From positions 1,632,001-1,696,000 of the forward strand of contig CAWDVE010000010.1 of the NCBI GenBank assembly GCA_963805625.1: a DNA stretch of 64,000 bases. The letters run 5' to 3'. Positions 1-64,000 of this stretch are shown one piece after another; position 1 is the stretch's first letter, and each line of letters opens with the position of its first letter. A model generated the notes under the pieces. It had not been told where the DNA came from. It searched no databases and saw only the letters and a list, made by a program, of their open reading frames with translations. A program made the translations under genes and the position numbers. Origin of the DNA: an uncultured Candidatus Rokubacteria bacterium (GTDB taxonomy: Bacteria > Methylomirabilota > Methylomirabilia > Rokubacteriales > DASRDR01).

Positions 1-430
1 GCGCCACACGCTGCTGCTGGCCGCCCGAGAGCTGGTACGGATAGCGGCTCCCGAGCGCCGGCAGCTTGATGAGCTCCAGCATCTCCTGAACCCGGGGACC
101 GATCTCCGCACTCGGCTTCCTGGCCACCTTCAGCCCGAAGCCCACGTTGTCGGCGACGGTCATGTTCGGGAACAGCGCGTAGGACTGGAACACCATCCCG
201 ACGTTGCGCCGGTTTGGGGGGCGCCGGGTGATGTCCACCCCGTCGATCCGAATCGCGCCTGCGGAGGGAGTCTCGAAGCCCGCGATCATCCTGAGCGTCG
301 TCGTCTTCCCGCAGCCGCTCGGCCCCAGGAAGGACACGAACTCGCCCCGCGCGACGTCCAGCTCGAAGTGCTCGACCGCCGTCGAGAGCGCGAACTTCTT
401 CTGCAGGCCATGGATCTCCAGCAAGCCCAT
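1..430 (-). CDS. ABC transporter ATP-binding subunit (PotA/FbpC family), runs off window start
   Basis: Manual translation from ATG 430: MGLLEIHGLQKK, Walker A GPSGCGKT, Q-loop VFQSYALFP, signature LSGGQQQRVA. Confidence 0.93.
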   Translation of the reverse strand, partial: MGLLEIHGLQKKFALSTAVEHFELDVARGEFVSFLGPSGCGKTTTLRMIAGFETPSAGAIRIDGVDITRRPPNRRNVGMVFQSYALFPNMTVADNVGFGLKVARKPSAEIGPRVQEMLELIKLPALGSRYPYQLSGGQQQRVA

Positions 431-438
431 GCGTGTCC

Positions 439-1230
439 TCAGTGCGCCCCGGCGGTCTTGCCGGGGGCCCGGCGACCCAGAACCTGGATCAGTGCCATGC
501 ACCCCCACGTGATCGCGAAGGTGATGACCGCCAGAGCCGCCGGCTCGTACGCACGATTCGCGCCAATGAGCTGGAGGTACGGGCCGAACGCGGGGCGGTC
601 CAGTAAGCTCGCCATCGTGAACTCGCCGATGACGATGGCGAACGTCAGGAACGCACCACTCAGCACCGCCACCTGCACGTTGGGCAGGATCACCCGGAGG
701 AGGATGGTCCCCCAGCTCGCGCCGAGGCTCTGGGCCGCCTCGGTCAAGGTCCGCACGTCGATCGCGCGCAGCCCGGCGTCGACGGCCCGGTACATGTACG
801 GCATCGCCAGCGTGACGTAGCTGAACATCAGCAGCAGGTCGGTCGTCCGGTCGTTGGCCGTCATGGGGATGATCGACGAGCTGTTATAGATGCGTAGGTA
901 GCCGAAGACCAGGACGATCGCCGGGATCACCAGCGGCAGGAGCGTGATGAACTCCACCGTCGGCCGGAGCCTCGGCAGGCGCAGCTCGATCCAGTAGGCG
1001 GTCGGCACGACCAGGAGGACTCCGACGACGATCGTGGCGAGCGCGAGGAGGGTCGAGTACAGGAACGTCTCGTGGAACCGCGGATCGCCGAGGACAATCC
1101 GGTACGCCTCGAAGCTGTAGACGCCCCGGCGGTATCGCAGCGAGAACTCGAAGGTCGCCAGCAGCGGCATGAAGAAGTACAGAATCCCGAGCGTCATCAC
1201 CACCCACGACCCGAACGTCCGCCGCGTCAT
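439..1230 (-). CDS. ABC transporter permease (PotC-like)
   Basis: C-terminal part of ORF 439..2163 from MTRRTFGSW; hydrophobic; EAA loop EAAQSLGAS; start overlaps upstream stop. Confidence 0.9.
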   Translation of the reverse strand: MTRRTFGSWVVMTLGILYFFMPLLATFEFSLRYRRGVYSFEAYRIVLGDPRFHETFLYSTLLALATIVVGVLLVVPTAYWIELRLPRLRPTVEFITLLPLVIPAIVLVFGYLRIYNSSSIIPMTANDRTTDLLLMFSYVTLAMPYMYRAVDAGLRAIDVRTLTEAAQSLGASWGTILLRVILPNVQVAVLSGAFLTFAIVIGEFTMASLLDRPAFGPYLQLIGANRAYEPAALAVITFAITWGCMALIQVLGRRAPGKTAGAH

Positions 1231-2129
1231 TTCAGCCACCGCTCGCTGCGGGAGCGAAGCACGATGTAGGCGGTGTTCGACAGGCCGGTGATCAGGATCA
1301 TCCCTAGAGCCAGCGCGTAGCCGAGGTTCTGGTTGTGGAGGACGTCGCCGCGGATCTGCGCGTACAGCAGAATCGTGATGATGTTGAGAGAGCTGCCGGT
1401 GAGCGCGTACGCCGTCGCGATCGCGCCGAAGGCGTTGGCGAACAGGAGCAGGGTCGTGCCGAGGAGGGTCGGCCACAGCACGGGCAGCGCGATGTACCGC
1501 CAGTAGTCGACGGCGCTCCCGCCCAGGTTCGACGCCGCCTCGCGCCACTCGCGCTTCAGCCCGTCGATCGCCGGCGCCATGATCAGCACCATGAGCGGGA
1601 TCTGGAAGTACATGTACGTCAGCGCCAGGCCCCAGAAGCTCAGGAGGTTGAACCCCGTGCGGTAGATGTTGAAGTCGAAGAGGCTGACGAGAAGCACGGT
1701 CACCAGGCCAGTCCGCCCGAGGGTCGCGAGGAACGCGAAGGCGAGCGGCACGCCGGCGAAGTTCGAGGCCACGCCGGAGAACGTCAGGAGCGTGGGGCGG
1801 ACCCAGCGTGGCAGCCCGCCGGAGATCGCCGCATACGCCAGGAAGAAGCCGAGGATCGCGCCTCCGATCGCCGAGGCCGCGCTGACCTGGATGCTGATCC
1901 AGTACGCCTTGAGAATGGTGGGATGGAACAGGTCGCGGATGTTGGCGAGCGTGAACCGGCCCTCGGCGTCCTGGAACCCGCCCACGATCAGGAAGCTCGT
2001 CGGCAGGATGAGGAAGAAGAACGCGAAGAGGAAGAACGGGAGGACGCCGAGGAGCTCCCACGAGAATCGACCCGGCGGCGCCCCCAAGGCAACCGCGGGC
2101 CCGGTCGGGGCAGAGGCGGTGTGGCTCAC
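1227..2129 (-). CDS. ABC transporter permease (PotB-like)
   Basis: Multiple TM segments; EAASNLGG loop; start (GTG 2129) approximate. Confidence 0.9.
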   Translation of the reverse strand: MSHTASAPTGPAVALGAPPGRFSWELLGVLPFFLFAFFFLILPTSFLIVGGFQDAEGRFTLANIRDLFHPTILKAYWISIQVSAASAIGGAILGFFLAYAAISGGLPRWVRPTLLTFSGVASNFAGVPLAFAFLATLGRTGLVTVLLVSLFDFNIYRTGFNLLSFWGLALTYMYFQIPLMVLIMAPAIDGLKREWREAASNLGGSAVDYWRYIALPVLWPTLLGTTLLLFANAFGAIATAYALTGSSLNIITILLYAQIRGDVLHNQNLGYALALGMILITGLSNTAYIVLRSRSERWLK

Positions 2130-2218
2130 GCGGCGGCCCCTGGTGGGAGCGCTTCCGCCGCACGGCGGTCCCGGCGAGGAACGGTGGCGCTCGGCCCTTG
2201 GCTCATCGGAGGTTCCGC

Positions 2219-2263
2219 GCCCTCTTCCCCTCACCCCAGACCCGGCGGCGAGAGGAAGAGGGC
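2219..2263 (-). other. Intercistronic stem-loop between the SBP and permease genes
   Basis: GCCCTCTTCC...GGAAGAGGGC inverted repeat. Confidence 0.5.
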
Positions 2264-2338
2264 CACGGCAACGATCACACCGGGCTCGGGCGGCTCCGCC
2301 ACGCGCGCTCGGTGCGATCCACGTTCACGGAGTGGGTG

Positions 2339-3445
2339 TTACTTGACGTTCGCGCCGACGACGGTGTCCCACTGCTTGGTGATGATCTCCTTCGCCTTCG
2401 CCTGCTGCTCGAGCGTCGGGAAAACCGCCTTGTCGTAGGACTCGGCCGGAGGCAGCTTGGCCAGGAGGTCGGCCGGCACCTTCTTGTTCTTCACGAGGTC
2501 CAGGAAGCGGATCGGATGGCAGTAGCCCTTCAGCCAGGCCACCTGTCCCTCGTCCGAATAGAGGTGCTCCATCCACAGCTTCGCGGCGTTCGGGTGCGGC
2601 GCATAGGCGCTGATCGCCTGGACGTACACGCCGGCCACGACCCCGTTTCGCGGGACGACCACGTCGACCTTCGGGTTGCCCTTGAGGGTGTCGCGATCCG
2701 CGAGCGCGTTGTAGTCCCAGCGGATGATGATCGGCGTCGCCCCCTGCGCGAGGGACGCCACCTTGCCGATCACCGGGACGAAATTGCCCGCCTTGTTGAG
2801 ATCCGCGAAGAACTTCAGACCCGCCTCCGCGGCCCGGTCCATGTTGCCGTTGGCCATGGCGAGGCCGGCGGCCAGGACGCCCTGGATGGCCTGGTTCGAG
2901 GTGCGTGGATCGCCGGCCAGCGCGACCGAGTTCTTGTACTCTGGCTTGAGGAGGTCCGCCCAGTCGCGAGGAGCGTTCTTGACGATGTCGGCGTTGATCT
3001 GGAAGGCGAGCACGCCGTAGTAGTCACCGTACCAGTAGCCTTCCGAGTCCTTCTGGTCGTTGGGAATCGAGGCCCACGTGGCGACCTTGTGCGGCAGGAG
3101 CAGACCTTCCTTCTTGGCCGATGGGCCGAAGGAGAGGCCGACGTCGATCACGTCCGGGGCCTGCGGGCCCTTGTTCCCCTTGTTCGCCTTGATGGCCTCG
3201 ATCTCGTCGCCGGAGCCGGCGTCGGGATTGAGCTCGTTGACCTTGATGCCGTACTTGGTCTTGTAGCTGCTGATGAGCTCCCCGTAGCCGCACCAGTCGT
3301 GCGGAAGGGCGATCGTGGTGAGCTGGCCCTCCTGCTTGGCGGCGGCGACCAGCTGGTCCATCCCGGTCTGGCCGACCGCGACTCCGATGGCCGCCAGGAC
3401 GACCAGGGTGGCGAGCGAGATCGTGCGGAGCGATCGGAGCTTCAT
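2339..3445 (-). CDS. ABC transporter substrate-binding protein (PotD/AfuA-like)
   Basis: Signal peptide, GAGGAGG RBS, PDVIDVG and APHPNAAKLW motifs; heads the ABC genes. Confidence 0.9.
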   Translation of the reverse strand: MKLRSLRTISLATLVVLAAIGVAVGQTGMDQLVAAAKQEGQLTTIALPHDWCGYGELISSYKTKYGIKVNELNPDAGSGDEIEAIKANKGNKGPQAPDVIDVGLSFGPSAKKEGLLLPHKVATWASIPNDQKDSEGYWYGDYYGVLAFQINADIVKNAPRDWADLLKPEYKNSVALAGDPRTSNQAIQGVLAAGLAMANGNMDRAAEAGLKFFADLNKAGNFVPVIGKVASLAQGATPIIIRWDYNALADRDTLKGNPKVDVVVPRNGVVAGVYVQAISAYAPHPNAAKLWMEHLYSDEGQVAWLKGYCHPIRFLDLVKNKKVPADLLAKLPPAESYDKAVFPTLEQQAKAKEIITKQWDTVVGANVK

Positions 3446-3541
3446 GTGTCCCTCCTCGGGTTCGGAACAGGGCTTCGTGGCGACGGCCTACCATCGGTCA
3501 CCGGTGGTGAGCTTGTCAAGGGTGGCGCCCCATCCCGGGCG

Positions 3542-4477
3542 TCACGGGGACCCTCCCTCGCGGGGGCGCGCGACGGCGTCGATCCAGCCGGGGAAATCCG
3601 GTGAGTCCATCGCCGTTTCGGCGCGCGTCCACCGTGCGGCACCGTAGGCCGAGAAGTCGAATGCAATTCGCGAGATCGCCGTCTGGATCGCCGCCCAGAG
3701 CGTCCAGCCAACGTCGGAGACGATCATGTGGAGCCTGACCCGCGCGACGAGGGACGCCGGCGCGCTGCCAAAATACGCCTGGCAGAGCTCGCGCACCCGG
3801 ACGTCGTCGTAGTCGAGCTCGCGGCACGTGTTGCCGAGCTCGAACGCCGGGTCGCCGTTGCCGCTGTATTCCCAGTCCACCAGGCGCAGCTGGTCGCCCT
3901 GCTCGATGTAGTTGTCGGCAAGGAGATCGTTGTGGCACGGCACGCTGGGAAGCGGGCGCGCCGCCAGCACGGCGCCGATCTCCCGGATGACGGGGCGCCG
4001 CGCCCGGTAGCCGGACGGCACCGGGAAGCCCCGGCGCTCGATCACGGCCTGGTACCCATCGGCGAGGCCAAGCATGTCGAAGTCCCGGAGGAACCGCGGC
4101 CCTCCGTGGAGCGCGCGAAGCGTCGCGGCGATTCGCCCGGGCATACCCGGCTCCTGGAGCGTGGCGTTGGTCATGGGCCGGCCGTGGAGGAACTCGATAA
4201 CGGTCGCGCCGCTATCCTGGAAGTGGTGGAGGACCGCTGGGCCGATACCGAGGGCGGCCGCGACGCGGGCGCTGTGGAGCTCGTTCGCACGGTCGATGGC
4301 CAGGAGCTCGGTGGACGCGCCCGGGATCCGCACGACGAACGCGCGGCCGTCCACGTCGACCCGGTAGTTCGCGTTGGTGAGCCCGTTCGTCAGGGGCCGA
4401 ATCGAGACGGGCCGGCCGCGCCAGGCGTCGATCCGGTCGATGATCTCTTCGACGGTGACCGCTCGACCGTTGCCCAT
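3542..4477 (-). CDS. Choline/ethanolamine kinase family phosphotransferase
   Basis: GLTNANY, VRIPG, Brenner-type CHNDL and DWEYSG motifs. Confidence 0.85.
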   Translation of the reverse strand: MGNGRAVTVEEIIDRIDAWRGRPVSIRPLTNGLTNANYRVDVDGRAFVVRIPGASTELLAIDRANELHSARVAAALGIGPAVLHHFQDSGATVIEFLHGRPMTNATLQEPGMPGRIAATLRALHGGPRFLRDFDMLGLADGYQAVIERRGFPVPSGYRARRPVIREIGAVLAARPLPSVPCHNDLLADNYIEQGDQLRLVDWEYSGNGDPAFELGNTCRELDYDDVRVRELCQAYFGSAPASLVARVRLHMIVSDVGWTLWAAIQTAISRIAFDFSAYGAARWTRAETAMDSPDFPGWIDAVARPREGGSP

Positions 4478-4618
4478 GGGACCCGCGCTCGCGGCTTCCT
4501 CGGCCCGATTCTAGCGCAGGCACGCGAGGGCCACTAGGGTCGCGAGGGCGCGGCACGGCGGCGTTGCGGGAGCCAGCCCCGACTCTGGCAATCGCCGGAA
4601 TTCCAGACCATCGCACCC

Positions 4619-4666
4619 AGGTGACGTGGCAGGTGACGTGCGAGGCGACGTGCCAGGCGACGTGAT
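4619..4666. repeat. Four tandem 12-bp direct repeats AGGYGACGTGNN
   Basis: aggtgacgtggc/aggtgacgtgcg/aggcgacgtgcc/aggcgacgtgat read directly. Confidence 0.85.
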
Positions 4667-4987
4667 GGTTGCGGCACCGTTGCGCTCGCTTCGAGCTCCG
4701 CGGCGTGGACCAGGGGGTCGCCGAGCGCCTGGTCGAGGCCTGGCGGGCGCGCCGACCCCTACCGCACCGTCGTGGCAGCGACCACCATGACGATCGAGGT
4801 GACCGGCCAGCCGGCTTGACGCCTTCGCGCGGCCGAATCGGTGCGCGCTACCCGGCCCGACAGTCCCTTCCACCCCCAAATCCGCAAGATCGCAGGCTTC
4901 CGCACGGCGGTGTCGGGAAAACCACGCATGCGTGGGGGCTTTCACTGCTACGCCTCGTCGCGCCCGAGACGTACGCTGGCGCGAAAC

Positions 4988-7876
4988 ATGCGCGCCACCG
5001 TCGACGCCCCTACCCGCCCCGGCGCCCTGACGGAGGCGCGCCCAGCCGGCCGCCTGTCGCATGGCGGCATCTTGACCGTAGCGGCGGGAGCGTTCCTCGC
5101 CGTCGTGTTCCTGGCGCTCCGGTATCGACTGGCGCTCACCCCTACTCTCGCCGAGACGTACTACGACGAGGCCCTCACCGGGCTCATGGCCTTCGCGATC
5201 CTTCACGGCACTCCACAGGTCTTCTACTGGGGGGAGCCGTACGGAGGCGCGATCGGTGACGCCTATCCCGCGGCGCTGGGGTTCTGGCTGTTTGGCCCGT
5301 CCGCCATCGTCCTTCGGATGACGTCGGCGGTCACCGCCGTCCTGTGGGCCTGGTCGGCCTGGTTCATCGCGCATCGGGCTGGTGCGGGGCCGTTCGCGTT
5401 CCTGGCGGGGCTCCTGGTCGCGGTGCCGCCCGTCTTTCTCAGCCACGCCCAGCTATCGACCCACGGGGAGAGCTCCGCGCTGGCCTTCGCTACGGTGGCC
5501 ATGGCCAGCGCCACGTACCTGGTCGATGCGCGCGCGACTCCGGCACGCGCCGTGGCCTGGGCGGCCCTCGGCGTGGCGTCCGGTCTCAGCTGGTGGTCGA
5601 GCCAGATCGGAAGCATGCTCCTGCTCCCCGGCGCCGTCCTCATCGTCGCGCGGCCGCGGGTCCTCCGCAGCGCCGGGCCCTACGCGGCCCTCGGGCTGTT
5701 CTTCCTCGCAAGCTGGCCCTTCTGGATGTGGAATGCACATCACGAGTGGGCCACGTTCCGGCATCTCGCGACGTGGGGCGGGCCGCTGCCGCCGTGGAGC
5801 ATTCGATTCCAGATCGTGGGAGAAACCCTCCTCGAGAGCCTGCGCGACTACTTCTGGGACGGGCGGGCGGTGCGGCTCTCGTCCTGGGCTAGGGCCTTGA
5901 GCTGGATCACGGTGCTGGGCGTGTACGCGCCGGGCCTGTGCGTCGCGATGGCTCGGGCGGTCGTGTGGAGCCAGCGGATCCGGCGGCGGGAGCGGCCGTG
6001 GCGGGACGCCCTGGACCTCGTGGTGGTGGCGTTCTGGGCCACCGTGGCGATCCACCTCCTGACCTGGTTTGGCACCTCCACGGTGCTTCGCTACGCGATG
6101 ACATTCCAGGGAACCCTGCCCGTGCTCTGCGCGCTGGCGCTGGCACGTCTGGCCGCGGTCGGAGGCACCCCCGTCGCGGGCCTGCTCGCGGCGGCGCTCC
6201 TCGGCTTCAATCTGGTCACCCACGTCGCGTTCGTGCGGGACGGAGAAGGCGCGCCCTGGCGCCCCGTTGACGCCGCCATCGCCCGGCTCGAGGCGCTCGG
6301 AATCCATTCCTGCTACGCGGACGGACGGGTCGCGCAGGTCGTCACGTTCGAGTCCAGCGAGCGAGTGCTCTGCACCGACTACGTCGGGTTCCGGAACTAT
6401 GAGTTCCTCCGCGCCGTCGACCGCGTGGATGATCCCTCGGCCGTGGCGATCGTCACGCATCGCGCCCTGCGACGGCCTCACCCCGATGTGATGGCCCAGG
6501 CGCTCGAGCTCGCCGGCGCCCGGTACAAGCGAGAGGATGTCGGCGACTATGCGATCTTCTACAGCTTCGGGGCGCCGGGACCCGTCAAGCCGATCGCCCC
6601 GGCTGGATGGGTCGCGCGGGCCTCGTCCCGGACCGAAGCCGCAGGCCTGGCTCTCGACCGTCGCGTGTGGACCCGATGGAGCGCGCCCAAGCAGCCCGGC
6701 CAGTGGTTCGAGTTGGACCTTGGGCAACTGTACTCCGTCGCGCAGCTGACGCTTGCCGCCGCGCCCTGGCCGAGCGAAGCACCGGTAGGGCTTCGCGTGG
6801 AGACCTCGGTCGACGGCTCGACGTGGCGGACGGTTGCGTCCGTCCGGGAGGTCCTGCCCGGGCTCCACTGGTGGAAGGGCCATCCCCGGATCGACGATAG
6901 CGGAAGGGTCATCGTCCGCATGGAGCCACAGCCCACTCGCTACGTGCGTCTCACCGAGACCGGGAAGGGGGAGCCCGGCGCGCTCTGGAGCATTGCCGAG
7001 CTGTTCGTCCACGAGGCGGCCACCACGCCGTGGGAACCCCCGTCGTCGGCCGCCGAGGCCGCGAGCGCCGCCGAGCGCGAGCTGGACCACTGGATGGACG
7101 ACCCCGAAGGTCCAAATCCGACCCGCGCTCCCGTCACGTACGAGCACCGGCGGGCGCAGGTCCCATGGAACGTGGTGTTCGCCGACGCGAACCGCGCCCT
7201 CATGCTCGCGCCGGAGTGGGAAGGCGCGCACCACGTCTACGGCCTGGCCCTCGCGCGCGCTGGCTGGTCGGACGCGTTCGATCACGACATCGAGCGGGCG
7301 GCGGCGGACCAGGCATGGGGGGAGGTCGTCCGCTGGGCCGAACAGGCGGACACCGTTCCCGAGGGTCTGTGGCGCCGCGGTCGTATGGAACGCTGGGCCG
7401 AGGCTCTCGAAAAGCTCGGTCGAGGTGACGCCGCCGCGGCGGTCAGACTACGATCAGCCCCGGCACCCGCCCTCCCCACCAAGATCCGATTCGGAGACGC
7501 CCTCGATCTGGTCGGTGTGGACCTTCCTGCCGAAGTTCGGCCGGGTGACACCGTGACCGTGCGCTACCACTGGCGGCTGGCGCAATCCCTCCGTCAGGAC
7601 TACTGGGCCTTCCTCCACGTCCGGGGCCTGAAGGACCCCGGCAACCAGGACCAGCAGATCGGGGCCTGGAACTTCGGCACCTCGAAGTGGTCCCCCGGAG
7701 AGGAGGTCCGGCAGAGCGTGACGCTTCGCGTGCCGGCCGACACGCCGCCCGGCCGCTACCCGCTCCACGCCGGTGTCTGGCTGCCCTGGACCGGCAAGCA
7801 GCTCCGGGCGAGCGCGGCCGACCTCCCCATCGTGCGCCGGGCCGTGGTGGTCGGGACCCTGACCGTCAGTCGCTAG
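4988..7876 (+). CDS. GT-C membrane glycosyltransferase (ArnT/PMT-like) fused to an F5/8-type-C (discoidin) domain and a C-terminal beta domain
   Basis: YYDEA..GLMA motif after TM1, many TM helices, then ALDRRVWTRWS..QWFELDLGQ..SVDGSTW..RYVRLT; start uncertain (ORF opens at 4841). Confidence 0.78.
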   Translation: MRATVDAPTRPGALTEARPAGRLSHGGILTVAAGAFLAVVFLALRYRLALTPTLAETYYDEALTGLMAFAILHGTPQVFYWGEPYGGAIGDAYPAALGFWLFGPSAIVLRMTSAVTAVLWAWSAWFIAHRAGAGPFAFLAGLLVAVPPVFLSHAQLSTHGESSALAFATVAMASATYLVDARATPARAVAWAALGVASGLSWWSSQIGSMLLLPGAVLIVARPRVLRSAGPYAALGLFFLASWPFWMWNAHHEWATFRHLATWGGPLPPWSIRFQIVGETLLESLRDYFWDGRAVRLSSWARALSWITVLGVYAPGLCVAMARAVVWSQRIRRRERPWRDALDLVVVAFWATVAIHLLTWFGTSTVLRYAMTFQGTLPVLCALALARLAAVGGTPVAGLLAAALLGFNLVTHVAFVRDGEGAPWRPVDAAIARLEALGIHSCYADGRVAQVVTFESSERVLCTDYVGFRNYEFLRAVDRVDDPSAVAIVTHRALRRPHPDVMAQALELAGARYKREDVGDYAIFYSFGAPGPVKPIAPAGWVARASSRTEAAGLALDRRVWTRWSAPKQPGQWFELDLGQLYSVAQLTLAAAPWPSEAPVGLRVETSVDGSTWRTVASVREVLPGLHWWKGHPRIDDSGRVIVRMEPQPTRYVRLTETGKGEPGALWSIAELFVHEAATTPWEPPSSAAEAASAAERELDHWMDDPEGPNPTRAPVTYEHRRAQVPWNVVFADANRALMLAPEWEGAHHVYGLALARAGWSDAFDHDIERAAADQAWGEVVRWAEQADTVPEGLWRRGRMERWAEALEKLGRGDAAAAVRLRSAPAPALPTKIRFGDALDLVGVDLPAEVRPGDTVTVRYHWRLAQSLRQDYWAFLHVRGLKDPGNQDQQIGAWNFGTSKWSPGEEVRQSVTLRVPADTPPGRYPLHAGVWLPWTGKQLRASAADLPIVRRAVVVGTLTVSR

Positions 7877-8081
7877 TCCGAGCGCCGCGGGCGCGCCCGA
7901 GCGCTGCAGGACCTGGCAGATCGCCTCATCGCAAACCCGAGGTGTCAAGCACGGGCGTCTGACCGTATCGACGACGGGCAAATCGCTGCCCTGGACTCGC
8001 GCCACACGGCGCGAGTCCTTCGCGACGTGACCTCGTGTGAGATCCGGATTCGGGCGAGCGGCGGCCCCTGTCCATCCGGGC

Positions 8082-9659
8082 TCAGAGATCGTTCCCCGAG
8101 TACGACTGGTTGAACGATTTGTTGCAGAGCGGGAAGTCGGGAACGATGTTCTTCAGGAGCGCGTACGACAGAGGCCGCCAGTTCAGGAACGATGGGTCGA
8201 AGATCTTAACGCGCTCGAGCCGGCCACTCCCATCGGTCATCAGCCAGTGAATGATCCGCCCCCGCCATCCCTCCACCAGGGCAAACGCGGGCTCGAAGGC
8301 CGGACATGGGCCCGGAGGCGACGCCAGCGGTCCCGACGGCAGCCCGCCGACCGCCTGCTCGATCAGCTCCTTCGATTCCCGCGCCTCCTGGACGCGGACG
8401 AGCGTGCGCGCTTTCACGTCGCCCGAGTCGAGCACGGGTACACCGAACGACAGCTCCCCGTACGCCGCGAATGGATGGTCGCGCCGCGCATCGACGTCCA
8501 GCCCGGAGGCGCGCGCCACGAAGCCGAGGACCCCGTGATCACGTGCGATCTGGGCCGTCAGCCGGCCGGTTCCTTCGAGCCGATCGGCCACCAGCGTGTT
8601 GCCGAGGCTCATCTCCACGATCTCGTCGAAGTCCGCCAGAGCCCCGCGCACCTCGGCGGCCACGTCCAGCCCGCCCGGCAGGTCCGTCCGGACACCGCCG
8701 GGACGGAGGGCGCCTCGCAGCAGCCGGTGCCCCGTCAGGCGCTTGTTCAGACGCAAGAGCCGCTCGCGGATCCGGAAGCAGTGCGAGTGGGCCACACCGA
8801 AGCCGGTGTCGTTGGCGATCATCCCGAAGTCACCGACGTGGTTGTAGAGGCGCTCGAGCTCGAGCAGGATCACGCGAAGGTACCGCGCCCGGGGCGGCAC
8901 GACGGTGCCGCTCAGCGCCTCCAACGCTTGGCAGTAGGCCAGCGCGTGCCCGACGCTCGTGTCCCCGGACACGCGCTCGGACAGCTCCACCCCGTCCTCC
9001 GGCATCCGACCCTCGAAGAGCTTCTCGGTCCCCTTGTGCGTGAAGTACAGCCGGGACTTCATGTCGATGATCGTTTCGCCCACGACGCTGAAGCGGAAGT
9101 GGCCGGGCTCGATGATACCCGCGTGCACCGGCCCCACCGGGATCTCGTACACCCCCTCGCCGCCGACTTGCCTGAAGGGAAAGGCCTGGCCGTCGTCACG
9201 GAAGTCCCGGGGTGCGGCGTCCTTGCGCAGTGGGAAGTAGTCCTCCGGCCAGAACGCGTGTCGCACGAGCGGCCGAGGATCCGGATGCCCGTGGGCCCCG
9301 ATACCGAGGAGATCGAAGATCTCGCGCTCGAATCGTGACGCCGGATAGTGGAACGTGGCCAGCGACGGAATCTCGGGCCGCTCGGCGGACACCGCCACCG
9401 TCACGTGGACGAACCAGTTCTCGCGACCCTGGCCGAACAGGTAGTGAACCTCGAACCCTCCGCGATCCCGCCGGCGGTCGGCCCCCACCATCAGGATCAA
9501 GTCGGCCCTGAAGCTCGTGCGCAGCCACCTCGCCAGCCCCGGCACGTCCCCGGCCGCGATCGTGCAGCGGAGCTCCCGCGCGCCGTGAAGCCGCACCCCG
9601 GCGACACGACCGTGAAGCTGCTGACTCAGGGCCGCGGGCAGGCTCTCGAAGGCCGTCAT
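8082..9659 (-). CDS. hycE: Ehr / hydrogenase-4 large-subunit homolog (NuoCD-like) lacking NiFe ligands
   Basis: GPVHAGIIEPGHFRF, HKGTEK; RVSGDTSVGH replaces RxCGxC; C-terminus DFPLCNKSFNQSYSGNDL lacks DPCxxC. Confidence 0.9.
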   Translation of the reverse strand: MTAFESLPAALSQQLHGRVAGVRLHGARELRCTIAAGDVPGLARWLRTSFRADLILMVGADRRRDRGGFEVHYLFGQGRENWFVHVTVAVSAERPEIPSLATFHYPASRFEREIFDLLGIGAHGHPDPRPLVRHAFWPEDYFPLRKDAAPRDFRDDGQAFPFRQVGGEGVYEIPVGPVHAGIIEPGHFRFSVVGETIIDMKSRLYFTHKGTEKLFEGRMPEDGVELSERVSGDTSVGHALAYCQALEALSGTVVPPRARYLRVILLELERLYNHVGDFGMIANDTGFGVAHSHCFRIRERLLRLNKRLTGHRLLRGALRPGGVRTDLPGGLDVAAEVRGALADFDEIVEMSLGNTLVADRLEGTGRLTAQIARDHGVLGFVARASGLDVDARRDHPFAAYGELSFGVPVLDSGDVKARTLVRVQEARESKELIEQAVGGLPSGPLASPPGPCPAFEPAFALVEGWRGRIIHWLMTDGSGRLERVKIFDPSFLNWRPLSYALLKNIVPDFPLCNKSFNQSYSGNDL

Positions 9660-11104
9660 GGCCCCACGATCTCGACGATCTGCGCGAGGAGACTCGCCAC
9701 CGGCGCCGGCACGAAGAGTCCCAGGGTGACCAGCGCCGCCATGCACAGGGCAAGGGGGACAAGCCGCCAGCGGTCCTCCTTCCCGCGGACCACTCCGGCG
9801 GGCGGCGTCCCGTACAGCATCCGGTTCGTGTGGGTCACGAACCCGACGCAGGCCACGGTCAGGAGCGCCAGTACGATCGCCATGAGCCAGGGTCGCCCGA
9901 TCGCAAAGCCGGCCCGCAGCAGCGCGAACTCCGAGACGAACAGGCCGAACGGCGGCAGGCCCACCAGGGCCAGCGCCCCGGCCAGGAACAGCCAGCCCGT
10001 CCCGGGCATCGACTGGAGCAGACCCGACACGCGCGCGATGTCGGCCGTCCGGTATCGATGGAGGACTCGCCCGGCGAGCAGGAACATCGTAGACTTCGCC
10101 AGCGTGTGGTTCAGGAGGTGCAACATCGTCGCCACTGTGCCTAGCGGTCCCAGCGTCAGCCCGACGCACATGAGACCCATGTGCTCGATGCTCGAGTAGG
10201 CGAGCATCCGCTTGTAGTTCCGCTGCATCACGAGGCTGAAGGCCGCGATCGCGAGTGACAGGACACCCAGGACGACCAGGAGCCGGTTCGGAAAGGCGTC
10301 GCCGACGGTGATGCTCACCACCGCCTTCCAGCGGACGATCGCATAGAGCGCGACCACGAGGAGCACGCCCGACATCATGGCGGAGAGGGGCGCGGGCGCC
10401 TCGGCGTGGGCGTCGGGAAGCCACGTGTGCATCGGCGCCAGCCCCGCCTTCGTCCCGTAGCCCACCAGAATGAACACGAACGCCAGCTCCATGACCTCGG
10501 GGTGAAGCGCGGGAGCGGCGGCTCTCAGCACGGTCCAGTTCAGGACGGCTTCCTGCGGGTCGGCCCCCACGAAGTCGAAGTACGCGAGCACCGTGCCGGC
10601 GAAGGCAAGGGCGATGCCCACCGACCCCAGCAGCAGGTACTTCCAGGAAGCCTCGACGGATGCCTTGGTGACGTCGAGCGCGATCAGCATCGCGGACGCG
10701 ATCGTGGTGGCCTCGATCGCCACCCACATCAGCCCGACGTTGTTGGTCGTGACCGCGCAGAGCATCGCGAAGGCGAACAGGTTGACGAAGATCTGGAAGC
10801 GGCGGGTCCGCCGGGGCTCGTCGCTCCACTCGAGTCCCGGGCCGAGCCACGCCGCCAGCACGGTCACCACCGACACGCAAGCGGCCAGCAGCGCCGACAG
10901 GGCGTCCGCTCGCAGGAGATCCTGCCACCCGGCCACCACGACCTTGTCCGCCAGGACCTGGCGCCCCAGCACGAGGGCCGCTCCGAGCGAGACCAGGGAC
11001 AGGCCCGCGTTCGCCCAGCCGACGGCCCGCCGGAAGGGCACGGTGACCAGGGCGAGCAGCGCCGCCAGCAACGGCGGGCCGAGCAGGAACCCGAAGGTGC
11101 GCAC
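9656..11104 (-). CDS. hyfF: Hydrogenase-4 component F-like antiporter subunit
   Basis: GYGTKAGLAPMHTWLPDAHAEAP, KRMLAYSS motifs. Confidence 0.88.
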   Translation of the reverse strand: MRTFGFLLGPPLLAALLALVTVPFRRAVGWANAGLSLVSLGAALVLGRQVLADKVVVAGWQDLLRADALSALLAACVSVVTVLAAWLGPGLEWSDEPRRTRRFQIFVNLFAFAMLCAVTTNNVGLMWVAIEATTIASAMLIALDVTKASVEASWKYLLLGSVGIALAFAGTVLAYFDFVGADPQEAVLNWTVLRAAAPALHPEVMELAFVFILVGYGTKAGLAPMHTWLPDAHAEAPAPLSAMMSGVLLVVALYAIVRWKAVVSITVGDAFPNRLLVVLGVLSLAIAAFSLVMQRNYKRMLAYSSIEHMGLMCVGLTLGPLGTVATMLHLLNHTLAKSTMFLLAGRVLHRYRTADIARVSGLLQSMPGTGWLFLAGALALVGLPPFGLFVSEFALLRAGFAIGRPWLMAIVLALLTVACVGFVTHTNRMLYGTPPAGVVRGKEDRWRLVPLALCMAALVTLGLFVPAPVASLLAQIVEIVGP

Positions 11105-11110
11105 CGTTCC

Positions 11111-11767
11111 TCAGTGCCTCAGCCGGCTCAGGCGCTCGACGTCCATGCTCTCGAACGTCTCGTGGATCTGATAGACGAAGATCTGCATGACCAGGAACCC
11201 GAGGAGGGCGTCCAGGAAGACGCCGAGCTCCACGATCAGGGGGATCCCGTAGGTGCCGAGAACGGCCAGGAGCGCCAGGCCGTTCTCCAGCATGAGGAAG
11301 CCGATGACCTGCGTGATCGCCTTCTTTCGGCTGACCAGGACGAACAGGCTGACTAGGATAAGTCCCATGGCGAGCGGCATCCCCGCCCGGGTCGGCAGGC
11401 GGCTGAGCGCCACCAGGGGGCGCGAGATCACGTAGCCCACGAGCACCAGCAGGCCGGCGATGACGAGCGACGTCGCCGTGTTCACGTAGGGCTCGAGCTC
11501 GCGCTCGGTGCGGAATCGCTGCTCCATGCGCCGGAGGAGCGATGGAATCGCGACTCCCTTGACGGCCAAGAGCAACGCGGCCACCCAGTACAGGTCAGGG
11601 CGCCGGCCATAGTACCCGACGACGGTCGTGACACCGGCGAGCACGGTCGACTGCCACGCGAAGGCGTTTACGTAGGCCGGCACCTCGCGCCGCCCCAGAA
11701 GGATGAACACGAACAACAGGATCAGGCTCGAGCCGAGGACGGCCAGCTGGGAGAACGTCGCCGTCAT
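11111..11767 (-). CDS. hyfE: Hydrogenase-4 membrane component E
   Basis: Hydrophobic; QVIGFLMLENG motif; operon position. Confidence 0.85.
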   Translation of the reverse strand: MTATFSQLAVLGSSLILLFVFILLGRREVPAYVNAFAWQSTVLAGVTTVVGYYGRRPDLYWVAALLLAVKGVAIPSLLRRMEQRFRTERELEPYVNTATSLVIAGLLVLVGYVISRPLVALSRLPTRAGMPLAMGLILVSLFVLVSRKKAITQVIGFLMLENGLALLAVLGTYGIPLIVELGVFLDALLGFLVMQIFVYQIHETFESMDVERLSRLRH

Positions 11768-11771
11768 CGGA

Positions 11772-12722
11772 TCACCGCAAGAGGAACGATGACGAGACCG
11801 CCAGGAGCGCCAGGACGAAGGAGACACTCAGAAGCTCAGGCACCCGGAAGAGCCGCAGCTTGGCGACGCATGTCTCGAACCCGGCGACGGTGGCCGCGAG
11901 GACCAGGAGCTTCAGCAGGAAGCTCCCCAGGGCCATCAGGAGCGCCTCCAGGGTCAGGGCGCTGGCCACGCCCCAGGGCACGAACAGATTGCCCAGCAGG
12001 GCGAAGAAGATGAGCAGCTTCGTCGCCGCCGCCCATTCGAGCAGGGCCAGGTAGCGCCCCGAGTACTCGAGGATCATGGCCTCGTGGATCATCGTGAGCT
12101 CGAGATGCGTCGCCGGATTGTCCACCGGCAGCCGCCCGGTCTCCGCCAGGGTGACGATGAAGAGCGCGGCGAACGCCAGCAGGTGCCCCGGGCTCACGGC
12201 CCGCGCTGGATCCGCCAGCGTGCTCACGACGATCCGTCCCAGGTTCGTGGAGCCCGCGCTCAGCGCCAGGGCGAACACCGCCAGGGCGACGGTCGGCTCG
12301 GCGAGGGCGGCGACCGTCACCTCGCGGCTCGCGCCCATTCCTCCGAACGCGGAGCCGGGATCGAGGCCGGCCAGCGCCAGGAAGAACGTGCCCAGGAGGA
12401 GCAGGTACACGAGGACGACCAAATCGCCCATCGCGTCGAACACCAGGGGCGCCGCCAGCACCGGCACCAGGGCCGTCATCGCCACCGTGCTGGCGAAGAT
12501 CACGAACGGCGCGGCCCGGAAGAGCCAGGAGGCGTTCCGGGAGACCACGACCTCCTTCCCGAAGAGCTTCCGCAGCTCGAGATACGGCTGCCAGAACGGC
12601 GCCCCGCGCCGGTTCTGCAGCCGCGCCTTCATCCAGCGAATCAGCCCCACCAGCCCGGGAGCGAGGAGCAGCGCCAGGGACGTCTGCCCGACGGCGACCA
12701 CGTAACGCATCAGCTCGGCCAT
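11772..12722 (-). CDS. hycD: NuoH/HycD-like membrane subunit
   Basis: KARLQNRRG, ETGRLPVDNP..HLELTMIHEAMILEYSG. Confidence 0.88.
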   Translation of the reverse strand: MAELMRYVVAVGQTSLALLLAPGLVGLIRWMKARLQNRRGAPFWQPYLELRKLFGKEVVVSRNASWLFRAAPFVIFASTVAMTALVPVLAAPLVFDAMGDLVVLVYLLLLGTFFLALAGLDPGSAFGGMGASREVTVAALAEPTVALAVFALALSAGSTNLGRIVVSTLADPARAVSPGHLLAFAALFIVTLAETGRLPVDNPATHLELTMIHEAMILEYSGRYLALLEWAAATKLLIFFALLGNLFVPWGVASALTLEALLMALGSFLLKLLVLAATVAGFETCVAKLRLFRVPELLSVSFVLALLAVSSSFLLR

Positions 12723-14749
12723 CGGGACACCAGCAGCAGCATGATGAGCGCGAGGATCATGTAGAGCAGGTAGAGGTGAAGCGATCCCGCCTGGAGCCAC
12801 CGCACGCGGAAGGCCGTCCGGCGCAGGAACGACACGACGGGCGTGTAGAGGAGCCGCTCGATCCAGGGATGCACCTCGCTCCGGTACGCGATCGACTGGA
12901 CGAAGTATCTCGATTCCGGGTGGAAGTCGATCGAGAGATCCTCGGTCGGGCGGTAGAGCTCGGCGAAGACCCGCCGGAGCGGCTCCGCGAACGCGGTTGC
13001 CGTGTACTCCATCCGGGGCGTCTGGCCGATGCGGCCGCAGCCCCAGGTGTCCCCCATGCGAAGCCGCCGATCGGCGGCGCCGAACCGGAACGCCACGCCC
13101 ACGGCCACCGACACCAGCACGAGCCCGGCCGCCACGGCGGCCGGCGCGATCACGCCCGCGGTGCCGGGCACCTCGAGCGTCAGCCCGGGCATCTTGGTCG
13201 CGAGACCCGCGGGCAGCCCGCCGAGCCCGCCCACCGCCGAGGCAAGGACCGGCACGACGAACGAGGGCAAGACCCCGAGAGCCAGACAGGCGAGCGCGAG
13301 CACGCCCATCCCGAGCTGCATGGCCAGCGGAACCTCCCGCGCCCCGGCGGCGTGGACCGTGCGGGGCATGGCGAGAAACGTGATGCCGAAGGCCTTCACG
13401 AAGCAGGCCGCCGCGAGCCCGCTCGTGAGCGCGAGCATCGCCACCGCGAACGCCATGATCAGACCAAGCTCCGGTCGGGGCAGCTGCGGCCCGCCCAGGA
13501 GCGCCTGGAATACGAGCCACTCCGAGGCGAAGCCGTTCAGGGGCGGAAGTCCGGAGATGGCGGCCGCACCCACAAGGAAGCAGAAAGCGGTGCGCGGCAT
13601 GCGCTTGATGAGCCCGCCGAGCTCCTCCATGTTCCGCGTGTGCGTCGCGTGAAGCACCGCCCCCGAGCCGAGAAAGAGCAGTCCCTTGAAGCAGGCATGG
13701 TTGAGGGTGTGGTACAGCCCGGCCACGAGCCCCAGCAGCGCGAGGGCCGTGAGCCCGTAGCTCTGGAACATCAGACCCGCGCCGATGCCCAGGAAGATGA
13801 TCCCGATGTTCTCGACGGAGTGATAGGCCAGGAGTCGCTTGAGATCGTGCTCCATCAGCGCGTAGAGCACGCCCAGGAGCGCGGAGACGGCCCCCGCCGC
13901 CAGGATGGCCCCACCCCACCAGGGCGGGCCCCCGCCGAGCAGATCCAGGGCGACCCGCAGCAGCCCGTAAACGCCCATTTTGATCATGGCGCCGGACATG
14001 AGCGCCGACACGTGGCTCGGGGCGGCCGGGTGCGCGAGCGGAAGCCACACGTGAAGGGGGACCAGGCCGGCTTTCGACCCGAATCCAAGGAGCGCGAGCA
14101 GAAACACGGCATTGCGCGCATGGGCAGGCAGCGCCGACGCGGCTGTACGGAGGTCCGCGAATCCGGTGGACGGCGCGCTCGCCGCCATGAGCAGGAAAGC
14201 CGCCATCAGCAGCACGAGCCCCCCGTGGGCCATGGCCAGATACCAGAGGCCAGCCTGGCGGGTCTCCCGCTCATCGGATTCGGTCAGGACCAGGAAGTAG
14301 GAGGCGACCGACATCATTTCCCAGAGGAGCAGGAACGTGACGACGTTGTCGGCGAGCGGGACGAGACTCAGGGCGAGCAGGAAGAGATTCAGCATGGCCC
14401 CGAGCAGGGGCAGGGAGTGAGTCCCCTCGTAGACGCGGGAATAGGCCCCGCCAAAGAGCGCGCTGGGGATGGCAACGACCTCCACGACCAGGAGGAAGAA
14501 TGCGCCCAGGCGGTCGAGATGCAGGCTGACGCCGCCCGCAATAGCGAGCAGCTGCGGGATCTCGAGCCGGAACGGGGTACCCGAGATCAGCGTGTCGAGG
14601 CCCAGGACGAGCCCGGCAGCGCCGCCGACGATCGCCCCCAGCGTCGTGAGGCCGCGGGCGCCCGCGCGCGTCGGGGCAAGGAGAGCGCCGCCGGCCCCAG
14701 CGACATGGCCGAGGACCATGGCCAGGAAGAGCGGCAGGGTCAGCGACAT
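12710..14749 (-). CDS. hyfB: Hydrogenase-4 component B-like antiporter subunit
   Basis: GFGSKAGLVPLHVWLPLAHPAAPSHVSALMSG, KRLLAYHSVENIG. Confidence 0.9.
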   Translation of the reverse strand: MSLTLPLFLAMVLGHVAGAGGALLAPTRAGARGLTTLGAIVGGAAGLVLGLDTLISGTPFRLEIPQLLAIAGGVSLHLDRLGAFFLLVVEVVAIPSALFGGAYSRVYEGTHSLPLLGAMLNLFLLALSLVPLADNVVTFLLLWEMMSVASYFLVLTESDERETRQAGLWYLAMAHGGLVLLMAAFLLMAASAPSTGFADLRTAASALPAHARNAVFLLALLGFGSKAGLVPLHVWLPLAHPAAPSHVSALMSGAMIKMGVYGLLRVALDLLGGGPPWWGGAILAAGAVSALLGVLYALMEHDLKRLLAYHSVENIGIIFLGIGAGLMFQSYGLTALALLGLVAGLYHTLNHACFKGLLFLGSGAVLHATHTRNMEELGGLIKRMPRTAFCFLVGAAAISGLPPLNGFASEWLVFQALLGGPQLPRPELGLIMAFAVAMLALTSGLAAACFVKAFGITFLAMPRTVHAAGAREVPLAMQLGMGVLALACLALGVLPSFVVPVLASAVGGLGGLPAGLATKMPGLTLEVPGTAGVIAPAAVAAGLVLVSVAVGVAFRFGAADRRLRMGDTWGCGRIGQTPRMEYTATAFAEPLRRVFAELYRPTEDLSIDFHPESRYFVQSIAYRSEVHPWIERLLYTPVVSFLRRTAFRVRWLQAGSLHLYLLYMILALIMLLLVSRWPS

Positions 14750-14751
14750 GC

Positions 14752-15279
14752 CTATCGCCGCAAGGTGCGGGCCGACAGGCGGTCGAGCGCTGCCAGGATC
14801 CCCCGGAGGATGTCCGCCGGCTCGGGAGGGCACCCGGCCACGAAGACGTCCACGGGGACGATCTGGTCGACGCTGCCGGCGATGGCGTAACTCCCCCGGA
14901 AGACGCCGCAGGTCTTGGCGCAGTCGCCCACCGCGACCACCAGCTTGGGGTCGGGTGTCGCCTCGTACGTCTTCCGGAGCGGCACCTCCATGTTGCGCGT
15001 GACCGGGCCGGTGACCAGCAGCAAATCCGCGTGCCGGGGCGAGGCGACGAAGTGGACGCCGAAGCGCTCGACGTCGTAGACGGGACCCGTGAGACCGCTG
15101 ATCTCTAGCTCGCACCCGTTGCAGGATCCGGCATCGACTTCCCGGATCCCGATCGCCCGGCCGAGCAGGCGCCGCGTACTCGCCTCCACCTGCCGCACCA
15201 GCTCGACGGTGGCCGCATCGCCGGGCTCGAGCGGCTCGGTGGCGAGCCCGACCTTCAGGATCTTGGCGAGGAGAGACAC
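14752..15279 (-). CDS. hycG: NuoB/HycG-like Fe-S small subunit
   Basis: DAGSCNGCELE, SPRHAD, VGDC, AGCPPEP. Confidence 0.9.
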   Translation of the reverse strand: MSLLAKILKVGLATEPLEPGDAATVELVRQVEASTRRLLGRAIGIREVDAGSCNGCELEISGLTGPVYDVERFGVHFVASPRHADLLLVTGPVTRNMEVPLRKTYEATPDPKLVVAVGDCAKTCGVFRGSYAIAGSVDQIVPVDVFVAGCPPEPADILRGILAALDRLSARTLRR

Positions 15280-15280
15280 G

Positions 15281-15634
15281 TCAGCCCCGCCGGTGCTCGC
15301 GCTTGAGCTCGCGGAGCATGTCCTGCGTTCCGGTGAGCTGGCTGCTGAAGATCCGGCGCGCGACCCGGAGAAGGTCGTCAACCAGGGGGTCGCGCAGGGC
15401 GTACCGGACCGTGGTGCCTTGCTTGCGCGCCGTCACCACGTGGTTCGTGCGCAGCACCGCCAGGTGCTGGGACACGCTCGACTGGTCGAGCGTCAAGACG
15501 GTCTGGAGCTCCTGAACGGTTCGATCGCGCTCCACCAGCAGCTCGACGAGCCGGATCCGGATCGGGTGAGCGAGCGCCTTGAAGAATCGCGCCTTGAACG
15601 CCTGCAGCTCGCCGGTTGCCTGGCTAGCGCCCAC
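15281..15634 (-). CDS. ArsR/SmtB family transcriptional regulator (Rv0081-like)
   Basis: FKALAHPIRIRLVELL..SSVSQHLAVLR; start set at GTG 15634 because the ATG at 15655 lies inside the promoter spacer. Confidence 0.9.
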   Translation of the reverse strand: MGASQATGELQAFKARFFKALAHPIRIRLVELLVERDRTVQELQTVLTLDQSSVSQHLAVLRTNHVVTARKQGTTVRYALRDPLVDDLLRVARRIFSSQLTGTQDMLRELKREHRRG

Positions 15635-15642
15635 GGAGCATG

Positions 15643-15670
15643 ATTGTATTGTCATAGTCTAATATGTCAA
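15643..15670 (-). promoter_or_regulatory. Sigma70 promoter of the arsR-ehr operon with a palindromic operator in the spacer
   Basis: Minus strand TTGACA-16nt-TACAAT; overlapping TATT-N4-TA-N4-AATA dyad; AT-rich patch. Confidence 0.75.
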
Positions 15671-15898
15671 CATAATGCTGCATACGGAATGGAGACGTGA
15701 CGACTTGGCGGCAAATCGTGGCCCGGCGCCCCAGACGAGGGATGCTCGTGCCGGGCATGGACTGGTGCCATCGTGCGGCGCGTGACCCGCGGCGAGCGAG
15801 GGCGAATGCCATCGCTCCGACGCAGGCTAACGGCGCGAGGGATCTCTTGACCCACCGAGCCCGCTGTCCACGAAAGCCGTAGGCGCCAGGTATCCGTC

Positions 15899-16372
15899 GT
15901 GGGACTCCACTTTCCACGAACCGGTCGGAAGGCTGGGGACGATCTCAGGGCCTCCATCACCTGGTGCGAGTATGTGTCGGCACTGTCCGCGGCGACGGAT
16001 CCAGGCGACCTGGGGCGTGGACGGACGCACACCGTCACGTCAGGGCTGCCGTACCTGGGCGTCGGACCGAACGAGACCGCGGTCAGCGCACTCTCCGAGC
16101 AGGTGCGCCGAAGGCCAGAGGATGAGACCGCCCACCGCCTCCTAGGCCTGACGCAGCTCGCCCGGGGGCGGATTGGGCCGGCCGTCAAACACCTCGAGAT
16201 CGCTCTCCGTCTTGTCTCGCATCACGCGCGGCGAGCCGTGGGCTTGACGGACGCCTTGCACCTTCAATGCGAGGCGGCGACGCTGCGTCTGATGCTGATA
16301 CGGCTCTACATGCGGCTGGGGAACGTGGCTAGGGCGCGCTCGTTGGCCCGTGAAGCCCAGACCGTCCTCTGA
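15899..16372 (+). CDS. Hypothetical TPR-like helical protein
   Basis: PEDETAHRLLGLTQLARG..AVKHLEIAL TPR-like pattern; start uncertain. Confidence 0.55.
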   Translation: MGLHFPRTGRKAGDDLRASITWCEYVSALSAATDPGDLGRGRTHTVTSGLPYLGVGPNETAVSALSEQVRRRPEDETAHRLLGLTQLARGRIGPAVKHLEIALRLVSHHARRAVGLTDALHLQCEAATLRLMLIRLYMRLGNVARARSLAREAQTVL

Positions 16373-16381
16373 GCGTCGTGG

Positions 16382-18718
16382 TCAGGCACCGCCCTGGCCA
16401 GCACGCTGCTGACTTGCCACCAGCGCCATGGCGATCCGCTCGGGCGTGATGGGCAGCTCCGTGATCCGCGCGCCGGTCGCGTCGAAGACCGCGTTGGCGA
16501 TGGCCGCCGGCGCGGGCACGATAGGGGGCTCGCCGACGCCCCGGGCCCCGAAGGGCCCGGCCGGCGAGGGCACCTCGACGATGATCGTCTCGATCTTCGG
16601 GAGGTCGGCCGCGGTGAGCTTCCGGTAGTCGAGTAGGCTCGGATTCGTGAGCCGCCCCTTCTCGTCGAAGAGAAGGCCCTCCGTGAGGGCAAACCCGAGG
16701 CTCTGGACGGCCCCGCCCTGCATCTGGCCCTCGACGCCGAGCGGATTGATCGCCTTGCCGGCGTCCTGGACCACCACGAACTCGTGGAGCGTGAGCTCAC
16801 CCGTATCCGGGTCCACCTCGACCCTGGCGAGCTGGGCGGCGAAGGCGGGGGCCTGCACCGCGAACGCGATGTGGCTCACGCCGAGCACCGGCGGCACCTT
16901 TGACATGTAGAGATTACCCTTCTTCCCGATCTGGGCCAGCGTGATCGAGCGGCTGGGCACGCCGCGAACCGTCACCCGGCCGTCCTCGATCTCGAGGTCG
17001 TGGACGGCGGCCTCCATCTCGGACGCGGCGATCTCGAGCGTCTGACGGCGGGCATCCTCCGCCGCCTGCATCACCGCGGCGCCGACCGTGTAGATCGTCT
17101 TGCTGCCCGCGCTGAGCCCGGTGAGCGGCGCGCTGTCGGTATCCCCGGTCGTGATCCGGACGCGGTCGACGTCCACCCCGAAGGCGGACGCGGCGATCTG
17201 CGCCAGCCCGATGTTCGTGCCGGCGATGTCGACCTGGCCGGTGAGGACCTGCAGCGACCCATCCGGATTGAGCCGGACCGTGGCGCCCGTGGGCTGGAGC
17301 CCCGGGATCCAGCCCCCGACCGCCAGCCCTGTGCCGCGCAGCCCGTGTCCGTTCCTGCCGCCGCCGGCCGCCCACTCCCCGCGAGTCTTCCACAGCGGGT
17401 GCTCGGCGAGCCGGCGCAGCACCTCCTTCGCCCCGTTGCTCTGCCAGGACTGGCCGTTGGCCATGGGATCGCCCTCTTGCATGAGGTGCCGGAGCCGAAA
17501 CTCGACCGGATCGAGCTTCAGCCGGCGGGCGATCTCCTCCATGTGGGAGTCGATGGCGAAAACGGTCTGGGGCGCGGTGGGCGCCCGGTAGGCGGCGACG
17601 CTCGGCTTGTGCGTCAGCACCTCGAAGCCGCGGACGTCGAAACTGGGCCACTTGTACAGGCTCCCCAGGAACACCAAGCTCATCGTCAGGACGGTGCCCG
17701 AGATCGAGCCGGAGTCCAGGATGGTCTCCGCTTCCAGCGCCAAGAGGGTGCCGTCCCGCTTGACCCCGGTCTTGAGCCGGATGATGACCTGGGGCGCGGG
17801 CATGCCGGCCTCGAGCTCCTCCCGCCGCGTCATCACGTAACGGACCGGGCGGCCGGTGGCGCGAGCCAGGATCGCGGTGATGGGCTCGCACAGCGCGCGG
17901 ATCTTGCCGCCGAATCCACCGCCGCACTCCATCGGGATCACCCGGATCCGGTTCTCCGGGATGCCGAGCACGTCGGCGACCTCGGAGCGCGTGTTGAAGG
18001 ACCCCTGCGTGCTCGCCCAGATCGTGAGCAGCCCGTTGCTGTCCCACTGGGCCAGCACGGCATGGGCCTCCAGGTAGCCCTGGTGGACCATCGGCACCCG
18101 GTAGGTGTGCTCGAGCACGAGGTCGGACTCGGCGAAGCCCTTGGCCACGTCCCCCCGGTGGAGGTGGGCCTGCTGCGCCACGTTCACGGCGCGGGCCGGC
18201 TCGGCCTCGCCCTTGGCCGCCGCCACCCCGGAATGCGCCAGCGCCTCGCTCGTGTCCGCCTCGGTCCCCGCGTCGGCCACCGGCGGCGCCCCGGGCAGCA
18301 TCGACCGCAAGGGGTCGATCGCGACCGGCAGCACCTCGTACGCCACCTCGATCAGGTCGAGTGCCTCCTCCGCGATCGCCAGCTCGTCCGCCGCCACGGC
18401 AGCCACGGGCTGGCCGGAAAAGATCGCGCGGTCGATGGCGAGCACCGCGTGGGCGCGGGTTGGCGCCTTGCGCTTGAGCTCTGGGATGTCGGCCGCCGTC
18501 AGGACGGCCCGCACGCCGGGCAGCGCCCGCGCGCGGCTGGCGTCGATCCGGAGGATGCGGGCGTGGGCATGGGGGCTCCGCAGGAGCTTCGCGTGGAGGA
18601 GCCCGCGCGGCTTGAGATCGGCCACGTACTGGACCTGGCCCGTCACCTTCTCCGGTCCGTCCGGTCGCGGAATGGAGAGCCCGACCCCCTTCACCTCGCG
18701 CGTGGTCTTCATCGCCAT
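16382..18718 (-). CDS. Xanthine dehydrogenase family molybdopterin-binding subunit
   Basis: GGGFGGK, AYRAP, EGQMQGG, GARGVGEPP. Confidence 0.92.
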   Translation of the reverse strand: MAMKTTREVKGVGLSIPRPDGPEKVTGQVQYVADLKPRGLLHAKLLRSPHAHARILRIDASRARALPGVRAVLTAADIPELKRKAPTRAHAVLAIDRAIFSGQPVAAVAADELAIAEEALDLIEVAYEVLPVAIDPLRSMLPGAPPVADAGTEADTSEALAHSGVAAAKGEAEPARAVNVAQQAHLHRGDVAKGFAESDLVLEHTYRVPMVHQGYLEAHAVLAQWDSNGLLTIWASTQGSFNTRSEVADVLGIPENRIRVIPMECGGGFGGKIRALCEPITAILARATGRPVRYVMTRREELEAGMPAPQVIIRLKTGVKRDGTLLALEAETILDSGSISGTVLTMSLVFLGSLYKWPSFDVRGFEVLTHKPSVAAYRAPTAPQTVFAIDSHMEEIARRLKLDPVEFRLRHLMQEGDPMANGQSWQSNGAKEVLRRLAEHPLWKTRGEWAAGGGRNGHGLRGTGLAVGGWIPGLQPTGATVRLNPDGSLQVLTGQVDIAGTNIGLAQIAASAFGVDVDRVRITTGDTDSAPLTGLSAGSKTIYTVGAAVMQAAEDARRQTLEIAASEMEAAVHDLEIEDGRVTVRGVPSRSITLAQIGKKGNLYMSKVPPVLGVSHIAFAVQAPAFAAQLARVEVDPDTGELTLHEFVVVQDAGKAINPLGVEGQMQGGAVQSLGFALTEGLLFDEKGRLTNPSLLDYRKLTAADLPKIETIIVEVPSPAGPFGARGVGEPPIVPAPAAIANAVFDATGARITELPITPERIAMALVASQQRAGQGGA

Positions 18719-18734
18719 GGTTCTTCAGCTCCCC

Positions 18735-19208
18735 TTACGTCCGCGTCGCGTGGGCGGCCTCGTCGATCGCGGCCAGCATCTTCGTGTAGCCGGTACACCG
18801 GCAGAGGTTGCCGGCGATACCGTACCGAATCTCGTCCTCCGTGGGGTGCGGCGTCTCGGCCAGGAGGGCCGCGGCCGCCATCAGGACGCCCGGAATGCAG
18901 AACCCGCACTGGGGCACGCCGTGGCGAACGAAGGCGTCCTGCAGCGGGTGGAGTGCCCCGTGCTTGCCAAGGCCCTCGATCGTCAGCACCGAGCGCCCGC
19001 GGGCTTGCATCGCCAGGATGAGGCAGCTCGCGACCGGCTGGCCATCCAGATGGACCGTGCACGCCCCGCAGTCGCCGGTCCCGCACCCCTCCTTGGGCCC
19101 GGTGAGACCGAGCCCCTCGCGGAGCGCGTCCAGGAGGGTCTCGTAAGGCTGGACGAGGACCTCCACCGACTCTCCGTTGACCGTGCAGCCGAGAACCTGC
19201 TTGGGCAC
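18735..19208 (-). CDS. (2Fe-2S)-binding small subunit (CoxS/XdhC-like)
   Basis: GCGTGDCGACTV, QCGFCIPG, GNLCRCTGY. Confidence 0.93.
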   Translation of the reverse strand: MPKQVLGCTVNGESVEVLVQPYETLLDALREGLGLTGPKEGCGTGDCGACTVHLDGQPVASCLILAMQARGRSVLTIEGLGKHGALHPLQDAFVRHGVPQCGFCIPGVLMAAAALLAETPHPTEDEIRYGIAGNLCRCTGYTKMLAAIDEAAHATRT

Positions 19209-19231
19209 GCGGCGGTTCCTCCCCGGGATCG

Positions 19232-20098
19232 TTAGCCGCCCGCGCGCGCGAGGGCCGTGGTGAGCGTGCGGCGGGTCAGGACCTGGACCAGGTGACGGCG
19301 AAAATCGGCGGACCCACGCTGGTCGCTGATCGGCCGGGCCGCCTCGACCGCGAGCACGGCGGCGCGCTCGATCAGCTCGGGGGTGACGGGCCGCCCCTCC
19401 AGCGCCTGCTCCGCCGCCGTGGCCCGGACGGGAGTTGGCGCCACCGCAGCGAGGGCGACTCGCGCCTTCGCGCAGACCCCGTTCGACAGCGTGAGCTGGG
19501 ACGCGACTCCCACGACAGCGATGTCCAGCTCGCGGCGAGGCGTGTGGCGCCGGTAGTTCCCACCGCTGCGCGGCCCGTGAGCGGGGACGACGATCTCGAC
19601 GAGCAGCTCGTCGGGCGCGAGCACCGTGCGGCGCACACCGACGAAGAACGAGGCGAACGGAACCCGGCGAGCTCCTCCGGGTCCCGCGATCACCGCCTCC
19701 GCATCCAGGGCCAGGAGGGGCGGTGCCATGTCGGCCGACGGGGCGGCGTTGCACAGATTGCCACCAAGCGTCGCGAGGTTCCGGATCTGGACGGATCCGA
19801 CCAGCGCGCCGCTCTCGGCAATCGCGGGGTAGACCGCCCGGACGCCGGGATCACGCTCGAGCGTGCGCGCGGTGACCGCGGCCCCGATCCGGAGACCGCC
19901 GCCGTCGGCGTGGGCGAGCTGCCGGAGCTGACCGACCCCGGACAGATCGACCACGCAACCGGCTCGTAGCATGGCATTCTTCAGCTGGGGGAGAAGGTCC
20001 GTCCCGCCGGCCACCAGCTTGGCGTCCGGTCCGCGGTCAGCCAGCGTCCGGACGCACTCATCCACGCTCTCCGGCATCACGAGGTCAAACCGTCGCAC
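19232..20098 (-). CDS. FAD-binding medium subunit (CoxM-like)
   Basis: AGGTDL, QIRNLATLGGNLCNAAPSAD. Confidence 0.93.
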   Translation of the reverse strand: MRRFDLVMPESVDECVRTLADRGPDAKLVAGGTDLLPQLKNAMLRAGCVVDLSGVGQLRQLAHADGGGLRIGAAVTARTLERDPGVRAVYPAIAESGALVGSVQIRNLATLGGNLCNAAPSADMAPPLLALDAEAVIAGPGGARRVPFASFFVGVRRTVLAPDELLVEIVVPAHGPRSGGNYRRHTPRRELDIAVVGVASQLTLSNGVCAKARVALAAVAPTPVRATAAEQALEGRPVTPELIERAAVLAVEAARPISDQRGSADFRRHLVQVLTRRTLTTALARAGG

Positions 20099-20353
20099 GC
20101 GTCTCCCCCTGGGGCATGCCGTCTTGGCGCAGCAGGCCGCCGCCCGATCCTATCAGATGCTCCGCCGGACCAAGCGGCCTCGTTCATCGCGCAAGCTCCA
20201 ACGCCCCCGTGGCCACCTCTGGACGTCCTGCCGTGTCAGACGCTCCTCCCGCGCGATGGGCCGCGCTCCCCCTGCCCGCCTGAGCCCCGGGTCTCCGCCG
20301 CCGGCGACCCGTGGGCTTGTCGGGACCGACGTGACGGCGGTAAGCTCGCCGGC

Positions 20354-21745
20354 GTGCCGACGCATTACACGTTGATCAACCCCGCCACCGAGGCGCCGCT
20401 CCGCGAGGTCTCCTACACCACTCCCTCGGAGCTCGCGGCCATCGCCGCGCGGGCTCGCGCGGCCCAGCGCGACTGGCGCCGGACGCCGGTCGCCGAGCGC
20501 GTGCGCTTCGTGGGCCAGATGGTCCCCGCTTTCCGGGCCATGGCCGACCAGGTGGCGCTCGACATCACCCGCCAGATGGGCAAGCCCCTCCAGCAGGCCA
20601 AGAACGAGATCGCGACCATGATCGATCGCGCGGAGACCATGTGCCGGCTGGCGGAAGGCTCCCTGGCCGACGAGCCGCTCCCGCCCAAGGCGGGGTTCGA
20701 GCGGTTCATCCGCCACGAGCCGCTGGGGGTCGTGCTGGACATCGCCGCCTGGAACTACCCGTTGCTGATCGCCGTCAACGTGATCGTGCCGGCGCTGCTC
20801 TCGGGGAACGCAGTGCTGGTCAAGCACGCCCGGCTGACGCCGCTGTGCGGCGGTCACTTTGCCGACGCCTTCGCCCGCACCGAGGTGCCGGCCGGCCTCG
20901 TCGCGGCGGTGACACTCGACCACGAGACGACCGCAGCGCTCATCCGCTCGGGACAGGTGGACTACGTCTCGTTCACCGGCTCGGTCGCGGGCGGCCGCGA
21001 GGTCTACGGCCAGGTCGCGCACCGCTTCATCGACGCGGGCCTCGAGCTCGGCGGGAAGGACCCCGCATACGTCTGCGAGGACGCCGACTTCGACTTCGCG
21101 GTGGAGAACGTGGTCGACGGCGCCTTCTACAACGCGGGGCAGAGTTGCTGCGGCATCGAACGCGTCTACGTCGCCCGGTCGCTCTATGACCGCTTCGTCG
21201 ACGCCGCCGTGACGCTCGTCCGGCAGTATCGAATGGGCGATCCGGAGGACCCCGCGACCACGCTCGGGCCGCTGGCCCACCGGAAGGGCGCCGCCCTGGT
21301 CGAGCAGCACGTGGCGGAAGCCCGCGCGGCCGGGGCCCGCGTCCTGACCGGAGGCACTCCCTGGCGGGGCCGCGGCTACTTCTGCGAGCCGACCGTCCTG
21401 ACCGAGGTGGACCACGGCATGAAGGTGATGCGGGAGGAGACCTTCGGACCCGTGGTGGGGATCATGCCGGTGCGCGACGATGCCGAAGCGGTACGCCTCA
21501 TGAACGATAGCCCCTACGGCCTGACCGCGTCCGTATGGACTCAGGACATGGACCGCGCCACCCGTGTGATGTCGGAGCTCGACGCCGGCACGGTCTACGC
21601 CAACCGCTGTGACTACCTCGATCCCCTCCTGCCCTGGGTGGGGGTCAAGGACAGCGGCAAGGGCTGCTCGCTCTCCCACCTGGGCTTCGGTCACCTGACG
21701 CGCCCGAAGAGCTTCCACCTGCGGACCCGCACGCGCCCGGCCTGA
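20354..21745 (+). CDS. Aldehyde dehydrogenase
   Basis: AWNYP, FTGS, LELGGKDP, GQSCC, EETFGPV. Confidence 0.93.
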   Translation: MPTHYTLINPATEAPLREVSYTTPSELAAIAARARAAQRDWRRTPVAERVRFVGQMVPAFRAMADQVALDITRQMGKPLQQAKNEIATMIDRAETMCRLAEGSLADEPLPPKAGFERFIRHEPLGVVLDIAAWNYPLLIAVNVIVPALLSGNAVLVKHARLTPLCGGHFADAFARTEVPAGLVAAVTLDHETTAALIRSGQVDYVSFTGSVAGGREVYGQVAHRFIDAGLELGGKDPAYVCEDADFDFAVENVVDGAFYNAGQSCCGIERVYVARSLYDRFVDAAVTLVRQYRMGDPEDPATTLGPLAHRKGAALVEQHVAEARAAGARVLTGGTPWRGRGYFCEPTVLTEVDHGMKVMREETFGPVVGIMPVRDDAEAVRLMNDSPYGLTASVWTQDMDRATRVMSELDAGTVYANRCDYLDPLLPWVGVKDSGKGCSLSHLGFGHLTRPKSFHLRTRTRPA

Positions 21746-21765
21746 CCGCCGCGGCCGGACGCTGC

Positions 21766-21795
21766 TTGACCGGCCTTCGTCGCCCCGCCTAGACT
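21766..21795 (+). promoter_or_regulatory. Putative sigma70 promoter in front of a deleted sugar ABC operon
   Basis: TTGACC-18nt-TAGACT followed by GGGGGAGG RBS and ATG 21841. Confidence 0.5.
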
Positions 21796-21840
21796 CGCTG
21801 TATCGTCGTTCGATCACCCCCACCACCTAGGGGAGGCGAC

Positions 21841-22171
21841 ATGACCGACCCACGTCTTGATCGACGGCGCCACGCGCTTCGGGGCGTTCCGGCGCGTGGT
21901 GCTCCCGCTGGCGGCCCCGGGCCTCCTGGCGGCAGCCCTCTACGCCTTCACCCAGGCCTGGAACGAGTTCCTCTACGCGCTGGTCTTCATCACCAACGTC
22001 AAGCTCCGGACGCTGCCGGTCGGCCTCTCGACGTTCATCACCGGCGACGTGTACGGATGGGGCTACCTCATGGCGGGCGCCGTCCTCACGACGCTGCCCG
22101 TGATCGCCGCCTACGTCTACCTCCAGCGCTACATGGTCGAGGGGCTCACCGCCGGCAGCGTGAAGGGGTAG
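21841..22171 (+). pseudogene. Deletion chimera: start of a Tat-like secreted gene fused out of frame to the C-terminus of a MalG-type sugar ABC permease
   Basis: MTDPRLDRRR from ATG 21841; second frame LIDGATRFGAF..AWNEFL..QRYMVEGLTAGSVKG lacks the N-terminal permease half. Confidence 0.75.
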
Positions 22172-22232
22172 CGGGATCCTGGTGGACCGGAGGGCGAGGT
22201 CGTGGCGTTTCGAGCCGCTCCCGGAGGCCTCC

Positions 22233-22298
22233 GTTTATGCCGGCTTGACGACGCGCCCATCGGTCTTTGCGGTTTCTTGATGAGCCCTCCCCTATGCT
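22233..22298 (+). promoter_or_regulatory. Putative KdpE operator/promoter 1 (four phased heptamers plus -10)
   Basis: GTTTATG-4-CTTGACG-14-CTTTGCG-4-CTTGATG-10-TATGCT. Confidence 0.65.
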
Positions 22299-22344
22299 CG
22301 TTGGCGAGAGGAATCCGCGGCGTCCCTGAGGAGCGGGGTGGACC

Positions 22345-23106
22345 ATGAGCCAGGATGACCGAGGGGCGGTGTGGTTCGTCATCGGCGTGGGAGGGGCCGT
22401 CGCGATCGGCGCGGCCCTGACGCCATTGCGGACGCTCGTGCCGGCGTCGACCCTCGCCTTCGTGTTCATCGCCCTGACCCTCGTGGTCGCCGAGATGGGC
22501 GGCCGGGGACCGGGGCTGGCCACGGCTGTCGTGTCCGCCATCAGCCTCAACTTCTTCCTGACCGAGCCGTATCTCTCGCTCGAGATCCACAAGCCCGGTG
22601 ATATCGCCGCGTTCGTCGCGCTCGCAGTGTGCGGCCTCATCGCGGCGGCTTTCGGGAAGCGGCGCGTGCGCACGGCGGAGCAGGTCAGCCGGACGCGGGG
22701 CGATCTGGAGGTGCTCGGACGGACCGCGGCCAGCCTCGCGGCGCGAGCGCCGATCGAGGACGTGCTGGAGGACCTTCGGCGCTTCTTCGGTCTCGGCGGC
22801 CTGGTGCTCCGGCGGGCTGACGAGCGCCTAATCGCGGCCGCGCCGCCGAGCCAGGCCGCGCTGCCGCCCCCCTCGACCCAGCTTGAAGCGTCGACGCTGG
22901 TCGCCAGCAACACGCGGGTGCACACGCTGGGCCGCACCGGGTTCCGCTTCCCTCAGGGAGGCGGGCGGCTCCCGCTCCAGGCCCGCGAGCCCCTGGTCCT
23001 CGATATCTGGGAAGGGAACACCGAGGGGCTCACCCTGGACGAGCGCCGGGCACTGGCCGTCGCGGCCCTCATGATCGCGCTCGCCGAGCCAGCCTCCCGC
23101 GCGTAG
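22345..23106 (+). CDS. Stand-alone DUF4118 (KdpD transmembrane-like) protein with a GAF-like C-terminal region, copy 1
   Basis: Four TM helices with SLNFFLTEPYL, resembling KdpD FDFFFVTPYL; no kinase domain. Confidence 0.8.
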   Translation: MSQDDRGAVWFVIGVGGAVAIGAALTPLRTLVPASTLAFVFIALTLVVAEMGGRGPGLATAVVSAISLNFFLTEPYLSLEIHKPGDIAAFVALAVCGLIAAAFGKRRVRTAEQVSRTRGDLEVLGRTAASLAARAPIEDVLEDLRRFFGLGGLVLRRADERLIAAAPPSQAALPPPSTQLEASTLVASNTRVHTLGRTGFRFPQGGGRLPLQAREPLVLDIWEGNTEGLTLDERRALAVAALMIALAEPASRA

Positions 23107-23233
23107 CCGTCTCCTTCGCCCCCGGGGCGCGCCCCCAGACCGAGGCCACCCCCGGACCCACATCAACGCACGCTCTGCCTCCGGCTTCCGGCGACCCGCT
23201 CCCCTCCCCGTCCCCGCCCGATTCAACGCCCCT

Positions 23234-23300
23234 CTTTACGGATCCTTGATCCTTCCGGGGCCAGTCTCTAGCGCGCCTTGACGCCTTCCTCCGCTACGGT
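23234..23300 (+). promoter_or_regulatory. Putative KdpE operator/promoter 2 (kdp operon)
   Basis: CTTTACG-4-CTTGATC-14-CTCTAGC-4-CTTGACG-11-TACGGT; same spacing as operator 1. Confidence 0.7.
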
Positions 23301-23366
23301 TCTCGCCATGCAGCTCTCTCGCTGCGCGGCTTCGGTCTCACCTACGGAATCACCGGGAGGCTAGTC

Positions 23367-23450
23367 ATGCTGGACTTTCTCTACATCGGGCTCACCGTCG
23401 GGTTCCTGGCCCTGTCCTGGGGGCTGGTCGCGCTCTGCGACCGGCTGTAG
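23367..23450 (+). CDS. 27-aa single-TM peptide upstream of kdpF
   Basis: MLDFLYIGLTVGFLALSWGLVALCDRL with GGGAGG RBS; below the ORF-track cut-off. Confidence 0.75.
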   Translation: MLDFLYIGLTVGFLALSWGLVALCDRL

Positions 23451-23462
23451 CGGGAGGCTGAC

Positions 23463-23555
23463 ATGCCCATTCTCTACGTGATCGGCGGCCTGCTCTCGGT
23501 GGGGCTCCTCGTGTACCTCGTGGTGGCGCTCCTGAAGCCGGAGGTGTTCTCGTGA
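23463..23555 (+). CDS. kdpF: K+-transporting ATPase subunit F
   Basis: [30 protein letters not shown] (YL..ALL.PE.F motif); GGGAGG RBS; GTGA overlap with kdpA. Confidence 0.92.
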
Positions 23556-25360
23556 CCCCGAACGGGTACCTGCAGCTCGCGCTCTATCTGGTCGTCCTCA
23601 TCGGCCTGGCCAAGCCGCTCGGGCTCTACATGGCCCGCGTCTACGAGGGGCGCACGCCGGGGCTCGGACCCCTCCTGGGGTGGCTCGAGCGCCTCGTCTA
23701 CCGGCTATCGGGCGTCCGGCCCGACCGAGAGATGGGGTGGCAGACGTACGCCCTCGCGATGTTGCTCTTCAACTTCGCGGGCTTGCTGGTCGTGTACCTG
23801 CTCCAGCGCCTGCAGGGCGTCCTCCCGCTGAACCCGCAGGGCCTCGGCGCGGTGACGCCCGACTCGTCGTTCAACACCGCCGTCAGCTTCGCGACCAACA
23901 CGAACTGGCAGGGATACGGCGGCGAAACGACGATGAGCTACCTCACCCAGATGCTGGGGCTGACCGTGCAGAACTTCGTGTCGGCCGCGGCCGGCATGGC
24001 CACCCTGGCCGCGTTCCTCCGGGGCTTCTCCCGCCGCTCGGCCGAGACCATCGGCAACTTCTGGGTCGACCTGACGCGGTCGACGCTCTACATCCTGCTG
24101 CCCCTCTCGCTCGTGCTCGCGCTCATCCTGGTCTCCCAGGGCGTGGTCCAGACCTTCGGCGAGTCCGCGAAGGTCACGGTCGTCCAGCCCACCCGGTACG
24201 ACGTGCCGGAGACGGACAAAGACGGCAAGCCGGTCCTCGACGAGAAGGGTCAGCCCAAGATGACGAAGGCGACGCTGAAGGAGCAGATCCTGGCCGTGGG
24301 GCCCGCGGCGTCCCAGGTCGCCATCAAGCAGCTCGGGACGAACGGCGGCGGGTTCTTCAACGTGAACTCGGCGCACCCGTTCGAGAACGCGACGCCGCTC
24401 GCGAACTTCCTGGAGCTGCTCTCGATCCTCGTGATCTCTGCGGCCCTCTGTTACACGTTCGGCGCCATGGTCGGGGACACCCGACAGGGTTGGGCGATCC
24501 TGGCCGCGATGACGGTGCTCTTCGTGGTGCTGCTGGCCGTCTGCGTCGTGGCCGAGCAGCGTGGCTGGACGCTCGCGTCGCTCGGGGTCGACCACCAGGC
24601 CAGCGATCTCCAGGCGGGCGGGAACATGGAGGGCAAGGAGGTTCGGTTCGGGATCGCGAACTCCGCCCTCTGGGCGACCGCGACGACCGCCGCCTCCAAC
24701 GGCTCCGTGAACTCCATGCACGATTCCTACACGCCGATCGGCGGGCTCGTGCCGATGTGGCTCATCCAGCTCGGCGAGGTGATCTACGGCGGGGTGGGCT
24801 CCGGCCTGTACGGCATGCTCGTGTTCGCCATCATCGCCGTCTTCGTCGCCGGACTCATGGTCGGGCGGACTCCCGAGTACCTCGGCAAGAAGATCGAGGC
24901 CTACGAGATGAAGATGGCCTCGCTCGTGATCCTCATCCCGCCGGCGATCGTCACGATCGGGACCGCGATCGCCGTGGTGAGCCCCGGGGGCACCGCGACC
25001 ATCTTCAACCCGGGCCCCCACGGCTTCAGCGAGGTGCTCTACGCGTTCTCGTCCGCCGCCAACAACAACGGTAGCGCCTTCGCCGGGCTGGGCGCGAACA
25101 CGCCCTTCTACAACACGGCGCTCGGGTTCGCCATGCTGTTCGCCCGATACTGGCTGGCGATCCCGACCCTGGCGATCGCGGGGTCGCTCGCGCGCAAGAA
25201 GACGGTGCCGGTCGGGCCCGGCACCCTGCCCACGCACACCCCACTCTTCGTTGCGCTCCTGATCGGGGTGGTCGTCCTCGTGGGGGCGCTCACGTTCATC
25301 CCCGCGCTCGCGCTGGGACCGATCGTCGAGCACCTCATGATCACGGCCGTGAAACCGTAG
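23552..25360 (+). CDS. kdpA: K+-transporting ATPase subunit A
   Basis: [28 protein letters not shown] selectivity-filter motifs. Confidence 0.97.
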
Positions 25361-25378
25361 CGGCGGAGGTCGACTGTC

Positions 25379-27446
<2,068 letters not shown>

Positions 27447-27467
27447 CGAGAAGGAGATTCCCAAACC

Positions 27468-28043
27468 ATGGACCAGCTCAGACCGGCGGTCGTGATCCTG
27501 GTGCTGCTGACGCTCGTCACCGGCGTGGCCTACCCGCTCCTGGTGACGGGCATCGCCCAGGCCGTCTTCCCGAGTCAGGCGAACGGGAGCCTGGTCGTCC
27601 GGAACGGCAAGGTGGTGGGATCGAGCCTGATCGGGCAGCCATTCGACGATCCCAAGTACTTCTGGGGGCGCCTCTCGGCGACGGCGCCGTTCCCCTACAA
27701 CGCCGGTGCGTCCAGCGGGTCCAACTACGGCCCGCTCAACCCGGCGTTGTCGGCGGCGGCCAAGGGGCGGATCGACACGCTGCGCGAGGCCGATCCCAGC
27801 AACACGACGCCGATCCCCGTCGACCTGGTGACCGCCTCGGGGAGCGGGCTGGATCCGCACATCAGTCCGGCGGCCGCTTTCCATCAGGTCCCGCGGGTGG
27901 CCAAGGCGCGGGGGGTGGGTCCGGCGCAGGTGCGCCGCCTGGTCGAGCAGCACATCGAGGGCCGGCAGCTAGGCGTCCTCGGGGAACCTCGGGTCAACGT
28001 GCTGCAGCTGAATCTCGCGCTCGATGGCGCCCTTCAGGGATGA
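27468..28043 (+). CDS. kdpC: K+-transporting ATPase subunit C
   Basis: [28 protein letters not shown]. Confidence 0.97.
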
Positions 28044-28879
28044 CGATGATCCGCCGGGTTCTCGTCGCCATGGACGGCTCCGCTCACGGCGCGGCCGCGA
28101 CCGCACTCGCCATCGAGTGGGCGCGCCGCTTTGACGCCGAACTGATTGGGCTCGGCATCCTCGACAAGCCCTCCATCACGAGTCCCGAGCCTGTATCGTT
28201 CGGGGGCATGGCCTTCAAGCGCCAGCGCGACGAGGCCCGACTGGCGGACGCGCACCGGCAGGTCGTCCACCTCCTCGCGGACTTCCGCCAGCGCTGCGAC
28301 ACGGCGCAGGTGCGGTGCTCCGTGGTGGAAGACATCGGCGCGCCGCACGAACAGATCGTCGCGGAGGCGTACGCGTGCGACCTGGTCCTGCTCGGCCGGG
28401 AAACCCACTTCCAGTTCGAAACGCAGGATCACCCCGATTCAACGCTCGGCAAGGTGTTCCGCGAGAGCCCCCGCCCTGTCGTCGTCGTCCCCCGTGACCC
28501 CGCGCCGGGGGAGGGCGTCCTCGTGGCGTACGGGAGTGGCCGAGAGGTTGCCCGGACACTCCAGACGTTCACACTCCTCGGCCTAGCCGACGACGAGCCC
28601 GTCTGTCTCCTCGCCGTCGACCATGACCTGGCTCGGGCCGAGGCGCGGCTGCACCCGGCGGGCCAGTTCCTCACCGCTCACGGCCTGCGGGTCGCTCTCC
28701 AGCCGGTGGCGTCCAAGGCCCCGCGGGCAGCACTCATCCTTGACGAGGTCCGCCGTCAGCGACCGCGCATGGTGGTGATGGGCGCGCACGGACACCACGC
28801 CGTCCGCGACCTCTTCTTCACGTCGGTCACCCGCGCCGTGCTCAAGGAAGCACCTGTCCCGGTGTTGGTAGGCGCGTGA
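28040..28879 (+). CDS. Tandem universal stress protein
   Basis: [16 protein letters not shown] and [33 protein letters not shown]; ATGA overlap with kdpC. Confidence 0.88.
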
Positions 28880-28944
28880 AACGCGAAGGGTATGCCGTGA
28901 AAGTGACGGGCCCCGGTAGCCCGAGCAACGTGGAGTCGTTCAGC

Positions 28945-29730
28945 ATGGCTCGTCAAGATTCGGAGTCCGTGTGGATTGCCATCGGCGCGCTCGGCGCAAT
29001 GGCGCTCGGGGTGGCCCTGATTCCCTTCCGGACACTCACGTCCGCGTCGAATCTCGCCTTCGCCTTCCTGGCGCTGACGATTGTCGTGGCCGAGGTCGGC
29101 GGGCGCGCCGCCGGGCTCGCAACGGCCATCACCTCAGCGCTCAGCCTCAACTTCTTCCTGACCGAGCCCTACTTGACGCTGACCATCAACCGACCCGACG
29201 ACATCGTCGCCTTCCTCGCTCTGGCCGCTTCCGGACTGATCGCCGCTGCGTTCGGGCGGCGACGGGCGCGTTCGTCCGAAATGCTGGGGCGGGCGCGTGA
29301 CGACATCGGGGCACTCGAGCGACTCGCCGGGAGCTTGACCCCGAACGCGTCGCTGGAGGCGGTGCTCGAGGATCTCCGGCGCGCGTTTCGTCTCGCGGCC
29401 ATCGTCCTCCGGCGCGCCGAGGATCGCGTGGTCGCTGCGACTCCCGCGGACTCTGCGGCCCGGCCAACGCCGGCCGCCCCGTTGAATCCGCGTACCTTCC
29501 TTAGCGACGAACGTCGCCATCGGCTCGGCCGACGGGGCTTTCGGCTACCAGAAGGCGGCGGGCGGCTCCGCCTCGCGGGAGAGCCGGAGCCGCTCTGGCT
29601 CGATCTCTGGGAAGGCGACGAGGAAGGGCTCAGCGGAGACGAACAGCGTGCGCTGGTCGTGGCGGCAGCGATACTCAGACTGGCCCTTCGGCCAGACCCG
29701 ACGCTCAGCGCGCGGGCCTCGGTGAGGTAG
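28945..29730 (+). CDS. Stand-alone DUF4118 protein with a GAF-like region, copy 2
   Basis: Paralog of 22345..23106 (SLNFFLTEPYL, LEDLRR, GFRLPEGGGRL, LDLWEG); ORF opens at 28876. Confidence 0.8.
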   Translation: MARQDSESVWIAIGALGAMALGVALIPFRTLTSASNLAFAFLALTIVVAEVGGRAAGLATAITSALSLNFFLTEPYLTLTINRPDDIVAFLALAASGLIAAAFGRRRARSSEMLGRARDDIGALERLAGSLTPNASLEAVLEDLRRAFRLAAIVLRRAEDRVVAATPADSAARPTPAAPLNPRTFLSDERRHRLGRRGFRLPEGGGRLRLAGEPEPLWLDLWEGDEEGLSGDEQRALVVAAAILRLALRPDPTLSARASVR

Positions 29731-29738
29731 CGTCGCCC

Positions 29739-31629
29739 GTGTCGATGCACGCCGTCAAACGCGCCCTTCTGGGCCGACCCATCCCCACATCGCACGAGAT
29801 GCACGAGCGCCTTGGGCGAGCGACCGGCCTGGCCGTGTTCGCCTCGGACGCGCTCTCGTCCAGCGCATACGCCACGGAGGAGATCCTCCTGATCCTCGCG
29901 CTGGCCGGCGCCGGGGCGCTCCACGTCGGAGTACCGATCTCGCTGGGGATTGCGATGCTAATCGCCATCGTGGTGAGCTCCTACCGACAGACGATTCTCG
30001 CCTATCCGAGCGCTGGCGGCGCTTACATCGTCAGTCGGGAGAACCTCGGCACGTATCCCAGTCTCGTCGCGGGTGCCGCGTTGCTGACGGACTACGTGCT
30101 CACCGTCTCGGTGAGCGTCGCCGCGGGCATCGCCGCCGTCACGTCTGCCATACCGACCCTCTATCCGTATCGGGTCGAGCTCTGCCTCCTCGGGGTTTTC
30201 TTGATCACGGTCGCGAACCTGCGCGGCGTCCGCGAATCGGGGCGGTTGTTCGCAGTCCCGACATACGCCTTCATCGCGTCCTACGTTCTCATGATCGGCT
30301 GGGGTGCCATCGTCTGGGCGCGAGCGGGCGCGGGGGGTGAACTTGCCGCGTCAGCGATGCTCCCGCGAGACCGGTGCCCAGGAGCTGACGCTGTTCCTGA
30401 TCCTCCGTGCGTTCGCATCCGGTTGCGTCGCTCTCACGGGGATCGAGGCCGTTTCGAATGGGGTACCAGCCTTCCGACCGCCGGAGGCCCAGAATGCTCG
30501 GCAGGTGCTCGTGCTACTCGGAGCCGTGCTCATCGGCCTCTTCGTCGGGATCACGTTTCTCGCGAACGGCTTCGGACTGACACCGACCGCCCAGGAGACC
30601 ATCAACTCTCAGCTGGCTCGCCGCGTCTTCGGCGAAGGCAGCGTCCTCTACTACCTCGTACAGGCCCTGACTACGCTGATCCTGGTCATCGCCGCGAACA
30701 CGAGCTTCGCGGACTTTCCCAGGCTCTCGTCATTCATGGCGCGCGACCGGTTCATGCCGCGCCAGCTGGCCAGTCGAGGGGATCGATTGGCCTTCTCGAA
30801 CGGCATCATCATCCTGGCGGCGCTGAGCGCCCTCCTGCTCGTCGTCTTCCACGCGGAAACGCATGCGCTGATCCCCCTCTATGCCATCGGTGTCTTCGTG
30901 TCGTTCACGCTTTCCCAGGTCGGCATGGTGCGCTTCTGGTTCCGCGAGCGAGGGCCTCGCTGGCCGAGGCGGGCCGTGCTGAACGCGATGGGCGCGGCGG
31001 CGACCGGCGTCGTGACGCTGATCATCGCCACCACCAAGTTCACGCATGGTGCCTGGCTCGTGATCCTGCTGATCCCGCTGCTAGTGCTCCTCCTCGTGAC
31101 TATCCGGCGACACTACGACGACGTCGCGGACCAGCTCTCCCTCGAGGGGCTGGAGCCACAAGAGCTGCCTCCTGGACGCCATAACGTCCTCGTCCTGGTG
31201 GGTGACGTCCACCGTGGCGTGCTGGGGGCCATCCGCTACGCCCGGGCCATCTCACCGAATGCGCGCGCCATGTACGTCGAGATCGATGCCGAGAGCCGGC
31301 GAAGGCTCGAGCAACGCTGGACCAAGTGGGCGAACGGAATGCCTTTGGTGGTGTTGCGATCGCCGTATCGTTCCGTGGTCGGCCCACTCCTCGAGTACGT
31401 GGATCGCCTCCAGCGGGAGGCCCCGGACGCGCTGATCACCATCATCCTGCCCGAGTTCCTGCCGGTCCGTTGGTGGCAACAGCTGCTCCACAACCAGACG
31501 GCGCTGCTGATCAAGGGCGCGCTGCTGTTCCGCCGGGGTATCATCGTGACCGACGTCCCCTATCACCTTGCGGCGAAGGCTCAAGAGGCCAACGGGAAGA
31601 CCCACGGGCCGCCCTCCGCAACACGGTGA
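29739..31629 (+). CDS. kimA: KimA/YdaO-like APC-superfamily potassium transporter, 1-nt frameshift near 30365
   Basis: SDALSSSAYATEEIL, GIEAVSNGVPAF, AANTSFADFPRL, PLYAIGVF, cytosolic tail SPYRS..LLHNQ; split across ORFs 29739 and 30304. Confidence 0.82.
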
Positions 31630-31662
31630 GCCTCACTGGGCCTCGTCGGCTAGACTGCAGGC

Positions 31663-34350
31663 GTGAACGACCACCGCCCGGATCCTGACGCGCTCCTGAC
31701 TCGAGTCCGGGAGGAGCAGGCTCGCCAGGGTCGCGGGAAGCTCAAGGTCTTCTTCGGGGCCGCCGCCGGTGTCGGGAAGACCTACGCGATGCTGGAGGCC
31801 GCGCGCGCCCAGCAGGCCGCGGGCGTCGACGTGGCTATCGGCTGGGTGGAGACGCACGGCCGGGCCGAGACGGAGGCACTCCTCCCCGGGCTAGAGCGGC
31901 TGCCGCCGCGCGCGGTCGAGTACCGCGGCACGACCCTGCGTGAGTTCGATCTCGACGCGGCCCTGGCCCGGCGCCCCGCCCTCATTCTCGTCGACGAGCT
32001 CGCCCACACGAACGCCCCGGGCTCCCGCCACGCGAAGCGCTGGCAGGACGTCACGGAGCTGCTGGCCGCCGGGATCGACGTCTACACGACCCTGAACGTC
32101 CAGCACCTCGAGAGCCTGAACGACGTCGTCGCGCGGGTGACGGAGGTGCCGACGCGGGAGACGGTCCCCGACTCGATCCTCGAAGAGGCGGCCGAGGTCG
32201 AGCTGGTCGATCTTCCCCCCGACGACCTGATCCAGCGCCTCAAGGAAGGGAAGGTCTACTTCCCCGAGCAAGCCGGTGAGGCCGTGCGCCGCTTCTTCCG
32301 AAAGGGCAACCTCATCGCCCTCCGGGAGCTGGCACTCCGGACCACCGCGGCACGAGTCGACGCCCAGATGGAGGTGTATCGGCGCGACCACGCCGTGCCG
32401 GGGACCTGGCCGGTGGCCGAGCGCATCCTGGTCTGCGTCAGCCCGAGCCCATTGGCCGCGCGCGTCGTCCGCGCGGCCCGGCGAATGGCGGCCGGGATGC
32501 ACGCCGAGTGGGTGGTCGTCAACGTGGAGACGCCGGCCACCGCCCACCCCGCGAACGCGGACCACGACCGCGTCGTCCAGACTCTCCGCCTCGCCGAGCA
32601 GCTCGGCGCCGAGACCGCCACTCTGTCGGGGCATGACGTCGCCGCGGAGGTGCTGGCCTACGCGCGCCGCCGCAACGTGACGCGCATCGTTCTCGGCAAG
32701 CCGGCGCGACCGCGCTGGCGGGAAATTCTGTTCGGCTCGGTGGTCAACGAGCTGGTCCGGCGGAGCGGCGACATCGACGTCTACGTCATCACCGGAGAGC
32801 GCGAGGGGCCGCAGCCGCCCGCAGCGGAGCGGCCGGCGCCGCCCATCGACTGGGCCGGTCACGCCAAGGCCGTGGGAATCGTGGCGGCCTGCACCGGACT
32901 GGCCGCGCTCATGTTCCCCCGATTCGCCCCCGCCAATCTCATCATGGTGTACCTCCTCGGCACCGTGCTGGCTGCCTGGCGTCTCGGCCGAGCACCTTCG
33001 ATCCTCGTGTCCGTCCTCAGCGTGGCGGCCTTCGACTTCTTCTTCGTCACTCCCTACTTGACCTTCGCGGTGTCCGACACGCAGTACCTCGTCACGTTCG
33101 CCGTCATGCTGGCCGTGGCGGTCGTGATCAGCACGCTCACCACACGCGTCCGGGCGCAGGCGGAGGCCTCGCGCCAGCGCGAGCGCCGGACCGCCGCCCT
33201 CTACTCGATGACCCGCGATCTGGTCAGTCAGCAGGGTCTGGACGAGCTACTGCGGGCGGCGACGCGCCACATCGCCGAAGTGTTCGGAAGCCGGGTGGCA
33301 GTATACCTCCCCGGCCCCGACGGCCAGCTCGTCCGGCGGGCGGGCGAGCTCGCCGCCGGGTCTGGAGACGCCAACGAACTCGGCGTCGCCCGGTGGGTGC
33401 AGGAGCATGGCCAGATGGCCGGCCGCGGGAGCGCGACCCTCCCCGGCGCGCGGGCACTCTATCTGCCCCTCCTTGCCGCACGCGGTACAGTCGGGGTCCT
33501 CGGAGTCGAGACCACGGCCGAGACCCTGGCGACGCCCGAGCAGCTCCATCTGCTCGAGACTATCGCTGCGCAGGCGGCCCTGGCCATCGAGCGCGTGGCG
33601 CTGGTAGACGAGGCCCAGCAGGCCAGCATCCGGTCCGAGACGGAACGGCTTCGGAACTCGCTGCTGAGCGCCGTGTCCCACGACCTCCGCACACCCCTCG
33701 CCACCATCACCGGATCGGCCAGCGCTCTCGTGGAGCAGGAGGCAGGACTGGACGCGGCAGCGCGGCGCGAGCTGGCCCAGGCGATCCAGGAGGAAGCCGA
33801 GCGCCTGAATCGCCTCGTGCACAACCTCCTCGAGATGACGCGTCTCGAGTCCGGCGGCATCCGCGTGCGCAAGGACTGGGAACCCCTGGAAGAGGTGGTC
33901 GGGAGCGCCCTGGCGCGCGTGGAGAAGCGCCTCGGCGCGCGCCGCGTCGACATCCAGCTGGCTCCCGACTTGCCGCTGGTGCCGCTCGATCCCCTGCTCA
34001 TCGAGCAGGTGCTGATCAACCTGCTCGACAACGCCATCAAGTACGCGCCCGGCGACACGCCGATCGAGATCTCGGCCTCCGCCGACGAGCACGCCGTGCG
34101 CGTGACCGTCGCGGACCGGGGGCCGGGGTTCGCGCCGGGCGAGGAAACGCGCGTCTTCGACAAGTTCTACCGGGGGCAGGAGGCGGGAGCGCGCAGCGGG
34201 GCGGGTCTCGGTCTCGCCATCGCGCGGGGCATCGTCGAGGTCCACGGCGGCGAGATCACGGCGGAGCCGCGCCCGGGCGGCGGGGCCCTGTTCCGGTTCA
34301 CCCTGCCGCTGGCGGCGAAGCCCCCGGAGATCCGGTCGGACGATGGCTGA
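31663..34350 (+). CDS. kdpD: Sensor histidine kinase KdpD
   Basis: GAAAGVGKTYAML, DELAHTN, USP, four TM, GAF, SHDLRTPL, GAGLGLAI. Confidence 0.97.
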   Translation: MNDHRPDPDALLTRVREEQARQGRGKLKVFFGAAAGVGKTYAMLEAARAQQAAGVDVAIGWVETHGRAETEALLPGLERLPPRAVEYRGTTLREFDLDAALARRPALILVDELAHTNAPGSRHAKRWQDVTELLAAGIDVYTTLNVQHLESLNDVVARVTEVPTRETVPDSILEEAAEVELVDLPPDDLIQRLKEGKVYFPEQAGEAVRRFFRKGNLIALRELALRTTAARVDAQMEVYRRDHAVPGTWPVAERILVCVSPSPLAARVVRAARRMAAGMHAEWVVVNVETPATAHPANADHDRVVQTLRLAEQLGAETATLSGHDVAAEVLAYARRRNVTRIVLGKPARPRWREILFGSVVNELVRRSGDIDVYVITGEREGPQPPAAERPAPPIDWAGHAKAVGIVAACTGLAALMFPRFAPANLIMVYLLGTVLAAWRLGRAPSILVSVLSVAAFDFFFVTPYLTFAVSDTQYLVTFAVMLAVAVVISTLTTRVRAQAEASRQRERRTAALYSMTRDLVSQQGLDELLRAATRHIAEVFGSRVAVYLPGPDGQLVRRAGELAAGSGDANELGVARWVQEHGQMAGRGSATLPGARALYLPLLAARGTVGVLGVETTAETLATPEQLHLLETIAAQAALAIERVALVDEAQQASIRSETERLRNSLLSAVSHDLRTPLATITGSASALVEQEAGLDAAARRELAQAIQEEAERLNRLVHNLLEMTRLESGGIRVRKDWEPLEEVVGSALARVEKRLGARRVDIQLAPDLPLVPLDPLLIEQVLINLLDNAIKYAPGDTPIEISASADEHAVRVTVADRGPGFAPGEETRVFDKFYRGQEAGARSGAGLGLAIARGIVEVHGGEITAEPRPGGGALFRFTLPLAAKPPEIRSDDG

Positions 34351-35074
34351 GAACGAGAGCGGCCGCGAGCATCCGCGTTCGCCGACCGCCGGCCCGGTGG
34401 TGCTGGTCATCGAGGACGAGCCGCCGATCCGACGCTTCCTCCGTCCCACGCTCACGAGCCAGGGCTATCGCATCGTCGAGGCCGAGACCGGGGAGGACGG
34501 CCTGCTGCAGGCAGCGACCCGGCAGCCCGACCTCGTGATCCTCGACCTCGGGCTTCCCGACCTGGATGGTCTCCAGGTCATCCGCCGGCTGCGCGAGTGG
34601 ACCACGGTGCCGATCATCGTCCTCTCCGCCCGCGGGGCGGAGGCGGACAAGGTTGCCGCCCTGGACGCCGGTGCGGACGACTACGTGGCCAAGCCCTTCG
34701 CCGTGGGCGAGCTTCTCGCGCGCGCACGCGTCGCCCTGCGGCACGCCACGCTCGGGCGCGAGCCCGGCGAGTCCACGTTCGAGGCCGGGGGCCTCCGCGT
34801 GGACCTCGCGCGGCGAAGGGTCTGGCTCGGCGAGGCCGAGGTGCGTCTCACGCCCATCGAGTACCGCCTCCTCGCCGTCCTCGTCCGCCACGCCGGGAAG
34901 GTGCTCACGCACCGGCAGCTATTGCAGGAGGTCTGGGGCCCCGGGCAGGTCGAGCAGACGCACTACCTGCGCGTGTACATGGCGAACCTCCGCCGGAAGC
35001 TCGAGGCGGATCCGGCGCGCCCGCGCCTGCTGCGGACGGAGCCGGGAGTGGGCTACCGCCTACTCACCGAGTGA
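34343..35074 (+). CDS. kdpE: OmpR-family response regulator KdpE
   Basis: IEDE, LDLGLPD, YLRVYMANLRRKLE..TEPGVGYR. Confidence 0.95.
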   Translation: MAENESGREHPRSPTAGPVVLVIEDEPPIRRFLRPTLTSQGYRIVEAETGEDGLLQAATRQPDLVILDLGLPDLDGLQVIRRLREWTTVPIIVLSARGAEADKVAALDAGADDYVAKPFAVGELLARARVALRHATLGREPGESTFEAGGLRVDLARRRVWLGEAEVRLTPIEYRLLAVLVRHAGKVLTHRQLLQEVWGPGQVEQTHYLRVYMANLRRKLEADPARPRLLRTEPGVGYRLLTE

Positions 35075-35086
35075 GGCGCGTCGGCC

Positions 35087-36031
35087 TCAGCCCGAGCCGC
35101 CGCCCAACCCGCTGAAGGTCGCGGCGCGCACGCGCAGGACCGCATAGAGGAGGTCGTAGACAGGCGTGGGCACGGAGAGGCGCCGGCCGAGCCGGACGAC
35201 GGCGCCGGTGATCTCCTCCAGCTCGACCCGGCGACCGCGCTCGAAATCGAGCTGCATCGAGGTCCTCATGTCCGCGGGGAGAGTCTGGATCAGGGCGACG
35301 GCGGTCTCGACGGCGTCGGCCGGGAGGGTCGCGCCGGCCCCCCGGCCGACGGCGACGGTCTCGGCGATGAGGGCGCGGTAGAGCGCAGCGCCTTCCGGGG
35401 TGCTCCGGACCTGACCGATCGTCGCTCGGCACGCGGTCGCGAGCGTCGCACCGGGCGCCAGACGGATGAACTTCTCCCAGACCGTCCGGCGAACGTCGGT
35501 CGTCACGCGGACCTCGACTCCGGTGTCCCGGAGGGCGGCCGCGACCGACTCCAGACGCGGGGTGACCTCGCCGGATGGCTCCCCGAGCTCGATGCGCCGG
35601 ATGGGGTTCGTCTGGTCGATGACTCCCGGCTCGGCGATGGTCGTCGCGATCAGCGTCGTCCCGACCAGAACGCGATCCGCCCCGAGGACGGCGCCCAGAC
35701 GGTCTCCGCTCTCGACCCCGTTCTGGAGGGTGAGGACGGTGGTCTGCGCGCCCACCACCGGCCGGAGGCCGAGGGCCGCCGGCTCCGTGTCGTACCCCTT
35801 GACGGTGAACAGCACGAGGTCGAAACGGCCGCCCGCCTCGGCCGGGTCGGCGACGGCGTGGACCGGGTGCAGGACCGTCGAGCGTCCCCCGCTCCGGATC
35901 GTGAGGCCGCGCGCTCGGAGCGCGTCGAGATGCGCGCCGCGAGCGACGAACGTGACCGCATGGCCGCGCTCGGCGAGCGCCGCGCCGTAGAAGCCACCCA
36001 CGGCGCCGGCGCCCATCACGAGCACTCGCAC
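35087..36031 (-). CDS. Ketopantoate reductase (PanE/ApbA) family protein
   Basis: VLVMGAGAVGG, TLQNG, WEKF, SMQLD..ELE. Confidence 0.88.
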   Translation of the reverse strand: MRVLVMGAGAVGGFYGAALAERGHAVTFVARGAHLDALRARGLTIRSGGRSTVLHPVHAVADPAEAGGRFDLVLFTVKGYDTEPAALGLRPVVGAQTTVLTLQNGVESGDRLGAVLGADRVLVGTTLIATTIAEPGVIDQTNPIRRIELGEPSGEVTPRLESVAAALRDTGVEVRVTTDVRRTVWEKFIRLAPGATLATACRATIGQVRSTPEGAALYRALIAETVAVGRGAGATLPADAVETAVALIQTLPADMRTSMQLDFERGRRVELEEITGAVVRLGRRLSVPTPVYDLLYAVLRVRAATFSGLGGGSG

Positions 36032-36051
36032 GGGGGAGGGAGCCGGCGAGC

Positions 36052-37038
36052 CTACAGGCCGAACAGCCGTTGGGCGTTGCGGCCGCGGACGGCGTCCCGC
36101 TGCCCGGCCGGCAGCGCGTCCACCCGGGCCAGGCAGCCCTTCATGTCTCCGATGTTGTGGGGATAGTCGGAGCCGTAGAGGACGCGATCGGCCCCGCCGA
36201 CGTCGATGCACATGGCAAGGGCATCCGAGCGGTACGTGACGGAGTCGTAGTAGAGGCGCCGCATGTACTCGCTCGGAGGCGTCGACGTCTTCGTCCGGGC
36301 GGCGTTCATCTTGTCGAAGCACTGATCGAGTCGCCCGACGAGATACGGGAGGGCTCCGCCCGCGTGCGAGACGATCAGCTTCACGTCAGGGTAGCGGTCC
36401 AGGAAGCCGTCGAACATGAGACGCGCGATCGCAAGGCTGGTGTCGAACATGAAACCGATGCTCGCGATCAGGTTGAATTCCCTGAGGGCCATGTCGGGCG
36501 TTCCCGGCGGCGCCGTCGGATGCACCAAGACGGGGAGCGCGCGCCGGTCGATCGCCGCCCACACCGGCCCGAACAGTGGGTCGGTGAGGGGCCGGCCGGC
36601 GATGTTCGCCAGCACCATGACGCCCACCGCGCCCCGGTCAGTGGCTCGCGCCAGCTCGGTCACGGCCACCTCGGGGTGCTCCCAGGGGAGCGAGCAGAGC
36701 CAGCGAATGCGCGACGGATACGCGAGCTGGGCGCCCGCCATGTCGTCGTTGACGACCTGCGCGGCCTTGAGGCTCACGTCGCGGCCGCCCCAGTACACGT
36801 TCGGGCACGTGAGCGAGATGATCGCCAGATCGACGCCTGCCTCGTCCATCTGACGGATGCGATACGGGTAGTCGAAGTGCCCCGGCTGAGGCGTCATGAA
36901 GGGAGCGCCGTCGAGAAAGATGCCCTCCGGCGCGTCCAGGCTCTTCCGGAGCTCGTAGCGGGGCCGACCGTGAGCGCGCAGGAGCTCCAGCCAGTCACGG
37001 TTCAGCATGTGGGTGTGTACGTCGATCGCGGGCGTCAT
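36052..37038 (-). CDS. Amidohydrolase-2 family (ACMSD/LigW-like decarboxylase or hydratase)
   Basis: DVHTH, VLVHP, SHAGGALP, GSDYPH. Confidence 0.9.
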   Translation of the reverse strand: MTPAIDVHTHMLNRDWLELLRAHGRPRYELRKSLDAPEGIFLDGAPFMTPQPGHFDYPYRIRQMDEAGVDLAIISLTCPNVYWGGRDVSLKAAQVVNDDMAGAQLAYPSRIRWLCSLPWEHPEVAVTELARATDRGAVGVMVLANIAGRPLTDPLFGPVWAAIDRRALPVLVHPTAPPGTPDMALREFNLIASIGFMFDTSLAIARLMFDGFLDRYPDVKLIVSHAGGALPYLVGRLDQCFDKMNAARTKTSTPPSEYMRRLYYDSVTYRSDALAMCIDVGGADRVLYGSDYPHNIGDMKGCLARVDALPAGQRDAVRGRNAQRLFGL

Positions 37039-37225
37039 GCGCGCTCCTCCATCACCGACACGTTTGGGTCTGCGAGGTGCCCGTCCGGACGACCGAGACG
37101 AGGGAAACCCGCACGGAGAGCCTTGTCAAGAGGCGGGAGCGCGGCGAGCCGGGCGGTCTGCCGGAGCGCTCAGCTCGCCTCGACGTCGAGATCCGTGCGG
37201 TCGATGTCGTCGATGGCGGCGCAGC

Positions 37226-37426
37226 TCACGGAAGGTGCGAATGCAGACGAGGGGTGACCCTGGCTGTTCTGGAGCGAGTTGCCGAAGTCGAAGTTGGAGA
37301 AGGGAGCGACCTCGAACTCGGCGGTCTCACGCTCGAGAACCCCTTCGAGCTCGAATCGCCCTCGCAACCGGCGAGAAGAAGCGCCGCCAATCCTGCCATC
37401 ACCGCACCGCCCAGCCAGTACCGCAT
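37226..37426 (-). CDS. Small putative lipoprotein
   Basis: GAGGAG RBS; MRYWLGGAVMAGLAALLLAGC lipobox; Ser-rich tail; 3' frame uncertain. Confidence 0.45.
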   Translation of the reverse strand: MRYWLGGAVMAGLAALLLAGCEGDSSSKGFSSVRPPSSRSLPSPTSTSATRSRTARVTPRLHSHLP

Positions 37427-37797
37427 CTGTCTCCTCTTCGGGTCGTCCGGGTGTCTTCTATCGCTCCAGGAACGCCACATCAAGGCGACATCGGGTCGCC
37501 GAGTCGTCATCCTGTCGTGAGCGGCGGCCGCCAAGACATCACGTCGGCAAGCAACCCGAAAAACCCGAAAAACCCCAGATCCAGATTTTCCCGGAATGCA
37601 TCTCGGGAGGGCTGTCCACGCCGCGACTCTTCCCCGTTAGATTTCGCGAATGCTCCGCCTTCGTGGCGCCAGACTCCGTCACCGTGTCGTCCGCACGCCA
37701 GCCTGTCGGGGACGACGCAGTGGCGGTCTCCTTTCCTCCCACCTTCGCCCTGGCGGCCACCGGCACAACCCTTGCTCCGATGGAGAACATGACTCAC

Positions 37798-38339
37798 ATG
37801 GCCCGGTCCGATCCACGCGGCGCGACGGCCGAGTACCACGACGAGTACTCGGAGATCCTCGGAACGGAGTTCCGCAAGCTGCAGGACGCTTTCCTCAGCG
37901 ACACCGTGAGTCTGCTCGCCACGCGTGAGCCCATCCGACTCCCCGAGACCGCGCGCATCGAGGAGGCCCTCGAGGCAATGCTGGCGGAGGACCACGTGGC
38001 AGTGGTCGTGATCGACGAGGAGGGACGGCTCTCTGGTATCGCCACCGACCGGGATTTGCTGAAGTGGGTTCGCGCGACCGATCGCGATCCGGGTCCGACA
38101 CGCCTCAGGGCGGTGATGACGGGGGACCCGGAGGCCATCGGGCCGGACGATCGGATCTGCTCCGCATGATGGCGATGAGCTGTCGCACCGTGCCGCTCGT
38201 CGACGGGGAGCGACATCCCATGGGGATCGTGACCGTGGAGGACATCGCCAAGTGGCTGGCCGTGCTCGTCCCGGAGCCCATCCTCAACCTGCGGCCGGGA
38301 GACTGGCTGAAGCGACCGGTGGAGCGGGACGGGGGTTAG
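37798..38339 (+). pseudogene. CBS-pair protein with a frameshift or small deletion near 38160
   Basis: VVVIDEEGRLSGIATDRDLL..VMTGDPE in one frame; RTVPLVDGERHPMGIVTVEDI in another. Confidence 0.7.
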
Positions 38340-38441
38340 CACGCTCGCCGGCCGGAACGAAGTATGGTCCTTGCTGGCCAGACACGCGGCGTGGATCGCG
38401 GCGAAGGCCGGGGGACTGCATATACACGTCGAAGAGGAGCC

Positions 38442-38855
38442 ATGACCCGATCTCTCGCTCTCGCGCTGGCAATGGCCGGAATGTTGGGGGTCGCCGGGGC
38501 GAGCCTCACGGAGGCCGCCGGTCCCGTCATCGTGCAGCTGACTCCCCAGAACAACTCCGGTGAGGCGGGGACGGCGACGCTCACCGAGCAGGGGGCGAAG
38601 ACCAAGGTGGTGGTCGGCATCAACGGGGCACCGGCGAGGGTCGCCCAGCCCCTGCACGTTCACAACGGCACCTGCGCCAAGCTCGACCCCAAGCCGGCCT
38701 ACGGACTCACAACCCTGACCGACGGCAAGTCGGAGACGACGATCGACGTGTCGCTGACCGCGCTCCAGACCGGCGAGTTCGCGATCAACGGCCACAAGTC
38801 CGCCCAGGACGCGAACACGTACGTCTTCTGCGGGAACATCCCCGGCTCGTCGTAG
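38442..38855 (+). CDS. Secreted Cu/Zn-SOD-like / CHRD-like beta-sandwich protein
   Basis: Signal peptide, GAGGAG RBS, SGEAGTATL, QPLHVHNGTC, INGHKS, CGNI. Confidence 0.65.
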   Translation: MTRSLALALAMAGMLGVAGASLTEAAGPVIVQLTPQNNSGEAGTATLTEQGAKTKVVVGINGAPARVAQPLHVHNGTCAKLDPKPAYGLTTLTDGKSETTIDVSLTALQTGEFAINGHKSAQDANTYVFCGNIPGSS

Positions 38856-38871
38856 GAAACGCGAGGTAGAA

Positions 38872-39144
38872 ATGGCTCAGAGGGCGAAGACCAAGGACTC
38901 AAAGATTCCGGCGGACAGGCCTGCACGCGACAGCCAGGTCCCGCCTCGCGAGGTAGAGAAGCGTCGCCCCCCCCCGGGCCCTCCGGGGGCCAGTGCCCGA
39001 AAGACGGCCGAAGCGCGACGATCGGAGCCCTCCGAGGACTTCGCCCAGCGCGACATCGAGACCGCCGACGAGCCCGCGGAGCAGCACGATCGCCGTCATC
39101 ACGACCGCGGCGGCCGCGACGTGGAATCCAGCCAGCCCGTGTAG
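38872..39144 (+). CDS. Small hydrophilic hypothetical protein
   Basis: GAGG RBS and ATG directly after the upstream gene; no motif. Confidence 0.45.
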   Translation: MAQRAKTKDSKIPADRPARDSQVPPREVEKRRPPPGPPGASARKTAEARRSEPSEDFAQRDIETADEPAEQHDRRHHDRGGRDVESSQPV

Positions 39145-39453
39145 CCAGCCCGCCCCTCGCAGTGCAGTAGCCCCACCCATCATCACGCTGGTTGGGCGCC
39201 GGGACGCCTCGGCGGGCAGCCCCGCCGAGGCGTTGGTCCGCACGGCCGGGTCGATCGACAGTTGGACGATCCGCGCCTCGCGTCGATCGAAGGCTCGACT
39301 GAAATCCTGGCTCCCTCGCCCGGCTCGTGAGCGTGCCCCCACGCGACAGACCCGGTCTCGACTACGCTATGCTGTGCGTGCCGGCCGATTGGGCTCCGGA
39401 GACCGCGCGCCGGTCGGGGCTGGACCACGTCGGATGACCATAGTGGAGGCGCC

Positions 39454-40320
39454 ATGATCGAGCGACGACCGTTCGGACGGACGGGCCATCAGAGCACGGT
39501 GACGCTGTTCGGAGCCGCCGCCCTGGCCCGCGCCAGCCAGGCGGAGGCCGACCGCACGCTGGAGCTGCTGCTCCGCCACGGGGTCAACCACATCGACACG
39601 GCCGCGCGCTACGGCGACTCCGAGCTTCGCATCGGACCGTGGATGGCCCGCCACCGGCGGGACTTCTTCCTCGCGACCAAGACCGGCCAGCGCACCGCGC
39701 GCGAGGCGCGCGAGGACATCCACCGGTCACTCGAGCGGCTTCGGGTCGACCACGTCGATCTGATCCAGCTGCATTCCCTCGGCCATCCGGACGACTGGGA
39801 TCAGGCCATGGGACCGGGTGGCGCCCTCGAAGCCGTGATCGAAGCGCGAGCCCAGGGGCTAGCGCGGTTCATCGGCGTCACCGGCCATGGCTGGACGATC
39901 GCCGCCATGCACCGGCGCAGCCTGACCCGCTTCGACTTCGACGCGGTGCTGCTCCCGTACAACTACTTCATGGCCCAGGACGAGCGCTACCGGAGTGCCT
40001 TCGAGGAGCTCCTGGCGACCTGCCGGGAGCGCCGCGTGGCCGTCCAGGTCATCAAGTCGATCGCGCGCGGGCCGTGGGCCACCACGGAGCGGTCCCACAC
40101 CACCTGGTACCAGCCCCTCGAGGAACAGGGTGACATCGACCGGGCCGTGCACTGGGTGCTCGACGTGCCGAGCGTGTTCCTCAACACCGCGGGCGATCTC
40201 ACCCTGCTGCCGCGCATCCTCGACGCGGCGAGCCGCTTCACGCGCCGGCCGCCGGACGAGGCGATGGGAACGATGCTCGCGTCCACCCGGATGACGTCCC
40301 TGTTCGGGCTCCCCAGCTGA
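39454..40320 (+). CDS. Aldo/keto reductase
   Basis: [32 protein letters not shown]. Confidence 0.92.
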
Positions 40321-40370
40321 CCGGGGCCCCCCGCCCGGCGATGAACGCGCGCCAGCGGGTGGCTCTCCCC

Positions 40371-40774
40371 TGACGCGGCGCCCTCTCTCGGCTCCGCGTC
40401 GGCGATCGGCGGCTCCGGGCCGAGCCCTCCCTCGGTCCACGAGAACGATCGCGACGCGAGCTCGGCCGGCAGGGCCGGTGCGCCCCCGTCCGCCACCTCC
40501 CGCGCGTAGGCGAGCAGCGCCTCGACCAGCTCGGGCGCGTTCATGCGCCGAAACCAGAGCGGCCGCCCGCCCAGATAGAGGAGCATGACGTTCGCCTCGC
40601 TGCACGGACCGAGACACTCGGCGAACGCGAGCCGGACCCGGTCCGCGACGCCCGACGTCTTGTGAAGCCGCCGGGGCGTCGACTTCAGGACTCGGGGCGG
40701 CGCCAGCGGCCACCCCGGTCCGGATGCCCGCAGCAGCACCCGCTGCACGCGAGGATCAGGCCGAGGTCAGGCAT
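40371..40774 (-). pseudogene. Thioredoxin-like (2Fe-2S) ferredoxin, CxGCCCG type, frameshifted near 40709; 3' end uncertain
   Basis: MPDLGLILACSGCCCGHPDRGG then frame switch to LAPPRVLK..AECLGPCSEANV. Confidence 0.65.
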
Positions 40775-40935
40775 GGCCGGCCCGGGCGAGCCGCTCGCGG
40801 CCCTCGGTTCGGTCGCGGCCGAGGATCGCCAGAGCCGTGGCAAGCACGACCCAGAAGATCACCAGCCCCGCCAATGACAGCGCACGGAATGGCCGAACGA
40901 TCGCCTCGGACACCTGCACCGGGTCAGGGTTCGAT
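40767..40935 (-). pseudogene. C-terminal remnant of a CbtA-like cobalt transporter
   Basis: NPDPVQVSEAIVRPFRALSLAGLVIFWVVLA..GHA*; no N-terminal part; stop overlaps the ferredoxin ATG. Confidence 0.55.
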
Positions 40936-41137
40936 AACAAAGCCCCAGGAACGCGTCAAGGCGGCATCGCCCCGTCCGTCATCGACCGGCGATGCGCCGG
41001 TGACGCAGAACGCGAGCTCCATGGATTCGACAAGGCAGAGTAAACTGAGGCAGACGGCCGCGCCTGGTCCCACTGGCGGGATCGACGAGCGGGCCGGGGC
41101 CCGGAACGACGCGGCTCACGAGCGGAGGATCGACGGC

Positions 41138-42025
41138 ATGCTCACCAAGGACCAGATTCAGGCCTACAGGACGGACGGCTACCTGTTGGTCGAGAACGTG
41201 CTGAGCGCGCGGGAGCTCGCGACACTGCGCCAGGTCACCGACGACCTGGTGGCGGCATCTCACGCGGTCACCGAGCACAACCACATCTACGACCTGGAGC
41301 CGACCCACACACCCCAGGAGCCGCGGGTGCGCCGGATCAAGGAGCCGCACAACGTCCACCCGGCCTACCGGGAGATCGCCTTCAGCAAGAAGATCGCAGA
41401 GATCCTGACCCCGCTGATGGGCCCCTCTGGCATCCGGTACCAGACCGGCAAGCTGAACATGAAGGCAGCCGGCTACGGAGCGGCGGTGGAGTGGCATCAG
41501 GACTGGGCGTTCTATCCCCACACCAACGACGACCTGCTGGCGATCGGGCTCTATTTCGACGACTGCGGGCCGGACAACGGGCCGCTGATGGTGATCCCGG
41601 GCAGCCACCGATGGCCGATCTCCGATCACCACAGCGGCGGCGTGTTCTGCGGCGCGATCGACCCCATCACCGCCGGCATCGACTTCTCGAAGGCCGTGAT
41701 GCTGACCGGCAAGGCCGGCAGTATGACCATCCACCATGTCCGGATGGTTCACGGCTCGGCGCTGAACACCTCCGGCCGGCCGCGGCGCCTGCTGCTGTTC
41801 CAGTACACCGCGGTCGACGCCTTCCCGCTCCTGGGCATCCCGGACTGGGAGCAGTTCAACGCCAACATCGTGACCGGCGAGCCGACCGTGGAGCCCCGGC
41901 TGACCCCGGTGCCCGTGCGGATCCCGCTGCCGGTCGCGCCCTTCGCGGGATCCATCTACGAGAATCAGCGCTCGCTGGGCAACCGGTACTTCGAGGTCTA
42001 CGAGGAGACGCAGAAGACCGTCTAA
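41138..42025 (+). CDS. Phytanoyl-CoA dioxygenase (PhyH) family Fe(II)/2-oxoglutarate enzyme
   Basis: DGYL, WHQD, NGPLMVIPGSH, HGS..N.S...R. Confidence 0.92.
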   Translation: MLTKDQIQAYRTDGYLLVENVLSARELATLRQVTDDLVAASHAVTEHNHIYDLEPTHTPQEPRVRRIKEPHNVHPAYREIAFSKKIAEILTPLMGPSGIRYQTGKLNMKAAGYGAAVEWHQDWAFYPHTNDDLLAIGLYFDDCGPDNGPLMVIPGSHRWPISDHHSGGVFCGAIDPITAGIDFSKAVMLTGKAGSMTIHHVRMVHGSALNTSGRPRRLLLFQYTAVDAFPLLGIPDWEQFNANIVTGEPTVEPRLTPVPVRIPLPVAPFAGSIYENQRSLGNRYFEVYEETQKTV

Positions 42026-42134
42026 GCACTCTGAACCTTCGAGCCGCCTGATCAGGACGTTTCGATCACGGCTTCGTGAGTCCCTCGGGCCTCTGCTTGG
42101 GCTGACCCGTACGCCCCGCCGGGCTCGAGGTCCC

Positions 42135-42203
42135 ATCGCCTTCTACTTCCTGATGCAGCGCTACTTCGTCAGCGGCGTGACGAGCGGTGCCATCAAGGGC
42201 TGA
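42135..42203 (+). pseudogene. Extreme C-terminal remnant of a sugar ABC permease
   Basis: IAFYFLMQRYFVSGVTSGAIKG* matches the MalG-type terminus; no upstream coding part. Confidence 0.65.
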
Positions 42204-42229
42204 CGTCCACCAAGAAGGAGCCCGACCCG

Positions 42230-43447
42230 ATGCGCATCACCGCCCTCGAGACCATCCAGCTCGCCGAGTTCCCCAACCTTTGCTTCGTGCGCCTCCACAC
42301 GGACGCCGGCCTGGTCGGCCTCGGCGAGACCTTCTTCGGCGCTCACGAGGTCGCCGCGTACCTTCACGAGACCGCCGCTCCCCGCCTCCTCGGAAAGGAC
42401 CCGTCGGTCATCGACGGCCTCCGGATCGCCATCCAGCAGTACGTGGGAACCCGGAGCACCGGGGTGGAGGCGCGCGGCAACTCGGCGGTCGACATCGCGC
42501 TCTGGGACCTGGCCGGGAAGGCCGCGGGCCTCCCGGTCGTCCAGCTCCTCGGCGGGCAGACGCGCGAGGCGATCCGCGTCTACAACACCTGCGCGGGCTA
42601 CCGGTACGTGCGAGCGGCGATCGGCGCCAACATCCACAACTGGGGGCTCCCGGCGGTCGAGCGGCGGGACGGCCCCTACGAGGATCTCGACGCCTTCCTC
42701 CACGGGCGCGCGGGAGAGCTCGCCCAGAGCCTTCTCGCGCAGGGCGTGACCGGGATGAAGATGTGGCCCTTCGACGAGTACGCCTTCGCGTCCGGCGGGC
42801 TCAACATCACGGCGGCCGAGCTCGACAAGGGCCTCGAGCCTTTCCGCCAGGTGCGCCGGGCGGTCGGCGACCGCATGGACATGATGGTCGAGCTCCACGG
42901 GCTCTGGAACCTCCCCACCGCTCTCAAGATCGCCCGCGCGTTCGAGTCGGAGGGCTTGAATCCCTACTGGATCGAGGACCCGCTCCGCCCGGACGACATC
43001 GCGAGCCTGGCTCGATTCGCCCAGGGCACGAAGCTCCCGACCACGGCCAGCGAGATGCTCGGCGGCCGCCAGGCCTTCCGGGAGCTCTGCGAGGCTCGGG
43101 CCGCGAGCATCGTCATGCTCGACCTCGGCTGGTGCGGCGGGCTCTCCGAGGGCAAAGCCATCGCCTCCCTGGCGGAGGCCTTCGGGCTCCCCGTCGCGCC
43201 GCACGACTGCACGGGCCCCGTGGTGTGGATGGCGAGCGTCCACCTCTCGCTCAACGCGCCGAACGCCCTCATCCAGGAGACGGTGCGGGCGTTCTTCACC
43301 GGCTGGTACACGGAGCTCGTCTCCGGGTTGCCGGTCGTGGAGAACGGGACCGTGCGTCTCGGGTCGAACCGTCCGGGGCTGGGCGTGGAGCTGCTCCCCG
43401 GTCTCCCCGAGCGTCCCGACGCCACCGTCCGCCGGTCGGCCGCGTAG
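42230..43447 (+). CDS. Mandelate racemase / muconate-lactonizing enzyme family (acid-sugar dehydratase-like)
   Basis: GLGET, SAVDIALWDL.GK, KMW, WIEDP, APHDC, PGLGVEL; AAGGAG RBS. Confidence 0.92.
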   Translation: MRITALETIQLAEFPNLCFVRLHTDAGLVGLGETFFGAHEVAAYLHETAAPRLLGKDPSVIDGLRIAIQQYVGTRSTGVEARGNSAVDIALWDLAGKAAGLPVVQLLGGQTREAIRVYNTCAGYRYVRAAIGANIHNWGLPAVERRDGPYEDLDAFLHGRAGELAQSLLAQGVTGMKMWPFDEYAFASGGLNITAAELDKGLEPFRQVRRAVGDRMDMMVELHGLWNLPTALKIARAFESEGLNPYWIEDPLRPDDIASLARFAQGTKLPTTASEMLGGRQAFRELCEARAASIVMLDLGWCGGLSEGKAIASLAEAFGLPVAPHDCTGPVVWMASVHLSLNAPNALIQETVRAFFTGWYTELVSGLPVVENGTVRLGSNRPGLGVELLPGLPERPDATVRRSAA

Positions 43448-43480
43448 CCGGATGACCTGGCTCCGCGCTGGAGACGGATC

Positions 43481-43660
43481 GTGACGTACGAGTGCGCGTT
43501 CTGCGGCGAGGAGAATGAGGTCCTCGTCGACCCTGGGGGAGGCCGTCGCCAGACCTTCACCGAGGACTGCGCGGTCTGCTGCCGGCCCAACCTCATCGCG
43601 CTGGTCGTCGACGAGGATGGCGACGTGGAGCTCCAGGTCACCCAGGAGTACGAGGCGTGA
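43481..43660 (+). CDS. CPXCG-type small cysteine-rich zinc-ribbon protein
   Basis: VTYECAFCGEENEVLVDPGGGRRQTFTEDCAVCCRPN; missing from the ORF track. Confidence 0.85.
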   Translation: MTYECAFCGEENEVLVDPGGGRRQTFTEDCAVCCRPNLIALVVDEDGDVELQVTQEYEA

Positions 43661-44085
43661 GCGCGATCGTCGTGAGCGAGACCGTCCGGGTCCCGGCGAG
43701 CGCGATCACCGTTCGCGCGACTCGCGCCTCCGGTCCCGGCGGCCAGAACGTGAACAAGGTCGCGACGAAGGTCGATCTCCGGGTCGAGCTCGAGGCGATC
43801 GAGGGGCTGAGCGAGGAGGCCCGGCGCCGCCTTCACGGCCTCGTCGCCCGCCGCCTCGACGCCGACGGCCGCCTCGTGGTGACCAGCCAGCTCACCCGCA
43901 CCCAGTCCCTGAACATCGAGGACGCGCGCGCCAAGGTGCGCGAGCTGATCGCTGCCGCCCTGATCCGGCCGGCCCGGCGCCGCGCCACCCGGCCGACGCG
44001 AGGATCCCGGGAGCAGAGAATCGCCGGCAAGAAGCAGCGCGGCGTCGTCAAGCGCCTGCGCACCAGACCCGGTGACTGGTCCTGA
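43657..44085 (+). CDS. arfB: Alternative ribosome-rescue peptidyl-tRNA hydrolase
   Basis: RASGPGGQNVNKV, RTQ..N, basic tail TRPTRGSREQRIAGKKQRG. Confidence 0.95.
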   Translation: MSAIVVSETVRVPASAITVRATRASGPGGQNVNKVATKVDLRVELEAIEGLSEEARRRLHGLVARRLDADGRLVVTSQLTRTQSLNIEDARAKVRELIAAALIRPARRRATRPTRGSREQRIAGKKQRGVVKRLRTRPGDWS

Positions 44086-44258
44086 CCGCGGGCGGAAGAC
44101 GGCCTGGACATGCGAGTGGACGAGATGTGCCGGCGCGTCAGGCTCGCCGACACCGATTGGGTGTTCGCCGGCTCCCGGATTGCGCTAGAGTGACGGCGTT
44201 GGAGACGGTCCGGTCTCAGGCCGCTCGGTAAACCCTCGCGTTCTCGGTGGAGGTCTCC

Positions 44259-44750
44259 GTGCCCGAGCCCCTCGACTTCTGGAGTGCCAGACAGCTCCTC
44301 CAGGCCTACCGCACGAAGACCCTGTCGCCGGTCGAGGCCACCCGGGCCACGCTCTCCCGGATCGACCCCTATCTCCGTGCGGGGGCCGAGGCGGGCCGGA
44401 GCATCACGGCGGCGGCGTATCACGCGGCCCTGATGACCCGTCAGGCCATCGCCGCCCGGATGGAGGCGCTCTACGCGGACCACGACCTCCTCGTGCTGCC
44501 CGGCTTCCACGTCCCGCCTCCGCCGGTGCCGGGCCTGCCCGACGGTCTGCGAGGCAAGGCACCCGCCCTGACGTGCTGAGCGAACCACACCGGTCAGCCG
44601 GTGGCCAGCGTCCCCTGCGGGCTCACGCGAGACGGGTTGCCCATCGGCGTGCAGATCGCGGGGCCGCGCTTCGCCGACGTGCGCGTGCTGCGGGCCGCGC
44701 GCGCCTACGAGTCGGCCCGCGGGCCGTTCCCCCACCCGTCCCTGGCATGA
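44259..44750 (+). pseudogene. Amidase-signature family gene with a large internal deletion and a nonsense codon
   Basis: N-terminus (LSPVEATRATLSRID) joined directly to C-terminus (DLLVLP..NHTGQPVASVPCG..GLPIGVQI); catalytic GGSS region absent; TGA at 44577-44579. Confidence 0.82.
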
Positions 44751-44812
44751 ATCACCCGATCGGTCCGCCCCGTCCGGACCGCTCATTCACGCATCGAACA
44801 GGAGGAGGGAGC

Positions 44813-46417
44813 ATGCGCATCGCCACCGGTACTGCCTGGCATCGGTCCTGGATGGTCCTTGCTGCGGTCCTGTCCCTGACCGTCTTCGCCACCAGCGTCC
44901 CTGCCCAGCCCGTCGCCGGCGGGGACTTCACCTTCGGGTACTCGTCGAGCTTCGTCGACATCCTCGACCCGCACGTGACCTCCCAGTCGATCAGCCACTT
45001 CATCATGCTGAACATCTTCGACCCGCTGGTGTCCTTGCGGGCCGACGGCCAGGTCTTCCCCGGGCTCGCTGAGTCCTGGACGTCCACCCCGGACGGACTC
45101 GTCTGGATCTTCAAGCTCAAGCCCGGCGTCAAGTTCCACGACGGCACGCCGCTCAATGCCGAGGCCGTCAAGTTCAGCTTCGACCGGATGGTCGATCCGG
45201 AGACCAAGTCCCGCCAGGCCGGGGTCGCCCTCCGGGGCTTCTACGACCGGAGCGAAGTGGTGGACGCGACGACCGTGCGGATCGTCCTCAAGAAGCCGAA
45301 GGCGTCCTTCCTGACCGTGATCAGCCAGGTCTTCTTCGCGCCCGTCTCTCCCAAGGCCGTCAAGGAGCTCGGGGCGGAGTTCGGCCGCCAGCCGGTCGGC
45401 ACCGGGCCCTTCAAGTTCGTGGAGTGGGTGCAGAACCAGCACGTGAAGCTCGCCCGCAACCCGGACTACAACTGGGGCGCGTCCTATCTCCACAAGGGGC
45501 CGGCGCACTTTGCCACCCTCACCTTCCGTCAGATTCCCGACGCCGGCGCCCGGCTCGCCGCGCTGGAGTCCGGGCAGGTGGACGCGATCGACCTGCCGCC
45601 GACGCATCAGATCCAGCGTCTGAAGGCCGATCCGCGGTTCCAGGTGAAGAGCGCGGCGCAGCCGGGCATGCCGTGGGGCTGGCCGATGAACACGAAGCGC
45701 GCACCCACGACGGACCTCAAGGTGCGCCAGGCGATGATCTACGCCCTCGACCGTGAGGGACTGGTGCGGAGCGTGCACCAGGGCACCTTCAAGCCCGCCT
45801 ACGGCCCACTGACGCCGGCGACGTTCGGCTACAACCCGGCGGTCGAGAAGATGTACCCCTACGACCCCCGCAAGGCGGAGGCGCTCCTGGACGAGGCAGG
45901 CTGGAAGAAGGGCGCGGACGGCATGCGGGCCAAGGACGGCACCCCGCTGGTCATCGAGCACTACGTCTTCTACACGACGGCCGAGGCCGAGTTCGTCCAG
46001 GCCGACTTCCGGAAGGTGGGGATCAAGACGAACATCTCCCTGCAGGAGGTCGGGACCGTCAACCAGGTAGCCACCGAGGGGGTCAAGAACAACCTCGCCC
46101 CGCTGCCCTTCGCCTCCCTGGACCCCGAGCTGATGTCGATCCTGTTCCACTCCCGCAACCAGGGAAAGGGCTTCGCCTGGACCTTCCAGAACATCAAGCA
46201 GATCGACGACCTGCTGGACCAGGGCGAGATGGAGCTGGACCCCAAGAAGCGGGCGGAGATCTACGGTCGCTTCCAGGTCCTCGCGATGGAGAACGCGCTC
46301 TTCCTGCCGGCGTTCGTCCGGGAGACCATCCACGTCTACCGGAGCCAGGTGCAGGACGTCCAGTTCAACCGGCGGGGCTACGACGCGTACTTCGCCGAGA
46401 TGTGGCTGAAGAAGTAG
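44813..46417 (+). CDS. Peptide/nickel ABC transporter substrate-binding protein (family 5)
   Basis: Signal peptide, LDPH, LAESW, FHDGTP, GTGPF. Confidence 0.92.
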   Translation: MRIATGTAWHRSWMVLAAVLSLTVFATSVPAQPVAGGDFTFGYSSSFVDILDPHVTSQSISHFIMLNIFDPLVSLRADGQVFPGLAESWTSTPDGLVWIFKLKPGVKFHDGTPLNAEAVKFSFDRMVDPETKSRQAGVALRGFYDRSEVVDATTVRIVLKKPKASFLTVISQVFFAPVSPKAVKELGAEFGRQPVGTGPFKFVEWVQNQHVKLARNPDYNWGASYLHKGPAHFATLTFRQIPDAGARLAALESGQVDAIDLPPTHQIQRLKADPRFQVKSAAQPGMPWGWPMNTKRAPTTDLKVRQAMIYALDREGLVRSVHQGTFKPAYGPLTPATFGYNPAVEKMYPYDPRKAEALLDEAGWKKGADGMRAKDGTPLVIEHYVFYTTAEAEFVQADFRKVGIKTNISLQEVGTVNQVATEGVKNNLAPLPFASLDPELMSILFHSRNQGKGFAWTFQNIKQIDDLLDQGEMELDPKKRAEIYGRFQVLAMENALFLPAFVRETIHVYRSQVQDVQFNRRGYDAYFAEMWLKK

Positions 46418-46441
46418 CCTCGCGGCCGGCCGGACCCAGGC

Positions 46442-46491
46442 CGGGAGCCGGGTGATGCATCCGGCCCCCCGGCTCCCGCGCCGGGGGGCCG
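46442..46491 (+). other. Intercistronic hairpin(s) between the SBP and permease genes
   Basis: CGGCCCCCCGGC-tcccgc-GCCGGGGGGCCG, overlapping an alternative CGGGAGCCGGG/CCCGGCTCCCG pairing. Confidence 0.55.
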
Positions 46492-46502
46492 TCTAGGAAC
46501 TC

Positions 46503-47432
46503 GTGGCCCGCTTTCTCGCCTGGCGACTGGCCGCCACCCTGTTCGTCCTGCTCGGGGTGGCGGCCGCCGTGTTCACGCTCATGAACACGCTTCCCGGCGA
46601 TCCCGCCACCATGCTGGTGTCCCACTTCGGCGCCTCGGCCAAGGACATCGAGATCCTGCGCGAGCAGCTCGGCCTGAACGACCCGTTCCTGGTCCGGTTC
46701 GTACGCTTCCTCGGGGGCGCGCTCCGGGGGGATCTCGGCAAGTCGTTCCAGCAGAACCGCCCGGTGGCGCGCATCCTGCTCGAGAACACGTGGCCGACCG
46801 TCCAGCTGGCCCTGGTGTCGGTGGGACTGGCCACCGTGATCGGCGTGCTCGCCGGGGTGGCCGCGGCCGTGCGCCGCGGCCGCTGGGCAGACTTCCTGAC
46901 CATGCTGGTCTCCCTCGTCGGCATCTCGATGCCCGGGTTCTGGCTCGGGCTCATGCTGATGCTGGTGTTCGCCGTCCAGCTGCGATGGCTTCCCGCGCTG
47001 GGCGGCCAGGGCTGGTCGGGCATGGCGCTGCCGGCCCTCACGCTGGCGCTCCCGGCCGCGGCGACGGTCGCGCGGCTCACGCGCTCGAGCATGCTGGAGG
47101 TGCTGGGCGAGGACTACCTGCGCTCTGCGCGGGCGAAGGGGCTGCCCGAGCGCACCGTCATCTACCGTCACGCGCTGCGGAACGCGCTGATCGCGATCAT
47201 CACGTTCGTCGGACTGCAGTTCGGCCTGCTGCTGGGCGGAAGCGTCGTCGTGGAGTCGCTCTTCTCCCGCCAGGGGCTGGGGCAGCTCGTCGTAGCCGCC
47301 GTGTTCGCCCGCGACATCCCCATCGTCCAGGGCTGGTGTTTGCTGATCGCCGCCACCTACAGCCTGGTGAACCTGGCGGTCGATCTCTCCTACGCGCTGG
47401 TCAACCCGAGGATTCGCTACGATACCCGGTAG
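46503..47432 (+). CDS. Peptide ABC transporter permease (DppB-like)
   Basis: PGDPA, GDLGKS, ARAKGL..HALRNA, NPRIR. Confidence 0.92.
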   Translation: MARFLAWRLAATLFVLLGVAAAVFTLMNTLPGDPATMLVSHFGASAKDIEILREQLGLNDPFLVRFVRFLGGALRGDLGKSFQQNRPVARILLENTWPTVQLALVSVGLATVIGVLAGVAAAVRRGRWADFLTMLVSLVGISMPGFWLGLMLMLVFAVQLRWLPALGGQGWSGMALPALTLALPAAATVARLTRSSMLEVLGEDYLRSARAKGLPERTVIYRHALRNALIAIITFVGLQFGLLLGGSVVVESLFSRQGLGQLVVAAVFARDIPIVQGWCLLIAATYSLVNLAVDLSYALVNPRIRYDTR

Positions 47433-48297
47433 CGACGCCCAGAGTCCTCCGCCCCCCCGCGCCTCGGCCTACCCCGAGCTCCGACGCTTCCTGCGCCACA
47501 AGGGCGCGGTCACGGGCAGTGTGCTGCTGCTCGTCCTGATCGCGATGGCGGTGGCCGCCCCCTGGCTCGCGCCCTACGACCCGATCGCCCAGGATCAGCG
47601 GGCGTCTCTGCGCGCCCCCGGCTCGGCCCACCTCCTGGGGACCGACGTCTTCGGACGGGATATCCTGACCCGCGTGATCTGGGGCGGACGCCAATCGCTT
47701 CGCGTCGGGTTGCTCGCGGTCGCCGTAGGCGGCGTGCCCGGAACGGTCCTCGGGCTGCTGGCCGGCTTCTACCGCGGCTGGACCGGCACGGTCGTCCTCC
47801 GGCTCACCGACCTCCTGCTCGCCCTCCCCGGCATCCTGCTCGCCCTGACCATCGTGGCAGCCACCGGGCCCAGCCTCGAGAACCTCATCGTGGCGGTCGG
47901 TGTCTCCTCAATGCCGGCCTATGTACGCGTCGTCAACGGCGCGGTGCTGGACGTGACGACGCGAACGTTCATCGAGGCGAGCCGCGCCTCGGGCGCTGCG
48001 GATCTGCGGGTGCTGGGTCGCCACGTGGTGCCCAACGTGCTGGCGCCGATCATCGTGCTCAGCACGCTCGGTCTCGGCAACGCCCTCCTCGTCGCGGCCA
48101 CGCTGAGCTTCCTCGGCCTGGGCGCGCAGCCGCCGACCCCCGAGTGGGGCGCCATGCTCAGTCAGGGCCGGGAGTTCATCTTTGGTTATTGGTGGATCGC
48201 CACCTTCCCCGGCGTCGCGATCCTGCTGGCGGTGATCGGCGCCAACCTGCTCGGCGAGGGGATGCGCGATCTCCTGGATCCCCGGCTCCGGGTGTAG
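47419..48297 (+). CDS. Peptide ABC transporter permease (DppC-like); start codon unclear
   Basis: LLGTDVFGRD, LSFLGLGAQPPTPEWG, DLLDPR; frame continues upstream of GTG 47521 through RRFLRHK to ACG at 47419. Confidence 0.88.
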   Translation, partial: TIPGSDAQSPPPPRASAYPELRRFLRHKGAVTGSVLLLVLIAMAVAAPWLAPYDPIAQDQRASLRAPGSAHLLGTDVFGRDILTRVIWGGRQSLRVGLLAVAVGGVPGTVLGLLAGFYRGWTGTVVLRLTDLLLALPGILLALTIVAATGPSLENLIVAVGVSSMPAYVRVVNGAVLDVTTRTFIEASRASGAADLRVLGRHVVPNVLAPIIVLSTLGLGNALLVAATLSFLGLGAQPPTPEWGAMLSQGREFIFGYWWIATFPGVAILLAVIGANLLGEGMRDLLDPRLRV

Positions 48298-48317
48298 CGA
48301 TGACGAGGACCTGACCC

Positions 48318-48570
48318 ATGCGCATCGTGATCGGGCCCCTCCCGTGGACCCCGGCGGGGCCATCCGTCCTCATCACGGCCGGCAACCGGGGCGAGCTCCT
48401 GCCTGCGCAGTTCGATCGCTTCGCCCGCCTGGGCGACGGCATCATCACGACGTACGTCGAGACCGCAGAGTGCCATGTCGTGCGCGAGCTCGGCGACGAG
48501 GCGCTGGCGCGTCATGGCCGCGCGCTGCCGGGCTTCCCGCTCTGCGTCTACACGACGGTGCGGCTGGTCG
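48318..48570 (+). pseudogene. Fragment of an LLM-class flavin-dependent oxidoreductase
   Basis: GPLPWTPAGPSVLITAG..FDRFARLGDGIIT resembles the LLM mid-region; fused to an MRI start and truncated at the 3' end. Confidence 0.5.
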
Positions 48571-48730
48571 GCGAGCCGACTGGAAGCCGCGCCGAGCGGG
48601 ACGAGCCGGTGGCCGGGTGGGATCCAGCAATGCCCGCGCCTGGCTCACGACGAAGCTCGAGAGCGGGATGTCGCGCGGGGCGATACCTCTCTCACGCCCG
48701 GGGATCGGGCCGCCGCGACCAAGCTCGCCA

Positions 48731-49924
48731 TCAGGGCCTGAGCCGACGGAGAGCCGCACCGACTCGATCAATTGCGAACTGGCGGTCTTGGAGAAGCGCG
48801 TCGTGCCGTTCCTGAAGCTCACTCAAGGAACGCGCGAGGGCCTCCCTGTCCCGGAGCAAGGCTGCATGGGCTATCTCGAGCCTCACCAAGACTTGGCTCT
48901 TCGCGTCAAGCTCCTGACTCGTTCGCACGAGGGCGGCTCGGTTTTCCTGGAGGTCGCCGGCGAGACGTTCGATCTCGGACCGTCGCTCGAGTCGCTCGCG
49001 CAGCAGCGCCTCGACCGCGTCGACCCGACGCTCCCAGCTCCGGGCAAGCTGCCGAATGACCTCCATCTTCGTTCGGATGACATCAAGCGCGGTTCCCGGC
49101 TTTTCCCGCTCGCCGCCCCCCCGGTCACCGCATCCGATCGGGACGTTCGCGTCCTGTTCGGGAGCGCGGGCGGACGGCATCACTCGCTCCATCGCATCCT
49201 GTGCTGTCCCTTCGCGCCTTGCGACCATAGGCGGGTGAAGGGACCCGAGGTCTCCGCGCTCTCCGTAGAGCCGCGAGAGCGCCCGTTCCAGCGCATCAGC
49301 CGTGGCCGTGGCCACGTCGATCCGATACCCGGTGCACGAGCGTACCTCGGCGACGACCTCGGCGTCGGTCGGATCATCCATGGCCAGGACAATCCGGTCA
49401 TCGGCCTTGGCTATCGGCATCGCCCGGTGGTGGCGTGCGTAACGCTCGCTGATCAGAGCCGTGAGGCCTGGATCGATTGACCGGCGGTCGAGATCGACAA
49501 ACGCGACCCTGAGCTGGATGCTGAGCGCGTGCTTGAACTGCCGCTCGGTGATGTACCCGAGCTCGATCAGAGTCTCGCCCAGCGGGGAGCCGGTACGCCT
49601 CTGGCAGGCGAGCGCAGTCTCGAGCTGAGCCGACGTGAGGAGATTCGTCTCGATCAGGATGTCACCGAGCAGGTGCTCTCGCCGGTACTTGCCGAGGACG
49701 GCGTTGAGCTCGTGCGGCGTGATCAGCTTCCGGTCGACGAGCATCTGTCCGAGCAGCGGGCGTGGCTCGGTCTGCTGTTGGAGTGCCAGCACCTGTTCGA
49801 GCTGAGTCTGGTTGATCAGTCTGTCCTTGACCAGCAGTCCACCGAGAAAGGGATGGCGGCGCGGACGGGCGCCGTGGATAGCTGTCGAGGCTCCCCGGGT
49901 GGCGTTCAGCTCCGCTACGTTCAT
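48731..49924 (-). CDS. Protein with four MshEN-like repeats, a GspE/PilB N-terminal domain and a coiled coil; no ATPase domain
   Basis: Four LGxxL..LI....L...L..Q repeats, LAMDDP motif, heptad-rich tail; GGAGG RBS. Confidence 0.8.
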   Translation of the reverse strand: MNVAELNATRGASTAIHGARPRRHPFLGGLLVKDRLINQTQLEQVLALQQQTEPRPLLGQMLVDRKLITPHELNAVLGKYRREHLLGDILIETNLLTSAQLETALACQRRTGSPLGETLIELGYITERQFKHALSIQLRVAFVDLDRRSIDPGLTALISERYARHHRAMPIAKADDRIVLAMDDPTDAEVVAEVRSCTGYRIDVATATADALERALSRLYGERGDLGSLHPPMVARREGTAQDAMERVMPSARAPEQDANVPIGCGDRGGGEREKPGTALDVIRTKMEVIRQLARSWERRVDAVEALLRERLERRSEIERLAGDLQENRAALVRTSQELDAKSQVLVRLEIAHAALLRDREALARSLSELQERHDALLQDRQFAIDRVGAALRRLRP

Positions 49925-50221
49925 CACGTTCTCCTCCACCGACACGGGCCACCTGACGGGTCGAAGGGCCCGGCCCCAGCGAGGACGGCTCTGGGACTTA
50001 GAATTGTACGGGAGAGGGGGGGTCCAGACCGCAATCCGCGTCGCGGTCACGATCCGCATTACTTCGCAATCACTTACGGGCTCCGGGCCGCCGACCTCGG
50101 AGCACCTCGCGAGGGCAAGGACGGCGAGAGAACGTGTCACCGTCGGCCTTCCCCAGGGCTCCAAGATCCCGGGCAAACGGCGAGGAGTGGCTCGGAGGGG
50201 CGCGGCCCCGCGCTCCTCGCC

Positions 50222-50647
50222 TCAGCAATCCGTGGAGGAGCCGGCCGAGCGCCGGCACGCCTCCAGCAAGTCCGGAAAGTGAGACACGACGGCCGCCCGG
50301 GCTCGAGCGTAACCGTCACTCACGGCCGGGACCTCGGCCCACTGCTCCACGGGAACCCCGGGCGGGGCCATCTCGCTGACGTCGCACCCGAAAGCGATGA
50401 CGCGCGAGGCCCCGGCCAGATCCTCCGGCCGGAGGGCGCGCGGCCGCTCCTCACGGACATCGAGCCCCTCGGCCAGCAGGCCATGCGCGGCTGCCGACGA
50501 GACCTCCGGGTCCGGTTCGATACCACGCGCGACGGCCTCGACCGGCACCCGGGCGCGTGTGGCCTCCTGTCCGAAGAGTGCGGCGGCCAGCACGCTCTTC
50601 GCGGCCCCATGCAGACAGACGAACACGACCTTCGCGGTTGTCGCCAT
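50222..50647 (-). CDS. Low-molecular-weight phosphatase / arsenate-reductase-fold protein with an atypical P-loop
   Basis: VVFVCLHGAAKS, ARGIEP, VIAFGC, W..VP. Confidence 0.75.
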   Translation of the reverse strand: MATTAKVVFVCLHGAAKSVLAAALFGQEATRARVPVEAVARGIEPDPEVSSAAAHGLLAEGLDVREERPRALRPEDLAGASRVIAFGCDVSEMAPPGVPVEQWAEVPAVSDGYARARAAVVSHFPDLLEACRRSAGSSTDC

Positions 50648-50696
50648 GACATGCCTCCCAGTCAAGACGGTTTGAAGTCCAACGCCCCCGTCCGCC

Positions 50697-51827
50697 TCAC
50701 GACCCTCCTCGTAGCGACACGAGGACCAGCCCCGCCAGCGCGCCGCCGATGATCAGGAAGGGTTCCGGCACCCTGTAGCGCCAGCTGAGCCCGAGCGCGA
50801 GCCCGGCGATGCACAGCGTGGGGACGTCGACGACCGCGCGCCGGGCCAGGACGACGCAGGCACCGGCGATCGCCCCGGAGGCGGCAGCAGTCACCCCCGT
50901 CACGAACGCCTTGACCTGGGGATTCTCGTTGATCCGATCGAACCATCGAAAGGGAACGACCACAAAAAGGTACACGGGCAGGAAGACTCCGATCGACGCG
51001 GCCACCGCGCCCGGGAACTGCGCGACCAGGTAGCCGATGAATGCCACCGTGATCACGACAGGCCCCGGCGTCAGCATGGCCACGGCCACGGCGTCGAGGA
51101 ACTGGCGATCGTTCAGCCAGGCATGCTCCTGGACCACTCCGCCGTAGAGAAAGGGGACGATCGCGAGCCCGCTCCCGAAGACGAAGGCGCCCGCCTTCGT
51201 GAAGAACCACGCCAGCTGCACCAGCACGCCCGGCACCGCCACGCTGAGACAGGCGGTGGAGGTCCACCGGAGCCAGGCGGGCGGGGCGTGGACGAGCCAG
51301 TACGCCACGCCGCAGAGAACGAAGAGGGCGGCGATCTCCGACTCGGTCCACGCTGTCACGATCCCCATCACGGCGAAGATCACCCATTGCACGCGGTCCC
51401 GGGCCAGCGTCAGCGTCGCGAGCTTCCACGCGGCCCGGACGATGATCCCGATCACGGTGGCGCCCACGCCGTAGAAGGCCGCCTGCATCCAGGTCAGCCC
51501 GCCGTACCGCACGTAGAGCCAGCCGATGCCGACCGTCATCACGAACGAGGGCAGGATGAAGGCGAGGGCGACGAGGGTAGCGCCCCGCACCCGGGAGTGG
51601 ATGTACCCGAGGCAGATCGCAAGCTGGGCGGCGAGGGGTCCGGGGGCGAGCTGGGAGAGTGCGAGGGACTTCAGATACTCCTCCCGCGTGAACCAGCCTC
51701 GGCGCTCGACCAGGTCGCGCTGCATGTAGCCCACCAGCGCCACGGGCCCCCCGAAGCCCAGGCTGCCCAGATAGAGGAAGTACCGGAGCAAGGCCGGCGC
51801 CGATGGTCGCTGTAGCGTCTGTTGCAT
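50697..51827 (-). CDS. chrA: Chromate efflux transporter (long-chain CHR)
   Basis: LGFGGP, LSQLAPGP, AFVFGSG, AMLTPGP. Confidence 0.93.
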   Translation of the reverse strand: MQQTLQRPSAPALLRYFLYLGSLGFGGPVALVGYMQRDLVERRGWFTREEYLKSLALSQLAPGPLAAQLAICLGYIHSRVRGATLVALAFILPSFVMTVGIGWLYVRYGGLTWMQAAFYGVGATVIGIIVRAAWKLATLTLARDRVQWVIFAVMGIVTAWTESEIAALFVLCGVAYWLVHAPPAWLRWTSTACLSVAVPGVLVQLAWFFTKAGAFVFGSGLAIVPFLYGGVVQEHAWLNDRQFLDAVAVAMLTPGPVVITVAFIGYLVAQFPGAVAASIGVFLPVYLFVVVPFRWFDRINENPQVKAFVTGVTAAASGAIAGACVVLARRAVVDVPTLCIAGLALGLSWRYRVPEPFLIIGGALAGLVLVSLRGGS

Positions 51828-51883
51828 TCCTCTTGACCTCACGTTGCGCTCGATGATATACGAGATGCAACGTACGATGCAAG
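51821..51883. promoter_or_regulatory. Divergent chrA/chrB control region with a dyad (candidate ChrB operator)
   Basis: ACGTTGCgCTCG-8nt-CGAGatGCAACGT flanked by further TTGCAT/ATGCAA half-sites. Confidence 0.5.
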
Positions 51884-51896
51884 AGGAGAAGCGTCT

Positions 51897-52841
51897 GTGA
51901 CAACCTGGCTGATGCTCATCGTGGCCCTGCCGACCCATCCCTCCAGCCTGCGTGTCCGGGCCTGGCGGAAGCTCCGGGCCCTGGGGGCGGTGGCCCTCAA
52001 GAACTCGGTCTGGGTGCTGCCGTTCAGCCCGGAGCGGCTCGAGCGGCTCCAGTGGCTCACGCAGGAGATCCAGAAGGATCGGGGGGAGGCCACGCTGGTC
52101 CGGGTCGACCGGCTCGAGAACCTGCCCGAGGCCGATGTAGTCCGGCTGTTCCACCAGGCCCGGGAGGCCGACTACCGGGCGCTGGCCACGCGCTACCGCA
52201 CGAGCCTGCGAGGGCTCGGCCGCCGGGCGCGGGGCGTGGCCGCGGGCCGGGCCGCCGACGAGCTGACGCGCCTCGGGCGGGAGCTCGACCGGGTGCGCGA
52301 GCTGGACTTCTTCGAGGCGCCTGGCTACCAGGAGGTGGACCGGCTGCGCGCCACGGCGGACATGCACCTCAGACTCCCGGCCCCTGAGCCGGCCGCCGCC
52401 CCGCTCCCGGACCTTCGCGGCCGCCTGTGGGCCACCCGGCCGCGCCCCCACATCGACCGCCTGGCCTCGGCGTGGCTCATCCGCCGATTCATCGATGCGG
52501 ACGCGCGGTTCCTGTTCGCGCCGCCGGCCGAGTTCCCGGCGGAGGCCGTGCCCTTCGACGTCATGGGGGCGGAGTTCGGCCACCAGGGAGAGGACGTCAC
52601 CTTCGAGACGCTGCTCAAGCGCGGCGGCCTTGACACGTCGCCCCTTCGGACCCTGGCCGAGATCGTTCACGAGGCGGACCTGCGGGACGGCCGGTACGAT
52701 CGGCCCGAGACCGACGGCATCGACCTGGCGGTGCGGGGGCTGGCTGCCGCCATCAAGGACGATCAGGAGCTGCTCGCACAGGCGCTTGCGCTCTTCGACG
52801 GCGTCTACAGCGTGCTGGAGGCGCGGGCGGCCCGCCAGTGA
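51897..52841 (+). CDS. chrB: Chromate-responsive regulator ChrB
   Basis: RVRAWRKLRALGA N-domain; WATRPRPHIDRLASAWLIRRFID..FD..H....TFE C-domain. Confidence 0.92.
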   Translation: MTTWLMLIVALPTHPSSLRVRAWRKLRALGAVALKNSVWVLPFSPERLERLQWLTQEIQKDRGEATLVRVDRLENLPEADVVRLFHQAREADYRALATRYRTSLRGLGRRARGVAAGRAADELTRLGRELDRVRELDFFEAPGYQEVDRLRATADMHLRLPAPEPAAAPLPDLRGRLWATRPRPHIDRLASAWLIRRFIDADARFLFAPPAEFPAEAVPFDVMGAEFGHQGEDVTFETLLKRGGLDTSPLRTLAEIVHEADLRDGRYDRPETDGIDLAVRGLAAAIKDDQELLAQALALFDGVYSVLEARAARQ

Positions 52842-53392
52842 CGATGCGCGACATGACAGGGAGACGGAGGACCCCGATCATGCACCAGGAGATCACCCCG
52901 ATACCGGTGAGACCGTGGACGCTGAACGGGCTTTCCGAGCGACTCATCGTCAGCCACTACGAGAACAACTTCGGCGCCGCCGTGCAGGCCCTGAACGCCG
53001 TTCGCGCGGAGCTCGCGGCGCTCGATGCGGGAGCGCCGGGCTACCGGCTCCGCGCCTTGAAGCATGAAGAGCTGACGGCGATGGGCTCCGTGGCGTTGCA
53101 CGAGCTGTACTTCGGGAATCTGGGCGGCGAGGGCAACAAGGTTCCGGCCCAGGTCGGAGGCATCCTCGAGGAGCATTTCGGGAGCGTCAAGGCGTGGCGG
53201 CAGGAGTTCGTGGGGACCGCGCGATCGTTCGCCGGCGGCTCCGGTTGGGTCCTGCTCACCTATTCACGACGGCACAAGCGCCTGTGGAACCAGATCGCTT
53301 CCGATCATTCGCAGGCGGCCGTCGACGCCGCCCCGGTCCTGGCCCTCGACATGTACGAGCACGCGTACCACGCTGCCTCGGAATGCCGATGA
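52838..53392 (+). CDS. ChrC-like Fe/Mn superoxide dismutase, apparently 3'-truncated
   Basis: SHYENN, LHELYF, GSGW, LDMYEHAYH, then unrelated AASECR*. Confidence 0.75.
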   Translation: MTMRDMTGRRRTPIMHQEITPIPVRPWTLNGLSERLIVSHYENNFGAAVQALNAVRAELAALDAGAPGYRLRALKHEELTAMGSVALHELYFGNLGGEGNKVPAQVGGILEEHFGSVKAWRQEFVGTARSFAGGSGWVLLTYSRRHKRLWNQIASDHSQAAVDAAPVLALDMYEHAYHAASECR

Positions 53393-54381
53393 CCGACACA
53401 CTGATCCTCTGCCGCTCCGACATCACCGCGCTCGTGCCCCTCGACGACTGCATCGCTGCGATGGAGGATGCGTGGCGAAGGGAGAAGGACGGCACGACGA
53501 TGCCCTCCGGGGTGCTGGGAATCCACGTGCCGTCCGGAGGATTCCACGTCAAGACGGCGTGTCTCGATCGCGACCGCCGCTACTTTGCCGCCAAGCTGAA
53601 CGCGAACTTCCCGGAGAACCGGGCGCGGCACGGGTTGCCGACGATCCAGGGGGTGGTGGGCCTGTTCGACGGCGACGACGGTCGGCTCCTGGCCCTCCTC
53701 GACTCGATGGAGATCACGCGGCTGCGTACGGGAGCCACGACCGCGGTGGCGGCGAAGCACCTGAGCCGTCCCGACGCGTCCAGGGTGGCGCTGTTCGGCT
53801 GTGGCGCACAGGGGCACGTTCAGCTCCAGGCGCTGAGCCGGGTTCGGCCCCTCCGACACGTCGTCGCCTACGATCGCGACCGCCCTGCCGCCGAGCGCCT
53901 CGCCCGCGCCCTGGGACCGGAGCTCGGCCTGGACATCGAGGTGGCGGGGGACGAGATCTTCGACATGGTCCGGACGAGCGACATCGTGGTCACGTGCACG
54001 CCGGCCCGCTCGCCCTTCCTCCGGGCCGAGCACGTGGGCGCGGGGGCGTTCGTCGCGGCGATCGGCGCCGATAGCCCGGACAAGCAGGAGCTGGACGTCG
54101 CACTCCTGGCCGCTGGCCGCGTCGTGGCCGATGCGCTGGAGCAGTGCGCAACCATCGGAGAGCTCCACCACGCGATCGACGCGGGCGTGATGACCCGCGC
54201 GGACGTCCGGGCCGAGCTGGCCGACGTGGTCGCCGGGCGGGCTATCGACCGCGTGGCTTCCGAGCAGATCACGATCTTCGACAGCACGGGGACGGGTCTG
54301 CAGGACGTGGCTGCGGCGGCCCTGGCCTTCGAGCGGGCGGTCGCGGCTGGATGGGGCTATCGGGTGCGGTTCGGGGACTGA
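53389..54381 (+). CDS. Ornithine cyclodeaminase / mu-crystallin family protein
   Basis: GLPTIQG, ITRLRTGA, GCGAQG, IGAD, FDSTGTGLQD. Confidence 0.9.
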   Translation: MTDTLILCRSDITALVPLDDCIAAMEDAWRREKDGTTMPSGVLGIHVPSGGFHVKTACLDRDRRYFAAKLNANFPENRARHGLPTIQGVVGLFDGDDGRLLALLDSMEITRLRTGATTAVAAKHLSRPDASRVALFGCGAQGHVQLQALSRVRPLRHVVAYDRDRPAAERLARALGPELGLDIEVAGDEIFDMVRTSDIVVTCTPARSPFLRAEHVGAGAFVAAIGADSPDKQELDVALLAAGRVVADALEQCATIGELHHAIDAGVMTRADVRAELADVVAGRAIDRVASEQITIFDSTGTGLQDVAAAALAFERAVAAGWGYRVRFGD

Positions 54382-54413
54382 GGCGAACACGATGGACCTG
54401 AGGAGGATGACGC

Positions 54414-54854
54414 ATGCAATGGATCACACGTGAGCGCGCGCGGGTAGACCGCATCGCCTGCCCCTGGCTGATCTCGCGCTTCATCGACCGGGAGCCCCGG
54501 TTCCTGTTCGTGCCGCCGGGCGACGTGATGAGGCTGGCCGAGCGCGAGGGAGCCCTTCCCTTCGACGTGCCCGGCGTCGAACTGGGTCATCACGGGGATC
54601 GGTGCTCGTTCGATGCCTTTCTCGACAGGTACGCCCTGACGGATCCCGCGCTTCTGGCCCTCGCCCGGATCGTCCGAGGCGCGGACACGGAGCAGCGGGC
54701 TCTCACGCCGGAGTCGGCCGGACTCTACGCGGTGGCGACCGGATTCCAGGCGGTCAGCCGGGACGATTTCGAGAACATGGCTCGGCAGTTCCCCGTCTAC
54801 GACGCCCTGTACGCGTTCTGCCAGCGGCAGGTCTCCGGGGAACATCCCCGTTGA
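54414..54854 (+). CDS. Stand-alone ChrB C-terminal domain protein (ChrF-like)
   Basis: WITRERARVDRIACPWLISRFID..HHGDRCSFD. Confidence 0.88.
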   Translation: MQWITRERARVDRIACPWLISRFIDREPRFLFVPPGDVMRLAEREGALPFDVPGVELGHHGDRCSFDAFLDRYALTDPALLALARIVRGADTEQRALTPESAGLYAVATGFQAVSRDDFENMARQFPVYDALYAFCQRQVSGEHPR

Positions 54855-54879
54855 CGGCCCTCGCGCGCCGCCGTACTTT
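54851..54879 (+). promoter_or_regulatory. Sigma70 promoter giving a leaderless transcript
   Basis: TTGACG-17nt-TACTTT-6nt-ATG. Confidence 0.65.
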
Positions 54880-54885
54880 AACGTC

Positions 54886-56001
54886 ATGTATTTCAAGCAG
54901 ATCCTGAACGAGGACTGTGGCTGTTCGTCCTACATCGTGGCCTCGCGCGCGTCCCGCGAGTGCGCAATCGTGGACCCAGGGCTGGACGTCCAGCCGTATC
55001 TCGACGTCATGAAGGACCGCGGCTTGACGCTGCGCTACATCATCGACACGCATCTGCACGCCGATCACGTCTCCGGCAGCCGACGCCTCTCGGGTGAGAC
55101 CGGCGTGCCGGTCTCGTTGCACGAGTCCGCCGACGTTCTCTTCCCCTTCGAGCGACTACGCGACGGCCAGAAGCTCGAGCTTGGCCCGGTGGTTCTGGAG
55201 GTGATGCACACCCCTGGCCACCGCCCGGAGTCCGTGTCGCTGCTGGTTACGAACCCCCCGCGGAGCCCGCGGCCGTCGATGGTGCTGACGGGCGACTGCC
55301 TGTTCGTGGGCGACGTCGGCCGGCCGGATTTCGGCGGGCCGGACGCGGCCGGACAGCAGTACGAGAGCAGCCGCCGACTGCTCGGTCTCGAGGACTACGT
55401 GGAGGTGTTCCCTGCCCACTTCGAGGGCTCGTGCGGGCGCGGCATGTGTGGCCGGCCGAGCTCGACCATCGGATTCGAGCGGCGCTTCAACCCGATGCTC
55501 CAGCTACCCACGAAGGACGCCTTCATCCGGGAGCTCGTCTCGTCGCGGCCTCCGAGGCCACTGAACATGGATGCCATCATCGCCACCAACCGTGGCGCGG
55601 CGCCGATGAGCTGGGCGATGCTCCGCCATCCGCTTCCGCACGTGCAGGACGTGACGATCGAGCAAGCACGGCCGAAGATGGACCGCGGCGAGTGGTGGGT
55701 GCTCGACGTGCGCGAGGACGAAGAATGGGAGCGCGTCCACATCCCCGGCGCGCACCACATCCCACAGTCGCAGCTGGCCTCGCGCCTGTCGGAGATTCCC
55801 AGCAGCTGCGTGCCGCTGGTGGTCTGCCACAGCGGCATGCGCTCGCACCGGGCAGCCCAGTTCCTCAAGCAGGCAGACTTCCCTCTGGTCTACAGCCTGG
55901 CCGGCGGCACCGCCGGGTGGCACGAGGCGGGCCTACCGGTGGTCACCGGCGACACAGCGCAAACGAGCGTCCGGCTGACGGAGATAGTCGGTCCGCACTG
56001 A
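54886..56001 (+). CDS. MBL-fold persulfide-dioxygenase-like protein fused to a rhodanese domain
   Basis: THLHADH, HTPGH, GDCLFVGDVGRPD; LDVRE..HIPGA, CHSGMRS, LAGG. Confidence 0.9.
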   Translation: MYFKQILNEDCGCSSYIVASRASRECAIVDPGLDVQPYLDVMKDRGLTLRYIIDTHLHADHVSGSRRLSGETGVPVSLHESADVLFPFERLRDGQKLELGPVVLEVMHTPGHRPESVSLLVTNPPRSPRPSMVLTGDCLFVGDVGRPDFGGPDAAGQQYESSRRLLGLEDYVEVFPAHFEGSCGRGMCGRPSSTIGFERRFNPMLQLPTKDAFIRELVSSRPPRPLNMDAIIATNRGAAPMSWAMLRHPLPHVQDVTIEQARPKMDRGEWWVLDVREDEEWERVHIPGAHHIPQSQLASRLSEIPSSCVPLVVCHSGMRSHRAAQFLKQADFPLVYSLAGGTAGWHEAGLPVVTGDTAQTSVRLTEIVGPH

Positions 56002-56167
56002 CTCGTCCGACGCCTCCGCGGTCCACGCGCGTCCGGCCCTCGGTCCTAAGCGCGAGATGGAGCCTCTTCCGTGAAGAGGTGCGACCCCAGGACGGCTAGC
56101 CGTCGCCGAGCGCTAGCGAGCGCGTAGGATTCACACGCGCGGCGTGAACGCCGCCTGCCTCGCTGCC

Positions 56168-56779
56168 TCAGTGGAAGTCGTAGGATTCCAGCTCGCCGGC
56201 CTTCCGGCCATCGACGAGGACCTCCCAGCGGTTGTTGACCTGGAAATGGGTGATTCGCGGCACGCCTCGCTGGAAGCGGAGCAGATCGACGCCGTTCAAG
56301 GTCTCCATGTCGAAGCTATTGAGCAGGAGCCGGAGCGCATCGGCCGGGTTGAAGTCCTTGCACGAGAACGCGTCGAAGGCCAGGTACAGGTCCTCGTCCC
56401 AGGTGTGGATGGCGCAGTGGCTCTCCGCCCAGACGCCGATGCCCGTGACGCCCGACTCCTCCACCTGTCGCTTCTTGAGCGACTGCCGCATGACGGCGAT
56501 CGGGCTCAGGTTCAGATCGACGCCGGACGCCTCGCCCAGCTCGCTCATCTTCTTCTTGAGCTCGTTCTCGACGTCGTCACAGAACGTCTCGAGCTCGCTG
56601 TTCGCGAACGGATAGCGGCACACGATCGGAGGGATGACGAGGGTCATGTCCAGATTGCGGGCCATGGCCTCGAAGAGAGAGAAGACGGTGTCGGTCGATG
56701 TGAGGTTCCGGCGGTTGTACGTGGACGCGTCCACGATCAGATGCCGCCCAGCAAAGTCGTCAGGACGCGCAGCCATCAT
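56168..56779 (-). CDS. S-adenosylmethionine decarboxylase family pyruvoyl proenzyme with a large insertion
   Basis: GRHLIVD, GVTG..WAESHCAIHTW, DAFSC; AGGAGG RBS. Confidence 0.8.
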   Translation of the reverse strand: MMAARPDDFAGRHLIVDASTYNRRNLTSTDTVFSLFEAMARNLDMTLVIPPIVCRYPFANSELETFCDDVENELKKKMSELGEASGVDLNLSPIAVMRQSLKKRQVEESGVTGIGVWAESHCAIHTWDEDLYLAFDAFSCKDFNPADALRLLLNSFDMETLNGVDLLRFQRGVPRITHFQVNNRWEVLVDGRKAGELESYDFH

Positions 56780-57069
56780 CAGAGGCCCCCTCCTCGCGTG
56801 GTGTGCTCTCGGGCGCCTCAGAGCACCACAAGCCGGGGTTTGGCGCAAGCACCCTGCGACGCGACACGGAGCCTCGGGCCCTCGGCACGCCCGGGTCCAC
56901 CGGTGGTAGCCTGACTCGGGTGGCCCGAGGGCAGCCGAAGAGGACCCAGCGGACGGTACGGTAAGGGATCCTCAGACGGCGCGACTCCAACGCGCCGCCG
57001 TCTCGTCGTCAGGATCGGCGGGCGATCTGCCACGGCTCAGGGCGCGGGTCGAGCCGCCACTCGCGCGAG

Positions 57070-57546
57070 CTACGACTTGTGCCCGCCCTTCCTCCGGCCC
57101 TGCTTCATCTCGTGCCGTGTGACCGCCTCGTCGACCGAATGAGACTGCATCAGGTTGACGTCCCGCTTGGCCATCGCCGCCAGCCGCGCGTAGTGACGGT
57201 GGAGCACATCCAGCTCCGCCTCGGAGAGATCCTCGACGTTGACCATCCGGTTGCTCGCCCCGTCGAGCGCGGCCACGATCTCGTTCAGCTTGAGCTGGAG
57301 GGCCAGCGAGTCCTTGTTCTGCGATCGCTGAATGAGGAACACCATCAGAAAGGTCACGACTGTTGTCCCAGTGTTGATCACGAGTTGCCACGTGTCGGAG
57401 TAGTGAAACACGGGACCGGTCATCCCCCACACCACGATGGTCGCGAGTGCGAGGCCGAAGCCCCGCGCGCTTCCGGCGAATCGCGTGATCGTCCGCGCCA
57501 TGGCTTCCAAACGTCGTCCGAGACCACTGGCTCCCGTTCCCGTCAT
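57070..57546 (-). CDS. Low-affinity iron permease (Fet4-like) family protein
   Basis: YSDTWQLVINTGTTVVTFLMVFLIQRSQNKD..QLKLNE. Confidence 0.92.
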   Translation of the reverse strand: MTGTGASGLGRRLEAMARTITRFAGSARGFGLALATIVVWGMTGPVFHYSDTWQLVINTGTTVVTFLMVFLIQRSQNKDSLALQLKLNEIVAALDGASNRMVNVEDLSEAELDVLHRHYARLAAMAKRDVNLMQSHSVDEAVTRHEMKQGRRKGGHKS

Positions 57547-57663
57547 CGCCCGTACCTCCACCGGCGAGGCTAGCACGGCGGCTGGACCATCGCGCGGCGG
57601 CGGGCATTCCAGCGCAGCGAAACTCAGCGGGGACGTGGGGCCGCGTGCTCCTGACGGTCCGCG

Positions 57664-58164
57664 GTGCGCTACACTCGCCCCGGATCCCGAGATGTGGACC
57701 CATTCCCGCATCGGGTCATCGCTGGAGGATCTCCGCTCCGGCGCTCGACTGCTCTCACTTCCCTGCTCCCGACGCTCCTGCTCTTTCTCAACGTGGCTCT
57801 CGGCGACCAGGCGAGCGTCGTCTGCCGCGCGTGCGGCTGCCCGCTCGAGGAGCTGGGCTGGACGACGCACCTCGCGTCCGTCCGCGGCTACAAGAAGCTC
57901 ACCGCCGGCGGCATGACATTCTTGGACACCGACCTCATCCGCGTGCTCGAGGAGGTGCTGCCCGCTCGCTTCGGGGAGGGCCGACCGACTACCAGGTCGG
58001 AGGAGGAGGACGGGAATGGTCGGAGCCGACTGCGGCTCCTGGTGCATCCGGCCGTCGGCCCCGTCGAGCCCGCGACCGTCATAGACGTCTTCCTCTCGGC
58101 CATCGGCAGCGGTTCCGGTGCCGAGCAGGTGATGGCGCTCCAGTGGCGACCGCGGGACTCCTGA
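57664..58164 (+). CDS. Hypothetical protein with a CxxC motif
   Basis: Open frame with plausible composition (CRACGC); no recognised family. Confidence 0.35.
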   Translation: MRYTRPGSRDVDPFPHRVIAGGSPLRRSTALTSLLPTLLLFLNVALGDQASVVCRACGCPLEELGWTTHLASVRGYKKLTAGGMTFLDTDLIRVLEEVLPARFGEGRPTTRSEEEDGNGRSRLRLLVHPAVGPVEPATVIDVFLSAIGSGSGAEQVMALQWRPRDS

Positions 58165-58387
58165 CCGTGGAGCGCGAGGTGCCGCTGGCCATGCCGTCAG
58201 GCAAAGTACTGCACGTCCACCAGGCGCGTCGAGGCTGATGCCTCAGGCCGCGGGCGTCGGCGATCGCCGACTACCAGACGATGCGCTCCTCGCGTACATG
58301 GCCGCCCGCGTGCGCAGGTCCTGGCGCCGAACCGATGCGAGGTCAGGCAGTGCTCCGGCCGCGTCGGACTGGAGGTCTATCGGAGCG

Positions 58388-58560
58388 TCACGAGGCGCTC
58401 TCCGCCCGGGGCTCGGTCGCCGCGGCGGCGGCGCCCGCCGCGGCCGGTCCCGTCGTTCCCGGCGGCACGAAGACCGTGACCTGCCGGTGGGCGAAGTGGA
58501 TGCCCGCCTCGTCGAACGCCTGCTTGATCCGCTGGTAGGCCTCGCGGAGGATCGTCGCGC
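58388..58560 (-). pseudogene. C-terminal remnant of an MscS-family mechanosensitive channel
   Basis: ILREAYQRIKQAFDEAGIHFAHRQVTV matches the MscS terminus; TM region absent. Confidence 0.65.
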
Positions 58561-58789
58561 CGCCCGCCAAGATCCGGGCCCCCGGGCGATCCGACCCGGC
58601 CATCCCCCACAATCACGCTGGGCTTGCCCGCGAGCCGGAGTGGTCTGGGGAGAGAGGCGGCCCGGGCCTTGCACCTGGGGGGTGGTCCCTATTTGACCTG
58701 GTACCCGCGCCCCTCCAGGCACACGCCATAGGCCTTGTCGTACTGTGCCCGCGCCGCCTGCTGCTGGGCCCGCGAGTCGGGCTAGCTGC

Positions 58790-60139
58790 TCATTCGAGCA
58801 GCAGCTCGCACACGTCGAGCCACGCCTGGGTGGTGAGGGCCAGGGACTCGACGTCGACGCGCTCGTCGTTGCCATGGAAGCGCGGGGCCATGGCCTCGGC
58901 TGTCAACGTCCGAGAGCACAGCCCGAAGCCGTACGCGACCGTGCCGCGCGCCCGGAAATAGGGCGCGTCGGTGAATCCGACGATCAGGCGGGGGAGAAGC
59001 CGCGCGCCCGGGTAGTGTCGGTCGACGACCCGGCCGAGCACGTCCCAGAGCGGCGTGCCGGTGGGCGACATCGAGGCAGGCTTGGAGAAGAGCGGCTCGA
59101 CCTCGACCTCGTCCGAGAGGTCGGCGAGGGCCTTGTCGAGATGCCGGCGAACCTCGTCATCGCTGTCCCCCGGGACCGTGCGGATGTCGACCTCGACGTC
59201 GACGACGTCCGGAATCACGTTGGTCTTCACGCCTCCCCGGCACTGGTTCGGCGAGAAGGTGGTATGCGTGGACGACCACGCCAACCGGGCCATACCAGGC
59301 GAGAGCCTGGCGATCGCGTCGTCCACCCGCACCGGGTCGATCAGGGCAGCCTTGAGGGCCGGGTCGAGGCTGAGTGTCTCGACGAAGCGCTGCCACAGCT
59401 CGTCCACGTACGGCGCCGGCCGGTAGTCGGCCAGGCGCGCCACCACTTTCGCGGCCTTGACCAGCGCGTTGTCGACCCCGTACGGCATGGAGCCGTGGCC
59501 AGGAGTGCCGCGCACGCGCAGGCGACGCCAGGCCACGCCCTTCTCGCCCACGTGCACGGTGACGTTGAGGCCCTCGCCTCGTGCACCCGTGCTCACCTGA
59601 CCCCCGTTCTCGGTCAGAAGGTAGTCGGCTCGGATGGCGTCCCAGTGCCGGTCACAGACATAGCCGGCGCCGAGGGCGCCGCCCGCCTCCTCATCGGCAC
59701 AGGCCAGGTAGACCAGGGTGCCCCGCGGGCGCCAGCCCCGCTGCGCCAGCGCGCGCAGCACCACGGCCTGCGAGGCGGTGAGGTTCAGCATGTCAATAGC
59801 GCCGCGTCCCCAGACCTCGCCGCTCACCAGCTCGCCGCCGAACGGGTCACGCGTCCAGGTCTTCGGATTGACCGGCACGACATCCGTGTGGCCCATCAGG
59901 CAGAGCGTGGGCGCGGTGGGATCGCTGCCCTCGATGCGCGCGACGAGGCTCGCGCGGCCGGGCGCCCAGGCGGGCTCGTACACCTCGATATCGAGGCCGC
60001 TCCCTTCGAGAAAGCTGCGCAGGACACCAGCAGTGCGCACCTCCTGACCGGAGGCGGTGATGCCGTCGTTCACGCACTGGTTGCGGATGAGCTGCTGCAG
60101 CAGCTCCACCGTCTGCCCGGTGAGTGTGGCATCGGTCAT
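58790..60139 (-). CDS. M20/M25/M40 family metallopeptidase
   Basis: GHTDVVP, GRGAIDM, ADEEAGG, GHGS, FTDA, HGNDE. Confidence 0.93.
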   Translation of the reverse strand: MTDATLTGQTVELLQQLIRNQCVNDGITASGQEVRTAGVLRSFLEGSGLDIEVYEPAWAPGRASLVARIEGSDPTAPTLCLMGHTDVVPVNPKTWTRDPFGGELVSGEVWGRGAIDMLNLTASQAVVLRALAQRGWRPRGTLVYLACADEEAGGALGAGYVCDRHWDAIRADYLLTENGGQVSTGARGEGLNVTVHVGEKGVAWRRLRVRGTPGHGSMPYGVDNALVKAAKVVARLADYRPAPYVDELWQRFVETLSLDPALKAALIDPVRVDDAIARLSPGMARLAWSSTHTTFSPNQCRGGVKTNVIPDVVDVEVDIRTVPGDSDDEVRRHLDKALADLSDEVEVEPLFSKPASMSPTGTPLWDVLGRVVDRHYPGARLLPRLIVGFTDAPYFRARGTVAYGFGLCSRTLTAEAMAPRFHGNDERVDVESLALTTQAWLDVCELLLE

Positions 60140-60286
60140 GGCTCGATCTCCTCGAAGGCGTTCAGGGCGTAGCCGGCCGGGCGCTCCCGGCGGTCAGATC
60201 GAGGATACCCCACACCGTGGATTCCGATCAGGCACCCTTTCCGCGTGCCGACAGACTCGCGGGCGCCACAGCGGGTTCGATCACCC

Positions 60287-60829
60287 TCACGGCCGGCCGT
60301 CCTTCGCCATGACCGGGGTCGGCGCGCCGGATGCTCCGGGGCCGACGCCCAGCCCACGGCGCCCGCTGAGCAACGCCGTGATCTGCTCACGCCGGTAGTT
60401 GAAGATCGCGCCGAGCCGGCGGCGGATCACCAGCGCGTTCAGGACCGCTGCCAAGGGCCCGAGCGGCGGCTCGTAGGCCACGCGGTCATGCACCACGGTC
60501 CCGCCGTCCTCCTCCCAGAATCGGTGCGTGTGATCCCACAAGCGGTACGGGCCCACGAGCTGGACATCGCGGAACCCACGGGGCGGGTCGTACTCGCTAA
60601 TGAGAGATCGCCACCGCATGGGCCACCCCATGACACGGACGCGATAGTCGATCGTGAGGCCCGGCCCCATGACGAGGGGCGGCGAGGTCAGGATCCGGAA
60701 GCCGAGCCAGGGGGGCGTGATGCGGGGCAGGTTGATGGGCTCGGCGAAGAAAGCGAACGTCTCGCCGAGCGCGAGGGGCAGCCACTGGCGGCGTTCCAGC
60801 ACGTAAGGGCGGCTCGAAGCCACGGTCAA
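60287..60829 (-). CDS. SRPBCC family protein
   Basis: FAFF..P.NL.RITPP, F.DVQLVGPY..W.HTH.F, IFNYR. Confidence 0.88.
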   Translation of the reverse strand: MTVASSRPYVLERRQWLPLALGETFAFFAEPINLPRITPPWLGFRILTSPPLVMGPGLTIDYRVRVMGWPMRWRSLISEYDPPRGFRDVQLVGPYRLWDHTHRFWEEDGGTVVHDRVAYEPPLGPLAAVLNALVIRRRLGAIFNYRREQITALLSGRRGLGVGPGASGAPTPVMAKDGRP

Positions 60830-60918
60830 CGGTCCTCCTCATCCCAGACGGCCCCGGCGGCGACGGCGCCCCTCGCGGGCGGCCCCCACGGACCCTGCTG
60901 TGTCTCGATGTGTGGTGC

Positions 60919-61023
60919 AGTATAACAGTCAAAACGTTCATATCAAGATGGTGACCCTGACACCTGAAAAGTGTCGATCACGACCCGTATCCAGTTGCGC
61001 GAATATCGTCGATGTCCTACAGT
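60919..61023. promoter_or_regulatory. Divergent promoters with a central dyad
   Basis: Minus TTGATA-16-TATACT with upstream TG; plus TTGCGC-17-TACAGT; GACAC-N7-GTGTC at 60959-60975. Confidence 0.6.
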
Positions 61024-61032
61024 CCGTCATGT

Positions 61033-62022
61033 ATGAAACGCTCATCTCGTTCATCCCGGGAGATCCGGGCTCGCCGGGAGAAGCCGGGCCTGGTCACGGC
61101 GTCCATGAGCCCGGTCCGGGCCGCCGCTCTCATCGGCGTGAGCGAGTCCACGCTCAAGCGCTGGGTCGACGCGGGTCATATCCGGGCCGAGAAGACGGCC
61201 GGCGGGCATCGGCGGATCGCCGCCACGGACCTCGTCGCGTTCCTCCGCGCCCGCGGGCGCGCCGTGCCGAGCCTCGAGGCGCTCGGTCTCCTCGCCGGCC
61301 CCCGCCGGCCGCGGTCTCCCGCAGGGAGCCTCTCCCCCGTGGCGCTCGGCGATCTTCTGCTCGCTGGTGACGTCGCGATCGCCCGCCGCCTGCTCCTCGA
61401 CGCCTACGCGGCGGGACGGCCCCTCGACGAGGTCGGGGATGCGATCGTGGCGCCCACGATGACGCGGGTCGGGACGCTCTGGGCCCGCGGCGAGATCGAC
61501 GTTTACCAGGAGCACCTGGCCACGCAGCGCATCTGGTCGCTCCTGCTCGAGCTGCGCGCCTTCGTGCCCGTGCCCGTGGAGCGGGCGCCGATCGCGTTGG
61601 GCGGGGCACCCGAGGGGGATCCGTACGTCGTGCCGGGCCTGACGGTCGAGCTGACGCTCCTCGATCTTGGCTGGCGAGTGTTCAACCTGGGTCCCGAGAC
61701 GCCGATGGCGGCGCTCGCCGTCGCCGTGCGCCAGCACCGGCCGCGGCTCGTGTGGATCTCGATCACGACCCAGCGCACGTCCCCCGCGTTCCTCGAGGGC
61801 TACCCGCAGCTGGTCGACGCCGCGGGCGCCGAGCGCGCGGGCGTGATCGTGGGCGGACAGGGACTAACCGTGGAACTCCAGCACCGGCTCGTGCCTGCCG
61901 CGTTCGGGACGCGGCTCGCGCACCTCAAGGAATTCGCCCGGGCGCTCGTATCCTCGTCCACCCCAACCGAGCGGACACTACGGCCCACGGACACCCGGAA
62001 ACACCCAATGGAGCGAGCATGA
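61033..62022 (+). CDS. MerR-type HTH plus B12-binding-domain regulator (CarH/LitR-like)
   Basis: AAALIGVSESTLKRW..TAGGHRR, W-x9-EH (WARGEIDVYQEH), GDPY, NLGPETP, WISIT, VGG; alternative start 61105. Confidence 0.88.
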   Translation: MKRSSRSSREIRARREKPGLVTASMSPVRAAALIGVSESTLKRWVDAGHIRAEKTAGGHRRIAATDLVAFLRARGRAVPSLEALGLLAGPRRPRSPAGSLSPVALGDLLLAGDVAIARRLLLDAYAAGRPLDEVGDAIVAPTMTRVGTLWARGEIDVYQEHLATQRIWSLLLELRAFVPVPVERAPIALGGAPEGDPYVVPGLTVELTLLDLGWRVFNLGPETPMAALAVAVRQHRPRLVWISITTQRTSPAFLEGYPQLVDAAGAERAGVIVGGQGLTVELQHRLVPAAFGTRLAHLKEFARALVSSSTPTERTLRPTDTRKHPMERA

Positions 62023-63023
62023 CCAGCGGACCTCGGAACACCAGCGATCCGTCGGTGACGAAGTCGGCGCGCGGCGTAGCCGCCATCCGTGTCGGCATCA
62101 GCACTTGCCTCCTGGGCGAAAAGGTGCGCTTCGACGGAGGCCACAAGCTCGATCAGTACGCGGTCGGCACGCTCGGACGGTATGTGGACTGGGTACCGGT
62201 GTGCCCGGAGCTCGAGATGGGGCTCGGGGTACCGCGCGAGGCGCTCCGCCTCGTCGGGGATCCAGAAGCGCCCCGGCTCGTGACCGTGAAGAGCCGCGTG
62301 GACTACACCGAAGGCATGCTCACCTGGGCCCGCGACAAGGTCGAACAGTTGCGGAGCCTCGACCTCGACGGCTACATCCTGAAGAGCAAGTCCCCGAGCT
62401 GCGGGATGGAGCGCGTCCGAGTGTACACCGAGGCCGGCATGCCGTCCCGGTCCGGCCCCGGCCTGTTCGCCCGGATGCTCATGAATGCCATGCCGCTCCT
62501 GGTGGTCGAGGAAGAGGGACGGCTCAACGATCCCCTATTGCGCGAGAGCTTCGTCGTCCGCGTGTTCACTCATCACCGCTGGCGGCAACTCACGCGCGAC
62601 CGCGTCCGTCCGGGTCACCTCGTGGCCTTCCACGCCCGGCACAAGCTCCTCCTGATGGCGCACAGCGAACCGCATCTCCGCGCCCTCGGACAGCTGGTGG
62701 CCCGGGCGCGGACCGTCCCGCCGGCCGAGCTCGCGCGACAGTACGCCGAGGGGCTCTTCGCCGGGCTGCGCGTCAAGGCCACGACGCGCAAACACACGAA
62801 CGTGCTCCAGCACATCGCCGGCTACCTCCGCGAAACCCTGGACCGGCGGGACCGGGATGAGCTTCATGGAACGATCGCCGACTACCATGCCGGACTCGTT
62901 CCCTTGATCGTGCCGCTCACGCTCCTGCGGCACTACGTCGGGAAGGTCGGGCTCGACTACCTCCGGGACCAGGTCTACCTCGACCCGCATCCGAAGGAGC
63001 TCATGCTCCTGAACCACGTCTGA
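62019..63023 (+). CDS. DUF523/DUF1722 fusion (YbgA / 2-thiouracil desulfurase family)
   Basis: ISTCLLGEKVRFDGGH, VCPE..GLGVPRE, KSPSCG, FHARHK, NVLQHIAGY. Confidence 0.92.
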   Translation: MTSGPRNTSDPSVTKSARGVAAIRVGISTCLLGEKVRFDGGHKLDQYAVGTLGRYVDWVPVCPELEMGLGVPREALRLVGDPEAPRLVTVKSRVDYTEGMLTWARDKVEQLRSLDLDGYILKSKSPSCGMERVRVYTEAGMPSRSGPGLFARMLMNAMPLLVVEEEGRLNDPLLRESFVVRVFTHHRWRQLTRDRVRPGHLVAFHARHKLLLMAHSEPHLRALGQLVARARTVPPAELARQYAEGLFAGLRVKATTRKHTNVLQHIAGYLRETLDRRDRDELHGTIADYHAGLVPLIVPLTLLRHYVGKVGLDYLRDQVYLDPHPKELMLLNHV

Positions 63024-63092
63024 TGCCCTCCGGCGCCATTCCCTATCGCGCGGGTGGGTAGTCATGACGGAGTCCGGCCCGGCCGCACGCCC

Positions 63093-64000
63093 GTGAGCCC
63101 CTTCCGCCAGATCCTCCTGACGGGCGCGACCGGCTACGTGGGTGGCCGCCTCCTGACCGCCCTCGAGGCCGCCGGCTACCACGTCCGATGTCTCGCTCGA
63201 CGGCCCGAGGCGCTCCAGCACCACGCGGGACCCCGGGTCGAGATCGTGGCGGGCGACGTCCAGGATCCGGCATCCCTCGACCGTGCCCTCGCTGGGTGCG
63301 ATGTCGCCTACTATCTCGTCCATTCGATGGGAGTCGGAAGCGGGTTCGAAGAGGCGGACCGGCAGGCGGCGACGAGCTTCGGCCAGGCGGCCCATGTGGC
63401 AGGCGTGCAGCGGATCATCTACCTCGGAGGGCTCGGATCGGGACGCGCCCTGTCGCCGCACCTCGCGAGCCGTCAGGAGGTCGGCCGCCTGCTGGCCGCC
63501 TCCGGCGTCCCGACCACCGAGTTCCGCGCATCGATCGTCATCGGCTCCGGCAGCCTGTCGTTCGAGATGATCCGGGCTCTCGTCGAGCGGCTGCCCGTCA
63601 TGGTCGCGCCGCGCTGGGTGCGGACGGCAACCCAGCCGATCGCGGTCGAGGACCTGATCGCCTACCTCCTCGCCGGGCTCGACCTCGACGCTGCGGAGAA
63701 TCGGGTGTTCGAGATCGGCGGCGCCGACGTGGTGTCGTACGAGGGCCTCATGCGCGAGTATGCGCGGCAGCGGGGACTCCGGCGGTTGCTCCTGCCGGTC
63801 CCGGTGCTCTCGCCGGCCCTCTCTAGCCTCTGGCTGGGGCTGGTTACACCACTGTATGCACGCGTGGGCCGGAAGCTCATCGACAGCCTGCGGAACGCGA
63901 CCGTCGTGACGGACGACGGCGCCCGCCGGGCCTTCGCGGTGCGGCCCCGCGGCTACCACGAGGCGATTACGCGGGCCCTGGCCAACGAGGACCGCGAGCT
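63093..64000 (+). CDS. NAD(P)-binding atypical SDR (YbjT-like), runs off window end
   Basis: Manual translation: ILLTGATGYVGGRL, AYYLVHSMG, IIYLGGLG, HLASR.EVG, IVIGSGSLSFE. Confidence 0.9.
   Translation, partial: MSPFRQILLTGATGYVGGRLLTALEAAGYHVRCLARRPEALQHHAGPRVEIVAGDVQDPASLDRALAGCDVAYYLVHSMGVGSGFEEADRQAATSFGQAAHVAGVQRIIYLGGLGSGRALSPHLASRQEVGRLLAASGVPTTEFRASIVIGSGSLSFEMIRALVERLPVMVAPRWVRTATQPIAVEDLIAYLLAGLDLDAAENRVFEIGGADVVSYEGLMREYARQRGLRRLLLPVPVLSPALSSLWLGLVTPLYARVGRKLIDSLRNATVVTDDGARRAFAVRPRGYHEAITRALANEDRE

Follow-up and report, generated by a model that had tools for sequence, protein, structure and literature searches.

The kdp locus described here encodes, in addition to a complete KdpD sensor kinase, two membrane proteins that correspond to the transmembrane (TM) and GAF core of KdpD without its kinase, and the comparison of related sequences supports a conserved, selected, and kdp-linked family of such proteins rather than kdpD debris. 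Copy 1 is predicted to be switched on by KdpE along with the pump, and KdpD is the likelier partner of the family.

All the genes lie on the forward strand of the window, a stretch of 64,000 nucleotides from an uncultured Candidatus Rokubacteria bacterium. Copy 1 (P0001, 253 residues, 22345..23106) is preceded by a predicted KdpE-type operator with a -10 element (22232..22298) and followed by the predicted KdpE-type operator of the kdp operon (23233..23300), a 27-residue hydrophobic ORF matching no Pfam family (23367..23450), kdpF (23463..23555; PF09604, 34.6 bits), kdpA (23552..25360; PF03814), kdpB (25379..27446; TGES and DKTGT motifs), and kdpC (27468..28043; PF02669). A gene for a tandem universal stress protein (USP; 28040..28879, two stretches of PF00582) overlaps the kdpC stop (gap of -4) and precedes copy 2 (P0002, 261 residues, 28945..29730), for which an in-frame GTG at 28876 would be an alternative start giving 284 residues. 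Next come the gene of a KimA-like K+ transporter (29739..31629; 6S3K, E = 1.4e-103), a full-length kdpD encoding 895 residues (31663..34350; KdpD, USP, DUF4118, GAF, HisKA with H673, and HATPase), and kdpE (34343..35074; best NCBIfam match NF007820 with 305.6 bits, the cut-off being 325). The full-length KdpD, kdpFABC, tandem USP, and KimA relative listed in the sequence-only reading were all found, and KdpE too. Also, in the window, kdpB and kimA are each frameshifted by one base, a detail not mentioned in that reading; the assembly has an extra base near 25542-25544 and near 30365, respectively. Because the contigs of run X1 are one base shorter at both places (25542/25544 and 30365), and both genes read in frame in relatives, these are likely assembly errors, and the candidate explanation of two pseudogenes was rejected.

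The two copies are 58% identical over 248 residues, and both match DUF4118 (68.6 bits for copy 1 and 61 bits for copy 2, with a cut-off of 28.4), as do all 83 family members. The Pfam search gave no match to the HisKA, HATPase, KdpD, or Usp families in either copy. In both, an Arg-rich linker helix joins the four-TM DUF4118 domain to the C-terminal half, where no Pfam GAF match is found; GAF_2 matches 1 of the 83 members. However, profile-profile alignment (HHalign) of the family to the TM-GAF-DHp part of KdpD is co-linear over 221 columns with a probability of 98.6% and stops with the GAF C-terminal helix. An AlphaFold2 model, made from an 83-row alignment, reaches a pLDDT of 86.1 and supersedes a 33-row model with a pLDDT of 73, and the highest-ranking Foldseek matches are structures that contain a GAF domain (3cit being the best with E = 0.012; none reaches E = 0.001). 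Together, these comparisons support a GAF fold after TM4 in both copies. Both copies are co-linear with residues of about 420-647 of KdpD and end at the kinase start, a chain end that corresponds to the S-helix/DHp boundary according to the profile alignment and the model. The N-terminal domain of KdpD (PF02702), the USP domain, the DHp with its phospho-His, the CA domain, and any GGDEF or SDR domain are absent from both; the histidines present (H82 and H193 in copy 1, H192 in copy 2) have no DHp context. Neither copy matches an NCBIfam model at E ≤ 0.01, including NF038185 (KdpD/Usp non-kinase sensor), and the ESM Atlas matches are solely unnamed or automatically named DUF4118 clusters. The best match of the PDB sequence search is the TM domain of E. 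coli KdpD (2KSF, E = 1e-7), and the identity to the neighboring full-length KdpD is about 30%, over the TM part. The description of two kinase-less DUF4118 paralogs with a GAF-like region flanking kdpFABC therefore holds, and the conserved motifs it named recur across the family (G206 in 83/83, P203 and W222 in 80/83, R208 in 75/83, and D220 in 73/83).

Homology to the middle of KdpD could suggest decaying fragments of a duplicated kdpD, an extremely improbable origin that is ruled out by the selection and tree data. dN/dS ranges from 0.13 to 0.30 in 14/14 pairs and is well below 1 in both halves of the protein, and in a quick tree, the family forms a clade separate from KdpD (SH-aLRT 100) that spans several phyla (Rokubacteria/Methylomirabilota, Acidobacteriota, and other record titles; soil phyla). 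Moreover, the 44 full-length proteins read from loci have a constant length (245-272 residues) with clean ends, the identity to the adjacent KdpD is low, and the gene has a conserved operator of its own. Longer fused forms were not found at E ≤ 1e-20 among 7992 candidates, which is weak evidence. Linkage to kdp loci, set as a test by the sequence-only reading, is observed in 31/47 related loci, where a kdp gene lies within 2.5 kb; 15/47 show no kdp gene within the DNA examined there, and one clade (L069, L072, and L078) sits among ABC-transporter genes. The position of the gene varies, being before kdpF, after kdpC, before kdpD, or after kdpE. Two features of the window do not extend to the family. 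The gene is carried by 17/61 genomes and only two of these carriers (G000 and G013) have two copies, so that paired paralogs would not be a general design. Also, the usp-DUF4118-GAF order proposed to mirror KdpD was rejected: an intact usp lies directly before the gene in 0/47 related loci, L051 alone retaining about 40 nt of a usp 3' end there, and the match of the tandem USP to the USP of KdpD is marginal.

In E. coli, the KdpE site is described as two 6-bp direct repeats 5 bp apart (TTTATA/TTTACA; PMC3264566). The TTTATG-N5-TTGACG upstream of copy 1 fits this spacing, with half-sites TTTATG at 22234, TTGACG at 22245, TTTGCG at 22266, and TTGATG at 22277, followed by TATGCT at 22293; the pattern of the kdp operon is TTTACG-N5-TTGATC ... 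TCTAGC-N5-TTGACG. A first motif search recovered an ORF start like that of the 27-residue ORF, the best shared motif in 15/15 kdpA upstream regions, and not the operator. In a second search, 4/15 sites turned out to lie in a coding region, and the matrix was rebuilt without them; as a held-out check, those four loci scored 41-46 elsewhere, just after the gene. With this matrix, trained solely on kdp promoters of other genomes, a scan of 14.5 million positions placed the kdpF promoter at rank 1 (49.6 bits) and the copy 1 promoter at rank 2 (22.0), rank 3 being 20.1. As a prediction, the proposal of KdpE-induced expression is supported for copy 1. Scores of 26-40 precede 6/10 copy-1 orthologues, 4/10 being without a clear operator, and an operator also precedes the family gene in genomes G036 (25.0) and G007 (28.1). 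Copy 2 has no operator of its own (best score of -11.7 in the 250 nt upstream) and is likely transcribed by readthrough from the kdpF promoter. No promoter emerged from a sigma-70 scan, and the terminator scan gave two unconvincing candidates against 3.1 expected by chance. RNA data consist of one run, in the form of soil-metagenome contigs, with a word share of 0.08.

Regarding the partner, KdpD/KdpE occur in 15/17 carriers, as does the TM-GAF-kinase part of KdpD, whereas KdpA occurs in 11/17. Among non-carriers, the KdpD N-domain is found in 15/44 and KdpA in 7/44, although related genomes are not independent. Of the six carriers without KdpA, four retain KdpD/KdpE; for example, in G036 (99% complete, 8 contigs), where no kdpA was found, one operon comprises the operator, the family gene, a KdpD without N-terminal domains, and kdpE. 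On the other hand, no KdpD or KdpE was found in G015 (94%) and G017 (91%) beside an intact family gene, and no KdpD was found in 2/10 genomes with unlinked copies. The predicted complex with KdpD 393-735 has a weak score of 0.37, with 0.00 for the best of three controls; contacts agree in at least 82% between runs, and the pLDDT of the partner is at least 69. The mark for this score is reached by 116/157 solved pairs and 2/215 mismatched pairs, and values reaching it but not above 0.60 come from 18/157 solved pairs and both mismatched ones. Near relatives of a genuine partner can pass as well, and a paralogue of the KdpD protomer is such a case. Co-occurrence favors KdpD as the likelier partner, and the complex prediction gives this weak support.

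The K+ site of E. coli KdpD comprises P466, T469, L470, and V472. Changes at two aspartates of this protein, D474A and D460V, are described as constitutive (PMC4759930). These positions, whose E. coli numbering was inferred from the 2KSF alignment, hold Asp/Asp in 18/18 KdpD sequences and Asn with Lys or Arg in 43/83 family members, both copies included (N69/K83 in copy 1 and N69/R83 in copy 2). This argues against the suggested role of the two copies as co-sensors for K+. Both aspartates are kept in 13/83 members, so K+-blindness would not be family-wide. In the model, R29, S67, T73, and D86, all polar and invariant, lie in the outer loops and at helix ends.

We tentatively favor, at somewhat under even chances, a KdpE-induced, non-catalytic partner of KdpD that would give negative feedback on the kdp regulon. 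The upstream repeat would be a KdpE site, so that the protein would accumulate only once KdpD has fired, and it may pair with a KdpD chain via the TM bundle, linker, and GAF helices. Histidine kinases need a four-helix kinase core; as the protein is without DHp helices, such a pair would be without this core, and active KdpD would be titrated. More speculatively, the Lys or Arg at the D474 position and the invariant Arg29 on the outer face could serve as a built-in cation, making the subunit insensitive to K+ or fixing it in the off conformation of the K+-bound state. That feedback inhibitors made from the own sensor core of the kinase are widespread, as RR-induced, kinase-dead, and permanently K+-bound KdpD mimics setting the response ceiling and shut-off, is a rather doubtful generalization. 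The sign could even be positive, because Asp loss in E. coli turns the kinase on, not off. A protein that binds KdpD but shifts it toward the kinase state, reduces its phosphatase activity, or contributes a non-K+ signal via its conserved outer face would fit the linkage, the operator, and the weak complex evidence equally; the members that keep both Asp, the constitutively active K+-blind KdpD mutants, and the outer location of R29, S67, T73, and D86, as for a binding site, also agree with it. Nonetheless, it is unlikely: the protein has no output domain and no known ligand, and pairing with a chain that has no DHp should presumably reduce kinase activity.

Action on a transporter instead of KdpD appears similarly improbable; the protein would then be a non-catalytic, PelD-like scaffold or regulator of KdpFABC, KimA, or a different cation transporter. 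By nearest-gene distance, the family gene lies at most 231 nt after kdpC in 8/47 loci; kimA adjoins it in the window, L049/L050, L051, and G007; and MgtE or Na+/H+ exchanger genes are near it in L053, L063, L075, and L051. However, 6/17 carriers are without KdpA and KdpD/KdpE are kept in four of them, and the variable gene position fits membership of a regulon better than a fixed subunit. The proposed coupling of the Kdp pump to KimA gains nothing from co-occurrence, which is uninformative because KimA-like genes are near-universal (57/61 genomes), and kimA is directly adjacent in 3/47 loci, of which two encode identical proteins. Finally, an independent homodimeric membrane protein, merely co-regulated with kdp and acting via another partner, such as the TPR proteins or the methyltransferase encoded next to it in one lineage, would be compatible with the intact genes of G015 and G017 and with the neighbors in the 21 loci scanned, where two TPR genes follow in at least nine and an RlmA-like methyltransferase precedes in five. 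This is quite unlikely, since such neighbors occur in only part of the tree and are absent from the window.

With respect to known systems, the feedback partner favored here shares with E. coli KdpD (NF007793) the four-TM DUF4118, Arg-rich linker, and GAF in identical order, and it retains the outer-loop pattern P-x-x-(T/S)-L-x-(I/V). In contrast, both copies are without the KdpD (serine kinase), USP, DHp, and CA domains, the D460 and D474 positions are replaced in both, and the invariant R29 and D86 of the family are not found in KdpD. Natural KdpD chains missing some domains are also named by Silberberg et al. (2024), namely split KdpD/Usp + TM/GAF/DHpCA, KdpD/Usp only, and DHpCA-truncated forms (PMC11018627). 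In the sections of that paper drawn on here, each named class keeps a catalytic domain and TM+GAF alone is not named; in the split and short forms, DHpCA is on the TM/GAF chain, whereas it is absent from both copies. Judging from the same sections, the survey of KdpD in 5495 species would miss these genes because only the full-length chain was counted beside extra variants (PMC11018627). PelD is likewise a non-catalytic DUF4118-GAF membrane protein, with a degenerate GGDEF that is lacking in streptococcal forms, and serves a membrane synthase (PMC7890745). However, neither copy has a GGDEF or SDR domain, no pel families occur among the 77 neighbors scanned, and distant family members match the KdpD model. 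Also, UspC, PtsN, and PhoU are described as non-catalytic accessory regulators that bind and tune KdpD (PMC11018627, PMC8534201, and PMC5458449). They are unrelated in sequence, the present family being a regulon-encoded membrane paralogue of the sensor core of the kinase. KdpQ is an archaeal tandem USP. In the literature searched, no description was found of a separately encoded TM-GAF core of KdpD as an accessory. The family gene is missing from 15/28 genomes with the KdpD N-domain and is thus dispensable, about half of the KdpD-bearing relatives doing without this accessory of a known system. KdpD/KdpE is a textbook two-component system, to which a separately encoded and selected TM-GAF core would, if true, add a regulatory layer. 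Moreover, K+ sensing by the TM and GAF domains of KdpD is described as long debated (PMC5936718), and a K+-bound mimic, if true, would be a natural probe of the contribution of these parts.

Copy 1 (22345-23106, 253 aa) and copy 2 (28945-29730, 261 aa) are genuine, conserved accessory membrane proteins of the Kdp system, with a function that is predicted. They share 58% identity, have DUF4118 as their sole family match and are the only members of this stand-alone DUF4118-GAF family found by genome search in their genome. The sequence-only reading had described them as paralogs with a KdpD-like four-TM DUF4118 domain and a GAF-like region but no kinase, and both profile alignment and modeling confirm this. 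The profile of 83 hand-picked full-length family members was aligned with a KdpD profile made from 18 TM-GAF-DHp segments; the alignment covers 221 columns at 98.6% and stops with the GAF C-terminal helix, immediately ahead of the kinase. The AlphaFold2 model (pLDDT 86.1, pTM 0.70) shows four TM helices, an unbroken TM4-linker helix (84-132), a GAF-like alpha/beta domain and a final helix (231-247). Also, the top Foldseek rows are GAF-containing structures, none reaching E<=0.001, and the E. coli KdpD TM domain (2KSF, E 1e-7) heads the PDB sequence matches; no full-length KdpD structure is among the PDB matches.

For the K+ site, an offset of 395 in the 2KSF alignment puts E. coli D460 and D474 both on Asp, and therefore the register appears fixed. 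According to PMC4759930, E. coli KdpD D460V is constitutive, as is D474A, which does not sense periplasmic K+ (there citing earlier work). Both Asp residues are kept in 18/18 KdpDs, and the pairs at these positions in the 83 family members are Asn/Lys (38), Asn/Arg (5), Asp/Asp (13) and other (27). Because both positions are replaced in copy 1 (N69/K83) and copy 2 (N69/R83), these two proteins probably do not sense K+ in the way KdpD does, though some other family members may. Moreover, R29, S67, T73 and D86 are invariant in 83/83 members and, by KdpD topology, would lie on the outer face.

The nearest named relatives bear Rokubacteria or Methylomirabilota titles. A phmmer search of 1.84 billion representatives gave 1825 matches at E<=0.001 and 36 at 1e-30, and among the matches listed, most of those covering the whole query have 240-280 aa. 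Of 48 GTDB loci recovered, one was excluded as a canonical KdpD (L088), leaving 47, whose titles include Rokubacteria, Methylomirabilota, Acidobacteriota, Krumholzibacteriia and Verrucomicrobiia, bin labels that may be partly wrong. Length is 245-272 aa in 44 family proteins, a set with two from the window and without five frameshifted loci. That these proteins are products of kdpD decay is highly improbable: dN/dS is 0.13-0.30 in 14/14 hand-chosen pairs (at most 0.36 for the TM or GAF half alone), and in a quick IQ-TREE analysis of 71 rows a branch of support 100 parts 53 family members from the 18 KdpD segments, with copy 1 and copy 2 in sister subclades.

The expected linkage of homologs to kdp genes was borne out, a kdpA/B/C/D/E gene lying within 2.5 kb in 31/47 loci and anywhere in the examined locus DNA in 32/47 (two locus pairs have identical proteins), and the place of the family gene relative to kdp genes varies. 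Searches of the genomes behind 10 of the 15 unlinked loci found KdpD in 8 and KdpA in 6. The family gene is present in 17 of the 61 genomes examined from the order (E<=1e-55); KdpA occurs in 11/17 carriers versus 7/44 non-carriers and the KdpD N-domain in 13/17 versus 15/44, counts that include related, non-independent genomes and many fragmented ones. Two further carriers (G030 and G036) have KdpE and a KdpD with TM-GAF-kinase but no N-domain, bringing KdpD to 15/17; neither KdpD nor KdpE was found in carriers G015 and G017. KimA-like genes occur in 57/61 genomes. On the other hand, the usp-DUF4118-GAF order, which had been likened to the order inside KdpD, does not recur, an intact usp directly preceding the gene only in the window (0/47 other loci).

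In the window, which lies on contig C10, copy 1, a 27-aa ORF, kdpF, kdpA, kdpB, kdpC, a tandem usp, copy 2, a KimA relative, kdpD and kdpE follow each other on the + strand. Because the gaps from the 27-aa ORF through kdpE are short (-8 to 65 nt) and a terminator scan found no convincing terminator between them, this stretch is likely one operon. The window assembly has one extra base in each of kdpB and kimA, and since relatives and run X1 contigs lack it, the kdp locus is likely intact. The hydrophobic 27-aa ORF (23367-23450), which has no Pfam match, is possibly an additional small Kdp subunit; a similar ORF start and ribosome site are present in 15/15 kdpA upstream regions. Small Kdp proteins, KdpZ and KdpY, are known in clostridia. 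Ahead of copy 1 lie the 3' part of an ABC permease-like gene (21857-22171) and, on the same strand, an aldehyde dehydrogenase-like gene (both named from sequence), an order retained in most same-genus relatives. The genome has a further KimA-like locus (contig C24, 44-2319), about 70% identical.

A de novo motif search revealed direct repeats with an 11-bp period upstream of the kdp operons of other genomes. A matrix built from 11 sites, none from this genome and none upstream of family genes, was scanned over 14.5 million positions, where the two best scores fell on the kdpF promoter (49.6) and the copy-1 promoter (22.0), ahead of 20.1 in third place. Scores ahead of copy-1 orthologues are 26-40 in 6/10 and below 6 in the other 4, and those ahead of the family gene in G036 and G007 are 25.0 and 28.1. 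The repeats are alike in spacing and partly alike in sequence to the E. coli KdpE site, TTTATA-N5-TTTACA, as quoted from PMC3264566, and would bind KdpE. Judging from promoter sequence, copy 1 and copy 2 are probably under KdpE control.

Several relatives have variant loci. In L041, L043, L046 and L058, a gap of 1.7-2.5 kb between the family gene and kdpA starts with the operator, so these operons may be headed by an additional gene. A cassette of an RlmA-like methyltransferase, the family gene, TPR genes and an AhpC/TSA gene, with MMPL or MgtE in some, recurs in L053, L054, L057, L060, L063, L064, L065, L066, L074 and L081, and several such methyltransferase/TPR cassettes are headed by the KdpE-type operator motif with weaker scores. 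Near kdp loci, L051 (4282-6087), L064, L081 and L095 carry an additional stand-alone kdpA that is diverged (about 52% to that of the window); in L051 its neighbors are a SecF-like gene on one side and, on the other, a Na+/H+ exchanger with a cNMP-binding domain. L081 also has a BBP2 beta-barrel porin gene (6277-7542) after kdpC. KdpD chains without N-terminal KdpD/USP domains are found in L036 (10170-11705, genome G036), where a few N-terminal residues run straight into TM1 and the assembly has frameshifts, and in L089 (5101-7179, genome G030); genome search did not find kdpA in either genome. In L038, L098, L100 and others, kdpD and kdpE are retained beside kimA, with kdpA and kdpB lost or reduced to remnants. 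Because of this, and of a KdpD N-domain in 28/61 genomes versus KdpA in 18/61, these bacteria may have KimA under KdpDE control.

As to mechanism, we tentatively propose that KdpE would induce copy 1 and copy 2, which would pair with KdpD and so give negative feedback. An ESMFold2 complex of copy 1 with KdpD 393-735 gives weak support, scoring 0.37 versus 0.00 for the best control, with contact agreement of at least 82% and partner pLDDT of at least 69, although resemblance alone could let a paralogue of the true protomer pass. The mark used was reached by 116/157 solved versus 2/215 mismatched pairs, and with a score of at most 0.60 by 18/157 solved pairs and both passing mismatches. The sign of the effect is the weakest step, because the same Asp losses activate E. 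coli KdpD. That activation by loss of D460 or D474 would favor a positive-acting or co-sensing partner of KdpD, a rather unlikely alternative to negative feedback. Regulation or scaffolding of a transporter in a PelD-like manner is likewise doubtful, and a co-regulated protein working independently of KdpD is a little more so.

Titles and abstract openings of the mostly open-access literature searched for DUF4118, KdpD, kdp accessory or truncated forms and Rokubacteria KdpD mention no stand-alone TM-GAF protein in kdp loci. A term search of the text supplements of PMC11018627 gave no match, and its figures (e.g., Supplementary Fig. 7) may show rarer classes. Compared with the KdpD classes named in the literature examined, including the available text of PMC11018627, PMC5458449, PMC8534201, PMC5936718, PMC3264566, PMC4759930 and PMC7890745, copy 1 and copy 2 stand apart from all of them.
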